From: a virus
Taxonomy: Duplodnaviria > Caudoviricetes
Direction: 5' to 3' (one strand)
DNA length: 64,000 nucleotides
IMG/VR virus record: IMGVR_UViG_3300020577_010124
Location: 106,563 to 170,562 of that record
Part shown: piece by piece, positions 1-64,000 of the stretch
Numbering within the stretch: the stretch's first letter is position 1
How the letters are laid out: each line of letters opens with the position of its first letter
The notes under the pieces: generated by a model
The model's input: only the letters and a program-made list of their open reading frames with translations
Told to the model about the DNA's origin: nothing
Databases searched by the model: none
Position numbers and translations under genes: made by a program

Positions 1-516
1 TGGAAGAGAGTTGTTGCAATTGATAGCGCTGTAAATGTAATAAGTTCTCCTGACGCAATCCTCGCAGTTGCCGATGATGGACAGTCTTATTATTCTACAG
101 ATGGTTTTACTTGGACAAGAGTAGGAGTAATAAACGATAAGATCGTAAATAAGATAAAGAAGTATCGCTCTAATATACTCTTTGCAACAAACGAGGGGTT
201 GTATCAGGACGGAGGCTCGTTCTATACTGGTCATCTTTCATTGCAGCTTTTGAATGTTTTTAGCGATATACAGAAAGCTGCGCTTCTAGAAGTAAATGAT
301 GTTGATTCAAGCGTAACAAAGGCCGTTATTGGTCTTTCTGATGGTCGATACGTTGTATACGGAGAGAACTTTGTAGCTCAACCAAATTCTAAGCTTCCTA
401 CGATTCACAAAGTTCTTATTGTAGACGATGAAATATGGCTGTTTGGATACAATCAGTTTAGAATAACCTCAGAAACATTTGTCAGAAAACTTGCTTCAGG
501 TTTTATAGTTACCTAA
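1..516 (+). CDS. C-terminal part of a BNR/Asp-box beta-propeller-like protein (putative virion protein), 5' truncated by window
   Basis: Frame 1 is open from base 1 (WKRVVAIDS...), upstream of the tracked 199 start; Asp-box-like YYSTDGFTW and propeller-like ILFATNEGLY. Confidence 0.6.
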   Translation, partial: WKRVVAIDSAVNVISSPDAILAVADDGQSYYSTDGFTWTRVGVINDKIVNKIKKYRSNILFATNEGLYQDGGSFYTGHLSLQLLNVFSDIQKAALLEVNDVDSSVTKAVIGLSDGRYVVYGENFVAQPNSKLPTIHKVLIVDDEIWLFGYNQFRITSETFVRKLASGFIVT

Positions 517-517
517 T

Positions 518-3500
518 ATGGCGTTCAAAGGCAAAAAAACAGGCGGAAAAGGACAAGTTATAGCCGTTGGTCATGATTTTAATGACCTAGCTCCAACTCC
601 ATCTCCTATCCCAACACCCCCAGCCCCTCCTACTCCTATAATCAATAGTTTTGGCGTAAACAACGCTAACCTTGCTTATGGAGGAGGCTCTGTTGTTCTA
701 ACATGGTCAACTTCAAATGTTACTACGGTTAGCATTGATAACGGAGTTGGAACGGTTTCTGTAAATAGTAGCGCTATTGTAAATGTAACTGAAAGTACAA
801 CGTTCAATCTTTCTGCAACAGGACCAGGCGGAACAGCTTATGCAAGCGTAAGCGTATCTGTTGCTCCGCCACCACCTCTTCCTACTGTTACGTCTTTTAG
901 CGCTTCTCAAACAACCCTATCCGCTTCTGGCGGTTCTGTTACTCTAACATGGACTTCTAGTAATGCGACTAGCGCAACTATGGATCAAAGCGTTGGAGCA
1001 GTTGCGGTTAATGGAAGTACCGTTGTTTCTGTAACATCAACTAAGACATTCACTCTAACTGTTAGTAACGTAACAGGCTCAACGCAAGCGACCGTTACGA
1101 TTACAGTATTGCCTGCTGTTCCAGCAATTACGAGCTTTACTGCTTTGCCAGCAACCTTGCCATTTGGAGGAGGTTCTGTTACTCTAACATGGACAACCTC
1201 AAATGTATCAAGTGTTAGTATAGATCAAGGAGTCGGTTCTGTTGTTGTTAATGGCAGTACAAGCATAAGCATAACGGATAGCACGACTTTCAATCTAACT
1301 GCAACGGGGCCAGGTGGAACGGTTTATGCAAGCGCAAGCGTAACAGTGAACTCTGTTCCGCCTCCACCTCCATTGCCAACTATTTCTAGTTTCACTGCTA
1401 CTCCTTCTACATTTGCAGCAGGCGGTGGAACTACTACTTTTAACTGGACTTCTAGCAATGCAACTAGCGCAAGCATAGATCATAGTGTTGGAAGTGTTTC
1501 AGTTAATGGAAGCACTACAGCCAGCGTAACAACAACGACTACTTATACGCTAACTGTTACAAATATAACAGGATCGACACAAGCTAGTGTTACAGTTACC
1601 GTATCTCCGCCCATACCGTCTATTACTTCTTTTACTGCTTTGCCTTCGACGCTTCCGTTTGGAGGAGGAACGGTAACTCTAACATGGACAACTTCAAACA
1701 TAACTTCTGTTACTATTGATAACGGAGTTGGTTCTGTAGCAACAAACGGCAATACTACTAAAGCTATAACGACAAGTACGACTTTCAATCTAACTGCGAC
1801 AGGTCCAGGTGGAACGGTGTTTGCAAGCGCGAGCGTTACTGTTTCTCCTCCACCACCTCTTCCTGTTGCTACGAGCTTTACGGCAACGCCTTCTACTTTA
1901 GCATTTGGTGGTGGAAATGTAACATTGGCATGGACTTCAACAAATGCGACAAGCGCAAGTATAGATCAGGGAGTTGGTAGTGTAGCAGTTAATAGTAGTA
2001 CGGTTGTAAATACAACGACTTCTAGAACATATACGCTAACCGTTAGCAATGTAACAGGATCGACTACTCGAAGCACAAGCGTTGTTGTTTCTCCTCCATT
2101 GCCTCTTATCAATAGTTTTACTGCAAATCCAACAAGTCTCGGATTTGGAGGCGGAAACGTAACGTTATCGTGGTCAACTTCTAATGCAGTAAATGTTAGC
2201 ATCAATAATGGAATAGGAACAGTTGCAGCAAGCGGCTCGATGGTTGTAAATATAACAACATCTACAGGCTACATACTAACAGCGACAGGAGCAGGAACAG
2301 GTATTGATAATACAATAACTAGGTCTGTCTCGATAACCGTTGCAAGCATACCAGCTTTTACTCCATATGCTGATGTTAATTTGCCTGCCCTAGAAGCAGA
2401 TAGGTTTTGTTTCTTCTTAGAAACTATGCACTTTGGTCTTTCAAATGCATGGTATCATACTTTTGTTATTGGAGACAATGTTGGATTTAATAGTCAGTTT
2501 CCAGATCTAAACCATATGGTTTGGAAGACGAAGATGATTGCTCCAGAAATTAGAATAAACACTTATAGCTGGGGCTATGCGGTTGGAGATCCAGGAACGG
2601 CATGGCGAGATGAAGTTTTGTTTGTAAAGCAAAAGTTTGAAGAAGCAAACTGCCCGTTTGAAAGATATACACTCAACTGTTATCCATTTATGCAGGGGCC
2701 AGGAGGCTTCCAAGGAAATCCAAAGAATACTTATCCTCTTGCTGATCATCCTGATGATTTGTTGCCTTCTGACGGTAGAGCAGCAGGCGGCGCTCAAGAC
2801 GGTAACTTCTTAGGAGCAACTAACCAAGTAACTCCTTATAGAATTAATGCGATAAACGCTTTTAGAAATACCTTTATTACCGATTTTCCTATTATACGTC
2901 AACAGTTTGATTTGGCAGGGCTTACAGGTCCAAACGCTCCTAGACTAGAAGCGATTGTAAGTACACAAGAGCATTTTGGTAGAAACTCTGATTTTGCTCC
3001 TGATACTCCAAATGTTCCAACTGTTATTTGGACTAATCCTGATAGTGTTGACTTTAATAGACAAGGCTGGGTAACAAGGAGTCTTGCTAGTCCTCTTAGT
3101 AATAGTAACCTATTTGATGGTTCACAGACTTTTACTAATTTCTGTAATACCGTAACTCTTAGAAATGGAGCGCCCGTTCCTCCTCCTCGCTGGGATAGAT
3201 GGCAGGGTCGAGGTGGGGCGATGGCGGAATTTGAAGGCGTAGATCAGTTTATCTTTATTACGCCTTATCGAGAAGCATTCTGGGCTGCAACTACACATGC
3301 ATTTTATAAGGGTTATGTAGAGCCATTCTTTATGGCGTTTGATTCCGCATTCCCCAATCTCAAACATTATGCCTATCAAGTGTATGGAACAGGCTCATCT
3401 CTTGGCGGAATAACAATATTGCCAGGCGGAGATCCCGTATATACAAAGACTCAAGGAACTTTCCCTTATCGTTTGCGAGGACATGGAATAGACTGGTATG

Positions 3501-4033
3501 GAGAAGGGTTAGGCGGACCTTGCTTTACTTGGAGACAGTTCTATGATGGAAACATTTGGACTTTGGTAAGCGGAGATACAACAAATAGTTATGCGAATAC
3601 AACCTTTCATTGGATTAAATATATACTGTTGACATGGCCTAATCCTCATACAGATCCATTTAATGATAACAGAAATCTTGCTGCTGCTTATAACTATCCT
3701 CAAATTCCAGAGCCATATAAAACAAATTGGACAGTAGGAGATTATCATTGGTGTCAGGCTGTAAGGTTTATACTTGCTATATATGAGCTTAGAATAGCTT
3801 ATCCTAACGACGGGATATGTCCTTGGATGACTTTGTATTACCTTAGAGATCAGACATCATGGAAAACCTTCAAATGGGTAATTCATAGAATGCGAGCTAT
3901 GGGAGTAAGAAGAGCTTATCTGTGGGATAACTTCTTTACAATCAATGATTATTGCGGCGCTGGGTTGAAAAAGGATTTGTTGTTAGAACTGTTCAAAGAA
4001 ATCAAACCCGATTGGGCAACGGCTGGATGGTAA
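518..4033 (+). CDS. Ser/Thr-rich Ig-like (PKD-like) tandem-repeat protein with unassigned ~560-aa C-terminal domain; putative fibre/adhesin
   Basis: Seven ~80-85 aa repeats PxIxSFxAxPxxLxxGGGxVTLxWxxSN...TxxLTxx with Pro-rich linkers. Confidence 0.65.
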   Translation: MAFKGKKTGGKGQVIAVGHDFNDLAPTPSPIPTPPAPPTPIINSFGVNNANLAYGGGSVVLTWSTSNVTTVSIDNGVGTVSVNSSAIVNVTESTTFNLSATGPGGTAYASVSVSVAPPPPLPTVTSFSASQTTLSASGGSVTLTWTSSNATSATMDQSVGAVAVNGSTVVSVTSTKTFTLTVSNVTGSTQATVTITVLPAVPAITSFTALPATLPFGGGSVTLTWTTSNVSSVSIDQGVGSVVVNGSTSISITDSTTFNLTATGPGGTVYASASVTVNSVPPPPPLPTISSFTATPSTFAAGGGTTTFNWTSSNATSASIDHSVGSVSVNGSTTASVTTTTTYTLTVTNITGSTQASVTVTVSPPIPSITSFTALPSTLPFGGGTVTLTWTTSNITSVTIDNGVGSVATNGNTTKAITTSTTFNLTATGPGGTVFASASVTVSPPPPLPVATSFTATPSTLAFGGGNVTLAWTSTNATSASIDQGVGSVAVNSSTVVNTTTSRTYTLTVSNVTGSTTRSTSVVVSPPLPLINSFTANPTSLGFGGGNVTLSWSTSNAVNVSINNGIGTVAASGSMVVNITTSTGYILTATGAGTGIDNTITRSVSITVASIPAFTPYADVNLPALEADRFCFFLETMHFGLSNAWYHTFVIGDNVGFNSQFPDLNHMVWKTKMIAPEIRINTYSWGYAVGDPGTAWRDEVLFVKQKFEEANCPFERYTLNCYPFMQGPGGFQGNPKNTYPLADHPDDLLPSDGRAAGGAQDGNFLGATNQVTPYRINAINAFRNTFITDFPIIRQQFDLAGLTGPNAPRLEAIVSTQEHFGRNSDFAPDTPNVPTVIWTNPDSVDFNRQGWVTRSLASPLSNSNLFDGSQTFTNFCNTVTLRNGAPVPPPRWDRWQGRGGAMAEFEGVDQFIFITPYREAFWAATTHAFYKGYVEPFFMAFDSAFPNLKHYAYQVYGTGSSLGGITILPGGDPVYTKTQGTFPYRLRGHGIDWYGEGLGGPCFTWRQFYDGNIWTLVSGDTTNSYANTTFHWIKYILLTWPNPHTDPFNDNRNLAAAYNYPQIPEPYKTNWTVGDYHWCQAVRFILAIYELRIAYPNDGICPWMTLYYLRDQTSWKTFKWVIHRMRAMGVRRAYLWDNFFTINDYCGAGLKKDLLLELFKEIKPDWATAGW
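629..2345 (+). repeat. Seven intragenic ~250-bp repeats, alternating A/B types
   Basis: A type ends L(S/T)ATGPGGT (repeats 1,3,5; 7 variant); B type ends LTV(S/T)N(V/I)TGST (2,4,6); DNA echo e.g. gttactctaacatggac, ttcaatctaactgc. Confidence 0.85.
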
Positions 4034-4037
4034 CTAA

Positions 4038-7000
4038 ATGATATTAACTAAAGCATCAGTTTTTCTTAGAATCGTTGGCAATCCAAGTTCCTTGGTAAGT
4101 TTTGTAGTTCCAGAAGAAGGCTTTGTTTCTTTTGATGCAGCCAATTTTTCCAAGTTAGAACAAGGTGATCCATACGTTGTATTTGATGTTGTTGCGGACG
4201 ACTATTATGGTAGTGGTTATCTTTCTGTTGGATACAAAAGACTTGAATACCTATGGCCGACTATTACGTATCCTATTACAGCAGAAAAGACAGGAAAGTA
4301 TAATCTCTTTATCCGAGTCAAAACTTCGGGCGAGTTTTTCAACTTTTCTCTTCTTATCAACGGTGTAAATCTTCTTGATAAGATAGTTACGACTCCTCAA
4401 AATCAGTGGACATGGATATCTCTTCCATTGGTTATAGCTGACAAGAAGAAGTTTGATCTTTCAATCATACCGAAAACCGAAGGTTGTTTGATTGATAGTT
4501 TTCATATTTCTGTCAACGATACTTTGCCAGATGTAATAGAATACCAAAATAGTTTTCTAACCGTACATTTTAGAATGTATGAAATAGATTCGGATTATCA
4601 ACCAAATATATCATTGCCAATCTACGGCTACAAGACTTCTATAGAAGATATTCTCGATGATAACTGGTACAATTTTTCTCTTGAAACATTGCCAGCTTAT
4701 ATTTCCAAGACATTCAATCTTCACTATGCGGCAACGTTGTTTGTTTCTGGATCGAGCGAGAGTCTTTACATTATGTGGGACTATGCTCAAGACAATGGAT
4801 TTACTTTAGATCCATATCTTCAGACTTGTTCTCTTGTTTTGGATTCTGATACAAAGACATGGAGCATTGATTGCGAAAAGAAGTTTGCATTGCGTCTTTA
4901 TTCTTCAAGAGACGCTATAGACGAAAACGCATGCAAAGCAATCGTGCCTGCTTCTGCTTTGACTACAAAGACCGTCAAAACATTTAGCACGAATACTAGC
5001 CCAGTTTTTGTAAATACTAAAGCCGTTCCTACAATAGAAAATGAAGAAAAAGTACAGCTTAGTTTGCCTGATAGAATCGTTTCTATTGTTATGGACCAAA
5101 GCGGTTCTCAAACATGGAATGATAGTAGCGGCGTTCGCCATGAACTAGCAAGAAGAATGGTAGATAAACTAAACGCTACTTATCCAGGCGATTTGAAATA
5201 CAATCTTGTTAATTTTCAATCAACTCCTATAAAGATTAATTTCTTTGCGGTAACTGAAAATGACAACCTCAACACAAGCGATGCAGGCGCTGCGGCAAGT
5301 GAGTTTTTTGAAGACCAAGAGAGCGGATACGCAGGCGTTAGAATCGTTCGTAAGCAAGGTTCTTATCCAACTGGCCCTCTTGACGGCGATATCGTAACTG
5401 AAGGTTTTCTAGAAAGAGCATTTAGCGATGGTCTTGAGGAAGGCCAAGAGTATTACTACGCAGCCTATACATTCAACTCTTCAGGAGTTTTTAGCGAGGG
5501 AACCTTTATTAAGGCAACTCCTAGAGAAAGAATACTTCCTCACGGCGTTGGTAATTTTACAAGCAGAGTAATAATAGGAACAGGTGTTCGTAGAGACGAA
5601 AACACAATTGGTCTATGGCATTTCAATGAAGGCATAGATCAAACCATTTATGATTTTAGCGATACTTCATTTACGCTTACTAGCAGCGATGATTTCATAT
5701 GGCTTAACTTTAGCGATGTTCCAAGCGGAACAAGCGGAGTTAGATTCAATGGAACAGCAACTCGTTTTGTTGGAACCGACAGTAACGGAGATTTTGTAAA
5801 GAGTCATTATACAATGATGGCTTGGATATATCCGTTTGACTTCAACTCTAAGAGAACAATCGTTTCGAGAGAATCTTCTTCTACTAGTGCTGTTGGATTC
5901 CGTTTCGGAATCAATACCAATAAGACTTTGTTTTTTACGTTAGATGATTCAACAATAGCTAGCTCTTCTGCTTTGCTTACAGCAAATCAATGGAATCATG
6001 TTGCCGTTACCGTTGATGTTAGCGGAAACGTCGCTAGCTTTTATATCAATGGATATTTTGCTGGCTCAGGAACATTGGCTCAGGGAGCTAATCATTCTGT
6101 TGCCGCAATGAACTTGTATATTGGCGGAAGACAAAGCTCGTTCTTTGGAAAAATGACGGAGCTAAGTATTCATGATAGTTTGCGTTCTGCTGCATACATC
6201 GCTGAGGCGGCGGTTCAGCCTGAAACTTCTACTGATAAACTTCTAGACAATGGCGATAGGCTTGTTCTTCTAACTTATGTTGTTTCTGACGACTTTAATT
6301 ATCCTGGCGGAACTGTAAGAATACTTAGAAAGGAATCCGTTGGGCCTGCGGTTTTTGATTATGCTACAAGTTCCTCGGGTTCGTCGCCTCAGTTGGTGTT
6401 CAAAGGATTTGGCGCTGGACCGTCTCATGAAAATGACGGAGATGTAGTTTATGAAACTTCAGCTTCTTCTGGTTCATTTACTATAGCTCTTCCTTATGAT
6501 TATGTTCTTGACAGAACCTATAACTATCGAATATACTCTAGTAATGTATTAGGAAACTTTAGTTCAAACTCTGACTCTCCAACTATACCAATCAAGATTC
6601 CTAATTTCAAGACGAAGGCTGCTCGAAATGCAGCTATCTCTATGCCTCTAATCGCTCCTGTAGAAAATGCTACGCTTACGATTGGAAATCATAAGAACTA
6701 TATAACATGGGACGCAGTAACCGACGAAAATGCCGAGCAAGTTTTGGTATATTGGTCTGATTCTGGATTCCCTATTATCAGTAATGACCAGGGCGTAGAC
6801 GCAGGAGCCATCTTGGTTTTTAGCGGCAAGCCTTCGGATACCTATGTAGTAGATAGAAATATAGATAATCAAATTGTTAGTTACTATGCTATTGTTGTTG
6901 CAGATAAGTATGGATTTTATTCGCAGCCAGTTTTTGTATCTGGCGTTCCTGTATCAAATGCTTTTGAGGGGAATATTCCTCTTCTTACTATTAGCAACCT

Positions 7001-10000
7001 TGGTTATCAGATTGTAAACGAGAATGCTCTTAGCTTGTCATGGGACGCTCCTGTAAAGTTCCAAAAGGATATTGAGGCTTGGTTTGATCAAAGAGTTGCA
7101 TTGTACGCTCAGATTACAGACGAGTTTGGCGCGCCTATTGCAGATAATAGTCAGATCAGCTTTACAGCAACTGCGTCTGTAGGGTCTGCTCAACTTGCGG
7201 AAGATGTTTTCGGAGAAACGATAAGCGGACAAGCATTAGTGCCTGACGCTAAGAGTTGTTTTATTCTGTCTTCTTCTTCCATTGGTAACGGATTCATTCG
7301 CGGCGTTTTCAGAATGACATCTGACCTTGATATACTATCCGCAATTAATCAACTTTCAGCAGATGTTAGAGTTTCATATAGCATCCCTGATAGAGACAAC
7401 CCAGGCTCGAACGTGTTTGAGTTTACTTCGCTTCCTGTTCATATAGAGATGGACAATCCATTCTCTATGGAAATGCTCAATATTGGCGATAATAACGGAT
7501 TCTTTGGAGAAGGAACGTCTTCGGGACGAGGCTCTAAGAGACGAAGAAGAGGAAGTGGCGCGGCTCCTCATGTTGGTTCAGCAGCTACAAGCGCTGGCGG
7601 TGATACCGTTAAGGTTCTTTGCAAGAGAACGGTTCCGTTAGACGACCAATCCTTTATATCAAGCGGTGGTTTGGAGTTCGATCCTGATAAGTTCAAAGAA
7701 TTCCCAGGCTGTTGGATAAGAAGAACAAGACCATTTGTATCAAGAGTTGTTATTCTATATCGAGGAGAAGCGATTTCAAATGCTCCTGATTGCGACGTAG
7801 CAGTATTTGAAGCCTCGGACCCTCAGTGCGATCGAGATGATAGCTCTAGCAATCCATGTTCTCAAAGCGGCGGAGGAGCTTCTAGTTCTCCGCCTGAGTT
7901 TGTTCCAGGCTTTTCTTCTCGAAGAAGTCGTTCGGTACAACCTCCTGCTACTTCTTTGCCTTTCCGAACAGGCCTTCAGTTACTTAATGACGGAACAACA
8001 AAGCTCGTTTCATATGTTGATATACCTTTGAAAGCGCCTAGAACTCCGCAAGCTATCATGCTGTTTGCAAAAACAGGCTACAACGGTTTCTTTGCTCGCA
8101 AGAAAATGTATGTTGTCTTTGATAATATTCTAAGAATTGAAACAACTATTGAGCCGCCAGAATCAAATTGCATTGACGTTGCGGAGCAACAAGCTAAAGT
8201 CTACCTTATTGATCCAGATAGTACGGACGTAGAAAATCCTAGAAAACTGGCCGTTCCAGACAGTCAGATTGTTCGTTGGGAATTGAGAAAAGGAACAAGC
8301 GGTAAAGATAGGCCATTCTACTCGACAGATAATGTCCCTACAGGACCAGGCGTATTTTCTTATACAAGAAGCGGAAGCGCTAGAAAAGTATTCTTCGGTC
8401 CAGCATGTGGTGTAACATGGCTAACTTATGTTCCATGTCCAGGCAATATAATCTTGTTGCCTGAGCTTTATGCTATTAAGGCAAGCGTCATATACGACGG
8501 ACTGCACGCCTTTGAAGAACGTCCAGCTATAGTTTACCCGCCAGGAGACGTAAGAGGTTTTGGATCTCGCTTCCTCATGCAGATGCCAAACTTTGTAAAT
8601 GACATATACGCAGACGGATATGATCTAGCTCACGTTACTATTTATCACGACCCTAATATTGCTAGTGGTCAGATTGCTGATTGTTTCAAGCAATGCGCAA
8701 GAGATTTCAATAGACCAATCTTCTCTTTGGGAAATGGTCAGATTGTTGATATCGAATCAGGTGGCGACTTTGAGATTCTTTATGGAGATTCGTTGCAAGT
8801 TACGTTTGACGAGGCGTTAGACGAGTATGTTATAACGAATGCTTCTCAAGAAATTGGGTTCGCTCAAATACCTCTTGCTCAAAGCGGTAATCGCACTGAC
8901 TTTTACATACGAATCAATAAGTTCCTTGGAAGACCGCAACCAGTCAAACCAAATGATAATCAAGACCAAGATCCTCTTAGCAGCACAAATCAATGTTCTT
9001 GTATAGAAGTTCCACCTGGACTTTCTAGTAAAACTGATTTGAAGATAATAACTGGAAAGACCAGTATTATGTTCAATGGTCAAACAAGATTCTTGTCAGG
9101 CGGAGGAGATCTAAAGAATGGCGTTCCTCCAACAACAATTGCTCTTAGAGAGCCATTGGATATTTCCATTGTTGATATTCGTCGTAATGGAGAAAGCGTT
9201 GAAAAGATCCTATGCGACAGTTTGAGCGTTCATGAGTTTATTGTTGAAGTAAAGTTCAAAGATAAAGCGGTTCCAAATGGAACACCTGTATTCCTAACTG
9301 TTGGCGGAATTAATCCAGAGAAGATTGTTCTTTTCTCTGATACTATTTTCACGCAAAAACTCAATGATCCTATACTTAACCCAGAGGGCAATAAGAGAAG
9401 CTTTGCTTCATTCTTTGTTTATCCATTCAGCGCTCAAGCTGCATTCTCGGGTCAAGTACAAGCAGAAACCAACTATGATAAGCGAGGCGACGTTGTTCGT
9501 AGTATGACAGCTTGTATTACGATCAAGTATGATCCTTCAGAAAAGAAGCCAGAAGCAACAGTAACTCCTGAAGGCGAAATAAGTAGCGTCTTTAGCGGAT
9601 CGCTAGATGTTTATGACACGTATACGGATACTTGGTCGCAAAAAGCTCTAATGAAGTACCCAAGAGGTTGCTTGACTCTTGACTGGTCTTTCGATGCGTA
9701 TGGAGAACAACTCTATGCGATAGGCGGACTTAATGGAAAATCAATCTTATCATACAATGAAATGTATGATATTGCAAACGACATATGGCATACTAAGAAA
9801 CAAATGAGAGTTGCTAGATTCTACCATATGTCTGTTCAAGATTCAGGCTATATCTACGTATTCGGAGGAATCGTTGCGGACGGTTCTGTTCTTGCTATTT
9901 CTCGTTCAGTTGAACGTTATGATATCGTAAACGATGTTTGGGAAGACGTTGCTAGCTTGCCTATATTTGGAGAGAATCCATACGGCGTAGCTATGGGCGC

Positions 10001-13000
10001 TTGCGTAAAGCTTGATAATAAGGTTTACATAATCGGCGGAATCAGAAAGATTGGACCGCAAGGCAGCATCGAAGCTATGAACGACAGAGTTCTAGTTTTT
10101 GATTTGGATACTCAAACATGGAGTTGGAGTTCAGTATATGAGGATCTTGATCTAGCGCTATTTACTAGAATATCTCCTACCGCTTTTGCTGACAAGAATG
10201 GCGGGTTTATTCATGTTCTTGGAGGAGCGGTAGCGGGAGAACGAGACGCAGATACGGGCGCTCAATCTCTTGAGTTCTTGACTGATACTTTCAACATCAA
10301 TATCTCAACCTTTGCTGTTGTTCAAGACGACTATTTGTATGATAACTTGCCTAAGCCTCGCTATCGTAATGGTCATGCTCAAATCGGAGACATTCATTAT
10401 TTCTTAGGCGGAACAAATGGTAAGTCTCAAGTTCTAAATCTCTTTGAGAGCGTAGAAGAGACTTCTCCAGTCTTTACCGAGCAAAGACTAGAAAACATGC
10501 CTAAAGCAAAGACGGCTTTTGGTTCTACGTCTGATAGTTGGAGATATGTCTATGTTGGTGGCGGACTAACAAGCGGTAGGCCTGAAGGTTTCCTTCAGAT
10601 ATTGGCAGAGGCTAATCCTGGTTCTATAAGATTGGATGGGCAGCAGTCTGCGACAGTAAATATAGAACTAAAGAATGACGTAGGCGAACATCCTAATAAG
10701 AGTATTAGAGTATTGGTTCAAGGTATTGTTCTTTTCAAGAATGCTACAGCAAATCAAGACGGTTCTGGTGGGACTAATTCGCAGCAACAATCTGCAAACA
10801 GCGCCGCCCGAGATGCTTTGATATATCCTGTTGTCTTTAGTTCTAACGACTTTGTTATAAACAATGGCGTTGGAGCAACTATAATGTTGCCAAGATCCGA
10901 AGACATACTCAAGAAGGTTGATGAAATCAAGAGAAAACTTGGAATTGTTGATCCAGTAACGGGCGATAACGGACAAGCAGAAGACAATACGCTTGTTATC
11001 AATGAAGGCGAAATTCGCAATCCATATACTATCAAAGTAAGAATAACTATTCTTGACGGATTCTATTATGGTCAAACCGTAATAGACATCAAAGATAATC
11101 AGGATTCAAGCGTATCTACAACTCCTGTTGAGTTACCGCCTCCAACCGAAACAACAACTACAGTTAGCACTCCTAGCGGGCCTCAAACTACGACTACAAC
11201 TACCTTCTCTGGATGTAAAGAGGCAAGCGGCAGTCAGTTTGCTCCTATAGCTAATCAAGGTTCGCAAACGCCTACAACGGACGGAAGCAACGTTGTCATC
11301 GATCAGGGTTTGCAGCAGTCAGATAATCCTATATTTGACCTAAACCCTTCTCAAGCTCCTCAACTTGATAGTCCAACGGTTTCATACTTCAGCGATATCG
11401 AATGGATACCTCAAGTTATTATTAGCGTAGATAACGGAGATTATGGCAGCATTATCAAAAATCTCAATAGAATGCGTAATGAAATACCATTTGGAGCTTC
11501 GCAACTTTATGACGCTCTTTCCAAAACAGCTTCTCTTATGCTTGGCGAAGAACTTGATTCGTTTGCCAAATCAATCTATGTAAACACTGACAATGAGGAA
11601 AATCTATCCTTTGTTACTGTAGATACTGCTATTGAAGATATACAAGCGGTTGACGGATTTGCGGAAACGCCTGTTTTGATAAACAACCTCTCTGTTGTTT
11701 TCCCTCTAACTCTATCTGCTCAGCTTGCTAGAACCGATACTGAAAATCTGGATAGAATCTCAAATGAAACAGGCGGACAAAGCCAAACGGTTATTGACGC
11801 AAGTTATATTGATGAAGTTCTAAACAATGCGATAGGACGAGTAACGGGCTCAATTGGATGGGGCATTTATGAGTGCATAATCGACCTTGGCAAGAACTCT
11901 ATTATCAATACGATAGCAATTGAGTGCGAGCTATATCCAAATACAGAGGGCAATTGGAAGATATCAACGAGCGAAGACGGATTCAACTATTCAGTTTATA
12001 GTGATCCATTCAATGTCAACAAAGACATACAACTAACAAACGTTGTTGGAAGATATCTAAAGTTCTCTATTACTCTTTTGAGCGGACTTAGCGCTTCCAT
12101 TGAAAGCGAGTATGATCTTACTCCAACCCCAGGCGTTCCAGCTATAACTGGTATATTGATTGATTATAACATCCCAACGGAGAGTTTCATATATATGAAC
12201 TCAGACGTATTGGATCGTAGTCCTCAACAAGTCGCTATTGCTGTATCTGCAAACAGACCGTTGCTAAGCGAAATAGATGTTGGCGTTACAACTAGTAAGT
12301 CAACTAATTGGTCAGATTATTATAGCGGTTCTCAACCATCAGTTGATAGATTCGGAAAGATATTTGTTCCTATTCGTTATACACAAACGCAAGATCATAC
12401 TCTAGACGAATCTCTAGAAAACATTGACGGCTTTATGTGGAAAACAATCTATGGAAGATGGGATGTTACTTCTCAAGTAACAATCAAAGACGAAGATAAC
12501 AATATCGTTGATCCAGATATTTATAGGCTGTATCCGCAAGAAGGAATGGTTATTTTTAACTCCAAGCAAACTGGTTCTTTCAGTATTTCTGTAGAGAATG
12601 CTGGACGAATCAAAGTTGGTTTGAGAGTCTTGAATAGCGATTCAGAACAAGCGGTTCAGATAAACGGTCTAGGCTATATGTATAACACCAATGTATTCTT
12701 GCCACCGCCTCTATCTCAGCGCCCTCCAACCGTTACGGATTTCAATATTACTCCATCTGAACTGACAATATATCAGAAGATTGGACTAACCTATAGATAC
12801 TTTGACATTAACCAACTTGACGAGCAGCTTGATAAATCCGAGATCAAATGGTTCATTAATGGTGTTGAAGTTGAGTATCTAAGAAATGTTCGAACATGGA
12901 ATGATATAACAAATACGGAAGATCCTATTTGGATTTATGCGTTTACTTTTAGCTCAAGCGATGTTCCTAGCGGAACAACCGTAGAACAATACGCTCGTTC

Positions 13001-13778
13001 TCGCGGCGAAAGCATACTAAAAGTAGGCGATAGCGTTTACGCAACTATTCGAGCAAATGACGGAACCCTATTCAGCGAAGTAGTTCGTTCTCAAGCTCTT
13101 AGTGTTATAGAGGCTCCTCCGTTTATCTCTAACGTTATAGTAAAGGGAAAGAGAAATGACGGTTCGCTTCAAGATACTGTAACAACTGCTACAAGAGCAT
13201 TTGCTAGCTTTGCTTTCTTCCAAGACGGAACAGGAACAACCAAGTCGCAGATCATCTGGTTTGTCAATGGTATTGAGTTCAAGAGAGGAAACCTCAATGA
13301 AATCGTTGGAGGTATTTCCAACAACGAAATTATTGTTGGAGAAATCAAGAACAACATTCTTGGTATAACTTTGGGCAATACTATTGAGGTTCAGATACTT
13401 CCAGTTTCAGGTTCTATTATTGGAAATCCAGTAACTAGTTCTCCTATCTCTGTAGAGAATGATCCTCCTTCTGTAAGAAATGTAGCAGTCAGCCCAAGTC
13501 CAACAGCTTCGTCGTCGTCAGCATTGCAGCTAACGTATGTCTACGTTGATGTAGAATCTCAACAACAAGGCAGTACGCAGAACGACCAGAGTTCCGTCAA
13601 GTGGTATCGAGCCGCAAGGGGTTCAAGCGAGTTTGTAGAGGTTAGTTCTTTGCAAAATCAGAAGATTGTCCCTGCGGTGAATACCTCTTCGGGCGAGATG
13701 TGGAAAGCCGAAGTAATTCCATTCGACGGAATTAGCGTTGGCACAACTGTAGTAAGCAATATCATAACGATTATTTGA
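4038..13778 (+). CDS. 3246-aa multidomain protein: interrupted vWA, FN3-like, LamG/ConA-like, six-blade Kelch, Ig-like; putative virion/baseplate adhesin
   Basis: MIDAS IVMDQSGS; LamG TMMAWIYP...QWNHVAVT; Kelch GG motifs QLYAIGG, YIYVFGG, KVYIIGG, FIHVLGG, IHYFLGG, YVYVGGG; distal vWA half LYDAL...NTDNEEN...ISNETGG. Confidence 0.7.
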   Translation: MILTKASVFLRIVGNPSSLVSFVVPEEGFVSFDAANFSKLEQGDPYVVFDVVADDYYGSGYLSVGYKRLEYLWPTITYPITAEKTGKYNLFIRVKTSGEFFNFSLLINGVNLLDKIVTTPQNQWTWISLPLVIADKKKFDLSIIPKTEGCLIDSFHISVNDTLPDVIEYQNSFLTVHFRMYEIDSDYQPNISLPIYGYKTSIEDILDDNWYNFSLETLPAYISKTFNLHYAATLFVSGSSESLYIMWDYAQDNGFTLDPYLQTCSLVLDSDTKTWSIDCEKKFALRLYSSRDAIDENACKAIVPASALTTKTVKTFSTNTSPVFVNTKAVPTIENEEKVQLSLPDRIVSIVMDQSGSQTWNDSSGVRHELARRMVDKLNATYPGDLKYNLVNFQSTPIKINFFAVTENDNLNTSDAGAAASEFFEDQESGYAGVRIVRKQGSYPTGPLDGDIVTEGFLERAFSDGLEEGQEYYYAAYTFNSSGVFSEGTFIKATPRERILPHGVGNFTSRVIIGTGVRRDENTIGLWHFNEGIDQTIYDFSDTSFTLTSSDDFIWLNFSDVPSGTSGVRFNGTATRFVGTDSNGDFVKSHYTMMAWIYPFDFNSKRTIVSRESSSTSAVGFRFGINTNKTLFFTLDDSTIASSSALLTANQWNHVAVTVDVSGNVASFYINGYFAGSGTLAQGANHSVAAMNLYIGGRQSSFFGKMTELSIHDSLRSAAYIAEAAVQPETSTDKLLDNGDRLVLLTYVVSDDFNYPGGTVRILRKESVGPAVFDYATSSSGSSPQLVFKGFGAGPSHENDGDVVYETSASSGSFTIALPYDYVLDRTYNYRIYSSNVLGNFSSNSDSPTIPIKIPNFKTKAARNAAISMPLIAPVENATLTIGNHKNYITWDAVTDENAEQVLVYWSDSGFPIISNDQGVDAGAILVFSGKPSDTYVVDRNIDNQIVSYYAIVVADKYGFYSQPVFVSGVPVSNAFEGNIPLLTISNLGYQIVNENALSLSWDAPVKFQKDIEAWFDQRVALYAQITDEFGAPIADNSQISFTATASVGSAQLAEDVFGETISGQALVPDAKSCFILSSSSIGNGFIRGVFRMTSDLDILSAINQLSADVRVSYSIPDRDNPGSNVFEFTSLPVHIEMDNPFSMEMLNIGDNNGFFGEGTSSGRGSKRRRRGSGAAPHVGSAATSAGGDTVKVLCKRTVPLDDQSFISSGGLEFDPDKFKEFPGCWIRRTRPFVSRVVILYRGEAISNAPDCDVAVFEASDPQCDRDDSSSNPCSQSGGGASSSPPEFVPGFSSRRSRSVQPPATSLPFRTGLQLLNDGTTKLVSYVDIPLKAPRTPQAIMLFAKTGYNGFFARKKMYVVFDNILRIETTIEPPESNCIDVAEQQAKVYLIDPDSTDVENPRKLAVPDSQIVRWELRKGTSGKDRPFYSTDNVPTGPGVFSYTRSGSARKVFFGPACGVTWLTYVPCPGNIILLPELYAIKASVIYDGLHAFEERPAIVYPPGDVRGFGSRFLMQMPNFVNDIYADGYDLAHVTIYHDPNIASGQIADCFKQCARDFNRPIFSLGNGQIVDIESGGDFEILYGDSLQVTFDEALDEYVITNASQEIGFAQIPLAQSGNRTDFYIRINKFLGRPQPVKPNDNQDQDPLSSTNQCSCIEVPPGLSSKTDLKIITGKTSIMFNGQTRFLSGGGDLKNGVPPTTIALREPLDISIVDIRRNGESVEKILCDSLSVHEFIVEVKFKDKAVPNGTPVFLTVGGINPEKIVLFSDTIFTQKLNDPILNPEGNKRSFASFFVYPFSAQAAFSGQVQAETNYDKRGDVVRSMTACITIKYDPSEKKPEATVTPEGEISSVFSGSLDVYDTYTDTWSQKALMKYPRGCLTLDWSFDAYGEQLYAIGGLNGKSILSYNEMYDIANDIWHTKKQMRVARFYHMSVQDSGYIYVFGGIVADGSVLAISRSVERYDIVNDVWEDVASLPIFGENPYGVAMGACVKLDNKVYIIGGIRKIGPQGSIEAMNDRVLVFDLDTQTWSWSSVYEDLDLALFTRISPTAFADKNGGFIHVLGGAVAGERDADTGAQSLEFLTDTFNINISTFAVVQDDYLYDNLPKPRYRNGHAQIGDIHYFLGGTNGKSQVLNLFESVEETSPVFTEQRLENMPKAKTAFGSTSDSWRYVYVGGGLTSGRPEGFLQILAEANPGSIRLDGQQSATVNIELKNDVGEHPNKSIRVLVQGIVLFKNATANQDGSGGTNSQQQSANSAARDALIYPVVFSSNDFVINNGVGATIMLPRSEDILKKVDEIKRKLGIVDPVTGDNGQAEDNTLVINEGEIRNPYTIKVRITILDGFYYGQTVIDIKDNQDSSVSTTPVELPPPTETTTTVSTPSGPQTTTTTTFSGCKEASGSQFAPIANQGSQTPTTDGSNVVIDQGLQQSDNPIFDLNPSQAPQLDSPTVSYFSDIEWIPQVIISVDNGDYGSIIKNLNRMRNEIPFGASQLYDALSKTASLMLGEELDSFAKSIYVNTDNEENLSFVTVDTAIEDIQAVDGFAETPVLINNLSVVFPLTLSAQLARTDTENLDRISNETGGQSQTVIDASYIDEVLNNAIGRVTGSIGWGIYECIIDLGKNSIINTIAIECELYPNTEGNWKISTSEDGFNYSVYSDPFNVNKDIQLTNVVGRYLKFSITLLSGLSASIESEYDLTPTPGVPAITGILIDYNIPTESFIYMNSDVLDRSPQQVAIAVSANRPLLSEIDVGVTTSKSTNWSDYYSGSQPSVDRFGKIFVPIRYTQTQDHTLDESLENIDGFMWKTIYGRWDVTSQVTIKDEDNNIVDPDIYRLYPQEGMVIFNSKQTGSFSISVENAGRIKVGLRVLNSDSEQAVQINGLGYMYNTNVFLPPPLSQRPPTVTDFNITPSELTIYQKIGLTYRYFDINQLDEQLDKSEIKWFINGVEVEYLRNVRTWNDITNTEDPIWIYAFTFSSSDVPSGTTVEQYARSRGESILKVGDSVYATIRANDGTLFSEVVRSQALSVIEAPPFISNVIVKGKRNDGSLQDTVTTATRAFASFAFFQDGTGTTKSQIIWFVNGIEFKRGNLNEIVGGISNNEIIVGEIKNNILGITLGNTIEVQILPVSGSIIGNPVTSSPISVENDPPSVRNVAVSPSPTASSSSALQLTYVYVDVESQQQGSTQNDQSSVKWYRAARGSSEFVEVSSLQNQKIVPAVNTSSGEMWKAEVIPFDGISVGTTVVSNIITII

Positions 13779-13779
13779 T

Positions 13780-14544
13780 ATGTCTAAAGAAGCATACTTC
13801 CCTACAACTGTAGTTGTTCTCTGTTATAACAACAGAAGTGTTACGGAAAAGTTTATGGAACTTTTCAAGGCTAACACAACTAACTACAATCTGATTATCA
13901 TTGACAACGGTTCCTCTGATGGGACCGTTGATTATCTTAATGAAATCTTTCCTACATTTGAAGGCAATGCCGAGCTAATACTTAATCAAGAAAACTTGGG
14001 TGTCATTGGCGGACGCAACCAGGGTTTTGGAGAGTTCTTGAGTCAAGCTCCTTATCCAACAAAAGGAATGCCGTTTCGATATTCCGAATATTTATGCTTT
14101 CTCGATAATGATCAGTTTGTTAGACAAGGATGGCTTACTCAATATCATGAGTTTATGCAAAAGGGTAACTATGATATGATAGGAGCGGACGCTTGGCTAA
14201 TGGATTCAAAGTTTATGCCAAGACACAACTGTTCAAGGGCTGGGGAATCTTTTACCTATGTTGGTTGCGGCGGAATGATGATAAAGCGAAAGGTTGTTGA
14301 AGACCTAAAAGGCTTTGATCCTCAGTTTAATCCAGCATATTTTGAAGATCCTGATTACAACTTTCGCGCAAGAGAAAAAGGCTATAAGATTGGCTGGAAC
14401 TATCAAGCTCGAATAACTCATCTTCCGCATCAAACCCTAGGCAAGTCAAATGATAGAATGAAATATTTTGTACAAAGCTTTGATAGGTTCAAGGCAAAAT
14501 GGAAGGGTAAGGAATTTCCTGCCCTTAGACAAAATCCGATTTAA
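13780..14544 (+). CDS. GT2-family glycosyltransferase
   Basis: VVVLCYNN, IIIDNGSSDGT, FLDND, YFEDPDYNFR. Confidence 0.85.
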   Translation: MSKEAYFPTTVVVLCYNNRSVTEKFMELFKANTTNYNLIIIDNGSSDGTVDYLNEIFPTFEGNAELILNQENLGVIGGRNQGFGEFLSQAPYPTKGMPFRYSEYLCFLDNDQFVRQGWLTQYHEFMQKGNYDMIGADAWLMDSKFMPRHNCSRAGESFTYVGCGGMMIKRKVVEDLKGFDPQFNPAYFEDPDYNFRAREKGYKIGWNYQARITHLPHQTLGKSNDRMKYFVQSFDRFKAKWKGKEFPALRQNPI

Positions 14545-14548
14545 CTGC

Positions 14549-15664
14549 ATGAAGCTTTTAGTATGCACTAATTTTGCCCAACCCTTTCATACAGGCGGAG
14601 CCGAGAGGGTCGTTCAGCAAATAACAGAATCGCTTACCCAAGAACATAAATGGGAATGCTCTGTTCTATGTCAATTTGGAACTAAACCTATTGTTCATAA
14701 TGGAGTTCAGGTAATTCCTATTGGCAATGCTCCCGAGAAGACTTTTCTAGATACTGTCGAAGCTATAAATCCTGACCATATCTTTGTTTACAGCGATTGG
14801 TATTCTCATTGGGAAACCTTGCTCAAGAATGCCGAAAAACTTCGCGCAAAAAAGAGTATTGGACTGGTCGGAATGAATCGGATGCGTTCTCCGCTTACTG
14901 CCAACGCCTCAATAGCTCAATCATTTCGGTCTAAGCATCATTTGTTCAAAGTATTAGCTCATGCAGACAAGTATATAGATGCTCAAACTTGTAGAGAATG
15001 GGGAATCCCTGTTTCAATTATACATAATGCAATAGACCTAGAAGAATTTTCTCCTCCAACTCTTGATTTTAGGAAAGTATACAATATCAAGACTAAGAAG
15101 ATGCTTCTATGCGTGGCTAACTTTTTTCATGGTAAAGGACAGGAATATTTACTTCCTATTATGAAAAGGTTATCAGACCAGGATGTAACTCTTGTGTTTA
15201 TTTGTTCTACTTTGGCATTTCGTCCAGGAAACCTCAGGATGAAGCAAATATCAGAGCAGATAACGAGAATGAATCTTCCTATACGCATTCTTCAAGATAT
15301 CCCTCGATCTCATGTTATATCAGCGTATTTTGCCTCAGACGCTTTTGTTTTCCCTTCGCAAACTGAATGCGGCCCCATTGTAGTTCTTGAATCTATGGCC
15401 GCAGGGAAGCCTTGGGTTGCTCTAAATGTTGGTCATATCCCCGAACTCAAAGGGGGTATTTGCGTGCATTCCGTGCCAGGCAGGGGCGAATACCTAGCTT
15501 TTGACGATCGAGTTTCTACCGAGTTTGAAAGCGCAACTCGGAAACTGCTTTCGGATTCAACTCTTTCCGAGCAGATGGGCTTTGAGGGTCGGGCGCAAAT
15601 AGGCCAAGAATACAATTGGTCGATTATAAGTAGACAGTATAAAGAGTTTTTTGAAAGTGCCTAA
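14549..15664 (+). CDS. GT4-family (GT-B) glycosyltransferase
   Basis: GGAERVV, HNAID, KGQE, FVFPSQTECGPIVVLESMAAGKP; ATG 14549 preferred over tracked 14468. Confidence 0.85.
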   Translation: MKLLVCTNFAQPFHTGGAERVVQQITESLTQEHKWECSVLCQFGTKPIVHNGVQVIPIGNAPEKTFLDTVEAINPDHIFVYSDWYSHWETLLKNAEKLRAKKSIGLVGMNRMRSPLTANASIAQSFRSKHHLFKVLAHADKYIDAQTCREWGIPVSIIHNAIDLEEFSPPTLDFRKVYNIKTKKMLLCVANFFHGKGQEYLLPIMKRLSDQDVTLVFICSTLAFRPGNLRMKQISEQITRMNLPIRILQDIPRSHVISAYFASDAFVFPSQTECGPIVVLESMAAGKPWVALNVGHIPELKGGICVHSVPGRGEYLAFDDRVSTEFESATRKLLSDSTLSEQMGFEGRAQIGQEYNWSIISRQYKEFFESA

Positions 15665-16391
15665 AGTAAGCGTCATAACTCCCGTCTACAACTGCGAATC
15701 CTTTGTCAAGGAATCGTTGTCTTCTGTTCTGAATCAAACTTTTCAGGATTTTGAGTTCATCATTATCAATGATGGCTCGACCGATAAAACTCATGATATC
15801 GTCTCGTCCTTTAAGGACAAGCGTATTCGTTACATAAGTCATGAAGACAATAAGGGAGTTATGGAGAGATCGAAGGAAGCTATTGAGCTTGCCGTAGGAG
15901 AATATATTGCCGTCCATGACGGAGACGACGTAAGCATGTCTATTCGCTTAGAGCAAGAAGTGGCCTACCTAGATGCTAACCCTGAAATTTTTTGCGTAGG
16001 TGGACGAGCAAAGAAGATAGACATGAATGGATTCTTCATAGGAGACTGGGACTTCCCAACTCCTAATCATGACGACATTGTAAAGATGCTAAGGATACAT
16101 AAAAAATGCCCTATCATCAATCCTACCTCAATGTACCGTCTTTCAGTCTATAACGAACTAGGCGGGTATTCTTCTCGCAAAGAAGTAGACGGCGCTCATG
16201 ATTTCGACTTTTGGTGCCGAGCTATCTTGGCGGGTAAGAAGTTTCATAATATACAAGACTATCTGATCAAATACAGAGTAAACACAGAAGGCATGACTCG
16301 TAGACAGAAGCTAAAACAGTTTGCTGCATATAACACGGTCATGCTTGAATTTTTGCAAAGGATAAAGAATGTTCAACTTCACGGCTCCTAA
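15651..16391 (+). CDS. GT2-family glycosyltransferase
   Basis: VSVITPVYN, IIINDGSTD, HDGDD, DFDFW. Confidence 0.85.
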   Translation: MKVPKVSVITPVYNCESFVKESLSSVLNQTFQDFEFIIINDGSTDKTHDIVSSFKDKRIRYISHEDNKGVMERSKEAIELAVGEYIAVHDGDDVSMSIRLEQEVAYLDANPEIFCVGGRAKKIDMNGFFIGDWDFPTPNHDDIVKMLRIHKKCPIINPTSMYRLSVYNELGGYSSRKEVDGAHDFDFWCRAILAGKKFHNIQDYLIKYRVNTEGMTRRQKLKQFAAYNTVMLEFLQRIKNVQLHGS

Positions 16392-17562
16392 ATGGACTAA
16401 TGAGCAAATGGAGATTTTGTACACGGAGCGTCAAAAAGGAACTCCATACAAAGTCATCAGTAACATGGTTAAAAGATCTGAGGGCGCTTGCTCAGATAAG
16501 TACCTATCAACCGATTGGTCGCAATATGACTTTTTTGTTGCGGACGCAGACGAGATAAAGAAAGCAAAGATCGAAGAAGGCAACTTCAAGGTTGAGCTTA
16601 GTATCCAAAACAAGCTTGCGAAGTTTCAGCTTCAGGCGGATATTGTTGCGGACAAGCTTTTCCAGGCGGCAAGAAAACTCCCTATTGCTCCTATGCCTGT
16701 TTATCAGCCGTCTAATCAGCAGAAGCGAACCGCTGAAGATATGGGGCTTATTCTAAGCGATCTTCATATTGGACATGAACATACCAATGAAGAAACAGGC
16801 GGTCTATCAGAATACAATCTAGACATTTTCCATCAAAGAATGGAAAACCTGCGGTTGGCCGTTACGGACATCAAAGAACTTCATTCAAAGCTTTATAACA
16901 TTCCTAAGCTGCATATCTTTTGTTTAGGAGATATCGTAGAAGGAGCTAATACTGCGGGCGCATGGTCGCCTGTGTATATTGGTACGCCTATCTTCGATCA
17001 GGTTATGATTGGTTATAGAACCATTGCTGACTTCATCTATTATATGCTTACCTTGTTTGAAGAAGTTCATTTCTATGGTTTGGGCGGAAATCACGGTCGT
17101 ATCGCTCCTAGCGGCGCAGAAAAGAAGTATAACAACTTTGATCATTTCTGTTATAAGTATCTTGAGCTAGAGTTCAAGAACGAACCTCGAATCAAGTTCC
17201 ATGTTCCAAAGACCTGGTGGATGATTGAGGAAATATTGAATCATAAGTTCCTCATGGTTCACGGCGACGACGTAAAAGCCAAGAACCCTCCTGTTTCTTC
17301 GTTCTTGGAACTTGAGCGAAAGATGACAGGTATTACAAAGCAGATTCCTAACTATACGCTTTGCGGTCACTTCCATAATTGCTCAGAGTATACAACTCAC
17401 AATGGTAAGGTTCTTATGAATGGTTCATTCGTAGGAGCAGACGTTTATTCTTTGAGTAATGCAATGCCTGGAACAAGTCCAGAACAGAAGTTGTTTGGAA
17501 TACATCCGAAGATTGGTATTACTTGGACTTATAATGTCAATCTAAAGCATTCCCGCAACTAA
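16369..17562 (+). CDS. Calcineurin-like metallophosphoesterase with N-terminal HTH/Myb-like segment
   Basis: SDLHIG, LGDIVEG, GGNHGR, VHGD, CGHFH. Confidence 0.8.
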   Translation: MFNFTAPKWTNEQMEILYTERQKGTPYKVISNMVKRSEGACSDKYLSTDWSQYDFFVADADEIKKAKIEEGNFKVELSIQNKLAKFQLQADIVADKLFQAARKLPIAPMPVYQPSNQQKRTAEDMGLILSDLHIGHEHTNEETGGLSEYNLDIFHQRMENLRLAVTDIKELHSKLYNIPKLHIFCLGDIVEGANTAGAWSPVYIGTPIFDQVMIGYRTIADFIYYMLTLFEEVHFYGLGGNHGRIAPSGAEKKYNNFDHFCYKYLELEFKNEPRIKFHVPKTWWMIEEILNHKFLMVHGDDVKAKNPPVSSFLELERKMTGITKQIPNYTLCGHFHNCSEYTTHNGKVLMNGSFVGADVYSLSNAMPGTSPEQKLFGIHPKIGITWTYNVNLKHSRN

Positions 17563-17590
17563 AGGAAATGCTAACAATTTTGTGAATAAC
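17563..17590 (+). promoter_or_regulatory. Putative alternative-sigma promoter AGGA-N17-GAATAAC
   Basis: Intergenic; same architecture recurs at 40798 and 55336; resembles sigma-H-type AGGA/GAAT consensus. Confidence 0.4.
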
Positions 17591-17595
17591 ATTGC

Positions 17596-18660
17596 ATGGA
17601 CTACAAAATAAGCAATTTCAGTTTGGTTCACAAGGCCTTGCAGGTACTCTGCAAAAGGCTAGACTGTGACTTTATAGACCTTCCTGTAAGATTTGAGGAA
17701 GTAGACTCGCCATCCTTTGATAAGCGCGGTATAGTTATCAAAAAGGGCAAATCCGTATTAGATACGATGGTCTATATCTATTCAGCATATGTCAATGCAA
17801 TGGGAGCTATTTGTGGGCGAAACATAGACACGCTGGAAGCAAGACATTCTTTGACAAATCTCTTCATAGCAATGTTGAGAGATTTTAGAACCGAATACGG
17901 TAGCAAATCAGTCTTCAATAGCGACGATACGTTTCTTATGAAGCTTGACCAGTTTCCTGTAGTATGGTTGTTGCTTAAAAACATTTTCTGTCCTTATAAG
18001 AATCTACCACTAACAAATGCGAGAGTCGTAGCAACTTCCGCTAGCGATCATGATGTAGCTATTTACGTCAAAGAAGGCGATACGATTGAAAATGGAGACG
18101 AGTATCCTTGCATTTTTGTAAACCTTGATATTGAGAAAAATGCTGTACGTTCGGCTTTTCTTCTAGTTGAAGCTCTAAGACTTCATATGGACGAAAAAGA
18201 ATCTCCTGAAGCATTGATACGAGAAGTATTTTCTAACTTCTTTATGAGGGACCGTCTTATTGATTTCCTTGGAATGGCCTTTATCAATGACGACGAGGTT
18301 TCGAACTTTTTAGCTGTACTTTCTATTCTTTGTCAATCAAAAGAAATTGAAGACATTGCTATGGGAGTCAAGAAACTCGGGGACGTAAAAACGGCTCAAG
18401 CGAATCCATATGTAGGTAACTGGTGGTTCTTAGGTTTACATGAGAAAATGCTAGATTCGGTTCGAGGTCCAGATTGGTCTACGTCTGTTGCTCTAAAGAA
18501 CTTCAATCAAGAACTTTGGGACAAAGTGGAAGACGAGCGAAAGAGAAGGGGAATGTCCGAACTTCCTTTTGAACTTTTGTTGAGAGTCCAAAGCGAAGGC
18601 TTACAAGCGACTCCTAATCAGACGATGCAAGAGTTGTTGTCAAAAACAAGAATTTGGTAA
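17596..18660 (+). CDS. Hypothetical protein
   Basis: 354-aa ORF filling the gap in a co-directional gene array. Confidence 0.7.
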   Translation: MDYKISNFSLVHKALQVLCKRLDCDFIDLPVRFEEVDSPSFDKRGIVIKKGKSVLDTMVYIYSAYVNAMGAICGRNIDTLEARHSLTNLFIAMLRDFRTEYGSKSVFNSDDTFLMKLDQFPVVWLLLKNIFCPYKNLPLTNARVVATSASDHDVAIYVKEGDTIENGDEYPCIFVNLDIEKNAVRSAFLLVEALRLHMDEKESPEALIREVFSNFFMRDRLIDFLGMAFINDDEVSNFLAVLSILCQSKEIEDIAMGVKKLGDVKTAQANPYVGNWWFLGLHEKMLDSVRGPDWSTSVALKNFNQELWDKVEDERKRRGMSELPFELLLRVQSEGLQATPNQTMQELLSKTRIW

Positions 18661-18669
18661 GGAAGAATT

Positions 18670-18921
18670 ATGCCAGAACCAATTGATTACAATGCAATGA
18701 CAGAGATCGAGTTCCTTAACAAGTCGGCAGCGACTATGGCTCGTCATGTAAAAAACATTGAGAACATGCTAACGATGATGCGCAATGGGCAGTTTATTGC
18801 TGCATATCAACAGTTGAGCGGAACTTATGAAGGGCTTGAGTATCTTAATCAAGTAACTAAAACTAGAGTCATCTTCAAGGGGGCAACTAGTGAAACTAAT
18901 ACAAACGCCAAGCCTAATTAA
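18670..18921 (+). CDS. Hypothetical protein
   Basis: 83-aa ORF with AAGGA upstream. Confidence 0.6.
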   Translation: MPEPIDYNAMTEIEFLNKSAATMARHVKNIENMLTMMRNGQFIAAYQQLSGTYEGLEYLNQVTKTRVIFKGATSETNTNAKPN

Positions 18922-19129
18922 GTTGATGTCTGATCTAAAGACTCAACCAGGCGTATTCCCTAATGAGAATAATGACGGTCAAGGCGGATTGTTTTATCAA
19001 GATCCTGCCGATGATCCTCAATCCATTATAAAGAGATGGAATCGAAAACAGAGAGTTCCTAAGCAACGCATTTACCAGCTAGGAATAGACGTACCAAGTG
19101 TGATAAAGAATAAGCCAGGGATGTTATGA
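18890..19129 (+). CDS. Hypothetical protein (alternative ATG start 18926)
   Basis: Fills gap; ATGA overlap with next gene. Confidence 0.55.
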   Translation: MKLIQTPSLIKLMSDLKTQPGVFPNENNDGQGGLFYQDPADDPQSIIKRWNRKQRVPKQRIYQLGIDVPSVIKNKPGML

Positions 19130-20664
19130 CCACAGCAGTAGCTACTGCGATTACTCTTCGCGTAACAGATTCGACAACATATGTTACAGGTAAGCTCTCA
19201 AAAGAGATTTATCAAGAGTTCAAAAAGACGCTCGGATACAAAGACCCAAATGCTATTTGGCGAGGCAGACAAGCCAAGGCCAAAAACTGGGACGGCTATC
19301 TTACGGCTGTTTGTTATAGTAAGACTCACTGTAAATGCTCTATCAAGAAAGACGGAGTTCACTTTCCCTCTGGATTGTACAGTAGGGCCGCTGATTTTTT
19401 CAAGGTCTATGGGGTTCCCTTTTCTGTTGTAGACGAGCGAAGTAGCTTTGCTAATAATCAAGTCCTTATAGGAACGAATCCTGATTTTCAGGTTCGAGAT
19501 TATCAGCAAGAAGTTATTGATAAAGCGACTAAACAGCAACGAGGCATCATTAAAGTTGCTACGGGCGGAGGTAAGACCGCTATTGGCGCAGGAATTATCT
19601 CTAAGCTTGGTGTTGGTCCGTTTATTTTCTATGTAACTTCTCAAGACCTTTTGCGTCAGGCAAAATCTGAGTTGCAACGATTCCTGAATATCAATGGGCT
19701 TCCTATAGACGTTGGCGTTATTGGAGGCGGCAAGTGCGAAGTTCGAGACGTAAACATCATGACTGTTCAAACAGCATGTAGAGCGCTCGGAGAAAAGTAC
19801 AAGAAGTTTGACGACGAAGATAGCGAAAAGGAAGAACTTTCGCAAGAAGCTAAAGACCGTTATGACGTTATTGCTAATCTGATCCATAACGCTAAGGGAA
19901 TGATCTGCGACGAAGTGCAGCATTGGGCTGCTGAAACGTGCCAGGTCATTGCTGACCATTCCTATAACGCTAGATTCAGATACGGTCTTTCTGCAACTCC
20001 TTGGCGAGATATGGGAGACGATCTCCTTATTGACGCTTGCTTTGGTCGGCAGATAGCAGATATCAATGCATCCTTTCTTATCAAGAAGGGCATCCTAGTT
20101 CGTCCTACAATCTATTTTGTTCATACTCGTAAGAAACTTGACGACGAGGCGACATACCAGACTGCCTACAAAGAAGGCATTGTGCAAAACGAAGAGCGCA
20201 ATCTTATGATTGCAAACATTGCGCAGAACATGGTTAGCGAAAAGCGCAATGTCCTTATTCTTGTCAAGCATATTGAACATGGAACATTGCTTGAAGCATT
20301 GATTCCTGATAGCTTCTTTATCAATGGTTCTCATAGCGATAAGATGAGAGCGGGTCATATCGAGGAAATGCGAATCAAGAAAGCTCCGATCACTATTGCA
20401 ACGTCAATCTTTGACGAAGGCGTTGACGTAAAGCCTCTTGACGGTCTTATCTTGGCTGGTAGTGGTAAGTCGCAAACTCGTGCTTTACAGCGTATTGGTA
20501 GAGTTATTCGTACATATGAAGACGTAGCTACAAACTTTGTGAAGAAAGACGCTTATGTTGTCGATTTTCACGATAACATGAAGTATATGCTCGGTCATAG
20601 TAGAGCGCGTCGTCGTATATACGAAACTGAACCCGAGTTTGTGATTAAGGACTTCAAAGCCTAA
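19126..20664 (+). CDS. SF2 DNA helicase, UvsW/RadD-like
   Basis: VRDYQ, ATGGGKT, DEVQH, LSATP, FDEGVD, QRIGRVIR. Confidence 0.85.
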   Translation: MTTAVATAITLRVTDSTTYVTGKLSKEIYQEFKKTLGYKDPNAIWRGRQAKAKNWDGYLTAVCYSKTHCKCSIKKDGVHFPSGLYSRAADFFKVYGVPFSVVDERSSFANNQVLIGTNPDFQVRDYQQEVIDKATKQQRGIIKVATGGGKTAIGAGIISKLGVGPFIFYVTSQDLLRQAKSELQRFLNINGLPIDVGVIGGGKCEVRDVNIMTVQTACRALGEKYKKFDDEDSEKEELSQEAKDRYDVIANLIHNAKGMICDEVQHWAAETCQVIADHSYNARFRYGLSATPWRDMGDDLLIDACFGRQIADINASFLIKKGILVRPTIYFVHTRKKLDDEATYQTAYKEGIVQNEERNLMIANIAQNMVSEKRNVLILVKHIEHGTLLEALIPDSFFINGSHSDKMRAGHIEEMRIKKAPITIATSIFDEGVDVKPLDGLILAGSGKSQTRALQRIGRVIRTYEDVATNFVKKDAYVVDFHDNMKYMLGHSRARRRIYETEPEFVIKDFKA

Positions 20665-20665
20665 T

Positions 20666-21823
20666 ATGCCACGACAGCTTGAAGACACAGGAAATATGTT
20701 TGGAGATTCGCCGAGAGACGCTTTCCTAGAAGCGGCTATTCAGGCGCAGAATAAGCTTGCTTTTATTCCGAATCCATACGTCGGTAACAAGCGAAAGATG
20801 CTTGCTGATATGGGAATGATTATCTATGACACGATTGATCTTTCAAAGGTCAATCATGTCTGCGATCTCTTTGCAGGAAGTTCTGTAGTCGGAGCTTTCT
20901 TCAAGATGCTAGGGAAGAATGTTTCTTGTAATGACCTACTAGCTTCCTCTTATCTGAATGCTGAAGCTGTGCTAAATAATAGCATGAGCGAGAATGGATG
21001 CTTGGGTAAAATTGGCAGAGATAAGTGGTATTTTTTGTTAGAAAATAAAAACACATCTAGTACAGGTTTTGTAGAAAAACATTATACTGATACAAGATTT
21101 ACTCGCAAAGAAGCGCAATTTATTGACAACTACTACGCCAACTGCGCTCAGATGTTTGGATCTTCGCTTAACCCAAGCGACTACTCTTCTACCTATTTCC
21201 CCAGAGAACGTTTTACTCAAATGGCTGTTATTCAGACCTCGTTAATCCATCACATAATGGCATATTGTTATGTTGGCGGTCGTTTGAATAGCGGACAGAT
21301 TATCGCTTCATTGAAACATCGTTTAGAGCATGATCGGAATCATAACCAAGAGATTCCCTTTAGGAAAATGAAGCGATTCTCTTTTGAGATACCAGGAAAT
21401 TATAGTTATTGCGGTCATGGGGACGTAACGAGCTTTTTACAAAACAAACCAGACGAACCTTATGATCTAATCTACATAGATCCTCCCTATGGCGGACAAC
21501 AAAGCGATTACGCTTTTATGTATCAATTCTTTGAAGAATATCTCAATCAAAAGAAGTTTGAAGATATTGATTATCTCAAAGATAACTCTAAGAAATTTGT
21601 CAAAGCGAAAACCTACAAGGAAAGCTTTGAAGAACTATTGAAATCTCTCCCTAAAGAGTCTATATGGGTCATAAGCTACAACGATAGTAGTTGGGCTAAT
21701 ATTGACGAAATAAGCAGTATCGTAAAAGCGTTCAAACCTGTTACTGTCAAAAGCATTGAGTACGATTACAAGTATCGTGCTGCTGACAATACTTCAGGAA
21801 CCGAATATCTGATCATTGGATAA
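20666..21823 (+). CDS. Adenine-specific DNA methyltransferase (D12/alpha class)
   Basis: YVGNK, DLFAGS, YIDPPY, ISYN. Confidence 0.85.
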   Translation: MPRQLEDTGNMFGDSPRDAFLEAAIQAQNKLAFIPNPYVGNKRKMLADMGMIIYDTIDLSKVNHVCDLFAGSSVVGAFFKMLGKNVSCNDLLASSYLNAEAVLNNSMSENGCLGKIGRDKWYFLLENKNTSSTGFVEKHYTDTRFTRKEAQFIDNYYANCAQMFGSSLNPSDYSSTYFPRERFTQMAVIQTSLIHHIMAYCYVGGRLNSGQIIASLKHRLEHDRNHNQEIPFRKMKRFSFEIPGNYSYCGHGDVTSFLQNKPDEPYDLIYIDPPYGGQQSDYAFMYQFFEEYLNQKKFEDIDYLKDNSKKFVKAKTYKESFEELLKSLPKESIWVISYNDSSWANIDEISSIVKAFKPVTVKSIEYDYKYRAADNTSGTEYLIIG

Positions 21824-21830
21824 GCCAAGT

Positions 21831-22733
21831 ATGGCGAAGAAGAAAAAGGACAAAGTTGTGATAGCGACTAAGACAAACGACGGTCTAGAAAATATTCTTG
21901 TCAAAAGCAATAAAAGCGCAGTCCAAGGAATCGGTCCTAAAACAAAACGTAAGCAAGATAGTATTCTTGATCTTTTTGAAGAAAAGGATTTGGAACTTGT
22001 AGGAAGCGAAAAGCCAAAGAAGGCAAGTAAAGAAATTGAATGGGAAGAAATTAAGGGATTGTCTAGGGCTGCTTCTGCAATGGCAAAACCAGTAGCAGAA
22101 TGGACGGGCGTTCAACTATTTCTTCATCTAAAGAAGCTGTATAAGGATCGGTACAATCAAGACTTATCTATTGGAGATCGTCTGGGATTGCAGCTTGTTC
22201 GAGCAATGAGAGAAGATATTATCAAGATAACGGGCGACGTACCAACTCCGCAAAATCTAAAGAGCTATCTAGAATGGTTTGTGGCAAATGATTTAGACGC
22301 TCTAATTGCGAAGAATGGGGACTTTTACATTCGTCTTATTCGAAATAAGCCGTCTATCCGCAGATATTTCAAAGAGGTTCAAAAGCAAAATAATGTCGAA
22401 GATGTTATAGAGCATGAAGAACCAATTGAAGACATGGATAGTATCTTCCGAGCTAGCAAGGCTAACTTTATAATGAAGTATGGCGTGGTTATAACCCTTG
22501 CATGGCTTGTAAAGAAGAAGGGCGCTTCGCTCGATAAAGCCAAAAAAATCATCATAGATGTCTTGGGAGACATCATGAAAGAGGGAGACTCTAGTTTTTC
22601 TAAGGTTGCAAAAACCACTAAGTCTTTATCTCCATATCCAAATAGCTATAAGTTTGAATGTTTAGACGAGCTATTAGGAATCATCAAGGAAAGAAACATT
22701 CAGTTTTCGGAGTCAGCAAAGAGTTATGTATAA
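21831..22733 (+). CDS. Hypothetical Lys-rich protein
   Basis: Long ORF; ATG 21831 preferred over TTG 21816. Confidence 0.65.
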   Translation: MAKKKKDKVVIATKTNDGLENILVKSNKSAVQGIGPKTKRKQDSILDLFEEKDLELVGSEKPKKASKEIEWEEIKGLSRAASAMAKPVAEWTGVQLFLHLKKLYKDRYNQDLSIGDRLGLQLVRAMREDIIKITGDVPTPQNLKSYLEWFVANDLDALIAKNGDFYIRLIRNKPSIRRYFKEVQKQNNVEDVIEHEEPIEDMDSIFRASKANFIMKYGVVITLAWLVKKKGASLDKAKKIIIDVLGDIMKEGDSSFSKVAKTTKSLSPYPNSYKFECLDELLGIIKERNIQFSESAKSYV

Positions 22734-23283
22734 AGGTGCAACATTGAATAAGATACTATCAAATGAGGAAATCTACGGCTACACGGTAGTCGTCATTGAC
22801 GAGACAGGCACGAATAAAGGAGAAATGGTTAAGAGAGCCGCCATTATCGCTGCTAAAGACAAAGGTTTTGATCTTATTCAAGTTGGCAAGAACGATAAAG
22901 GCTTGTCTATCTGTAAGTATGGGGACGCTGGCAAGATGAAGTATGAAGCTTCTAAAAAGGCTGCGCCTAAACCTGTAAAGCTTAAAGAGATGACCTTTGG
23001 CCTCAATGAAGGCTCAAATGATATCCTGGTCAAGAAGAATAAAGTTCGGGGAATGCTCGAAAAGAAGTGCATGGTCAAGTTCGCAGTGGAAGTTAAGGGC
23101 AGGGAACGAGCATTCATGGAGACAGCTAAACAATTGCTTCGAGATAGCGTGGCTGATTTATCAGATGTCGCAAAATGGGACGATTTGAAGACTGCTAATA
23201 CCCCTCGGTCTGTGATTATTTTTGTGATACTCAAGCCAACGAAAGACGTAAGCAATGCCGATCAAAGTGAGCGAAAAGGATAG
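22726..23283 (+). CDS. infC: Translation initiation factor IF-3 (divergent, phage-encoded)
   Basis: NEEI...VIDETG...GFDLIQV...ICKYGDAGKMKYE linker; KEMTF...D..VK...KGRE C-domain. Confidence 0.8.
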   Translation: MYKGATLNKILSNEEIYGYTVVVIDETGTNKGEMVKRAAIIAAKDKGFDLIQVGKNDKGLSICKYGDAGKMKYEASKKAAPKPVKLKEMTFGLNEGSNDILVKKNKVRGMLEKKCMVKFAVEVKGRERAFMETAKQLLRDSVADLSDVAKWDDLKTANTPRSVIIFVILKPTKDVSNADQSERKG

Positions 23284-26281
23284 TTCTACTCCTCAACCAG
23301 CTAATCCAAAGACTATAGTTCCAGGCTCCTCTCAAGATTACGAGCAGCGTTACTTGAGCATGGCAACCACGGAGTTCAATAACAACTTCATTGGTTTGCT
23401 TAGAACACGAACGACAACAATCTACGTCTCAACTAACGAAGAGAAGCGCTTTGTAGATTATCTCTACAATGTTTCTCTGGCTCGCGGTTATGAGGCTTTT
23501 GAATGGGACTGTTTCAGAGCGCTCAGAAAGCTGAAGCTTCCAGACAAGATTACGGTTCCCCCAACATTCGACCTTCGATATCCCGAGGGTATCTTGGGCT
23601 ATATCATTGAAGAGCTAGAAAAGCGCCAGAAGAAAAAAGAAGACGGAAACGGAGCAATTTATCTTTGCTGCGATTTTTACCGCTATCTTTCTCCTGATCG
23701 TTGTTCTCCTCCAATTGAGAGACAACTCAAGTATATCAACCGTCTTACAACCAACTCTCATGTTATCTTGACAGGTCCAAGCTATATCAGCAATCCTGCT
23801 CTAGAAAAAGAGATTGCCGTATTGGACTTCCCATTCCCTAACGAGGAAGAGATTCGTTCTATCTTGTGGGGTTTGGTCAAGAGCGAAAAGGTTCAAAGCG
23901 GTTTCCCTACCATTACGAAGATTGCAGAAACTCAGCAGGAAGAGCTAATCAACTCTGCTAAGGGTCTTACTACAACAGAAGCTATTCAGGCATACTCAAA
24001 GTCAATTGTTATGTCTAAGCCGCTTAATGTAAAGCCGCTAGATATCAACTTGATTCTTCAAGAGAAGAAGCAGATTATCAAGAAAACAGACGTTCTCGAA
24101 TACGTTGATTCTCATATTGATATGAAAGACGTTGGAGGTCTTGACGACCTAGTTCATTGGTTGAATCTCCGTAAGGTAGCCTTTATGAAGGATGCTATTG
24201 CTTATGGTCTAAAGCCGCCAAGAGGGGCGCTATTGCTAGGTATGCCTGGTTGCGGTAAATCATTGACCGCAAAGGCGGCAGCAACGCTATACGAAATGCC
24301 TTTGCTTCGTTTGGACTTCGGAAAGATGTTCAACTCGCTGGTTGGAGAATCTGAGAAGATTGCTCGCCAAGCTATTAAGCTAGCGGAGACTGTTGCTCCT
24401 TGCGTTTCGGGCGATTCTGTTGTTTATGATAACGAAGGTAGAACCTATAAGGTTTCTGATCTTTTAGAAGAAGATTTCTTCAAAGATAGAAACTTCTACA
24501 CCTATTCATTCAATGAAGAATCATGGAAGGTTGAAAAGACCAGAGTTCGAGCAGTTATTCGGCATCCCAAGAAAAAGGAAATGATTCGCCTTGTTACTGC
24601 TATTGGTTCTGTTGAAGTAACGCCTAATCACAAGATGATGATCAATCGTGACGGTAAGCTCATCTGGGAGGAAGCGAAGAATCTAAAGAAGACAGATCTT
24701 CTTATAACTCAAAAGCAGTTCAAGAGAGACATCAAGAACATGACTGTTGCGGATGTTTTCCCTGATAAGAAAACAGAAGAAACGCTTTCTGTTCAAATGC
24801 AAGATCAAACTCATACGGTCACTTTGGGCGGTTCTTTGCTGAACATGATTCAGTTGGCAGCCCTTGCTGGTTTGGTTGAATCTTGCGGAGTTGTAAATGC
24901 TGAAACTGGCGAAATCATGTTGCATAATGACAACATTAAGGTTGCGCATTTGGCAGCCTCTTTGTTCTCTGCATGCTTCTTGGTTGAACCTGCAATGGAA
25001 GGCAAGACCCTTCAACTGACTAATAAAATCATTGCAAAGCTGCTTGTTCATTTCATACAAAATGTCCATTCTCAACGAGACGACGTATTGATTTTCTATC
25101 TTTCAGGTTTCATGCATGCTTCGGCAATATATAGCTATCTAGGTACTGATAAGATTCCGTACATAAATCTTCGCATACCTAGTAAGGATGTCAAGCATAG
25201 AGTTCGAACAGCGCTTCATATTTTGGGTATCATTGCTTTTGATACAGGCGAGAACCTATCTGTTCTTGAGAAAGAGCAAATCGAAGATTTGTTGATTGCT
25301 ATTCCATTCTTGAATAAGAATGTAGCAGACAAGTTGGTTGATTTCATGGAAGCAACCTCCAAGCTTGATCCTCATACAATTGAGATTGTTGGATACCAGT
25401 TGGGCGAATCTATTTCTTCGGTCATGAAAAGCAATAGCCTCAAAAAGCTAGATTATCATGACGAAGATATAACCATAACAGACAAGCACCATAAGTATAT
25501 CCATCATTCGATGGCAAGCAAGGTTGCTTATACTCTTGCTGAGCAGCAGCTTGAGGTTGACGAGAACATAGAGAAGCTGATTAAGTCTGACGTTGTTGGA
25601 GTCAAGCTTTTGTCTGTAGAAACGGCTGGGACTCAATGGGCATACGATCTATCTTGCGAGAACAACCATAACTTCTTTGCAAACGGATTGCTCTGTCATA
25701 ACTGTATTCTATGGGCAGACGAAATTGAGAAAGGTTTGGCTGGCGGAGTTGGTCAAGGTTCTGGCGATAGCGGAACAACCAAGAGAGTCATTGGTACATT
25801 CTTGACTTGGCTCCAAGAGAAGGAAGCTCCTGTATTCGTTATCTGTACAGCCAATAACGTTCATGACATTCCTCCCGAGTTTATGAGAGCAGGTCGTTTT
25901 GACGAAGTATTCTTCGTTGATCTTCCTAGCGCTAAAGGTCGTAAGCAGATCTTTGAAGTCTTGTTGCGAAAGTATAGATATGACGCAACAACATTTGATG
26001 TTGACGCTCTTGCGGCAAATACGCAAGGCTTCAGCGGCGCTGAAATCGAGAAGTCTATCGAAAATGCAATGTTCGAATGTTTTTGCGACAATAAGAGACA
26101 AGTCAAGACTAATGATCTAATAGCGTCTTGTAAGAGTATATCTCCGCTATCGAGTACCAGAGCCGAAGAGTTTGAGACAATGAGAACCTGGGCTGGGGGT
26201 CGATGCAAGTTCGCCAATACAAGGGACACAGGCACCATTTCGAATAATCCTTCTGGCGAAATAAACAGCCTAGACATCTAA
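23255..26281 (+). CDS. Ycf46-like AAA+ ATPase containing an intein
   Basis: EKKQII, DVGGLDDL, Walker A GMPGCGKS, Walker B ILWADEIEK, CTAN, PPEFMRAGRFDE; intein between AP and CILWADE. Confidence 0.85.
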   Translation: MPIKVSEKDSSTPQPANPKTIVPGSSQDYEQRYLSMATTEFNNNFIGLLRTRTTTIYVSTNEEKRFVDYLYNVSLARGYEAFEWDCFRALRKLKLPDKITVPPTFDLRYPEGILGYIIEELEKRQKKKEDGNGAIYLCCDFYRYLSPDRCSPPIERQLKYINRLTTNSHVILTGPSYISNPALEKEIAVLDFPFPNEEEIRSILWGLVKSEKVQSGFPTITKIAETQQEELINSAKGLTTTEAIQAYSKSIVMSKPLNVKPLDINLILQEKKQIIKKTDVLEYVDSHIDMKDVGGLDDLVHWLNLRKVAFMKDAIAYGLKPPRGALLLGMPGCGKSLTAKAAATLYEMPLLRLDFGKMFNSLVGESEKIARQAIKLAETVAPCVSGDSVVYDNEGRTYKVSDLLEEDFFKDRNFYTYSFNEESWKVEKTRVRAVIRHPKKKEMIRLVTAIGSVEVTPNHKMMINRDGKLIWEEAKNLKKTDLLITQKQFKRDIKNMTVADVFPDKKTEETLSVQMQDQTHTVTLGGSLLNMIQLAALAGLVESCGVVNAETGEIMLHNDNIKVAHLAASLFSACFLVEPAMEGKTLQLTNKIIAKLLVHFIQNVHSQRDDVLIFYLSGFMHASAIYSYLGTDKIPYINLRIPSKDVKHRVRTALHILGIIAFDTGENLSVLEKEQIEDLLIAIPFLNKNVADKLVDFMEATSKLDPHTIEIVGYQLGESISSVMKSNSLKKLDYHDEDITITDKHHKYIHHSMASKVAYTLAEQQLEVDENIEKLIKSDVVGVKLLSVETAGTQWAYDLSCENNHNFFANGLLCHNCILWADEIEKGLAGGVGQGSGDSGTTKRVIGTFLTWLQEKEAPVFVICTANNVHDIPPEFMRAGRFDEVFFVDLPSAKGRKQIFEVLLRKYRYDATTFDVDALAANTQGFSGAEIEKSIENAMFECFCDNKRQVKTNDLIASCKSISPLSSTRAEEFETMRTWAGGRCKFANTRDTGTISNNPSGEINSLDI
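24401..25702 (+). mobile_element. Intein (434 aa) with degenerate LAGLIDADG domain
   Basis: Starts CVSGDS, block B VTPNHKM, ends AYDLSCENNHNFFANGLLCHN followed by +1 Cys; removal restores VAPCILWADE. Confidence 0.9.
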
Positions 26282-26330
26282 CGTGCCATTGTGTTAGGAC
26301 GGCGTAATATTGGCCGAAAAGGATTGTGCT

Positions 26331-27170
26331 ATGGATTTAAGTTCTCTTATACGGTACTATCGTTACAACAACTACAAGACCGCCGATAATGGCGGAGCTT
26401 GTAAATACTACAAAGGAAATGACCAATGCGAAAGAGCAACAAATGGTTGTTTCTGTCGTAAGATGGCAGAAGTTCTAGGCAATATCAGTTATGTTGTTCC
26501 TAAAGAACATCGAGGGTTGACTATAAACAACCTACGAGGGCATTCAAAAGCCAAAGACGGTCAATATATCAAAGTATGGACCGAGAGCAATCAGCTTGCT
26601 ATTTTGGACACGCTTTCTGATTATCTTTATGGCACGAAAGACTTGACTCTTATTTCTTCTAGAGAAGACTTCAATAGAGAGTCTAAGTTAGATCAAAGAT
26701 ATGCGGACGGATCAAACCTTGTAATACATGGTAGTCCGTTCAAGGTTGTAAAGGGCGTAGCAACAAGAGCATTGCCTATGGGCAAGACGCTTATAGCTTC
26801 TATCGTTTTGACAGACGCTATTTGGAGACGTTGCTATGCAACTAATAGAGCGGATACCTATTCGTTTGTTTCATATCAGACTTTGAAGCAAGACCTGCGA
26901 CTAAAGAATGAAAAGGCTCAAGCTCTCAAAGAATGCGACTGGTTAGCTATTGATGATATTAGCACGCCTATCAATGATATGGACTTCAATCATCAAAACT
27001 TTATAAGCATGTTTGATGATTTCCTGATGTCAAGAATGGAAAATCGTCTTCCAACAATTTTGGCCTGTGACTTTAATGCATTGAGCAAAGATTATACCGA
27101 TATGCTCGGATACAGCTTCCAGAAGCTCATAACTTCTAGGAATACTTGGCTCATTAAAGTGGGGGATTAA
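26331..27170 (+). CDS. DnaC/IstB-like helicase-loader ATPase
   Basis: N-terminal Cys cluster, VIHGS...MGKT, LAIDDI, SRMENRLPTI; directly upstream of DnaB. Confidence 0.6.
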   Translation: MDLSSLIRYYRYNNYKTADNGGACKYYKGNDQCERATNGCFCRKMAEVLGNISYVVPKEHRGLTINNLRGHSKAKDGQYIKVWTESNQLAILDTLSDYLYGTKDLTLISSREDFNRESKLDQRYADGSNLVIHGSPFKVVKGVATRALPMGKTLIASIVLTDAIWRRCYATNRADTYSFVSYQTLKQDLRLKNEKAQALKECDWLAIDDISTPINDMDFNHQNFISMFDDFLMSRMENRLPTILACDFNALSKDYTDMLGYSFQKLITSRNTWLIKVGD

Positions 27171-27173
27171 CAT

Positions 27174-28739
27174 ATGGCTATAAACGATCTTGACTCTCAA
27201 GAAAAACTATTACATCTTCTTATCAACAATGAAGGATTGATTCCTGAGTTTGTGACAGGACAGTTTGGACCTGATTACTTCGAAGATAAGCACAGGCCAA
27301 TGATCTATGGAATAGAAGAATGTCATCAAGCAGGTGAGAAATTTACAGATAGCTATTATCTAGATTTTATTGCTAGAAGCGTAGCGAATGGCGACTATAG
27401 AAAATGGACAGGAAGTGAAGTCGTAAGTTCTAAGTTCGCTCAACAAACTGAAAATCGAAACTATCAACTTCTCGCTAATCTAGACAAAGTTGATCCTGCG
27501 GACTTCCCATTGGTTTGCCGTAAGGTTCGAGAACATTACATAAAGAAACAAGCAACCAAGATACTTGAAAAGTTTAATACCAAACAAAACAAAGATTTTA
27601 TTGCAGCAACTCAAGAGCTTGCTGACAATATGACGGTTTTGATTTCTAGCGCTGCTGATAACAGCAATGCTACTTGGTCCAATGTTGACGAATACGGTGA
27701 CGACTGGTATAGAGAGCTAGAGGACGAGAGTAAGAATCCGAAGAAGGTTCTCAATACAGGAATCAAGCCATTTGACGAGACAATGCCGAACGGACTGGAC
27801 ATTGGCTCTTTAACTCTCATTGTTGCGGATGTTGGTGGTTTCAAATCAGCAACCATGATTAACATGGCGTTGAATGTTTGCAAACAAAGCAACGAGGATG
27901 TTCTATACGTTTCTCTTGAAATGCCTAAGAAGCGTTTGATGCAGAGACTGATATCCAGAGAAGCCGAGGTTGATTCAAAGAAGCTTGGACAACCGCATCT
28001 TCTTACTGAAGACGATAAAGCCAAAATCAAAAAGGCTATGGAAGACTTCAGGATTATCAAGTCCAAGTTTGCCATACTTGACGCTCAAGAAAGAATGACC
28101 GTATCCAAGATACGAGCAGAACTTGAAAAGCGCAGACATTTCTTCAGACCAAGAGTTGTTGTTATTGACTATATCTCGATTCTTAGTCCTGAGCCTTGGT
28201 ATCAAAAGCTAGCAGAGCATAGCTGGTACGGCCAGATGTGCAAAGACCTTCGTTCTCTTGGTAGAAAGATGGGCTTTGCTGTTCTATCCGCCGTTCAGCT
28301 TAATCGAGAGGCTATCAAATCTCTTCGTAATCAAAAAGAAGGTAAGCAGTCTGTTGGCTCTGACGCTCTTAGGGGTTCTCATGACTTTTCAGCAGACGCA
28401 GATAACATCTTTGTTCAAGTTCCTCATCCTGAGCAAATGAAAGAGAAGATGTATTTATTCTGCGTAAAGTCTAGATATGGTTCTCCTATGTTTGGTCCGC
28501 ACAACAATCAATCTAAGGCAACGCTGGACGTTTATCCGAGCATTGGTAAGATAACAGCATATGTTGACGCTACATGGTCGGTTGAGAACGATCCTATTGC
28601 CTCTGTTCTAATGAAGAAAGGGGACGCAATTCCAGATCCAGCTTTGGACTTGGACTTTGATACGACTCCTCCGCCTGCTCCAAATAAGCCAAAACCTAAA
28701 CCAAAGCAAAAGAATGAAATTGACGATCTTGGATTCTAA
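27174..28739 (+). CDS. dnaB: Replicative DNA helicase, DnaB family
   Basis: VADVGGFKS, YVSLEM, VVIDYI, SAVQLNR, LRGS...DAD, KSRYG. Confidence 0.85.
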   Translation: MAINDLDSQEKLLHLLINNEGLIPEFVTGQFGPDYFEDKHRPMIYGIEECHQAGEKFTDSYYLDFIARSVANGDYRKWTGSEVVSSKFAQQTENRNYQLLANLDKVDPADFPLVCRKVREHYIKKQATKILEKFNTKQNKDFIAATQELADNMTVLISSAADNSNATWSNVDEYGDDWYRELEDESKNPKKVLNTGIKPFDETMPNGLDIGSLTLIVADVGGFKSATMINMALNVCKQSNEDVLYVSLEMPKKRLMQRLISREAEVDSKKLGQPHLLTEDDKAKIKKAMEDFRIIKSKFAILDAQERMTVSKIRAELEKRRHFFRPRVVVIDYISILSPEPWYQKLAEHSWYGQMCKDLRSLGRKMGFAVLSAVQLNREAIKSLRNQKEGKQSVGSDALRGSHDFSADADNIFVQVPHPEQMKEKMYLFCVKSRYGSPMFGPHNNQSKATLDVYPSIGKITAYVDATWSVENDPIASVLMKKGDAIPDPALDLDFDTTPPPAPNKPKPKPKQKNEIDDLGF

Positions 28740-29380
28740 TGAGCATTATTTTAGACACAATCATTAAGGGAAACAAGATAACGGATTATCTTATTTCTAA
28801 GAACGTAAGATGGGCAAACCATGATGGCGGTAGATATCGTTATCGCTGTCCTCTTCCTTCTCATAGAAATGATTCTACTCCGTCATTCTTTGTTTATGAC
28901 AAAGCAGATAGACAAGATTTTTATTGCTATGGCTGTAAAAATGCTGGTTCGATTATACAGCTTATTTCTTGTTACGAACAGATTCCAATAAAGGATGTTA
29001 TTCAGAAGCTCTCAGAGGGCATGAATATCAACATCAATGACATTCTTGAATCTTTGGTACGAGAGATAATTGTAAAATCCACAACCCCAACGCAACAGGG
29101 CAAAGAAGAGGCTATGTTAGCTTCTTCTTTGTTCATAAGTGTTCATATGCATGATTTTCTTGTAAAGGTAGGCTTTGATAAACAGGAATGTGACATCGCA
29201 GAGAAAGTCTTTGCGATAACCGATAGCTTGGTTTCCATAGACAACCTTGACGAACTAGAAAAGCTTTCTATAACGCTTCCGTCTAAAACCAAGTATAGAT
29301 ATCAACGATTTGTTGAGCTAAAGAAAAAAGAAGAGATTCAGAACGCGAAAGATTTCAAGAGTTTCATAAATGAGTTTTGA
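28739..29380 (+). CDS. Stand-alone DnaG zinc-binding (CHC2) domain protein
   Basis: CPLPSH...TPSF...FYCYGC..G.IIQ; no Toprim domain; helical C-terminal extension. Confidence 0.8.
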   Translation: MSIILDTIIKGNKITDYLISKNVRWANHDGGRYRYRCPLPSHRNDSTPSFFVYDKADRQDFYCYGCKNAGSIIQLISCYEQIPIKDVIQKLSEGMNININDILESLVREIIVKSTTPTQQGKEEAMLASSLFISVHMHDFLVKVGFDKQECDIAEKVFAITDSLVSIDNLDELEKLSITLPSKTKYRYQRFVELKKKEEIQNAKDFKSFINEF

Positions 29381-30128
29381 ATTTCATAACAAAGACGCTT
29401 TGGATCTTTCAATAGATCCTGTTGATTTAGTATACCTAGATCCTCCTTATAGTAGTGAAAGCGAAGACGAGTATTATGGCGTTGGTAAGGATCTAAAAGA
29501 GTTTGTAGAATACATGAGCGAGAGGATGAAGAATCTCAAGAAGCTCATGAAACCAGATTCAAATATTCTTGTCCATATGGACTATAAAGCGATTCATTAC
29601 ATAAAGGTGATGATGGACGAGGTTTTTGGGCGGGATAATTTCAGGAACGAAATCATATGGTGCTTTAGCAATCCTGCGAGCGCAAAGAGATGGCTCCCTA
29701 GAAAGCATAATTCAATTCTATGGTATGGAATGGGTAACTACGTCTTTAATCAACCTCGCATTCCATATAAGACAAAAATGAATGTTGGCGGAGCCGCTGC
29801 TTGGTCTAAGGAAAAGATCCCTTGGGAACAATACGAAGCTAAGGGTAAATTGTTAGAAGATTGGTGGACGGACATACCTGCTCTTTGCCGCAACGAACCT
29901 GAGAAAACAGGATATGCAACGCAGAAGCCAAATAAACTTATGCAAAGAGTAGTTGAGATTTGGAGCAATCCAGGGGACCGAGTTCTTGATCCTTTTTGCG
30001 GTAGCGGTTCTTTAGTAGAGGCTGCTTTTAGTTTGGGCAGGCACGGTATCGGTTCAGACAAAAACCCCAAGGCAATAGAGATTGCCATGAAAAGATTAAA
30101 AGAGACAGGAACTATTTTTGATTCATAA
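29370..30128 (+). CDS. DNA methyltransferase (N6/N4, beta class)
   Basis: YLDPPY, FRNEIIW, YATQKP, VLDPFCGSG. Confidence 0.9.
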   Translation: MSFEFHNKDALDLSIDPVDLVYLDPPYSSESEDEYYGVGKDLKEFVEYMSERMKNLKKLMKPDSNILVHMDYKAIHYIKVMMDEVFGRDNFRNEIIWCFSNPASAKRWLPRKHNSILWYGMGNYVFNQPRIPYKTKMNVGGAAAWSKEKIPWEQYEAKGKLLEDWWTDIPALCRNEPEKTGYATQKPNKLMQRVVEIWSNPGDRVLDPFCGSGSLVEAAFSLGRHGIGSDKNPKAIEIAMKRLKETGTIFDS

Positions 30129-30132
30129 TAGC

Positions 30133-30957
30133 ATGTTTGATAATCTAGAAACTTTGCAATCTCCTGTTGCCTATCAAGGCGGTAAGCAAAGAATTGCTAA
30201 GCAAGTAGTTGACATTATGAAGATTGATTCTTCAACTGTTTTCTATGATATTTGCTGTGGTAGCGGAGCGATCTCAATTGAGCTTATAAACAAGGGACAT
30301 CCTGTTGATAAGATTCATATGGTAGATGCAGGACCGTGGGGATTGTTCTGGAAATGCGTTGGCGACGGAACCTTTGATATAGCCAAGTTTGAAACAATCT
30401 GTAAGAGCGTTCCTAAAGAGCCAGCAAACATTCATGACTACATTCTTAGTCTTTCCAAACAAAAAGCAGAGATAGATACTGTCTACGTTTTCATACTCCT
30501 ACAAGCTTCTTCGTTTGGTAGTAAGGCTATTTGGATGAACAACAATAAATGGATGAATTGTAGCTTCCGAAGATATTGGTTGCCAACAGAAACATCTAAT
30601 AGACGTTCGCCAGTAAACCCAATGATGCCAATGCCTATGACTCTCTTGGAAAGAGTTAGGGTTATCACCGAGAGAATGAAAGGTATAAAAGGTTACATGC
30701 AAGACGCAGCAACTGTTTCTATTGATCCAAGCGCCGTCGTGTATGTTGATCCTCCTTATGCGGGAACTACGATGTATGGGTTTGGGTTCGACGTTGAGAA
30801 GTTTGCCGCTTCTATACAGAATAAGGTCTTCATATCAGAAGGTAGACCTCTTTCTAAGAATGCTCATCTGATAGAAGGTCAGAGGAAAAAGGGCGGGATT
30901 TCTGGTACAAGAAAAAGCGCAAACGAAGAATGGATAAGCGAATATGAAAGACATTGA
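30133..30957 (+). CDS. Dam-like (D12) DNA adenine methyltransferase
   Basis: YQGGK, DICCGSG, YVDPPY. Confidence 0.8.
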   Translation: MFDNLETLQSPVAYQGGKQRIAKQVVDIMKIDSSTVFYDICCGSGAISIELINKGHPVDKIHMVDAGPWGLFWKCVGDGTFDIAKFETICKSVPKEPANIHDYILSLSKQKAEIDTVYVFILLQASSFGSKAIWMNNNKWMNCSFRRYWLPTETSNRRSPVNPMMPMPMTLLERVRVITERMKGIKGYMQDAATVSIDPSAVVYVDPPYAGTTMYGFGFDVEKFAASIQNKVFISEGRPLSKNAHLIEGQRKKGGISGTRKSANEEWISEYERH

Positions 30958-31816
30958 TTCAATCAAAAACAAGATTATGTGCTGCGACGTTTTAGATGGA
31001 CTCAAAGAGATTCCTGATGAATCTGTTGAGTTTGTCGTTTCCAGTCCGCCTTACAACGTCAACTTGAAGGGCTATGGCAATAGAGACGACAACGAGCCTT
31101 ATGCTGTTTATCTTGAATGGCTAAAGAAGATATTCATTGAATGCAAGAGAATACTTGTCAAAGGCGGTCGTATTGCTATCAATATTGACGCAATGACTAA
31201 TAGACAAGAAGACAATGATGTTGAATATGTTCGACCTATCTACGGTGATCTTATTAAGATTGGACGAGAGATTGGATTGAACTTTCGAACAGATATCTGC
31301 TGGTATAAGCAGAATGCGGTTGGCAAAAAGACTGCATGGGGAAGCTGGCAGGCGTGTTCTAATCCGATTATTCGTCGTAATCATGAATACATTCTTGTTT
31401 GGTCAAAAGACGATTGGCGATTGGACGGAGACATTGAGCAGTCAGACCTTTCTAAGAAAGAGTTTGAGCAATGGACATTCAGTACATGGTTTATTTCGCC
31501 AGAAACAAGAAACCTAAACGGTCATCCTGCTCCATTCCCAGAAGAACTTGTAGTAAGGCTTATTAAGCTATTTACTTACAAAGGTAATACAGTTGTTGAC
31601 CCGTTCATGGGAACAGGCACGACGGGTGTTGTAGCAAAGACACTTAGACGAAACTATATAGGGATTGATAATTCGGCAGACGACGTAGATTTTGCTACTA
31701 AACGTATAGCTAACACGTTCAATATGTTTGAGGACGACATACCAAGATCTAAGCGTATAGAGAAGGAAAAAGCAGTAAAGTTGAAGGATGATAAGGTAGA
31801 GAACGAGATATTTTGA
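30944..31816 (+). CDS. DNA methyltransferase (N4-cytosine-like, beta class)
   Basis: SSPPY, HPAPFP, VDPFMGTGTT. Confidence 0.9.
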   Translation: MKDIDSIKNKIMCCDVLDGLKEIPDESVEFVVSSPPYNVNLKGYGNRDDNEPYAVYLEWLKKIFIECKRILVKGGRIAINIDAMTNRQEDNDVEYVRPIYGDLIKIGREIGLNFRTDICWYKQNAVGKKTAWGSWQACSNPIIRRNHEYILVWSKDDWRLDGDIEQSDLSKKEFEQWTFSTWFISPETRNLNGHPAPFPEELVVRLIKLFTYKGNTVVDPFMGTGTTGVVAKTLRRNYIGIDNSADDVDFATKRIANTFNMFEDDIPRSKRIEKEKAVKLKDDKVENEIF

Positions 31817-32352
31817 TGGATTTTGAGATAGTTTTTACAGATTTGACGCTTCTACAAGCGAATGGCAAGTACAACAAAGTTTGTACCATAATGAACTCGG
31901 AAATGCAAAGCGACCTGCTTTCAGTCGAGAAGAAACTACGCAAAACAAAAATATCTGTAAGTAAGCCTCCGTCAACTTCTAAATGGATGCTTCGTTCGGA
32001 AGTTAGCATTAAAAGTCTTTTCGGGTACGCCAATCTTACTTGTCATTTTTATAGTACAGGCAAGATATATGTTGCTCGGTATTTCCCGTCTGTAAGAGAT
32101 ATTCATAATACAGACATTCGCTGTTTGACCCATTGGGCAAATGAGTATGGATGGAAAGTTCCTGAGCCTCTAAATCATATCGTAGACGAGTGGCCTGCTT
32201 TCTGGCGAAACGAATGGGAAACATACATTATTGATTCCGCCTACCTAGAAAAGAAGTATGGTCCTAGAAAAGACATGCAGTTTGACGATACTATTGATCA
32301 GAAGGACGCAACCACAGACCAGGAGGAAGGTGATGACCCACTCTTGTCCTAA
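31813..32352 (+). CDS. Hypothetical protein
   Basis: 179-aa ORF in co-directional array. Confidence 0.6.
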   Translation: MMDFEIVFTDLTLLQANGKYNKVCTIMNSEMQSDLLSVEKKLRKTKISVSKPPSTSKWMLRSEVSIKSLFGYANLTCHFYSTGKIYVARYFPSVRDIHNTDIRCLTHWANEYGWKVPEPLNHIVDEWPAFWRNEWETYIIDSAYLEKKYGPRKDMQFDDTIDQKDATTDQEEGDDPLLS

Positions 32353-32563
32353 ATGCGGTAGGTCAATCGGTCAAAATGTCTTTGGCACGATATGCGTCGA
32401 TTGTAAGGCTTATGTAGCACCGATAGATAAGCCGAAGATCGTTAAGGACGCAGAAAGACGATTGCAAGAGCATCAACAACAAATACGAAAGTTTCTTAGA
32501 GAGAAACTGATGTATGATATGAAGGCGAAATCAGGAGAAAGCAATGGCGATCAAGTCAAATAA
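32333..32563 (+). CDS. Small zinc-ribbon protein
   Basis: AGGAGG then ATG 32333; CPKC...CVDC. Confidence 0.55.
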   Translation: MTHSCPKCGRSIGQNVFGTICVDCKAYVAPIDKPKIVKDAERRLQEHQQQIRKFLREKLMYDMKAKSGESNGDQVK

Positions 32564-33167
32564 AAGCATAGATTTTGAGTACGAGTTTGAGATGCCCAAT
32601 GGCGCTCTAACTTCATTCTCGTTACGATTCTACTACACTGAAGAATACGGACCAACCCTAGCGGTTCTAGACGAAGAGGGAGAACCAGCAATTAACTTCC
32701 CCGTTACTATGTTCTCGGAAGTGACAGACTTCCTACAAGAGCAAGGGATAATTGAAGGCAAGAAGATTCATTCTCTTCCTCAAGTACCAACGAAGTTGTC
32801 TAAGCCAAATATCGCTGGTAAGCCTTTGCTTCCTAAGCCAAAGCTTGTAACTTCACGACCTGCTCAAACAGTCAATCCTCTTAAGGTTGGAAACAAGAAG
32901 TTCAATGCGGTGGAACTCGATATAGATAGCGACGAGCCAGACGAGCAACCTTATGTCCCAGAAGATCTTATTGCTAAGGAAAAGAATCGTCTAGCGGAGA
33001 TTAGCGCTGCTGTTGAAGGTAGCGTGCCTTCTGACGCTCTTTCAACTTCCGCAGAACAAGCTAGCGCTCTTTCTGACGAGGAACTTGCAGAGATTCTAGC
33101 GCAGAGACAACAAGCCGTAAAGAAGGTTGATAAGGCTGGTAAGGTACTTCGTAGAAAAGAAGAATGA
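32544..33167 (+). CDS. Hypothetical protein
   Basis: CAGGAG upstream; 207 aa. Confidence 0.65.
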   Translation: MAIKSNKSIDFEYEFEMPNGALTSFSLRFYYTEEYGPTLAVLDEEGEPAINFPVTMFSEVTDFLQEQGIIEGKKIHSLPQVPTKLSKPNIAGKPLLPKPKLVTSRPAQTVNPLKVGNKKFNAVELDIDSDEPDEQPYVPEDLIAKEKNRLAEISAAVEGSVPSDALSTSAEQASALSDEELAEILAQRQQAVKKVDKAGKVLRRKEE

Positions 33168-33391
33168 GTCAATATAAAGTAAAACTTATATCGCTTGATA
33201 AGCTGCCTGTTGGCCCAATGGGGGTGGCTCAACCGTTATGCAATACTTGCGTAACTAAGGATTGTTCAAATCCTATTGAGCCTATGCAGGTTAGTATCTT
33301 TGGGGTTATGCGTGATTGGAAGGTCTATAAAAAGAGCGCTTCTAATACGTCGATGGTAGTTCATTGTGTCGGTTACAACAGAGATAAATAA
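33164..33391 (+). CDS. Small Cys-containing hypothetical protein
   Basis: CNTCVTKDC...C; ATGA and TAATG overlaps with neighbours. Confidence 0.6.
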   Translation: MSQYKVKLISLDKLPVGPMGVAQPLCNTCVTKDCSNPIEPMQVSIFGVMRDWKVYKKSASNTSMVVHCVGYNRDK

Positions 33392-33672
33392 TGCCACTAT
33401 ATGAGTATGAAGTTCTTGATAATCAAGGCAAGCCAACTGGCGAAGTAGTCGAGTTCTTGCAGAAAATGTCAGACGCTAAATATGAAAAACATCCTGAAGA
33501 CGGAAGACCATTACGATATACTGTTTCAACTCTTGGCATGGTTGACGACGGCAGACCTGCTTGGGAACGATGTACTGACGTTCGAGATCATATACGCAGC
33601 GCAAAGCCCAAGTATGTAAGTGATACTAAAAAAGGTATTCGAGAAAGATACGATCCTAATAAGCACGGATGA
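33391..33672 (+). CDS. FmdB-like zinc-ribbon-fold protein lacking the Zn cysteines
   Basis: MPLYEYE...EFLQKMSD...HPEDGRPL. Confidence 0.6.
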   Translation: MPLYEYEVLDNQGKPTGEVVEFLQKMSDAKYEKHPEDGRPLRYTVSTLGMVDDGRPAWERCTDVRDHIRSAKPKYVSDTKKGIRERYDPNKHG

Positions 33673-34019
33673 GATACGTCAGGAAACAAATCGTTGTCAA
33701 AGTTTTGGCGGACGAGATTATAGAAGATCTCTCTGTTGTAAAACAGCTTCTTGAAACATTTCAACGTTCTCGAACGGACGCTCATATTAGTTATCGCAAA
33801 GATCAATTTGAAACAGCGACTGTTCATGATAGAGTCAGAATAACGGCTGTTCATGAAAACAGTTTTGACCTGACGGTTATCAATCAAACTCATACAATGA
33901 ATGTCAAGAAGATTCCAATTGCTGACGTTGATTTTATTTCAACGACGGTTTCTCCAAATGAAATCTTTGTCAAGAAAAGCGGCATCGTTGAAAAAGGCGA
34001 CACGCTGGATTTGGCGTGA
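33669..34019 (+). CDS. Hypothetical protein
   Basis: 116-aa ORF with ATGA overlap. Confidence 0.6.
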   Translation: MRYVRKQIVVKVLADEIIEDLSVVKQLLETFQRSRTDAHISYRKDQFETATVHDRVRITAVHENSFDLTVINQTHTMNVKKIPIADVDFISTTVSPNEIFVKKSGIVEKGDTLDLA

Positions 34020-34066
34020 GTTGTGGGTTGCTGTCTGAAAAAGCCTCTAACGCCGAAAATCTGAGC

Positions 34067-35467
34067 ATGAAGATAACCAACAACGCAGATTTTGTACACT
34101 TACATAACCACTCCGAATATTCTCAGTTTGACGGTCTTAACAAAGTCTCGAACTTTGCCAAGTCAGCTAAAGAAATGGGCTTTAAGGCTCTTGCTTTGAC
34201 TGACCACGGCAATGTTGGCGGCGCTATCAAGTTCATGCAGTCTTGTTGGAATAAGGATATCAAGAACTTTGATATCAAACCCATAGTTGGATGCGAGTTC
34301 TACCTGTCAAAAGACAGGCATATTCATTTCTCTGAGCGCAAAGAAGGCTCGAAGATCATCAAAGGTCAGACCGACGAGAAGAAAGGCAATCGTCATCTTG
34401 TTCTTATCGCAAAGAACTGGAAGGGTTGGCAGAATCTTGCTGCTCTCTCTCAACTGAGTTGGACCGAAGGTTTTTATCACAATCCTCGTATTGATTTACC
34501 CTTGCTAGCAAAGCATTCAGAAGGGCTTATATGCAATTCCGCCTGTCTTAGTAGCGTTGTCAACGCAAACCTTCTTCATGATCGTTTTGACGCTGCTAGA
34601 GCCGCCGTTGGAATTTTCAAGGATATCTTCAAAGAAGACTTTCATCTTGAGGTTATGTATCACGGCATTGACGCTGAGGCGATGATTATTCCAGACATTA
34701 TCAAGCTTGGCAAGGAAATGAATGTTCCAATCATCGCAACGAATGATTGTCATTACTGCTCTAAAGAACAGGGACTATCTCAAGAGTTGTTGATGTGCAT
34801 GAGTACAAGCAAGTGCTTGCATGATCCAAAGCATCTCAGGTTCCCATTCCATGAGTTCTATCTAAAGTCGGCAGCAGAGATGTCTCAAATCTTTGGGTCG
34901 CATCCTGAAGCTCTGCTTAATACTGTCATGGTTGCAGATAAAGTAGATTCAAAGGATATCTATGACAATATGATTTCGGGTATTCGTTTGCCAAGATATA
35001 GAATTCCCGCAGGTTTCAACTCTCCCTTTGAGTATATGGAGCATTTGGCTTGGGAAGGAATGAAGAAGCATAATTGGACAGGTAGCGCTCCTCATGTTGA
35101 AAGACTAAAGAGAGAGCTTGCTGACGTAAAGGTTGCTTGGGATAATAACAAGTACGACTTTGCTACTTATTTCCTTATTGTTCGAGACTACATTCAAGAA
35201 GCAAATAATCGAGGCATCCTTACAGGTTGCGGTAGAGGTTCAGGCTTTGCAAGCGTTCTATTGAGAGTCATAGGCATTACTTATGGTCCAGATCCTTTGC
35301 TGTTTGATCTGATTTGGGAACGTTTCCTTGGATTCGATGATAAGTATTTCTTGCAAGAAAGCGACTTCTTTGGAGAAGCTGTTGCCGAGAAGGTTGCCGA
35401 TTCTAATGACGATCTATTCGAAGACAGAGACGTTTCTGACGACCTGGGCGGCGTAGATAGATATTGA
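34067..35467 (+). CDS. dnaE: DNA polymerase III alpha, N-terminal half (PHP domain + start of palm)
   Basis: HLHNHSEYS..DG, ALTDHG, GCEFY, PRID, ATNDCHY, YFLIV.D, GRGS, WERFL then stop after an acidic tail. Confidence 0.9.
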   Translation: MKITNNADFVHLHNHSEYSQFDGLNKVSNFAKSAKEMGFKALALTDHGNVGGAIKFMQSCWNKDIKNFDIKPIVGCEFYLSKDRHIHFSERKEGSKIIKGQTDEKKGNRHLVLIAKNWKGWQNLAALSQLSWTEGFYHNPRIDLPLLAKHSEGLICNSACLSSVVNANLLHDRFDAARAAVGIFKDIFKEDFHLEVMYHGIDAEAMIIPDIIKLGKEMNVPIIATNDCHYCSKEQGLSQELLMCMSTSKCLHDPKHLRFPFHEFYLKSAAEMSQIFGSHPEALLNTVMVADKVDSKDIYDNMISGIRLPRYRIPAGFNSPFEYMEHLAWEGMKKHNWTGSAPHVERLKRELADVKVAWDNNKYDFATYFLIVRDYIQEANNRGILTGCGRGSGFASVLLRVIGITYGPDPLLFDLIWERFLGFDDKYFLQESDFFGEAVAEKVADSNDDLFEDRDVSDDLGGVDRY

Positions 35468-35468
35468 T

Positions 35469-36320
35469 ATGGCAGATACGCTCATAAAAAGAGTAGGCGG
35501 AAAGGTGAAGATCAGAGAGTGGATCAAGTCCAATCTCCCTCATCACCAAATCTATTGCGAGCCTTTTGGCGGTAGCTTTGCTGTTGGCTTTATCATGCCA
35601 ACACCTAATCTTACGTCTTATAGGTTGGTTCTAAACGATAGCGATAAGCATGTATGGAACTTGTTTCGAGTTTTGAGGGACTATAGACAAGAGTTTTTGG
35701 AGAAGATTGCTGCTAGTCCTTATAGCAGAGAAGACTTTGATCGATCTGTAGAGTACATTCGTTCTAAAAGAGATTTTGAGAAAGAGAATCCTGTTGACTG
35801 GGCGAGAATGTATATCATTTACAATCGACAGTCCATGATGGGAAAAGAAGACGGGACATGGGCTATCGCTCGGCAAGGTGAAAACTTCTGTCTTACTTGG
35901 GCCTCTATTCCGTCTCTTATCCGAGAAGTAGCAGATTTCTTCAAGAACGTTTTTGTAGAACGAATGGACTATAAGGAATGCATAGCCAAATGGGACAGTC
36001 CTGAAACTCTTTTTTATCTAGACCCTCCATACGAGGGAGTTGAGAAAGATTTTTATGAAGTCAATAAGAAAGACGGATTTGATCATAAAGGAATGGCCGA
36101 CCTCCTGAAAACCATTAAGGGAAGCTTTGCTGTATCTTACTATGACAGCAAGTATATTCGAGATCTTTATCCTGTTAGCGAAGGCTTCGTAATACATGAA
36201 AAGTCTGTTCTTAAACATATGCAGACTACCAAGAAGAAAGATTCCGTAACAGAGTTGCTTATCGTTCGAGAGAATAGTTGGGCAAAGCAGAATAGTAAAG
36301 AACGTTTTTGTTTTGAGTAA
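35469..36320 (+). CDS. Dam-like (D12) DNA adenine methyltransferase
   Basis: VGGK, YCEPFGGS, FYLDPPY, VSY. Confidence 0.9.
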   Translation: MADTLIKRVGGKVKIREWIKSNLPHHQIYCEPFGGSFAVGFIMPTPNLTSYRLVLNDSDKHVWNLFRVLRDYRQEFLEKIAASPYSREDFDRSVEYIRSKRDFEKENPVDWARMYIIYNRQSMMGKEDGTWAIARQGENFCLTWASIPSLIREVADFFKNVFVERMDYKECIAKWDSPETLFYLDPPYEGVEKDFYEVNKKDGFDHKGMADLLKTIKGSFAVSYYDSKYIRDLYPVSEGFVIHEKSVLKHMQTTKKKDSVTELLIVRENSWAKQNSKERFCFE

Positions 36321-36325
36321 ACACT

Positions 36326-36574
36326 ATGGCATATCACGTTAGTCTGATTAGAAAAGGCGAGTATGGTTGTATTTCTAAGATCCAAGAAGAGCTTGACGAG
36401 CTTAAGGATGCAACCTTGCAGAAAAACAAGATAATGGCTTTGATTGAGCTTTCCGATATGATCGGAGCTATCGAAGGCTTCTTGCAAAGAGAATATCCTT
36501 TTATTTCATTAGAAGACCTCAAGAAGATGTCTGACGCAACTCGTTCAGCATTTATGGATGGAACAAGAAAATGA
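36326..36574 (+). CDS. MazG/HisE-like all-alpha NTP pyrophosphohydrolase
   Basis: KIQEELDEL...IELSD ExxE/ExxD pattern. Confidence 0.6.
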   Translation: MAYHVSLIRKGEYGCISKIQEELDELKDATLQKNKIMALIELSDMIGAIEGFLQREYPFISLEDLKKMSDATRSAFMDGTRK

Positions 36575-37173
36575 AATGGTTTACGGAGCATAATGATCTT
36601 AGAGTTATGGCCGACGCTAGAGACTACTATCTCTATACGGAGAAGTATCGTCCTATTGAGGCTCCTTGGATTGTTAGTAAGAAAGCCATAATGATTACGG
36701 CTCCTGAAGAATGCGAACCATTTGTTCAGAATGAGTCTCTTGTTGCTTCGGGCGAGCAATCATTTATGCAGATGATTTTGGATGGGCAACTTAAACGAGG
36801 AGCGTACTTTACGATTACCCCTTGTTATAGACCAGCAGATGCTGCGAGAAATGACGGATTGCATCTTGCTCAGTTTACAAAGCTTGAACTTATTGATTTC
36901 TATGAGAATGTTGAACCTACTCATGAAGATCTTAAGCGAATGATTGTAGGGGCGAAAAAGTTCATGGAAGATGCTAGAGGGGAAATGCTAGATATCGTGC
37001 GAGTTCCCGATTCAGAACATAGAGAATGTTTTACTTTTGAAAATTACGATATCATGACTGCGGGTCCAGGTGAAATAGAACTTGGTTCATATGGAATCCG
37101 ACGACATCCCGATATTGGGTATTGGGTGTACGGAACGGGCGCTGCTCTTCCAAGATTAATGCATGGAGTCTAA
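36571..37173 (+). CDS. Minimal class II aminoacyl-tRNA-synthetase-like catalytic domain (SerRS-like)
   Basis: LVASGEQ, motif 2 TPCYR...HLAQFTKLEL, IELGSYG, motif 3 GTGAALPRL; no tRNA-binding domain. Confidence 0.65.
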   Translation: MKWFTEHNDLRVMADARDYYLYTEKYRPIEAPWIVSKKAIMITAPEECEPFVQNESLVASGEQSFMQMILDGQLKRGAYFTITPCYRPADAARNDGLHLAQFTKLELIDFYENVEPTHEDLKRMIVGAKKFMEDARGEMLDIVRVPDSEHRECFTFENYDIMTAGPGEIELGSYGIRRHPDIGYWVYGTGAALPRLMHGV

Positions 37174-37178
37174 CGATA

Positions 37179-39164
37179 ATGCCAACTCTACAAGAAATCA
37201 AACAAGAACTTTTGGGCTTGGTTAAAGATCCGAGCCTTCTTCCTCTGTGCGAAGCTGAAATTAAGAAGATGGAATCGACCGAGGGATTGGACGATAAACT
37301 CAATCTTGAGAAGTTCTACAGTCTCTATAAGATGTCCAAGACTCGAAGCGACAATCATAGAAATGTTGTCAACTCATGGCTTGCTTATGCGACTGGAATG
37401 GTTACAAAGAAACCAGACGAAGGTTCAACCTTCTTCCCCAAGCGTCGTGCGTTTGCTAGAAAGAGTCTGCCCGACGTTGATAGCGACTTTGACTATGAGC
37501 GTAGAGGCGAAATCTATCAGTATTTGATTGACACGTTTGGACGAGAATACGTTGGAAATATTGGAACGTATTCAGGTCTAAAAACCAAGTCTTATGTTCG
37601 TCGCGCAATAAAGGCGATAGATCCAGAGAAGACATTCTTCAAAGGATTTGACTTTTGGAAGACAGAAACAAATGCATTAGGTGCTGAGATATTGGATTCA
37701 CTTCCGCCTCAGTATGGAGCGAAGCTCAAGGTAAAGGATGATCAGGGTAATGAACATATTATTGATACTGTTGCTGACGCTGCTAAATACTGTAAGAAAT
37801 TCTCTTATTACATTACTAAGTATCCCTCTCTTCTTCAACACTCTCATAGTATTGAAGGACTACTATCCACTTTTGGAGTCCATGCTGCTGGTATTGTCAT
37901 ATCAAGCGAGCCTCTTGGCAATATAGCGCCTCTTCGTCAGAGCAAGATTGCGGATAGCGCAACCGAAGAGGGTCCAAAGTATGCTTATGCAACTCAGTTT
38001 GAGTATAACGATCTAGAATTCCTAGGTCTAATCAAGTTCGATATTCTTGCTCTTAGTACGCTCTCTGTCATCTATCGTTGCATGAACATGATTGAGCAGA
38101 ACTATGGAATCAAGGTCAACATCTACGACCTGCCTCTTGACGACAAGAAAACCTACGATCTTTACAAGAGCGGCAAACTAACGGGCGTATTCCAATGCGA
38201 AGAATACGGAATGCAGAAGACAATGGTAAACATGGGAGTTGACTCTCTTCATGATATCATGGCTGGAATCGCTTTGTATCGTCCTGGTCCTATGGACTAT
38301 ATTGAAACCTATTGCGCTCGAAAGCATGGCGTAGAGCCGATTGACTATTTCCATTCTTCGCTAAAGCCCTTGCTTGAGCAGCATCTAAAGAAGACATACG
38401 GACTTCCTGTTTATCAAGAACAGATTATGCAAGTATGTAATGCTGTTGCGGGACTTTCCATTCCTGAAGGTTATGTAGTTATCAAGGCTATTGGTAAGAA
38501 AAAGCCTGAGTTGCTACAGAAGTATCGTACTCGTTTTGTTACTGGCGCAAAAGAAACAAACGGTATCGAGCCAAAGGTTGCGGAAGGCTATTGGGATAAG
38601 GTTATTACGCCCTTCGCCGACTACGGATTCAATAAGGCGCATGCTTGTTGCTATGCATACAACTCATATGCGACGGCGTATTTGAAGGCCAATTATCCTG
38701 AAGAGTTTGTTGCTTCCTACTTGAACGTTGAAGTTATTCGAGCCAACTACGACAAGATTGCTACTCTAGAAAAGATGGCAGACGAAATGAACATTACGAT
38801 TCTTCCTCGTCACATCAATACTTGTAAGCTTGAATACACAATCGCCAAGAGAGCGGACGCTACGAATGGTGTTCCAGGGTCGGAAATCATGCCTTCTATC
38901 CGTTGTAAGGGTTTGAGTTTTTCCGCGGCAGAAGAAATTGTCAAGCATCAACCATATGCGAGCTTGAAAGAGTTTGCAGAGTTTACGGATACAAAGCTTG
39001 TTGATATGAGAGCATTGGAAGCTTTGATTGAGGCAGGTTTCTTCAAGCCCAAGCAAGGTAGATCACGACCTGCTCAGGATATTCTTGACGAGTTTGAGAT
39101 GATGAGAGAAGACCTTAAGAAGCTTCGCAAGCGAGGTATCGAAGGCGGAAATATGTTTGAGTGA
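37179..39164 (+). CDS. dnaE: DNA polymerase III alpha, C-terminal (catalytic) half
   Basis: SLPDVDSDF, GVHAAGIVI, LIKFDILAL, GVFQCE, ALYRPGP, VYQEQIMQ, YGFNKAHA, LKANYP; ends after HhH region. Confidence 0.9.
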   Translation: MPTLQEIKQELLGLVKDPSLLPLCEAEIKKMESTEGLDDKLNLEKFYSLYKMSKTRSDNHRNVVNSWLAYATGMVTKKPDEGSTFFPKRRAFARKSLPDVDSDFDYERRGEIYQYLIDTFGREYVGNIGTYSGLKTKSYVRRAIKAIDPEKTFFKGFDFWKTETNALGAEILDSLPPQYGAKLKVKDDQGNEHIIDTVADAAKYCKKFSYYITKYPSLLQHSHSIEGLLSTFGVHAAGIVISSEPLGNIAPLRQSKIADSATEEGPKYAYATQFEYNDLEFLGLIKFDILALSTLSVIYRCMNMIEQNYGIKVNIYDLPLDDKKTYDLYKSGKLTGVFQCEEYGMQKTMVNMGVDSLHDIMAGIALYRPGPMDYIETYCARKHGVEPIDYFHSSLKPLLEQHLKKTYGLPVYQEQIMQVCNAVAGLSIPEGYVVIKAIGKKKPELLQKYRTRFVTGAKETNGIEPKVAEGYWDKVITPFADYGFNKAHACCYAYNSYATAYLKANYPEEFVASYLNVEVIRANYDKIATLEKMADEMNITILPRHINTCKLEYTIAKRADATNGVPGSEIMPSIRCKGLSFSAAEEIVKHQPYASLKEFAEFTDTKLVDMRALEALIEAGFFKPKQGRSRPAQDILDEFEMMREDLKKLRKRGIEGGNMFE

Positions 39165-39223
39165 ACCAATAGCAATCTTTAGTGAGAACGACGATGAAGA
39201 AGTCAATAGCGAAAGGTAATCAA

Positions 39224-39544
39224 ATGAGCAATGAAGCAGAGACTCCAAAAATGAGAAAATCAATCGTCCGTAAGTCTATAACTCGCAAGTACAATACTGC
39301 AAAGTTTGAAACTATGGATATCGTAGTAGACCATTCCATCGAAGTAGAATGGGACACGATCGAAAATCTTAGAGCAAAGAGCGATAGCGTTACTACGCTT
39401 GTAGCCAATGATTTCGAGCAAACAGCTAAGAAAGTCTTCGAAGATTTCCGTCTAACTTCTACTCCTGCCTCTATGAATGAAGCGGGTCCAGCGAAGCGCG
39501 GACTTTCTGCGGAAGAAAAGAAAGACTTTGATAAGCTTAGTTGA
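39224..39544 (+). CDS. Hypothetical protein
   Basis: AAAGGT then ATG 39224. Confidence 0.6.
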   Translation: MSNEAETPKMRKSIVRKSITRKYNTAKFETMDIVVDHSIEVEWDTIENLRAKSDSVTTLVANDFEQTAKKVFEDFRLTSTPASMNEAGPAKRGLSAEEKKDFDKLS

Positions 39545-39567
39545 AATACAACAATAGGAAGTAGTAA

Positions 39568-40797
39568 ATGTCGCTATCCATAAGTGAGCAGTTGGACTCT
39601 ATATTTGATGTCCCTAAAAATGGCGCAAATATAAAAGAAGAAGATACTGATAACAACGATGCAGCTTATGCTGAAGTAGTTGCTACGCATGACAATGCGA
39701 GCTTTGATCAAAAAGTCAAGGCGCTAAGCGAGAAGCTGGCTAAAGACGTTCCCTCGTCGGATGTCCCTAACACTTCAACAGTGGAGGCTTCTTATGTTCA
39801 GCCAACCTTTGCCGCCCCAGAACAACCCAAACAATCTACCGAAGACGAGTTCCAAACGATACTCTCGCGGTCTGTTCAACCTAAACAGCCTATCGTCGCG
39901 CCAGTACAACCCTTGGTGCAAGAACCGATCTTTGATACTAAAGATACAAAGCGAGAAGAGCCTGCTAAGAACGATGACACGATACGGAATAACGACAAAC
40001 CAATTCCTGTCGCTTTGGAAGGAAACGCTGTGAATGATGATTCGGTATCCGAGTCAGTTTCGGACGGACCTAGCTCGCCAGTATACAACTTGCAAGTTAA
40101 CTCAGACGGTTGGTTGCTAACGGCTCCTGCTCCAATGTATAGTCACTTCTATACAGAGAAGGCAGCATTCATTCGCCATATCACCGTAAATGGTAAGCCT
40201 CTAGAAATAGATAAGTTGACGACTGAGCTTAGAAACTCAAGCGTTAGCACGAAAGTAGAGCTTACGGATCTGCCAGGAATGGCTGAACGTCTAACGAAGA
40301 TTCAGGACTTCCTTGATAGAGTTGTTCAAATCAAGGTTCAGGCAACCAGTCAATGCGCTGCAACAAAAAGAGGCGTTGAGTTGCTTCGAGGGGTTTTGGC
40401 TAAGGTTAGCTACGAAAAACCAGCCGCCCGTCAAGACGGAGTTATTTACGACCATATGCGAGACATTGAGATGTACGCATCAAGAGTCGAAAGCCTTGAG
40501 CAGAATGCTAAGGATATATACCACAACTTGTTGGAAGCGAAAGAAATCCTCAGCCGCAAGATATCTATTGCTATTGAGCTTGTAAAAGAGCAAAATAAGA
40601 CTGACGGATTGGAGAAGAGTTTCAATAATCTTCCCGATAGTTCAAAGAAAACTATGAGCGCTCCTATAGCTACATCTAGTAAGTTGGCGGGCGAAGGATA
40701 CGACAGGTTGGACGTACAAGAAGCTGTTGTGAAGGCAGCGGCTCCAAAGCAAGATCGGTCGATAAAAAAATCTGGACAATCTGATTGGATGGACTGA
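39568..40797 (+). CDS. Hypothetical protein (disordered N-terminus, coiled-coil C-terminus)
   Basis: 409-aa ORF, AGGA upstream. Confidence 0.7.
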   Translation: MSLSISEQLDSIFDVPKNGANIKEEDTDNNDAAYAEVVATHDNASFDQKVKALSEKLAKDVPSSDVPNTSTVEASYVQPTFAAPEQPKQSTEDEFQTILSRSVQPKQPIVAPVQPLVQEPIFDTKDTKREEPAKNDDTIRNNDKPIPVALEGNAVNDDSVSESVSDGPSSPVYNLQVNSDGWLLTAPAPMYSHFYTEKAAFIRHITVNGKPLEIDKLTTELRNSSVSTKVELTDLPGMAERLTKIQDFLDRVVQIKVQATSQCAATKRGVELLRGVLAKVSYEKPAARQDGVIYDHMRDIEMYASRVESLEQNAKDIYHNLLEAKEILSRKISIAIELVKEQNKTDGLEKSFNNLPDSSKKTMSAPIATSSKLAGEGYDRLDVQEAVVKAAAPKQDRSIKKSGQSDWMD

Positions 40798-40825
40798 AGG
40801 AAAATCCAATAGATAGTCGAAATAT
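40798..40825 (+). promoter_or_regulatory. Putative alternative-sigma promoter AGGA-N17-GAAATAT
   Basis: Start of longest intergenic gap; same spacing as the 17563 element. Confidence 0.4.
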
Positions 40826-40828
40826 ATG

Positions 40829-40966
40829 TATGACGAATGAGTAACCCATACTTGCTTGTCATAGAGATTCTAGAGAGTACCGAGCGTTTCGAGACTTTCA
40901 AACAAAGACGTAGTATAAAAAGCTGAACTCAAGTTTTTAGAGTTCCCAGAGTTAAGGAGATTTCAC
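40829..40966 (+). promoter_or_regulatory. Structured 5' leader of SSB gene
   Basis: 15-bp imperfect hairpin 40829-40863; GAACTC/GAGTTC hairpin 40925-40945; repeated GAG..TTC units; AAGGAG SD. Confidence 0.45.
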
Positions 40967-41662
40967 ATGGGACAGTTGATTGATTGGGGTAGTGTAGAGC
41001 CACAAAAGCCAAGTAAGGGCGGAAGCGGTGGCGGCGGTAGCGACAAGTTCTTGAAGCTAGAGCCAGGTAAGACGTACCGAGTACGTCCAGTCGGAAAACC
41101 ATATGTTTTCCATGCTTACTATGTTGCTGCGGCGGACAATCCTAAGAAGTTCGCCAGAGCGGTAACGGAAGATCCAGCAAACTGCATAATTCGTCAGAAG
41201 TATAACGTTGAGCCAAGAATGCGTTACGCTGTCAATGTCATTGACCGCGCAGACGGCAAGCTCAAGGTTATGGAAGCGCCTCCATCTGTCTTTGATAAGA
41301 TCAAGCAATGGGCCAACGCTTCTGGGCAAAACCCAGGCACGAATACAGGCGCAGACTTCCAAATCAGCGTAGTCGTTCCTCCTAACGGAGATCGTAAGCG
41401 CACTGAGTATCCAACAACTCCAGTTGTTCAGACGCAGTTTACTGCTGAAGAGCGAGAGATGTTGAATAAGCAAGGTCTATTCAATCTTGAAGAGATCTAT
41501 GCTGCAACTCCTCAGTCAGAAATCGAAGCTAAGTTGTACCCAGGTACTTCTTCAGCAACGGTTACTGTAAAGACCGCTGCGCCGCAAGCTGCGGCTCCCG
41601 TTCAGAGCGTAGCTGCAACTGCTGTTGCATCTAAGGCTTCGAACGACGATCTAGGGTTCTAA
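40967..41662 (+). CDS. Single-stranded DNA-binding protein (gp32-like phage SSB)
   Basis: FLKL...YRVRPV, RYAVNVIDR.DGKLKVME, G.DF.I, TEY; Ala-rich linker and acidic-aromatic tail DDLGF. Confidence 0.7.
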   Translation: MGQLIDWGSVEPQKPSKGGSGGGGSDKFLKLEPGKTYRVRPVGKPYVFHAYYVAAADNPKKFARAVTEDPANCIIRQKYNVEPRMRYAVNVIDRADGKLKVMEAPPSVFDKIKQWANASGQNPGTNTGADFQISVVVPPNGDRKRTEYPTTPVVQTQFTAEEREMLNKQGLFNLEEIYAATPQSEIEAKLYPGTSSATVTVKTAAPQAAAPVQSVAATAVASKASNDDLGF

Positions 41663-41688
41663 AACTAAATAGAGGTTGATTGAGAAAT

Positions 41689-41723
41689 GCCGTGGTTGTG
41701 TAAGCGCCACGGCTTTTTCTTTT
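41689..41723 (+). terminator. Rho-independent terminator
   Basis: GCCGTGG-N11-CCACGGC followed by TTTTTCTTTT downstream of SSB. Confidence 0.8.
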
Positions 41724-41759
41724 CCGACACTATCAATACGCGAATAACGGAGAAAAACA

Positions 41760-43019
41760 ATGGCAAAAAAGAGAGATAATGCATTACTGAACTTCGAAGG
41801 TTTTGAGTTTGGTACAGAAGGAAATCCTACAGAGTTTATACCTAGCGGTCATCATGCGCTTGACTACATTATCTCAAGCGGATTGCTGCAAAATGAGCTT
41901 ACCGAAACAGGCGAAATGATCGCCTCGGCAGGAGGCTTCCCAACTGGTAAGCTTGTCATGATTTATGGCGGCGAGGCAGGAGGAAAGTCGTCTCTAGCAT
42001 ATAAGATATGCGGCTCTGCTCAACGAATGGGCAAGATTCCTATTTGGGTTGATGTTGAAAACTCTTTCAGCGAAACGCTTGCAAAGATTAACGGCGTTGA
42101 TCTCAAGAGATTGGGTCGTAAGAATATGTACGACAAGAATCAACCTGACAAAGTATTCGACGGCGAATATGCTCTTGATTGCGTTATGGACGCATGCAAG
42201 AGAGGCGCAGGCGTTGTTGTGCTAGACTCAATTGGTAGTCTTGTTCCTCGTTACGTTATGGAAAATCCAGCAGACAAAGATACAATGGCAGCATTGGCTC
42301 GTTTGCTTGGAAAGACTGTTAACAAGATTAGTAGCTTGGCAGCAGCAAACGGAACGTTGGTTATCTTCATCAATCAACTTCGTATTACTCCTGGCGCTAT
42401 GTTCAAAGACCCAGAAGGATACCCAGGCGGAAAAGCAATTGCTCACGCTTGTTCTGTTATCTTGAAACTAAATAAGGTCAACGCCAAAGACGGTTACACC
42501 TACATTGAAGACGACGAGGGCAAGCCAAAGATGATTGCTGGTTCTGCTAACGTATTCGTTCAGAAGAATCGTTTTGCAGCGCCTCACTTCGGCGGCATTC
42601 GTATCCCGATCTACTACGAAAACTACTTCCCTGAGATTCAAGATACTGCATTCGAGGTTGGTCGCCAGACAAAGACGATTTCCGTTCGTAATGGAGTTTA
42701 CACTTGGGGCAAGATCAAGGTTGAGGGAAAGAAAGCGTTTATTGCAGAGATCGTGGCTAAGAACAAGGTTGGAGAGCTTGTAGCCGAAATCAAAGAAGAC
42801 GCAAAGAAAGACGAAGCAATCATCCTTCCGACCGAGATTTTGAACTACGAGAAGCATGTTGCCTTTGTTAATCAGAATAAAGATAAGCTTGAGAAGAGTA
42901 AGCAGTCCAAAGAGCAGAAGAAGTCTAAAGACGAAGAAGTTGCCGAAGCAATAGGCGAAGAAGATACTACGCCTAACATTGATGTTTCTGATGAAGTCCC
43001 TGCAAACGTAGAGCTATGA
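41760..43019 (+). CDS. recA: RecA/UvsX recombinase
   Basis: IPSG...GGFPTGK..IYGGEAGGKS, WVDVENS, VLDSIGSL, IFINQLR, PGGKA, KNRF. Confidence 0.9.
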   Translation: MAKKRDNALLNFEGFEFGTEGNPTEFIPSGHHALDYIISSGLLQNELTETGEMIASAGGFPTGKLVMIYGGEAGGKSSLAYKICGSAQRMGKIPIWVDVENSFSETLAKINGVDLKRLGRKNMYDKNQPDKVFDGEYALDCVMDACKRGAGVVVLDSIGSLVPRYVMENPADKDTMAALARLLGKTVNKISSLAAANGTLVIFINQLRITPGAMFKDPEGYPGGKAIAHACSVILKLNKVNAKDGYTYIEDDEGKPKMIAGSANVFVQKNRFAAPHFGGIRIPIYYENYFPEIQDTAFEVGRQTKTISVRNGVYTWGKIKVEGKKAFIAEIVAKNKVGELVAEIKEDAKKDEAIILPTEILNYEKHVAFVNQNKDKLEKSKQSKEQKKSKDEEVAEAIGEEDTTPNIDVSDEVPANVEL

Positions 43020-43792
43020 TAAGCCATTTTGCTGAAGTAGAACGAGTAGAAATAACTGAGCTATCGCAGCAAACGTTGTGGAATGAGCAGTCAGATGATG
43101 TAGCAGAAGCTCTTCGATATTGTCGAGAGGAACGTAAGCTTTCGGACGACGTTATTAAAAAGTTCCGATTTGGTTACTTTCCTCAAAGACTAAAAAAAGC
43201 TGGGCATGACTGGGCTGGAAGGCTCATCATGCCTTTGTATGACCCGTATGGAAAACTTGTCGTTCTTACGTCTAGAGATTTTAGATGTAAGGATAAAATG
43301 GGGATGCCTCATCTTCATGAAGAGTTTGACAAGAAAATGTTCTTGTATGGTGTTGACGTTGCAAAGCCCAACATTATACGCTGGCAAAAAGTCATAATCG
43401 TTGAAGGTCAATTCGATACCGCATATTCGCATACAAGAGGATTTGACGTTACCGTTGGTATTCTTGGTAGCGCATTTTCCATGTACCATGTTTGCGTCTT
43501 GGCTCGCTATTGCAGCGAGTTCTTTCTTGTATTCGACGCAGACGAGTCGGGCTACAGAAACCTAGCAAGGTCAATACGCATGTATAAAACATACGGATTG
43601 GACTCCTTCGGCATTCGCTTTGTGCCTGTTTTGCTTCCGAAGCATAAAGATCCCGATGAGTTCTTACAAAAAGAAACCAAAGAGCAATACACCGCACTTC
43701 TTACCGAAGCTAAGAATAAAACCGTCGAACTAGGAACTACAGCCTACTACGACCTTCTAGTTAAAAACAATCCCCATATTGAGGAAAAGTAA
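43016..43792 (+). CDS. dnaG: DNA primase catalytic core (RNA polymerase/Toprim domain) lacking zinc-binding domain
   Basis: FRFGY, RLIMPL.D..G, SR, FLYG, IIVEGQFD, LGSA, FDADESG, KDPDEF. Confidence 0.85.
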   Translation: MISHFAEVERVEITELSQQTLWNEQSDDVAEALRYCREERKLSDDVIKKFRFGYFPQRLKKAGHDWAGRLIMPLYDPYGKLVVLTSRDFRCKDKMGMPHLHEEFDKKMFLYGVDVAKPNIIRWQKVIIVEGQFDTAYSHTRGFDVTVGILGSAFSMYHVCVLARYCSEFFLVFDADESGYRNLARSIRMYKTYGLDSFGIRFVPVLLPKHKDPDEFLQKETKEQYTALLTEAKNKTVELGTTAYYDLLVKNNPHIEEK

Positions 43793-43793
43793 T

Positions 43794-44825
43794 ATGCCCC
43801 CTGTTGCACAGCCACCTGAAGTAACGAATATAATGAACGTTGTTAATACGTGGCTAAAATGGAAGAATCTGAATGGACCGCCCCGCGGACATGAAATGTA
43901 TCACCCTTCGGCGTTCGGTGGTTGCTTGCGCAAGATGCAATACCAGCGTTATGCAGGACGAGGGCTTATCGCTCATACTGCTGAAGAACTAGATCCAAAG
44001 ACTATCCGTATCTTTGATACGGGTCATAGTATGCATGAAAGATGGATGCATTACTTTGAAGAGATTGGAGTTCTAAGAGGCATTTGGGAATGTACCAACC
44101 CAAACTGCGGTCTATGGAATGACGCAGGCGAATATCTCGGAGATAGAGATGATTGTCCTTATGTAAAGAATGAATATCCAGGCGTAGTAAAGACTCCGCT
44201 TCCAAAGCCTCGGGTTTATGGAAGAGATAATAAGATTGGAGCCTTCAAGCCAAAAGCTTGCGCTTGCGGATGTCATAAGTTCCAGTATCATGAAATTACT
44301 GTTGAAGATAAGTCGCTGAACTTTAGAGGTCATTGCGATCAAATCCTTGATTTTTCGAACTTCGATTCAGGCACGTTTAGCAAAGGCGTGGCTGTTGACG
44401 TTCTATTCAAGCAGGAAGATTTGCCAAAGAAACCAATTGTTCTTGATATGAAGAGCATCAATGCATTCAACTTCAAGAGCAAACTAGACAATGGACCATC
44501 GTTGGTCTATCGAACACAGTTGGTTATCTATTGTAATATCCTAGATTTGGATTATGGCGTGCTTGTTTATGAGAATAAAGACGACTCAGCAACCAAAATC
44601 TATAAAGTCGATCGCAATGTTGATCTTTGGAATAAAATTCAGGAACAAGCAAGTAAGATGAATGATATGGTGAGCGAGCAGTTGCTTCCTCCTCCCAGAC
44701 CTGTATCTAAAGACGAGTATGAGTGTCGTTATTGCGATTTTCAGTCGATGTGTCATAAGTCAAAGGTATGGGATGATCCAGAACTTTTGAGTAAACGACT
44801 AAAGTTTTACGGCTTACTAGAATAG
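43794..44825 (+). CDS. Cas4-like PD-(D/E)XK exonuclease
   Basis: HPSAFGGCLRK, GHSMHE, RGHCD, LDMKS, QLVIY, CRYCDFQSMC Fe-S-type cysteines. Confidence 0.8.
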   Translation: MPPVAQPPEVTNIMNVVNTWLKWKNLNGPPRGHEMYHPSAFGGCLRKMQYQRYAGRGLIAHTAEELDPKTIRIFDTGHSMHERWMHYFEEIGVLRGIWECTNPNCGLWNDAGEYLGDRDDCPYVKNEYPGVVKTPLPKPRVYGRDNKIGAFKPKACACGCHKFQYHEITVEDKSLNFRGHCDQILDFSNFDSGTFSKGVAVDVLFKQEDLPKKPIVLDMKSINAFNFKSKLDNGPSLVYRTQLVIYCNILDLDYGVLVYENKDDSATKIYKVDRNVDLWNKIQEQASKMNDMVSEQLLPPPRPVSKDEYECRYCDFQSMCHKSKVWDDPELLSKRLKFYGLLE

Positions 44826-44834
44826 GAGCAACTT

Positions 44835-45152
44835 ATGACACCGCATACGCCGTCTGATGATATAACCTTGTTGAAAGTTAAGGGAGAAGGAAGTTTTCAG
44901 GACGACCAATCTCGTAAAGAATATGTAAAGAGTTTAGCTTCAGCAGTTATAACAGTTGTTTCTAAGCATGGACATGCCAAACTGAAAACAGTTGGCGCGT
45001 CCTCTGGAAATAATGCTTGGAAAGCCGTGATAATCGCTCGCGGCGAGGCTGCAAAAAAGGGGATCGACCTTGTGGTTGAGCCTTCTTTTGACAGCGCTTC
45101 GTTCGATGGTGGAGATAAGACTGCAATTGTTTTGAAAGTTGGTCCCCGATAA
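44835..45152 (+). CDS. spoVS: Stage V sporulation protein S family (Alba-like fold)
   Basis: LLKV...SLASAV...VGASSGNNAWKAVIIARG...GIDL...PSF...TAIVLKV. Confidence 0.8.
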   Translation: MTPHTPSDDITLLKVKGEGSFQDDQSRKEYVKSLASAVITVVSKHGHAKLKTVGASSGNNAWKAVIIARGEAAKKGIDLVVEPSFDSASFDGGDKTAIVLKVGPR

Positions 45153-45162
45153 GGAGTCTCAG

Positions 45163-45747
45163 ATGCTTGATGAAGATGTAGGAATATCGTTTCCCAAGAT
45201 CAATGGTATCTTGCAAGGAACGGAAGAACTAACAGATAAGTATGAGGTTGAGGGCGTTCTTTTGGCTCTTCAACAAATGAACAGAAAAGTTGAGTTTCTA
45301 AAAGAACTAAAGCGCCGTAGAGTTTCTTCTATTGACGCTCAGATTCAAGCAGAAGAAGCTTCTATGGCTACCCTTGAGGATGCTATAAAAGCTTGTATGA
45401 AGCGCAATAAAGAAAAGACTCTTGATTTCCCAGGCGTAGGCAAGGTTGGCGTTCGAGAGACAAAGGGAACATGGACCATCATTGACGAGGAAGGTCTTCG
45501 CCGTCATCTTGAAAGCTTGGGTAAGTTCAATGAAGTTTCGGAAGAGTCTTGGAAGTTCAAGAAGAAAGATTTGAACAAGCTACTAGACGAACTTCAGCAA
45601 AACAACAACACTTCAACGTTTGTTGAGAAAGAACCAGCCAAGACCAGCCTTAGCGTTTCTTTCCCCAAGGAAGAATCCGTAGCTCCTATTCCTGCTAATC
45701 CTAATGCAGTCGTAGCTAAGGTTGATCTTGATAAACTTGTAATCTAA
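45163..45747 (+). CDS. Mu Gam/Gp157-like host-nuclease-inhibitor-type protein
   Basis: Coiled coil followed by KTLDFPGVGKVGVRE...KKKDL; AAGGAG SD. Confidence 0.5.
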   Translation: MLDEDVGISFPKINGILQGTEELTDKYEVEGVLLALQQMNRKVEFLKELKRRRVSSIDAQIQAEEASMATLEDAIKACMKRNKEKTLDFPGVGKVGVRETKGTWTIIDEEGLRRHLESLGKFNEVSEESWKFKKKDLNKLLDELQQNNNTSTFVEKEPAKTSLSVSFPKEESVAPIPANPNAVVAKVDLDKLVI

Positions 45748-46370
45748 TGTCAAGAGCAATTTTTGTTATTGGCCCCCAAGGAAGCGGTTCGTCTGCAACT
45801 GCGGGGGCTATGCATTTTCTGGGCATCTCAATGGGAGATAACCTTAAGGGAAAGAATCTCCTAAACCCTAAAGGTCATTACGAAGACAAAGATTTTGTAA
45901 ACATCGTTGATGAATGGAATAAGGGAATTAATCATCATAACATCGAAACAATCATTCATGAATATGTAAAGAAGAGAAATGTATCCCCCTTGTGGGGCTT
46001 GAAAATGCCTCATTTGGGCATACTTGGAAAGTATCTTATTCCTCATATACAAGAATGTCGAGTGGTATCTATTGATCGTAATCCCGTAGCTTGTATTAGA
46101 AGCGCTTCGCTTAAGTACAAAGAAAAAACGATTGATAGTATTACAGCGATGCATGAGACGGTTAGAAAGCTTAGAAAACAGTTTATAGAAGAATTTTCTG
46201 TTCCTAATCTAGAAGTTGATTTCAACGAACTTACAGAAAATCCGAACCTAATAGTACGACAAATAGCCGCTTTTTGCTTTGAGGGGATGGAATTCCCATC
46301 CGATAGAAAGATAGAAGAGGCTATAGCTTTTGTAGATCCAGTTCTAAATCATAAGAGAGAGTTACAATGA
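45747..46370 (+). CDS. Sulfotransferase-like P-loop protein
   Basis: VIGPQGSGSS, LG..MG, NPKGHYED, WGLKMP, RNP....S. Confidence 0.7.
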   Translation: MSRAIFVIGPQGSGSSATAGAMHFLGISMGDNLKGKNLLNPKGHYEDKDFVNIVDEWNKGINHHNIETIIHEYVKKRNVSPLWGLKMPHLGILGKYLIPHIQECRVVSIDRNPVACIRSASLKYKEKTIDSITAMHETVRKLRKQFIEEFSVPNLEVDFNELTENPNLIVRQIAAFCFEGMEFPSDRKIEEAIAFVDPVLNHKRELQ

Positions 46371-47152
46371 TGTATGACGCAACTTCTGATAAGAAGAAAT
46401 TGAAAGATTCTAGACTAAAACTAGATAACCTGTACTCTCGCATTCCTGAAACAAAAGGATGCATGGAGAATAACTCTAAACCAGAATCAGAGGGCGGTTG
46501 CGGAGCATGGTGCTGTAAGTTGCAAAGTCCTCAAGTATTATATGTAGAGTTTTTGAATAGTTGGAATACTATCTCTCATGAATGGACAGACGCTCAAATA
46601 GAAAATCTTATTGAAAGATCTATAAGAAAATATCTATTCCCTAATAAGGATAGAGGTTGCGTATTTTTGGATAGAGAATCCAATCTCTGTTCTCAACATG
46701 AGACAAGACCGTACAATTGTCGAGTATATGGCATAATTCCCGAAGAAGAATTTAAGCCAAGATATGAGCGACTAAAAATAATCTATCCCGAAACCAGAAA
46801 TCAATGCGATCTTGTTTCAACTCAGGCGGGTCATAAAGTTACTGAAACTGAAACGACTAATTGGTGGCTTGAACTTAATGGTATTGAAATGTTTATTGGA
46901 ATCAAACAAGAAACAATTTCAGACGCACCAGGCGGTTCGTATAGAACATATCATGATCATATCCTTATTCATATGCTAGGAGAGCAAGGAATAATACAAT
47001 TAAGCGAACTTCGCAAGAATGGCTCTCCTAATGAAAAAGAACATACAATAAAGCGTGTTATGGACGCTTTGCGCAAGTTCAAGGAGAAGAAAGTAAATGG
47101 CAATTCAAAGGAAAATGCTCCCTCCGAGGAGAGTAAAGATACTGGAAAGTAA
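46367..47152 (+). CDS. YkgJ-family cysteine-cluster protein
   Basis: C...CGAWCC, CVFLD...LCSQHETRPYNCRVYG. Confidence 0.7.
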   Translation: MMYDATSDKKKLKDSRLKLDNLYSRIPETKGCMENNSKPESEGGCGAWCCKLQSPQVLYVEFLNSWNTISHEWTDAQIENLIERSIRKYLFPNKDRGCVFLDRESNLCSQHETRPYNCRVYGIIPEEEFKPRYERLKIIYPETRNQCDLVSTQAGHKVTETETTNWWLELNGIEMFIGIKQETISDAPGGSYRTYHDHILIHMLGEQGIIQLSELRKNGSPNEKEHTIKRVMDALRKFKEKKVNGNSKENAPSEESKDTGK

Positions 47153-47456
47153 GTACGTTGAAGAAAGCGACCTTATCAAATGGATGCTACATTTTCAGGA
47201 TAACGGAATAGAACAAGTTTATGTTTGGCCTAGCACTGATTTGCTTAAAGCTCTGAATATCTATAGGACGGAGATAACCCCTAAGATGTTGCATAAGTTT
47301 TGCGCAGATATGAAGGGTAAAGAGATTAACTTTGTCATAGATAAAGAACCAGAACTACCTGAAGTCGCTATTACTCCTGAGCAAGACGGAGAGCTTTGGA
47401 AGGGCGTTAGTGAGCAATTTGAAGCGTTCAAGAATAAAGTCGAAGAGGACAAATAA
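47097..47456 (+). CDS. Hypothetical protein
   Basis: 119-aa ORF, AAGGAG upstream, TAATG overlap downstream. Confidence 0.6.
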   Translation: MAIQRKMLPPRRVKILESKYVEESDLIKWMLHFQDNGIEQVYVWPSTDLLKALNIYRTEITPKMLHKFCADMKGKEINFVIDKEPELPEVAITPEQDGELWKGVSEQFEAFKNKVEEDK

Positions 47457-47866
47457 TGGACGGGGTAAAGATACGTATATTTGGATCTGCTGATTGCGAT
47501 ATATGCAAGAACTTAATAAAAGCTTTTGAGCATCATGCAATTCAGTTTGAATACGTAGACGCAAATGCTCCTGATAAAGAAGCACTCTGCGACAAGTATA
47601 AAGTAGACCAACTCCCTCACATCCAAGCAGTTTATGCAGACAACGATAAGCCCTTTCTAACCCATGTTGGATATGTTGGGCCAATGCAGTTTGTTGAGCA
47701 TATGAAGCAGTATTCAAAGCAGTTAGCGGATTTTACCAACTCGTATAAGCAATTAGCCGTAAACAATGTTGATGCAGAAGCAATTCAACAACAGATGAAA
47801 GAAGCGAAGAAAAATGTCAAATCAGGGTGTAGTAGTTGCGGCAGGAAAAATAACGCTAAATCCTGA
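47456..47866 (+). CDS. Glutaredoxin/thioredoxin-fold protein
   Basis: CDIC active-site motif, V..LP cis-Pro motif. Confidence 0.7.
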   Translation: MDGVKIRIFGSADCDICKNLIKAFEHHAIQFEYVDANAPDKEALCDKYKVDQLPHIQAVYADNDKPFLTHVGYVGPMQFVEHMKQYSKQLADFTNSYKQLAVNNVDAEAIQQQMKEAKKNVKSGCSSCGRKNNAKS

Positions 47867-49775
47867 ACAGGAACAAGCGGCTGATCATGTTAATGGACCA
47901 TGTTTTGTTCTTGCATGTCCTGGTTCGGGAAAAACTCGCGTAATCGTTGAGCGTACTGTACGGTTGATTAACAAGGGCTATGACCCTAAATCAATTCTAT
48001 GCATAACATTCACGAATAAAGCTGCGAAAGAAATGAAAGAGAGAATTATCAAGGCTCTCCCTGAGCATGGAGAGAAGGTCTATATTAGTACCTTCCACTC
48101 GCTTTGCGCAACGATTCTTCGAAAGTATGGGTCATACATTGGTTATACCATTAATGCAACGATCTTCAATGACGACGATCAAGAAGGCCTAATGGCTCAA
48201 TGCGCTCGTCAAGCAGGTCTTGAGCTAACAGCGCCGCAAATCAAGAGTTTGCTTTATAAGACAAATGATCTTCGAGAAAAGCTCATTGCTGAGGAAGATT
48301 TTGCTTCTCATTTCAAGGAAGAAAAAGACGCTACCATAGCTCTTGAGTATATCGCAAAGATGCGAAAGAATAACCAGCTTGACTTTAGCGGTCTGCTTTC
48401 TGAAACGGTTCGGCTGCTAGAAAAAGACGGCGAGATTCTAAGCAAACTTCAGACTCGGTTTGACTTTCTGCAAGTTGACGAAGCTCAGGATACAAACTTT
48501 GCACAGTTTAGGATTGTTCAGCTTATAGGCGCTCATAAGAATGTATTGATCGTAGGAGATCCAGATCAAGGAATTTATTCTTGGCGCGGAGCTAGATATC
48601 AGAACATTGAGGATTTTGTCAAAGACAACAAAGCTAAGGTTGTATCTTTGCCTCATAACTATCGCTCTACGCCAGAAATCGTTGGCGCTGCTTCTGTATT
48701 GATTAAGAAAAACTCGAATCGCCAACAAACGATGGAGTTCAAGACCAGCAATCCAAGCGGTAAGCCAATTGAATGTTATTGTCTTCCAAGCCCTGAGCAT
48801 GAGGGACAGTGGATTGCGCAGAAAATCAAGCAGATGATCAATAATGAAGGTTACAAGCCTCATGATTTTGCTGTTCTATATCGCTTGAATGCAATGTCAA
48901 GAAGCATTGAGCAAGGATTGATGAGCAACGGTATTGCTTATCAGGTTATTGGAGGCTTCAGTTTCTTTGATAGAGCAGAGGTTCGAGATAGCTTGGCAAT
49001 GCTTCGCTTCATGATTAATCCTAGCGACGGAATGGCTCTATCTAGATTCATCAATAAGCCTTCTCGAAGAATTGGAGAAGTAAGCTTAGGACGTATAGAA
49101 AACTTCGCAAATGAGAAAGGTATAAATCTCCTTCAGGCAATGAGTCGAATTGAAGAATTCTTGACAACAGGAGCAGACCGTTCGAGGGTTATTACTGGTT
49201 GCAAAGAGATAGTAGAAGCCTTCAGTTTCGATAGAACAAACCTTTCGATTGGCGAAGTTCTAGGTAAGCTATTGTTGAAACTTAGATATCGAGAGCATCT
49301 TGATAGCAAGCATGAATCAAAAGACCTAGAAGACCGTAAAGAAAACATTCAGGAACTAATCAATGGATGCGCTCTTTATAGCGAAAGACGAGGAAACGAT
49401 ATCGCTGCCTATCTTAGTCACTTTGCTTTGCAATCTTCCTCAGATAAAGATACAGAAGAGAATACTGTTTCTCTTATGAGCGTTCATGCTAGCAAGGGTC
49501 TTGAGTTCCCTGTTGTATTTATGCCTTGTATGGAAGACGGACAGTTTCCTCACAAGCGAGCCATAATGGAAAGAGACGGTATAGAAGAAGAGCGTAGATT
49601 GTGCTATGTAGGAATGACAAGAGCGCAGAAGCGACTTATTATGTCCTATCCTTCTTCTAGAATGTTGAGATATGCTAAAGACAAGATTCGCTGGGATCAT
49701 ACTGAGATCAGCAGATTCTTGTTGGAATCGGGCGTAATAAACAGTGTACGAAAGATAACAGGCGACGTTCGATAA
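47814..49775 (+). CDS. uvrD: UvrD/PcrA-family SF1 helicase
   Basis: LNPEQ, ACPGSGKT, ITFTNKAAKEM, VDEAQD, VGDPDQGIYSWRGA, NYRST, HASKGLEF, EERRLCYVGMTRA. Confidence 0.95.
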   Translation: MSNQGVVVAAGKITLNPEQEQAADHVNGPCFVLACPGSGKTRVIVERTVRLINKGYDPKSILCITFTNKAAKEMKERIIKALPEHGEKVYISTFHSLCATILRKYGSYIGYTINATIFNDDDQEGLMAQCARQAGLELTAPQIKSLLYKTNDLREKLIAEEDFASHFKEEKDATIALEYIAKMRKNNQLDFSGLLSETVRLLEKDGEILSKLQTRFDFLQVDEAQDTNFAQFRIVQLIGAHKNVLIVGDPDQGIYSWRGARYQNIEDFVKDNKAKVVSLPHNYRSTPEIVGAASVLIKKNSNRQQTMEFKTSNPSGKPIECYCLPSPEHEGQWIAQKIKQMINNEGYKPHDFAVLYRLNAMSRSIEQGLMSNGIAYQVIGGFSFFDRAEVRDSLAMLRFMINPSDGMALSRFINKPSRRIGEVSLGRIENFANEKGINLLQAMSRIEEFLTTGADRSRVITGCKEIVEAFSFDRTNLSIGEVLGKLLLKLRYREHLDSKHESKDLEDRKENIQELINGCALYSERRGNDIAAYLSHFALQSSSDKDTEENTVSLMSVHASKGLEFPVVFMPCMEDGQFPHKRAIMERDGIEEERRLCYVGMTRAQKRLIMSYPSSRMLRYAKDKIRWDHTEISRFLLESGVINSVRKITGDVR

Positions 49776-49831
49776 AGACCGCGCAAGTTTTCTAGATGTC
49801 ATAGTCGATATCCTGACTAAAGGGTATCAAC

Positions 49832-50818
49832 ATGCGCTACAACATCATATGCAACGACATTGTTACAGGACTAAATTCTTTACCAGAACAATCAGTACAT
49901 ACTTGTATAACCTCTCCGCCTTATTTTCAAATGAGAGATTATGGGTTTGCTAAGCAGATTGGATTGGAAGACGGACCTGAAGCATATGTAGAAAAACTCG
50001 TAGAAGCGTTCAAGGCTGTTTCTAGAGTTTTACGTAGCGACGGAACCCTTTGGGTAAACATAGGCGATACATGCGCTTCTCAAGCGTATATGACGAAAAA
50101 CTATGGGAAGATAAAGCCCAAAGACCTAATAGGGATTCCGTTTATGCTGGCGTTTGCAATGAGAGCGGATGGATGGTATCTACGAAGCGACATTATATGG
50201 GCAAAGCCTAACCCCTTACCTGGCGGCGTTTCAGACCGACCAATTGCTTCTCATGAGTATTTCTATCTGTTTTCTAAATCTGATAGTTATTACTATGACG
50301 TAGAAGCAACTAAAGAAAACGCAACCGAGATAAGCAAAGATGGTACGTTCAAAAAGAGACTGAAGCGAGATGTTTGGAACGTGCCTGTTGCGTCTTTCAA
50401 GGGAGCGCATTTTGCTGTATTCCCTCCTCGTCTTATAGAGCCATGTATCTTGGCAGGAACAAGCGAGAAGGGATGTTGCAAGATGTGCAAGACTCCTTAT
50501 ACTCGCATTATTTCTAAGCATCGCTATGCAACTAGACCAGGTAGAGATAATAAGATTGATAAGACAGGTTTTGCTAATAGAGATTCGGGTAGGCATTTGA
50601 CAGAGACTACAACTGAAGGTTGGAAGAAACAATGTTCATGCGCTACTGAAGAAGTTGTACCATGTACTGTTTTGGACCCATTTTGCGGCTCAGGAACTAC
50701 AGGCGTGGTTTCTCTGCAAAATAACAGGCACTTTATCGGGGTAGACGGAAAGAAAGAATATGTTAAGATCGCAGAAAAACGACTTGCGAATGAACAGAAC
50801 ATATTAGCTGAGGATTAA
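49832..50818 (+). CDS. DNA methyltransferase (N4-cytosine-like, beta class)
   Basis: TSPPY, IIWAKPN, HFAVFP, VLDPFCGSGTT. Confidence 0.9.
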   Translation: MRYNIICNDIVTGLNSLPEQSVHTCITSPPYFQMRDYGFAKQIGLEDGPEAYVEKLVEAFKAVSRVLRSDGTLWVNIGDTCASQAYMTKNYGKIKPKDLIGIPFMLAFAMRADGWYLRSDIIWAKPNPLPGGVSDRPIASHEYFYLFSKSDSYYYDVEATKENATEISKDGTFKKRLKRDVWNVPVASFKGAHFAVFPPRLIEPCILAGTSEKGCCKMCKTPYTRIISKHRYATRPGRDNKIDKTGFANRDSGRHLTETTTEGWKKQCSCATEEVVPCTVLDPFCGSGTTGVVSLQNNRHFIGVDGKKEYVKIAEKRLANEQNILAED

Positions 50819-51304
50819 ATGGCCTATCTTATTGCGAGCATTGGAACAAAAGTAAGATTTGGTTTTTCTAAGAGCCTAAACTTTGATAATCTTATGTCTG
50901 TACATATAAACGTGCAGAAGAAAACAGTATCATATGATTTTCTAGTTAAGACACATGACCAAGCTATTTTTGTGGAAAATAGCGGAAGCATTATGAAGAA
51001 TGCTGTTATCTTTGATAAGACCTCGACTAATCTACCCTGTGTATTGGAGACGGACGACAACAATATTCAAGCTACTTTTACAGGCTTTTTCTACGATAGT
51101 AGGAAGAATATGTATCTATGCACCGTTGTCCATCCTCTTGTAGATACAACTAAGGTTGTGGAACAAACGACTGAAGAACAATACGAGCCGATTCACGGTC
51201 TTGGAACACTTATGGGAATGGGAAAAAGCCCAGAGAAGATTGTTCCTAAAACCTCAGACCCTGTTGATATTGATTTGGCGAAAGCAAATAACCTAGACAT
51301 ATGA
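50819..51304 (+). CDS. Hypothetical protein
   Basis: 161 aa, GAGGA upstream. Confidence 0.6.
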   Translation: MAYLIASIGTKVRFGFSKSLNFDNLMSVHINVQKKTVSYDFLVKTHDQAIFVENSGSIMKNAVIFDKTSTNLPCVLETDDNNIQATFTGFFYDSRKNMYLCTVVHPLVDTTKVVEQTTEEQYEPIHGLGTLMGMGKSPEKIVPKTSDPVDIDLAKANNLDI

Positions 51305-51837
51305 ACTACTCAAGTGTTCTAATACCAAAAGTCGGCGATACAATTTTGTTTGAAGAGTACGAAGTAAAGATTCGTTCTGCTCCAAACTTGATTCTATCGC
51401 CTAGCGGTAAAGAGCCTGGATTTATTTTCCAGTTTGCTTTTCCATATGATAAGTTCTTAAACGATATACCAGCCCTAGAAAGTACATTCAATCTTGTAAC
51501 TCATCCATTTCTTCCACCCGCTACTCTTAGGACATTGAATACAGGTAGAGAAATCAAAGATGTTCCTGCTGTAATTTATATGTATGAACCTCATATCGTT
51601 GGAGATACGTACAATCTTTACATTGAAGAGCTTGAGGTTCATGGAAAACTAACCATGACCATTGCCGAAAGCAAAGTGTTTATTGGAATGTTCAAGGGCG
51701 GTATTTTGGACTTGCCTTGCATTGAGAGAGCGAAAGATGTCGATTTAGAAAGAAAGTCATCGCCCAAATGCGTTCCTACTCCAAAGCCACGGCAAGGCAA
51801 GGAGTACAACAAATTTGAAACTCTGGATCTATCATGA
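51301..51837 (+). CDS. Hypothetical protein
   Basis: 178 aa, ATGA overlaps both sides. Confidence 0.6.
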   Translation: MNYSSVLIPKVGDTILFEEYEVKIRSAPNLILSPSGKEPGFIFQFAFPYDKFLNDIPALESTFNLVTHPFLPPATLRTLNTGREIKDVPAVIYMYEPHIVGDTYNLYIEELEVHGKLTMTIAESKVFIGMFKGGILDLPCIERAKDVDLERKSSPKCVPTPKPRQGKEYNKFETLDLS

Positions 51838-52592
51838 ATCTAAAAGACTTGAAGGACAAACATAAAGGGAAGCTTGCGTTCGTAACAGGAGCGGGGCCGT
51901 CTCTTCGTTTTATTGATCCTCAACTTATAAAGCCTTATGTAACGCTTACTTCTAACTCGTCTCTTTTGAAGTTTCCTGATTGTGATTACTTCATTACTGA
52001 CGACGATGGAGTAAAGACTTGGAACTATTGGCAGATTACTGCCCGAGATAGCAAGTGTATTAAGCTATTGTATCAGGATAAACTTACAAACTGTGTTTCT
52101 CATCTTCGCCCTGAAGAAATCATTTTCTTTCAACATAGACAATGGGCAACTCCTAGCAAAGAAGGCTTGATTTACCATAAAGAAAATGTAAAGCTTACCG
52201 ACGATCCAGAGTTTCCTATTATTGGCGCTCGAACTTCTGCGGCTACCGCATTGCATTTTGCATACATCCTAGGTTGCGACCCTATCGTGCTTTTAGGCTG
52301 CGATTGCTGTTATGAGGGAACCAATCGCTACTATTGGCAGTTCCCTGGACAACCCAAGGCTATCGAATACAACAACAGAGTCTTTTCAACGCCCGATAAA
52401 GGCTTGTTGAAAGGAAAGCCAGTCGATACTCATTGCGTAAACTTTGATATCTATTGGCATCATTTTGTTGAAATGAATCCAGAAGTGTCGAAGAACAGAA
52501 TCATCTATGTTTCGAAAACGGGTATCTTGGACGTATTCCCTAGAATGACCCTTGAAGAAGTGTTAACAAAATATGGAGATAGAACCAAATGA
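51834..52592 (+). CDS. DUF115/Maf (MptE-like) family protein; candidate nonulosonic-acid transferase
   Basis: LKDKHKG.AFVTGAGPSL, ALHFAYILGCDPIVLLGCD. Confidence 0.7.
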   Translation: MNLKDLKDKHKGKLAFVTGAGPSLRFIDPQLIKPYVTLTSNSSLLKFPDCDYFITDDDGVKTWNYWQITARDSKCIKLLYQDKLTNCVSHLRPEEIIFFQHRQWATPSKEGLIYHKENVKLTDDPEFPIIGARTSAATALHFAYILGCDPIVLLGCDCCYEGTNRYYWQFPGQPKAIEYNNRVFSTPDKGLLKGKPVDTHCVNFDIYWHHFVEMNPEVSKNRIIYVSKTGILDVFPRMTLEEVLTKYGDRTK

Positions 52593-53332
52593 AGAAACGA
52601 TTGAACAAAAAAGAAGTAAAAAAGGCGCTCAAAGGATTCTTTTCACAGCCATTGGTCCCCTCAAAGAAAGATCTAACTAAGATGAAAAAAGACAATGAAA
52701 GTCGGATTAAGGAGAGTTGGGGAGACTGGGAGAAGTTCCGTAAAATCCTAGATTCTTCAACTCCAATTGATCTTAGTTCCTTTGAAGGATTCAAGGGATC
52801 AAAAGTATTAGAACCCAGCAAGGTTGTTGCCGTTTCTGAAAAGACCAATAGCGAACTTCTTCTCAAGCAACTTGTTCGTAATATCATAGAACAAATCAAA
52901 GAAGAAACGATGATTCAGTCGCCCAAGCCTACCGCTGAAGATAAGATGTTTGATTCTATAATTGAAGCGATACCTTCGATCATGATAAAAAACATCAGCA
53001 ATCGAGATAAGGCAATCAAAATACAGGGTCTTATTGAATCGAACAGGTTTGCCTTTGATCGAATCCATCGAACTAATGCTAGTAGCACGGTTGAGAAAAG
53101 CGAAGCCATGCTTGAAAAAATAGCTCAGGAAAGAGAGAAGGTTCGAGAGTTCGCTATCAAAAATAACCTAACAACTATACTGCCCCAATTCTATCATAAC
53201 GAAGAAAATGGTGAAAGCATTAACCAAAATGCTCTCATGGAAGTCTTGAAGGGTGAGAAAACAAATGGTAGAAAACCAAAGAGTGTTAGCAGTAATTCCC
53301 GCAAGAGCAGGAAGTCAGGGGCTAAGAGGTAA
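52589..53332 (+). CDS. Hypothetical basic protein
   Basis: 247-aa ORF. Confidence 0.55.
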   Translation: MKKRLNKKEVKKALKGFFSQPLVPSKKDLTKMKKDNESRIKESWGDWEKFRKILDSSTPIDLSSFEGFKGSKVLEPSKVVAVSEKTNSELLLKQLVRNIIEQIKEETMIQSPKPTAEDKMFDSIIEAIPSIMIKNISNRDKAIKIQGLIESNRFAFDRIHRTNASSTVEKSEAMLEKIAQEREKVREFAIKNNLTTILPQFYHNEENGESINQNALMEVLKGEKTNGRKPKSVSSNSRKSRKSGAKR

Positions 53333-53987
53333 GAACTTCAAGGTTATTGCTGGCAAGCCCTTGATATTTTGGTCGATAGATGCAGCCTTAGATTGTAAGT
53401 TTATTGATACCGTCGTTGTTTCTACAAACGATGCACACATAAACTCTATAGTCAAGGCTGCTTATCGTAATGAGCCAAGACTTGTTATTATCAAACGACC
53501 AGACGATCTTTGTACTCCTACCAGCAAAACCGAAGAGGCGTTAGTTCATGCTGTTGAGAAACTTCAGAAAAAGAAGCAGACCTACGATATAGTCTGTCTT
53601 CTTCAACCAACGTCTCCTGCTAGACAAAACAATCTTGTTTCTAAATGCCTTAAGGAAATGATTGGGCAAAATAGAGATAGTGTTATGACTGTCTCTAAGA
53701 GTACGCCTTTTTTCTGGAAGTACAAAAACGATAAAGACGTTACGCCTACTTATTCTATAGTCAACCGTCCTATGCGGCAAGAACTAAAGAAGACGGATTT
53801 CTATTTTCATGACAACGGTAATTTATATGCCTGTCTGAGTTCCTTATTACTTTCCGATAATCCCCGTAGAGTTGGAGATAATCCTGTTCTCGTTGAGACA
53901 TCATTCTTCGAAAGTTTGCAGATTGATACTCTTAACGACTTTAGAACGATGGAAGCTCTCTCCAATATCTACGGAGGATTTCTATGA
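53265..53987 (+). CDS. neuA: Acylneuraminate cytidylyltransferase (CMP-nonulosonate synthetase)
   Basis: VIPARAGSQG..GKN, GKPLI, VVSTND, LLQPTSP, RQ, NG..Y, IDT..D. Confidence 0.9.
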   Translation: MVENQRVLAVIPARAGSQGLRGKNFKVIAGKPLIFWSIDAALDCKFIDTVVVSTNDAHINSIVKAAYRNEPRLVIIKRPDDLCTPTSKTEEALVHAVEKLQKKKQTYDIVCLLQPTSPARQNNLVSKCLKEMIGQNRDSVMTVSKSTPFFWKYKNDKDVTPTYSIVNRPMRQELKKTDFYFHDNGNLYACLSSLLLSDNPRRVGDNPVLVETSFFESLQIDTLNDFRTMEALSNIYGGFL

Positions 53988-54856
53988 AAGAACAACAGGA
54001 AGCTAAAGTCGTTGCTGAAATCGGATGCGTTCATTTGGGATCAATGGACAGAGCAATAAAGCTCATAGACTTGGCTAAGATATGCGGCGCTGATTACGTA
54101 AAGTTTCAAAAACGCAATCCCGAAGAAAGCGTGCCTGAAGCTCTCAAGAACCAGCCGCATCCCAATCAATGCTTTGCATATGGTCCGACCTATCTAGAGC
54201 ATCGCAAGGCTTTAGAGCTTTCAGCAGAACAACATCAAACGCTAAAACAATATTGCGAAAAGGTTGGAATCAAATATGCCGTTTCCGTTTGGGACATAAC
54301 TTCCGCTAAAGAGATGATCGAGATTGGACCTGCATTCATTAAAATTCCAAGCGCATGCAATCATAACAGAAAGCTTATGGACCATCTTCTTCAATACTAT
54401 ACAGGAGACATTCATGTATCTACAGGCATGTCGTCTCATACGGAGATAAACGATCTAGTAAACTTTATGTGCATTACGGACCCAAGCAAATTTGTTCTTT
54501 ATCATTGTACAAGCATTTATCCATGTCCGTTTGAAAAGCTTCATCTTCTAGATATCAAAGAGCTTTCTAAGTTGAAGATGAAAGGGCTTAGAATTGGATT
54601 TTCAAATCATGGTTATGGATTGGCTGCGGATATTGCCGCCTGGGTATTGGGCGCTGAGTATATTGAGAGACATTTTGTTGACGACCGAACTTTGAAGCAT
54701 ACTGATGCAGCAGCGAGTTTGGAGCCTGATGGACTTCGTAGAGTTTGCCGAGACCTGAAGGCAGTTCAGCGTGCATTTACATACTCTCCTTCTGATCCTG
54801 ACGATCTTGAGGTAGTAGAACGAAACAAATTGAGAGTGGAAAATGAGCTACGATAG
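53984..54856 (+). CDS. neuB: N-acetylneuraminate(-9-phosphate)/KDN synthase family
   Basis: VAEIGCVH.G, VKFQKR, KIPSA, STGMS, HCTSIYP, GFSNH, IERHF; lacks the antifreeze-like C-domain. Confidence 0.9.
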   Translation: MKEQQEAKVVAEIGCVHLGSMDRAIKLIDLAKICGADYVKFQKRNPEESVPEALKNQPHPNQCFAYGPTYLEHRKALELSAEQHQTLKQYCEKVGIKYAVSVWDITSAKEMIEIGPAFIKIPSACNHNRKLMDHLLQYYTGDIHVSTGMSSHTEINDLVNFMCITDPSKFVLYHCTSIYPCPFEKLHLLDIKELSKLKMKGLRIGFSNHGYGLAADIAAWVLGAEYIERHFVDDRTLKHTDAAASLEPDGLRRVCRDLKAVQRAFTYSPSDPDDLEVVERNKLRVENELR

Positions 54857-55331
54857 AATCAAGCTTCTAGTTTTAGACGTTGATGGCACGATTACTGACG
54901 GCAATTATTACGTCAACGAACGTGGCGAAGTAATGAAAAGTTTCAATACAAGAGATATGCATGCAATTAACAAAGCTAAAGAGCATTTTCGCATATTAAT
55001 CTTAACAGGCGCTGACGACAACGTAATTCACGCTAAAATGGGGCATTGGGGCCACAAAATCATTTCAGGCGTAAAAGATAAGCATAAGGCTCTAACAAAA
55101 TACCTTAATAGCGAAGGCTTGGATTGGGAGAATGTTGCATTCCTTGGAGACGGAGAAAATGATTTTGTTTGTATGCAGAATTCTGAGTTCTCTGGTTGCC
55201 CTATGGACGCTATCCCTGAGATTGTATCAACGTCTACTTATGTTTCCAATGTTTACGCAGGAAACGGGGCAGTCTACGATATAATCAGGTATTTGTATCG
55301 TTTATGCAACTTTGATTGGACAATGGAGTAA
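54843..55331 (+). CDS. kdsC: KdsC-like HAD sugar-phosphate phosphatase
   Basis: LDVDGTITDG, FNTRD, ILTG, DK, FLGDGEND, P.DA, G.GAV. Confidence 0.8.
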   Translation: MSYDRIKLLVLDVDGTITDGNYYVNERGEVMKSFNTRDMHAINKAKEHFRILILTGADDNVIHAKMGHWGHKIISGVKDKHKALTKYLNSEGLDWENVAFLGDGENDFVCMQNSEFSGCPMDAIPEIVSTSTYVSNVYAGNGAVYDIIRYLYRLCNFDWTME

Positions 55332-55335
55332 ACAG

Positions 55336-55363
55336 AGGATTTTATCACGCGGTTCAAGTATAG
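55336..55363 (+). promoter_or_regulatory. Putative promoter AGGA-N18-GTATAG
   Basis: Intergenic, 7 nt before the endonuclease ATG; variant of the 17563/40798 element. Confidence 0.35.
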
Positions 55364-55370
55364 TAGTAAT

Positions 55371-56195
55371 ATGAAAAACATTACGAAAGAAAAACTTGAA
55401 CAACTCTATATTATTGAGCGAAAACGCAGACCAGAAATAGCAAAAGAATTAGGCATCAGTCCCTCTACTGTTCAATACTTGGCTACGAAGTATGGTCTAA
55501 AAAGACCTAGATTAGAGCGAACCCGTCCTAAATCACACTACTCGCTAAATGAGTGCTATTTTGAAAAGATAGATAGTCCAGAAAAAGCTTATTGGCTTGG
55601 ATTCTTGGCGGCAGACGGATGTATACAAGCTGAAAAAGGTAACTATCGCTTACAGATCGAGCTTTCAACAAAAGATCGAGGACATCTAGAGAAATTTGCT
55701 AAAGCCATCGAATTTTCAGGACCGATCTACTACGATAGAGAACATAAACAAGTCTATAAAAAGATTACAAAAATTGTTCTTTGCGATATGATTGGAGTAG
55801 CTAGTAAGCCTATGGTTCTAGATTTAATTAGTCATGGAGTTATTCCAAGAAAGAGCAAGATACTTAATCCGCCAACTATTGATAAGCATTTAGTTTCTCA
55901 TTGGATTAGAGGTTATTTTGATGGAGATGGAAGTGTCTCGTTAGTTGAAAAAACGCAACATATATGCGGTAGTATTTTTGGAACTAAGTTAGTTATGACA
56001 TTTATTGCAGAAATATTTCAAAAAGAAACGGGGACTACCGCTTCGGCTCATTACAGGAAAAAGAAAAGTGGCTGGGAGTTGTGTTTTCATGGAAACCTCT
56101 TAGCTCAAAAAGTCGAAAAGTATTTATATGCAAACGCAATGATTTTTCTTGAGCGCAAGTATCAGAAGTTTCACTGCCTAGATGAAGAGGTGTAA
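55371..56195 (+). CDS. Free-standing double-motif LAGLIDADG homing endonuclease with N-terminal HTH
   Basis: AYWLGFLAADG and HWIRGYFDGDG; IAKELGISPSTV HTH; LERK. Confidence 0.85.
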   Translation: MKNITKEKLEQLYIIERKRRPEIAKELGISPSTVQYLATKYGLKRPRLERTRPKSHYSLNECYFEKIDSPEKAYWLGFLAADGCIQAEKGNYRLQIELSTKDRGHLEKFAKAIEFSGPIYYDREHKQVYKKITKIVLCDMIGVASKPMVLDLISHGVIPRKSKILNPPTIDKHLVSHWIRGYFDGDGSVSLVEKTQHICGSIFGTKLVMTFIAEIFQKETGTTASAHYRKKKSGWELCFHGNLLAQKVEKYLYANAMIFLERKYQKFHCLDEEV

Positions 56196-56196
56196 T

Positions 56197-56604
56197 ATTT
56201 CGGAATATCATTCAGTAGAATGCCAGTTTAAGGTTCAATACGAATCTCACCTTATTGCTGCGCTTGAGAAGCTTGGTTATAAACCTCAGATTCATGAAAC
56301 AGCTAGAAGTCTAGAAGGCTATCGAGGAGATTCAAGAGTCCAAAAGGCTCATATCATCATTCCTCGCGCACAGGTTGGCGGAGCTAGCAACGATATTGGT
56401 TTCCTTCGCAAAGACGACGGAACCTATACTCTTCATGTTTCTGCATATGACCAATCCAATTGGAAGAACAAGTTTCCTGATCTTGTGAAGCATTACACTA
56501 GTGGCGTTGTACAAAATATTGTCCAGAATGGACCTTATCAATGGGACTCAGAAAAAACTGATGCTCAAGGTGTAACTACAATAAGATTGATTGTTCGTGA
56601 CTAA
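56197..56604 (+). CDS. DUF1257/Ycf35-like protein (probable ATT start at 56197; in-frame ATG at 56182)
   Basis: SEYHSV...LIAALEKLGY...L.GYRG...AHIII...NDIGF...GTY. Confidence 0.7.
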   Translation: MSEYHSVECQFKVQYESHLIAALEKLGYKPQIHETARSLEGYRGDSRVQKAHIIIPRAQVGGASNDIGFLRKDDGTYTLHVSAYDQSNWKNKFPDLVKHYTSGVVQNIVQNGPYQWDSEKTDAQGVTTIRLIVRD

Positions 56605-56611
56605 ACAAAGG

Positions 56612-56668
56612 TAGTTTCCTCTTCTTTCCCGAATTCATCGGGAGAGCTTTGCTCTGAGGAGGGGACTA
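56612..56668 (+). promoter_or_regulatory. Putative three-way-junction RNA sequestering the SD of the next gene
   Basis: P1 56612-56624/56656-56668 (13 bp with G-U), P2 TCCCGA/TCGGGA, P3 GAGC/GCTC. Confidence 0.5.
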
Positions 56669-56968
56669 ATGATTCGCAAGATCAAACTAATCTATTTGGA
56701 TCAGTTCGATCAGCAATTTCGTTATGGATATGATGCTGCATGCGTTGTTCAGGCAATAAGAGAATCCCTCAAGTTGCTTCTTGAAGAGAACATAGTAAAA
56801 TCGCAGTATGTAAATATCCATAAAGAAAGTCTATCTATGTGTCAGGGACTATGCGCCGAGAACTTGTTTTATTCCGAGATTAAGAGTCCGCCAAATGCCG
56901 ACGCTGAAAGCAAAGACGCAGACGAAATATGGCTCTTACTCAAGCCTTCCAAAATGCTGAAACACTAA
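56669..56968 (+). CDS. Hypothetical protein
   Basis: GAGGAGG SD; 99 aa. Confidence 0.55.
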   Translation: MIRKIKLIYLDQFDQQFRYGYDAACVVQAIRESLKLLLEENIVKSQYVNIHKESLSMCQGLCAENLFYSEIKSPPNADAESKDADEIWLLLKPSKMLKH

Positions 56969-57915
56969 CCTACCAGAAGACAGACGACGCTCGATACGAA
57001 TGTCTAGTTTGTCCGCACCGTTGCAAGCTTCGCAATGGTCAGCGCGGTATCTGCCAAGTTAGAGAGGCAGAAAATGGCATATTCCTGCGGGGATATGGCA
57101 AAATAACTCATGCGGCTGTTGAGCCAATTGAGAAGAAACCTATCTATCATTTTAAGCCAAATACCAAAACGCTATCCATAGGCGGATATGGTTGTTCTAT
57201 GGCTTGTAGTTATTGCCAAAATTGGATGGTCAGTCAGGAAGATAAGTTTGAAACAGCAACTGATCTATCTCCAATGGCTGCGGTTAAATTAGCTGAGTCA
57301 AAAAATTGTAAAGCTATTTGCTTTACCTACAATGAACCAATTGTTTATTACGAGTACATCGTAGACCTTGCAAAACAGTGTCAAGAATCTAATCTTGATT
57401 TGATTCTGAAAACGAATGCTTATGCAGAGATTCCTATTTGGGAAGTTCTTTGTAGCGTATCGTCAGCAATGAACATAGACTGGAAAGGTTCTCAGGAACG
57501 TTATCAAAAAGTCGCCAGAGCAGACCAACAGCCAGTCTTAGATTGTATAAAATATGCAATAAATAAAACGCACGTAGAAATAAGCATTCCTGTCTATCAT
57601 GATTCAACAATCTTAGAACATGAAGAGTTTGCTCGATTTATGAGTGAAAACCCTTATGTTCCTTTGCATTTGCTAAAGATATATCCTGCCTACAAAGATG
57701 TTGGATGTCAAGTAACGTCAGACGGATTAGTACATAGGGTTGCAAAACTATATTCTGCTCATTCTAAGTTTGTGTATGTACAGAATGTTTACGATCAAAA
57801 GGGATTGCAGGATACTCGTTGTCCGTCTTGTAAGGCAACGATAGCAAGTCGTCAGTCTCTTGAAACGGTAGTGCATGGAGATTCATGCTGCGGTTGCCCG
57901 ATAATCGTGGTATGA
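56929..57915 (+). CDS. Radical SAM enzyme, AmmeMemoRadiSam (PFL-activase-like) family
   Basis: CLVCPHRC...C.VR, PIEKKPIYHF.P, GCSMACSYCQNW, FTYNEP, C-terminal CPSC. Confidence 0.85.
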   Translation: MALTQAFQNAETLTYQKTDDARYECLVCPHRCKLRNGQRGICQVREAENGIFLRGYGKITHAAVEPIEKKPIYHFKPNTKTLSIGGYGCSMACSYCQNWMVSQEDKFETATDLSPMAAVKLAESKNCKAICFTYNEPIVYYEYIVDLAKQCQESNLDLILKTNAYAEIPIWEVLCSVSSAMNIDWKGSQERYQKVARADQQPVLDCIKYAINKTHVEISIPVYHDSTILEHEEFARFMSENPYVPLHLLKIYPAYKDVGCQVTSDGLVHRVAKLYSAHSKFVYVQNVYDQKGLQDTRCPSCKATIASRQSLETVVHGDSCCGCPIIVV

Positions 57916-58643
57916 CTCGACCATCAACCTCGAATACGACAGTTACAACAACAGCAATGGCTAGGCCCGAACTAATCGGACCAACCTATAAGTCTTTTCA
58001 AGAAAAGACACCTTGGCTTGATTTTAGCAAAATGACGTTGCTGTTGAACGTTGATTTTTGTCCCAATTTCTGCGACCATCCCAAGCGCAATGAAGTTATA
58101 GAGATAGCTCATAGTTTCTTCAAAAACGTTATTGTAAATGAGATAGGGGACTTGCCAAACTTTCCCGCTGCTGTCAAATGGTTATTTACAAACGTGAAGT
58201 CTGAGTTTGCTTATCATATTGAGGACGATTGGTTACTGCTAAGCGAGATCCCAGAATCTGTTGGAGAGTTTTTTGATAATCCCAAGATTCTTCAAGTTGG
58301 CTTCAAGGCCTGGAATATTCCCGAACCACGATTTGTTCTTAGTCCAAACCTCATACGAGGTTCTTTTTGCAATTTCATAGGCAAGGAGCTAACTCGTCAT
58401 AAAAATCCCGAACAGCAAATAAGAAGTTTTCAACCTCATGATCCTAAAGAAGCTTTTGTTTATTGGCCTTTTGAAGAAAAGGTAATCTTACAAGATACTG
58501 GAAGGGCATGGATGAAGAGTACCGAATATGCTAGAGGAGACGATGAATTTACTAGATGGAAGTGGGTAAGGAATCCTGCTTTGCTGAAACTTAATCAAGA
58601 AATAAGAGATCAAAACGCAGAAATAGATAGAAACAAACTCTAA
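57912..58643 (+). CDS. Putative GT-A glycosyltransferase (paralog 1)
   Basis: TTTAMARPEL, LNVD, NFP.A.KW, HIEDDW. Confidence 0.55.
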   Translation: MTRPSTSNTTVTTTAMARPELIGPTYKSFQEKTPWLDFSKMTLLLNVDFCPNFCDHPKRNEVIEIAHSFFKNVIVNEIGDLPNFPAAVKWLFTNVKSEFAYHIEDDWLLLSEIPESVGEFFDNPKILQVGFKAWNIPEPRFVLSPNLIRGSFCNFIGKELTRHKNPEQQIRSFQPHDPKEAFVYWPFEEKVILQDTGRAWMKSTEYARGDDEFTRWKWVRNPALLKLNQEIRDQNAEIDRNKL

Positions 58644-58644
58644 T

Positions 58645-59472
58645 ATGTACCCCATTACTGAACAGACTTTATCTTTTACAACAACAGCAATGCCTCGTCC
58701 TGAACTAGCGAGGATAACCTATGAATCCTTTACTCGGAATATGCAGGACTTCAACTTCAAGCTAGCAACTTTGTATCTCAACGTTGACGGCTTCCCTGAT
58801 AATCCTGAAAACGAAAAGAGAAAGGAAGTAGCAGATATTGCCAGGAATTATTTTGGCAATGTTATTCTAAGCACTCCTGAAACTCCTAACTTTGCGTCAG
58901 CGCTAAAGTGGTGCTTTTCCCAAGTAGAAACAATCTATAACTTTCATCTTGAAGACGATTGGGAGCTTCTTTCTCCCATAAGAGTTTCTAGTTTCAATCA
59001 GTTCTTTATTTCTCCGCATGTTCAAGAAGTTTCTCTAAGAGCTTGGAAGAGCGCTGGTAATAACTTCTTTCTTAGCCCAAGTTTTATACGAGGGTCTTTT
59101 TGCAAGACTGTTGCGGCCAAGATCGTTGGTAGCGATAATCCTGAAGTGCAAATAAGAAATATGGATCATGGTTTCAACAATAAATCATTCTTGTACTTTC
59201 CCTTTGATAGACGAAATGTTATATTGAAGGATTTAGGCAGACCTTGGATGATGTCTAGTAAATACGATAGAGGAACCCAGCATTTTACTCAATGGAGTAT
59301 AAGGGAACCTGGTAAGGGTATTCAAAAGCTTGCGGATCAAAATGCTCAAATACCTAAAGAGTTTCAACCAAATCAACCTACAGATAAGAAGGTTGAAGGT
59401 ATGAACCGATGGGTTAGAGATTATGAAAAACAACGTGCAATAAAGCTATCTAGAAGAGGAAAGATAATATGA
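58645..59472 (+). CDS. Putative GT-A glycosyltransferase (paralog 2)
   Basis: TTTAMPRPEL, LNVD, NF..A.KW, HLEDDW. Confidence 0.55.
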   Translation: MYPITEQTLSFTTTAMPRPELARITYESFTRNMQDFNFKLATLYLNVDGFPDNPENEKRKEVADIARNYFGNVILSTPETPNFASALKWCFSQVETIYNFHLEDDWELLSPIRVSSFNQFFISPHVQEVSLRAWKSAGNNFFLSPSFIRGSFCKTVAAKIVGSDNPEVQIRNMDHGFNNKSFLYFPFDRRNVILKDLGRPWMMSSKYDRGTQHFTQWSIREPGKGIQKLADQNAQIPKEFQPNQPTDKKVEGMNRWVRDYEKQRAIKLSRRGKII

Positions 59473-60053
59473 GTAAGAAGCTTTCGATTTTAATTTGTTC
59501 TTTATACTCAAGAGCAGAAAAACTTAATAGGCTGTTAGCAAAACTAAACCCTCAACTGAATGCAGAGGTTGAGGTGTTAGTAAAGAGCGATCATGGAGAG
59601 ATGATTATTGGGCAAAAGAGAAACAAGCTTTTGAGCGAGGCAACAGGCGAGTATATAGCCTTTATTGACGACGACGACTTGGTTTCTGACGATTATGTAG
59701 CCAAGATTTTGTCAGCAATACAAACAAGCCCTGATTGCGTTGGCATGCAGGGAGTTATTACTTTTCAAGGTCAATGTCCAAGAATATTCATTCACTCCAC
59801 TAAATATGATAGTTGGTTTGAGCAAAATGATGTTTACTACAGACCTCCCAATCATCTAAATCCAGTTAAAAGAGAACTTGCTCTACAAGTTGGATTTCCT
59901 GAACTCAACCACGGAGAGGACCGAGATTATTCTATGCGGTTGAAATCGCTGTTAAAGAGTGAAAAGTTTATTACAGGAGTAATTTATCATTACTTGTATG
60001 AAAAAGGCGGACCTCCAAATCAACCACAACCACCAAGAAGAAGGTTTAATTAA
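59469..60053 (+). CDS. GT2-family glycosyltransferase
   Basis: LSILIC, IGQKRN, GEYIAFIDDDD, GED. Confidence 0.8.
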   Translation: MSKKLSILICSLYSRAEKLNRLLAKLNPQLNAEVEVLVKSDHGEMIIGQKRNKLLSEATGEYIAFIDDDDLVSDDYVAKILSAIQTSPDCVGMQGVITFQGQCPRIFIHSTKYDSWFEQNDVYYRPPNHLNPVKRELALQVGFPELNHGEDRDYSMRLKSLLKSEKFITGVIYHYLYEKGGPPNQPQPPRRRFN

Positions 60054-60850
60054 TGATTAGCTCTCGTATGCTTGCCAATCTTCCTCCTGAAATTCAGCGC
60101 CGATTTGAATATTCAAATGCCCCAGTTCGCAATATAGCTGGCATGTCTGTTGTTATACCAATCAGGGGAGTAGATAGGCAAAACAATCTCAACTATACGG
60201 TTACAAAGCTTCTTCAACAAAACATCGATCCATTGGAAATCATTATTTCCGAAGAAGACGTTGATTCAGTTATTAATCTTACAGCATTTAGATTTGATTC
60301 TCGGATACGTCACGTTTTTACAAGAAGCGATACAACAAATTTCAATAAGTCCAAAGCAATCAATGCGGGAGTTGCTGCAAGCGTTTATCCTATTATAGCT
60401 ATGAATGATGCAGATATTGTCTTACCTAAAGATTACTTGTATCGAATGAGTATCATTCTGTGTGAACATGAAGCAGCGTTTATCGCTAAAGAGATTTATA
60501 ACATGGACTTTTTGAGAGCAGGAATCATTTGGAAAGGGTCAAAGAGAACCGACTATTTTTCAGGCGGTAGTCTTGCTTTCCAGAAGAGCGCTTTCATAAA
60601 GATAGGCGGAATGAACGAGAAGTTTGTAGCTTATGGAAGCGAAGATTGCGAGTTTTGGGATCGAGTTAAAGCATTATGTAAGGTCCATGAAGAAAGAGAC
60701 ATGCCGCTGTTACATCTAAACCACAAGAGAAAATTTAGTTATAGTCAAAATGTAGAGTTGTATACGAAAACGTCAGCAATGCCAATGAAAGAAAGAGTCG
60801 AAGAGTTGGTTAAGGATTTATCTAAGCATTTTACTAATAAGCAAGCATAA
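60053..60850 (+). CDS. GT2/GT7-like galactosyltransferase-type protein
   Basis: SVVIP.R, FNKSKAINAG, DADI, GGMNEKFVAYGSED. Confidence 0.75.
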   Translation: MISSRMLANLPPEIQRRFEYSNAPVRNIAGMSVVIPIRGVDRQNNLNYTVTKLLQQNIDPLEIIISEEDVDSVINLTAFRFDSRIRHVFTRSDTTNFNKSKAINAGVAASVYPIIAMNDADIVLPKDYLYRMSIILCEHEAAFIAKEIYNMDFLRAGIIWKGSKRTDYFSGGSLAFQKSAFIKIGGMNEKFVAYGSEDCEFWDRVKALCKVHEERDMPLLHLNHKRKFSYSQNVELYTKTSAMPMKERVEELVKDLSKHFTNKQA

Positions 60851-60858
60851 GGATCATT

Positions 60859-61632
60859 ATGTACAAAATAATATCATTCAGTTTATGGGGCGATGACACA
60901 AGCTATATGAATGGTTGTATAGAAAACATACGTTTAGCTGCGGAAATATATCCTGGTTGGACTACTAGGTTCTATTGCGATAGTAAGGTTCCTCGTGAGT
61001 TTCTAGATAAACTACAAAGCATGGGAGCCGAGGTTGTTGTCATGAACACTATCGAAAGCCCGTGGGAGGGTTTGTTTTGGAGATTCCTACCAGTCTCAGA
61101 ATCAGACGTTGATATCTTTATATCTAGAGATATTGATTCTAGGTTGAATGTTAGAGAAAAAGCTGCTGTTGATGAATGGCTTGAAAGTCCAAAGCTTTTA
61201 CATTGCATGAGAGATCATATTGAGCATAATGTTCCAATTTTGGGAGGCATGTGGGGCGCTAAGCGGGGTTTGCTAAATGATATCGCTGCTAAGATTAGCG
61301 TATGGGGAAAATTCAATTACAAGGGAAGCGATCAAGATTTTCTCAAAGAGCATGTATGGGAACCATATATTAAGTATGCGTTAGTTCATGACCGTTTCTC
61401 TAATGGATTGGTTATACAAGACGGTAAACATGAAGAAAGAATTTATGTTCCGCCAGAACCAAAAGAGCTTCCGCCAATTGTAGAAGGAGAAGCCCCTCCT
61501 GAACCAGTAGTAATCATTCCGCCAGATTACTACTATGATCCAAAGAAGTTCTTTGGAGATCATGACATAAGACCATTCCCTCATCATGCCCCAATGGGAC
61601 ATGGAGTACACGTTGGAGAAAGAATACCATGA
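60859..61632 (+). CDS. Putative glycosyltransferase-like protein
   Basis: IISFSLWG, YPGW..RFY, FWRFL, SRDIDSR, MRDH, ILGGMWG, DQDFL. Confidence 0.5.
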   Translation: MYKIISFSLWGDDTSYMNGCIENIRLAAEIYPGWTTRFYCDSKVPREFLDKLQSMGAEVVVMNTIESPWEGLFWRFLPVSESDVDIFISRDIDSRLNVREKAAVDEWLESPKLLHCMRDHIEHNVPILGGMWGAKRGLLNDIAAKISVWGKFNYKGSDQDFLKEHVWEPYIKYALVHDRFSNGLVIQDGKHEERIYVPPEPKELPPIVEGEAPPEPVVIIPPDYYYDPKKFFGDHDIRPFPHHAPMGHGVHVGERIP

Positions 61633-62714
61633 AGATTTTCAACTTAGATCTACATATATCAGTAATTGCAGACATACAGCAAATACTTTCATGTCAAGGG
61701 CATGAAGTAACTAGTTGGAATATGTCAGGACATAACTGGGTATTTGGTAGACAGAAAACGACCACTTCCGTTATAAACACAGACAACTGGACTCGCATAG
61801 ATCAGAAGATGTGCGATGATTTCTACAATGCATATAAGGATGAGTTCGCTAAGTATGACGCATTTTTAGTAACCTATCCGCCAGCATTTGCTATGTTGTT
61901 TGAAAAATGGAATAAGCCCATAATCATTGTTGCCCCTATAAGATATGAACTTCCATTTTCTACAAGAGCAGACGAATGGGAAAGATTCAATGATTTCTTA
62001 AAAAGAGGAGCGGATAGCGGTCAAGTTATTCTTGCAGCTAATAACAAGTATGACGCTGAGTATGGAAAGTATTTTACAGACAGAGAATGGCTCCATATTC
62101 CAAGCTTGTGCAACTACACTTCGGTAAAATATTCGCCAGCTAAAAGAGAATTTCTTTACTATTCTAGAATGCATCAATATCCATTCTATATTGGAGGAAG
62201 TTTCATTCCAAATCTTGTTGACAAGTCTAAAGCTTTGCCTTCTGGATATAAATGGAAAGATCAAGTCGTATATAGAGGCATTGTTGGCATTCCTTATTGT
62301 CCTTCAACCATGTCTATCTTTGAGTTTTACGCTCAGAATATGCCACTGTTCTTCCCGTCAGTTGATCTAATGATTAGAATGAAGAAAGATTACACAGCTT
62401 ATGTATTGGCTGAGTCGTCTTGGAATCAGACATGGAATATTAAAAGCGGTTCCGTTATTCGCCCTGGACCTAACGATCCTAATGACTTTGAGGATCTAGA
62501 GAAGTTCAAAAAGTGGCTGCCATTGGCGGACTTTTATGATTCAGAATGGATGCCCCATATTCAATATTTCGAAGACTGGAATGAGTTCCGAGATAGACTA
62601 GCTTCTATTAGCGACCAAACACTCTGGGATATTAGTAGTTCAATGGCTTCTTTCTGTAATGTTAGAAACCAAAGAGTAAATGACCTATGGGCAGGAGTAA
62701 TGTCTAGGCTATGA
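61629..62714 (+). CDS. Putative glycosyltransferase-like protein
   Basis: Context; FNLDLHISV, PY..STMSIFEFY...PLF. Confidence 0.45.
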   Translation: MKIFNLDLHISVIADIQQILSCQGHEVTSWNMSGHNWVFGRQKTTTSVINTDNWTRIDQKMCDDFYNAYKDEFAKYDAFLVTYPPAFAMLFEKWNKPIIIVAPIRYELPFSTRADEWERFNDFLKRGADSGQVILAANNKYDAEYGKYFTDREWLHIPSLCNYTSVKYSPAKREFLYYSRMHQYPFYIGGSFIPNLVDKSKALPSGYKWKDQVVYRGIVGIPYCPSTMSIFEFYAQNMPLFFPSVDLMIRMKKDYTAYVLAESSWNQTWNIKSGSVIRPGPNDPNDFEDLEKFKKWLPLADFYDSEWMPHIQYFEDWNEFRDRLASISDQTLWDISSSMASFCNVRNQRVNDLWAGVMSRL

Positions 62715-63475
62715 ATTTGGTTATAGGAAATACTTCGCAGATATCTAAGTATTTTCCAGATGATTTCATAAAAATATCATCTAGAAATATAGATAGTTCC
62801 ATTTTTGAACAAAACTGGGATCGAGTTTTCCTTTGCTTTGCAGAACAAAGAACCTATATGAGTAGTCACAGTTTATTCGATTCAGTAAACTATGAATATA
62901 CCATAGAAGTAATCAATAAACTCAAGGCAAACAAGATAATATACTATTCAACCGCCGAACTATGGAATAATACTGTCGGAGAGGTTGATATAGATTCTCC
63001 ATTTAGCTACCATCCTTCTGGCTATGTTACTTCAAAAGAAAAAGTAACCAATTACATAAAGAACAATTATAGCCATGTGCTTATAGCCTACCCTTTTAAC
63101 TTCAATTCAAAATATAGACTTCCGCCATTCTTGTTTGGTAAGGTATTTCATTCTATTGTAAATAAGCAAAAGATAGAGTTAGGAGACACTTACTACTTTA
63201 GAGAGCTTTTGCATCCAAGCTTTGTTGCTCAAGAGTCAATAAGCCAAAATGGGCATAAAGTCATAGGTACGGGTAACTTAATTTTTATAAATGATTTCAT
63301 AAGAAGGCTTTATGAGGCATTTGATATGATATATGAAGATTATGTTACAGAAGACCTCAAGAATCATTCAATCTATAGAAAGAACATATTTTACGCCAAG
63401 GAAAGAAAAAAGATTGAACTATTCGATATTACAGTGAAAGAAATAAATGATCAAATTGCCAATAAAACTAGTTAA
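62711..63475 (+). CDS. Divergent NAD-dependent epimerase/dehydratase (SDR-like)
   Basis: LVIGNTSQI, YYSTAELW, Y..SK (GYVTSK), PFN, RELLH. Confidence 0.55.
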   Translation: MNLVIGNTSQISKYFPDDFIKISSRNIDSSIFEQNWDRVFLCFAEQRTYMSSHSLFDSVNYEYTIEVINKLKANKIIYYSTAELWNNTVGEVDIDSPFSYHPSGYVTSKEKVTNYIKNNYSHVLIAYPFNFNSKYRLPPFLFGKVFHSIVNKQKIELGDTYYFRELLHPSFVAQESISQNGHKVIGTGNLIFINDFIRRLYEAFDMIYEDYVTEDLKNHSIYRKNIFYAKERKKIELFDITVKEINDQIANKTS

Positions 63476-64000
63476 AGAGACTATAACTAACCAAGAAATT
63501 GACTCTCTTTGTTCTTGGTTGTCAACATATCCTCAGCTTACCAAAGGCAAGTTGACGGAACAGTTTGAGAAGGAATGGTCAGAATGGCTTGGAGTAAAAT
63601 ACTCCGTTTTTGTCAATTCTGGTTCGTCTGCTAACCTTGGCATGTTCTACGCGCTAAGTGTCTCAGGAATGCTTAAAAACAATAAGATAGTCGCTCCTTG
63701 CGTATCTTGGGTTACAACGGTAAGTCCAATAATGCAGTTAGGTTATGATTTGATCTTATGTGACACGGATAAAGAGACATTGGGGCTTGATGTTCAACAT
63801 CTTGAAAAGATTTGTAAAGAACAGAATCCTGCCTGCCTAATACTAGTTCATGTTCTTGGCATTCCTAACAAGATGGACGAGATTCAAAAGATTTGTGATA
63901 AATACGATGTCTTGTTACTAGAAGATTCATGCGAAAGCGTAGGTTCTTTGTATAACGGTTGTAAGACTGGTAACTTTGGTATCATGTCTTCTTTTTCAAC
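63447..64000 (+). CDS. DegT/DnrJ/EryC1/StrS PLP-dependent sugar aminotransferase/dehydratase (ColD/RfbH-like), 3' truncated
   Basis: Translated by hand: MIKLPIKLV...FE.EWSEWLGVKYSVFVNSGSSANL...VHVLG...LLEDSCES...GNFGIMSSFS. Confidence 0.85.
   Translation, partial: MIKLPIKLVKETITNQEIDSLCSWLSTYPQLTKGKLTEQFEKEWSEWLGVKYSVFVNSGSSANLGMFYALSVSGMLKNNKIVAPCVSWVTTVSPIMQLGYDLILCDTDKETLGLDVQHLEKICKEQNPACLILVHVLGIPNKMDEIQKICDKYDVLLLEDSCESVGSLYNGCKTGNFGIMSSFS

Follow-up and report, generated by a model that had tools for sequence, protein, structure and literature searches.

The replicative DNA polymerase of a giant freshwater phage appears to be made as two proteins. We put at roughly 0.84 the probability that two cistrons, dnaE-N and dnaE-C, encode the two subunits of a C-family polymerase that assembles non-covalently, and that this arrangement is ancestral to a clade of ~500-kb aquatic megaphages. 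A two-subunit enzyme of this kind was among the readings offered in an earlier note on this DNA, and it now seems the best one, given a confident structure prediction of the two chains together, the constant co-occurrence of the halves, and the lack of any other replicative polymerase in complete relatives. That the halves actually bind each other and form a composite catalytic site is what we infer from these models and patterns.

Two cistrons and the genes between them

All coordinates and motifs given earlier for the two-ORF DnaE and its three intervening genes proved correct when re-read in the window (the whole 64,000-nucleotide stretch that was analysed). dnaE-N (34067..35467, on the plus strand like every feature given here) encodes 466 aa comprising a PHP domain and the first half of a Pol-beta-like palm; in a Pfam profile search it matches PF02811 (PHP; E 7.5e-42) and covers positions 1-97 of PF07733. 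The nine metal-ligand positions of the PHP domain (34097..34663) are all present, and H13, H15, D22, H47, E77, H110, C160, D227 and H229 are invariant in a 59-sequence alignment (A2). Intact PHP domains in DnaE1 enzymes are exonucleases, and on that basis the PHP domain of the N-half is presumed to be a proofreading exonuclease. The GRGS nucleotide-binding loop (35231..35242; G389, R390, G391, S392), found in the N-half only, is invariant in the same alignment, as are W417, R419, F420, L421 and F423 of WERFLGF (35315..35335), with which the canonical sequence of the N-half ends and which corresponds to E. coli FERFLNP around R390. A tail of 43 aa with 15 D/E follows (35336..35464), consisting of an F..x.DF remnant in which D433 and F434 are invariant, a variable acidic linker, and the terminal motif GGVDRY (35447-35464).

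dnaE-C (37179..39164) encodes 661 aa: a leader module, the second half of the palm, thumb, fingers, and a helix-hairpin-helix (HhH) region. The Pfam search matches it to PF07733 positions 68-260, to PF17657 (fingers; 38058..38561, residues 294-461, E 3.3e-50) and to PF14579 (HhH DNA-binding region; 38790..39050, residues 538-624, E 1.4e-08); the HhH region is its last part, and no OB or tau-binding domain was detected in the C-half. The motif PDVDSD (37470..37487) holds the catalytic aspartates D99 and D101 together with D103, and KFD (38034..38042) holds K286 and the third catalytic carboxylate, D288; D99, D101, D103, K286 and D288 are invariant in alignment A3. Through the KFDFLGL motif, we take K286 and D288 to be equivalent to E. 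coli K553 and D555. As the earlier note had it, the break falls within the palm, after GRGS and before the Asp pair. Because GRGS is in the N-half and the carboxylates are in the C-half, the active site would be composite, and neither half should polymerise alone.

The halves lie 1.7 kb apart, with three co-directional, tightly packed genes between them. The first (35469..36320), which starts 1 nt after the dnaE-N stop, encodes a D12/Dam-type N6-adenine DNA methyltransferase (PF02086, E 2.3e-24; phrog_56), with orthologues of 61-66% identity in the same gap of L012-L016 and L039. The second (36326..36574) encodes an 82-aa protein of phrog_6408 (E 1e-31), found also in the gap of L012, L013 and L015. 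The third (36571..37173), whose start overlaps the end of the second by ATGA and which stops 5 nt before the dnaE-C start, encodes a 200-aa stand-alone class-II aminoacyl-tRNA-synthetase-like protein (phrog_4806, annotated 'histidyl tRNA synthetase'; E 1.7e-30); this gene is duplicated in L001/L012. Because dnaE-N and dnaE-C share a strand and a tightly packed gene row, they are probably co-transcribed; terminator-like sites show no excess, with 5 found and 5.0 expected from shuffles. In run X3, one strain variant diverges from position 35460, just before the dnaE-N stop codon. Neither an intein nor an intron was recognised, in agreement with the earlier reading: hallmarks are lacking, the FADYGFNKAH site is uninterrupted, and Rfam returned no intron or other RNA family at E ≤ 1 in 33500-39700.

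The joint between the halves and their predicted assembly

Folded separately with AF2, the two halves correspond to adjoining parts of canonical DnaE. Residues 7..428 of the N-half match E. coli Pol III alpha 4..397 (Z 35.8), with Z 38.5 against M. tuberculosis DnaE1 7..418, and residues 94..661 of the C-half (pLDDT 87.5) match E. coli 397..925 (Z 25.8), so that the modelled halves would meet at canonical residue ~397. The exact canonical register claimed in the earlier note is upheld by these independent models; the clean joint that it implied is not. The halves do not simply abut, because PF07733 positions 68-97 are matched by both and because the leader of the C-half holds a degenerate post-GRGS helix. 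Relative to canonical DnaE, the joint carries ~135 extra residues.

The leader (37179..37454; 92 aa) is helical, ends in ...FFPKRRAF, and is followed from 37455 by ARKSLPDVDSDF. It is conserved in 61 homologues. The AF2 model predicts helices at residues 4-13, 18-33, 42-53 and 67-71, with block-mean pLDDT of 71-92 up to residue 90 and values below 50 at residues 90-93, and comparison of the C-half model with solved DnaE structures finds no aligned counterpart for it. The leader is a conserved extra junction module foreign to canonical DnaE and no simple linker; the earlier note had it as a leader only. Within it, SWLAYATGMVTKKP (37374..37415) is a degenerate copy of the canonical post-GRGS helix (SLVAYALGIT.IDP) without the GRGS loop. 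The leader profile matches a canonical phage DnaE profile in register over 14 columns (hhalign, P 1e-5), with a score reached by one in 200 column shuffles, and the stretch running from the degenerate helix to PDIDSDF aligns without a gap to the L061 exteins. The whole leader has no significant similarity to the N-half palm (hhalign E 0.22), and its profile alone finds nothing significant in Pfam or among PDB DnaE sequences. Resting on the 14-column match, the most likely origin of the leader would be a partial tandem duplication of a palm segment followed by complementary decay, in which the N copy would have retained the GRGS loop and the strand before it, and the C copy the DxD.

Prediction of the two chains together, a check proposed in the earlier note, gives an ipSAE of 0.89 against 0.09 for the best control and passes a mark that 58 of 80 solved complexes attain, as do 2 of 110 mismatched pairs, a pass that may partly reflect resemblance to solved, intact single-chain DnaE. 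The runs have at least 87% of contacts in common, with a partner pLDDT of at least 85. The predicted interface comprises GRGS residues 384-395 and ERFLGF and DF residues 418-439 of the N-half, and leader residues 30-64 and 86-94 and DxD residues 100-105 of the C-half. We propose that the halves dock after translation along the surface that in ordinary DnaE lies within one chain, the N-half supplying the PHP domain and the GRGS triphosphate-binding loop, and the C-half D99, D101, D288, K286, the thumb, the fingers and the HhH region. A clade-specific junction module at the break, formed by the 92-aa leader and the first ~16 residues of the N-half tail, would add interface.

Alternatively, the halves could work separately, the C-half as a self-sufficient PHP-less polymerase with its own degenerate GS-like loop, and the N-half as a PHP nuclease or pyrophosphatase in its own right, which would do no more than dock onto the C-half. 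We consider this unlikely. The C-half does keep a conserved G59..N62..N65-S66 loop at the GRGS-equivalent place, as well as R89, R90 and R94 upstream of DxD, which may permit weak stand-alone activity; its leader folds confidently without the N-half present; and its matches to 301 Pseudomonas-phage records in a phage collection, a genus not among the N-half's top organisms, suggest that PHP-less DnaE-like enzymes exist. However, GRGS and the hydrophobic strand preceding it are invariant in the N-half, whereas the leader has hydrophilic residues in their place. Further, the N-half keeps ~100 palm residues that would be superfluous for a free PHP enzyme and that lie in the predicted interface, and the two halves always co-occur, are adjacent or overlapping in many relatives, and are both retained in natural fusions.

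The docking of two separate chains does not appear to depend on complementary acidic and basic appendages, which the earlier note had proposed as glue. Residues 432-466 have pLDDT below 50 in the N-half folded alone; past residue ~439 the acidic tail is predicted to be disordered and lies outside the confident contacts. It is missing from 30 of the 120 best N-halves and from 8 of the 28 split IMG/VR family loci, and seems dispensable in some lineages. The N-half ends in GGxDRY in 85 of these 120 homologues and just after DF in 30, and the motif is absent from all fused and single-copy forms. An invariant GGxDRY behind a disordered acidic linker recalls the C-terminal extensions of ubiquitin-like precursors, a lead only, and together with the absence of the motif from every fused and single-copy form it would fit covalent post-translational joining without a classical intein, such as processing after the GG of GG-VDRY and then ligation or ubiquitin-like conjugation to the C-half. 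We give such joining little credence, since the polymerase is still split in the 30 N-halves and 8 loci that lack the motif; E1 (ThiF) and JAB genes occur in one of three complete relatives and were not found in G002 and G004, both of which have GGVDRY; and intein hallmarks are absent, the tail starting with Asp and the helical leader ending in ...RRAF followed by Ala.

Distribution and age of the split

Stand-alone homologues of the N-half number 780 at E ≤ 1e-10 (256-816 aa); the best 120 of the 780 have 52-79% identity and lie on contigs as long as 505 kb, and C-half homologues of ~650 aa are similarly numerous. In a family tree of 35 rows (33 IMG/VR loci with enough flank, L007 and the window), both halves are present in every row, 28 of them split, five fused with two copies (four IMG/VR loci and L009, found through P0228), and two single-copy. 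With canonical phage DnaE as the root, a quick tree search, supported by SH-aLRT values only and with long outgroup branches, recovers the family as a single clade (SH-aLRT 100) in which split forms are basal and fused and single-copy forms nested (supports 99, 95 and 100). This nesting within split clades makes the fused and single-copy forms secondary. The split seems to be an ancestral trait of a large clade of ~500-kb aquatic megaphages, old and under selection, and not the fresh disruption of a continuous gene that the earlier note had named as a possible refutation.

The gap between the halves ranges from -8 nt (an overlap, in L010/L021) through 11-14 nt (L007/L018) to ~3.2 kb, and its cargo is unrelated between clades, so that the relatives sought by the earlier note, split at the same place around different genes, do exist. 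Because the two cistrons are adjacent or overlapping in relatives, the three intervening genes are secondary cargo; the two-cistron state would have made the intercistronic joint a landing site, occupied here by the Dam methyltransferase, the phrog_6408 protein and the aminoacyl-tRNA-synthetase-like protein. The earlier suggestion of joining at the RNA or protein level is not supported. Cistrons 11-14 nt apart or overlapping by 8 nt make recoding conceivable in principle, but trans- or cis-splicing of an unrecognised intron, or ribosomal bypassing or frameshifting, is very improbable: 1.7 kb with three conserved ORFs separates the halves in the window, the Rfam search was empty, the adjacent cistrons of L007 lie in different frames with an own start codon and a Shine-Dalgarno-like spacer, and tail and leader show conservation at the protein level, which excised RNA would not be expected to have.

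Three relatives that are 98-100% complete (488-499 kb) gave zero PolA or PolB matches, and their PF07733 matches were the two halves only. The split DnaE is the only recognisable replicative DNA polymerase of this giant freshwater phage, as in hundreds of relatives. Misassembly, also named earlier as a refutation, is not borne out: an independent-study contig (X2, 8470 nt) spans 33500-38246 with zero differences, and this gene layout recurs, with its catalytic residues invariant, in hundreds of independent assemblies. The probability that the split arose in assembly, or marks a pseudogene inactivated only recently, is negligible; complete relatives also encode no other replicative polymerase, and this explanation is refuted for practical purposes by the N-half survey, the family loci and contig X2.

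Comparison with known split and single-chain polymerases

Like family-B gp43A/gp43B of the T4-related Aeromonas phages 25 and 44RR, NrdA of phage Aeh1 and T4 topoisomerase genes 60/39, this is an essential replication enzyme encoded in two cistrons without an intein (PMC2988022). In phage 25, gp43A and gp43B co-purify and form an active polymerase, and Aeh1 NrdA works in its split form; variable or mobile DNA in the gap is common to these systems and to the present locus, and the non-covalent reassembly shown biochemically for gp43A/B and Aeh1 NrdA would be expected here (PMC2988022). Unlike gp43A/B, the present polymerase belongs to the C family and is broken through the catalytic palm, which would yield a composite active site; a conserved junction module that includes a degenerate palm-helix duplicate flanks its break; its split dates from the ancestor of a very large clade instead of turning up sporadically; and its cargo consists of ordinary genes, with no evident homing endonuclease.

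Split-intein DnaE (cyanobacterial dnaE-n/dnaE-c and the marine 'fractured genes', whose loci have a gene inserted between the pieces) is likewise a two-piece DnaE (PMC2677866). In phage contigs L061, L068 and L078 this same loop, flanked by ERFL and PDxD, hosts a true split intein with genuine hallmarks (...ERFLGRHR/CVDP... and ...THN/TSWPDID). By contrast, the window has no HINT motifs, the tail does not open with Cys/Ser/Ala, and the leader does not close with HN plus Cys/Ser/Thr; because of this, and because the leader is predicted to be helical and the tail disordered, the product is expected to remain two chains.

In group 2.2 jumbo phages, a minimal Pol III alpha is split into two stand-alone proteins, cut as here between the NTP-binding and the Mg2+-/template-binding subdomains and predicted to form one enzyme from two (Iyer et al. 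2021, PMC7824862). That version is without PHP or other DnaE domains, is encoded by distant genes, and accompanies a family-B polymerase (PMC7824862), whereas here neighbouring genes encode a full PHP domain, fingers and HhH, and no family A or B polymerase was found in complete relatives. Compared with single-chain DnaE (E. coli Pol III alpha, M. tuberculosis DnaE1), the enzyme has two polypeptides, the extra ~135 joint residues, and no detected OB fold or tau-binding C-terminal region, and it shares the same domain order, catalytic residues and fold. Most likely, then, this two-gene, intein-less DnaE is a new form of the known "genes-in-pieces" theme.

Organization and distribution of the two dnaE genes

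The window makes up the terminal 64 kb of an IMG/VR virus record of 170.5 kb, which CheckV estimates to be 34% complete, implying a genome near 500 kb. Five tightly packed plus-strand genes occupy 34067-39164. The first, dnaE-N (34067-35467, +, 466 aa), encodes a PHP domain (PF02811, E = 7.5e-42) and matches positions 1-97 of the PF07733 profile; the last, dnaE-C (37179-39164, +, 661 aa), matches PF07733 positions 68-260, fingers (PF17657, E = 3.3e-50) and HhH (PF14579, E = 1.4e-08). Between them lie, on the same strand, genes for a D12/Dam-type methyltransferase (35469-36320; Pfam/PHROG assignment), an 82-aa phrog_6408 protein (36326-36574) and a 200-aa class-II aaRS-like protein (phrog_4806; 36571-37173). 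An earlier note on the window had described a split DnaE, and its landmarks are all correct: the GRGS motif, WERFLGF at 35315-35335, a 43-aa dnaE-N tail with 15 D/E residues, and a 92-aa dnaE-C leader directly followed by ARKSLPDVDSDF from 37455. Because the five genes are spaced by 1-5 nt or overlap, and terminator-like sites in the window are not enriched (5 found, 5.0 expected), the genes from dnaE-N to dnaE-C are likely to be co-transcribed. The phrog_6408 gene is translationally coupled to the stand-alone aaRS-like gene (36326-37173), which is present twice in the related locus L001 (L001:6444-8014).

The split arrangement is not an assembly artefact, since a contig from a different study (data set X2) spans 33500-38246 collinearly with zero differences to the window. 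In a wastewater run (X3), one contig tracks dnaE-N as far as 35460, which leaves 5 nt to the stop codon (35465-35467), and resumes at 36129; another X3 contig agrees collinearly with the window. Together, the X3 contigs point to strain-level variation of the cargo (35460-36129) that would start exactly where dnaE-N ends.

A search limited to proteins of 256-816 aa at E<=1e-10 found 780 homologues of the N-half. The best 120 of these are 429-601 aa long, at 52-79% identity, and lie on contigs of up to 505 kb from marine (Tara), riverine, wastewater and other metagenomes; C-halves of ~650 aa are as common as N-halves. In the INPHARED phage collection neither half has a close relative, every match falling below 40% identity. 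With an N-half profile we fetched 78 IMG/VR loci and then placed both halves by BLASTP. The family, at N-half identity of at least 46%, takes in 35 of the 78, two of them on contigs too short for the C-half, and both halves are present in 33 of 33 family loci with enough flank. The family tree has 35 rows (the family loci minus the two truncated ones, plus L007, L009, L010 and the window). In 28 of these the gene is split, each half being, as in the window, an ORF with its own stop and start codons. With 780 N-half homologues in addition, the split is a trait of the family and not a fresh disruption.

The gap between the two cistrons, measured from stop codon to start codon, runs from -8 nt, an overlap (L010 and L021), through 11-14 nt (L007 and L018) to about 3.2 kb. 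Common gap content is confined to the window's own subclade, where methyltransferase orthologues (61-66% identity) are sometimes joined by a 170-190-aa gene, an 82-aa gene and one or two aaRS-like genes; the cargo of other clades is unrelated to that of the window. Relatives with the same breakpoint and different intervening genes, for which the earlier note had suggested a search, are thus at hand. Because gap content differs between clades, we read the 'three unrelated genes' of the window as cargo that landed in a pre-existing intercistronic joint. As in 'genes-in-pieces' of the gp43A/B type, the halves form two cistrons with a variable gap and always co-occur.

The joint between the halves and its history

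AF2 models were made for each half separately and aligned to solved DnaE structures with VIA-align. Residues 7-428 of the N-half model correspond to 4-397 of E. coli Pol III alpha (2hnh; Z 35.8, rmsd 5.5, 379 aligned) and residues 3-428 to 7-418 of M. tuberculosis DnaE1 (5lew; Z 38.5); residues 94-661 of the C-half model correspond to E. coli 397-925 (5fkw_A; Z 25.8) and residues 95-658 to M. tuberculosis 417-965 (7pu7_A; Z 25.9). Against 2hnh, 5fkw, 5lew and 7pu7, Z scores were 35.8-38.5 for the N-half and 25.8-27.7 for the C-half. Since the two models match consecutive E. coli ranges, the halves abut at the canonical position, and the register that had first been deduced from residue spacing is borne out by separate fold alignments meeting at E. 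coli 397.

The leader of dnaE-C is predicted to form four helices over residues 1 to ~90 (10-residue block-mean pLDDT 71-92). It superposes on no solved DnaE, the VIA-align match of the C-half model starting at residues 88-97. Its sequence is conserved in the family (consensus ...ELD.M...EGLD.K..L.KFY..WK...GK.G..N.INSWTAY.LGMT.KKP.G.FLP.RRAFAR.GFPDIDSDF), and the stretch INSWTAYxLGMTxKKP matches the canonical post-GRGS helix GSLVAYALGIT.IDP. An hhalign comparison of the leader profile with a profile of 23 canonical phage DnaE gave the same helix register (P 1e-5; 1 of 200 column shuffles reached the score), and from the post-GRGS-like helix to PDIDSDF the C-half consensus is collinear without gaps with the joined exteins of L061, a distant phage DnaE carrying a split intein. 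Among the leader comparisons only the canonical phage DnaE profile gave significance: BLASTP of the leader against the N-half's own palm segment found no match, hhalign of the same pair gave the expected register at E 0.22 only, the leader alone had no Pfam match, and its profile had no DnaE match among PDB sequences. In the ESM Atlas, short PF07733 proteins form the named clusters closest to the leader (score 0.89-0.90); they are probably fragments of the same family and useful as a lead only.

Both halves match PF07733 profile positions 68-97, and past ERFLGF the N-half goes on with a conserved F..x.DF (D433 and F434 invariant); we read this motif as a putative decayed remnant of the DxDF strand. 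We infer that the leader copy arose when part of the palm, roughly 100 codons, was duplicated in tandem. Complementary decay would then have left the N copy with the pre-GRGS strand and the GRGS loop, and the C copy with the DxD.

Seven family members lack the split. In five of them (L029, L030, L031, L036 and P0228/L009) one ORF combines the palm segment of the N-half with the leader, and ~120 residues separate ERFL and PDxD. In the other two, L033 and L034, a short form reads ...LLWERFLAF-KKSEETG-KRVFARPGFPDIDTDF; because it retains both the ERFLxF of the N-half and the C-half-specific KRxFARxGF, it appears to have arisen from the long form by deletion. The tree on which we placed these forms was computed from 960 concatenated core columns by an IQ-TREE quick search with SH-aLRT support, and canonical phage DnaE served as its root. 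Within the limits of a quick search and long outgroup branches, the family is monophyletic (support 100), its basal branches are split forms, and a single subclade, itself nested among split forms, contains the fused and the short forms (supports 99, 95 and 100). On the best explanation, the two-cistron DnaE is ancestral to a large megaphage clade and the intervening genes are later cargo.

Catalytic residues, predicted assembly and modes of joining

The locus encodes the features expected of DnaE, namely a PHP domain with nine metal ligands, palm motifs, fingers, HhH and the overall fold, in two polypeptides instead of one. The PHP ligands (H13, H15, D22, H47, E77, H110, C160, D227 and H229) are invariant in a 59-sequence alignment of the N-half family and present in the window. 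The Pol-beta-like palm motifs are spread over two chains, with GRGS in the N-half and D99, D101, D288 and K286 in the C-half, all invariant; D103 of the C-half is likewise invariant. The catalytic inventories of the two halves are therefore complementary as well as invariant.

We predicted the complex from the full N-half and C-half residues 1-520, with a separate alignment for each. Against 0.09 for the best control, the prediction gave an ipSAE of 0.89; among 80 solved complexes 58 came up to that mark, and among 110 mismatched pairs 2 did. Runs had at least 87% of contacts in common, with partner pLDDT of at least 85 and about 360 confident contacts. On the N-half side the predicted interface includes the GRGS loop (384-395) as well as ERFLGF and the DF remnant (418-439); on the C-half side it includes two stretches of the leader (30-64 and 86-94) and the DxD strand (100-105). 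The joint structure prediction proposed at the outset thus passes, and it supports, but does not show, binding of dnaE-N to dnaE-C; intact DnaE structures are already solved, so the pass may partly reflect likeness to them.

Three relatives are 98-100% complete (488-499 kb, two with terminal repeats). None has a match to a family A or family B polymerase, PF00136 is absent from these three and from the window's record, and the only PF07733 matches in the three are the two dnaE halves. The split DnaE is therefore the sole recognisable replicase of those three genomes.

An N-intein should start with Cys, Ser or Ala after the N-extein, and the dnaE-N tail starts with DDKYF (FDDK or FDS in the family); a C-intein should be a beta-rich HINT fold ending in (H)N before Cys, Ser or Thr, and the leader ends in ...KRRAF/ARK and is predicted to be helical. 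The junction hallmarks are present in L061 (...LLWERFLGRHR/CVDPSTY... and ...FVLTHN/TSWPDIDSD), which served as a positive control for the reported lack of intein signatures, and that report holds. No intein Pfam family matches either half in the window, Rfam has no match at E<=1 across 33500-39700, and the interval between dnaE-N and dnaE-C is occupied by three conserved protein genes. With a helical leader and a disordered tail as well, we rejected an intein and, for the stretch scanned with Rfam, a recognisable intron; an intron RNA of an undescribed kind keeps a small probability.

The tail bears on two further ideas. Among the best 120 N-halves, an acidic linker followed by GGxDRY closes 85, whereas 30 stop directly behind the DF remnant and 5 show acidic ends of other kinds; in the AF2 model of the N-half alone, pLDDT is below 50 over tail residues 432-466. 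GGxDRY is found in 0 of 7 fused or short forms and is absent from 8 of 28 split IMG/VR family loci, a distribution that links the motif to the split state without making it a requirement. The complementary acidic and basic appendages once proposed to hold the chains together are accordingly not the main glue, and the tail may serve as a peptide that docks onto the C-half or another replisome protein. The di-glycine of GG-VDRY might instead be a processing or ligation signal that leads, independently of an intein, to a covalent bond between the halves or to conjugation of the N-half with a replisome partner. That would be a new way to join a split essential enzyme; we consider it very improbable, and ubiquitin-like machinery is inconsistent, with ThiF (E1) and Prok-JAB found in 1 of 5 related records searched. 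In that record, a complete 488-kb relative, the ThiF(E1)-like and Prok-JAB genes are adjacent (G003:C1:90423-92525).

The best explanation, to which we assign a probability of roughly 0.84, is a DnaE of two subunits that would associate non-covalently and share a composite active site. The earlier interpretation is thus supported in part: of its two options, the non-covalent polymerase is favoured by the complementary motifs and the complex prediction, and the unrecognised joining mechanism is unsupported.

In dnaE-N, DDLGG immediately precedes VDRY, and the DnaB-like helicase (27171-28739) and SSB (open frame 40919-41662, gene start 40967) both end in DDLGF; this likeness may be chance, because the residue before GG is L, M, F, A, P or Q in relatives. 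The end of dnaE-C (39075-39161) carries a basic stretch and terminal hydrophobic motif common to the family, ...REDLKK.RK.G....(D/N)(M/I)F(E/G), which may be a clamp- or partner-binding peptide. Family-wide, dnaE-C is directly followed by genes of ~105-120 aa and 375-409 aa (39182-39544 and 39568-40797; L007:9401-10888), which precede SSB and a UvsX/RecA-like gene; neither window copy matches PHROG, and both are candidate accessory replisome subunits, the larger being sliding-clamp-sized. The primase is also two genes across the family, a stand-alone DnaG zinc-ribbon gene upstream of dnaE and a Toprim gene downstream of the recombinase (L007:1-583 and 13047-13395; L010:3358-3885).

Significance and relation to known split enzymes

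To our knowledge, every account of C-family polymerases, the bacterial replicases, has them as one alpha chain or as a chain that a split intein rejoins. The clade described here, made up of aquatic phages of ~500 kb that are abundant but uncultured, appears to replicate with a DnaE active site predicted to be built from two proteins. The family and other phages provide a natural series (split with tail; split without tail and with overlapping cistrons; re-fused with both copies; re-fused with the junction module deleted; and, in other phages, a split intein in the same loop) that bears on how much of a Pol-beta-like palm must be contiguous. It also bears on how fission through a catalytic domain is survived, a partial duplication having apparently left both products foldable, and on how a new intercistronic joint turns into a landing site for cargo. 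Annotation pipelines will call dnaE-N and dnaE-C truncated or partial DnaE.

A true split intein lies in the same ERFL/PDxD loop of a distant phage DnaE group of about 27% identity (L061:8935-13843, L078:2552-7403 and L068:9040-16224), with gaps of 0.8-3.1 kb and continuous sisters (L071 and others). The loop thus tolerates interruption, and the window differs from these loci in having no intein hallmarks there. Further inteins occur in the family (P0017, P0154, P0164, P0175, P0230, P0163 and P0168; L023, L028, L039 and L056), at sites that include a LAGLIDADG intein within the PHP domain, YGIL/C...HN/CYQEQ and a position after GFNKS. Some family C-halves are broken again at ...VHN/CHAAGIVIS, split-intein-like, giving three-piece DnaE genes.

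Split-intein DnaE is known from cyanobacteria and from marine 'fractured genes' (PMC2677866). Enzymes that are split and assemble without a covalent link are well documented in phages: the gp43A/43B pair from Aeromonas phage 25 co-purifies and has polymerase activity, and Aeh1 has an active split NrdA (PMC2988022). Iyer et al. described, in T4-like jumbo phages (group 2.2), a minimal Pol III alpha that is divided in two where the NTP-binding subdomain meets the Mg-binding one (PMC7824862). Because that protein has no PHP domain and accompanies a family-B polymerase (PMC7824862), it is a different enzyme; the DnaE of the window, by contrast, has PHP, fingers and HhH, in a record without PF00136. 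Weinheimer and Aylward named PF07733 as the marker of the marine jumbo-phage cluster PGC_A and did not mention a split (PMC9123017). A limited literature search, which is not proof of absence, returned no description of a PHP-containing, duplication-flanked, two-cistron DnaE. Split enzymes as such are known; the PHP-containing two-cistron DnaE is a widespread and so far unremarked replicase architecture.
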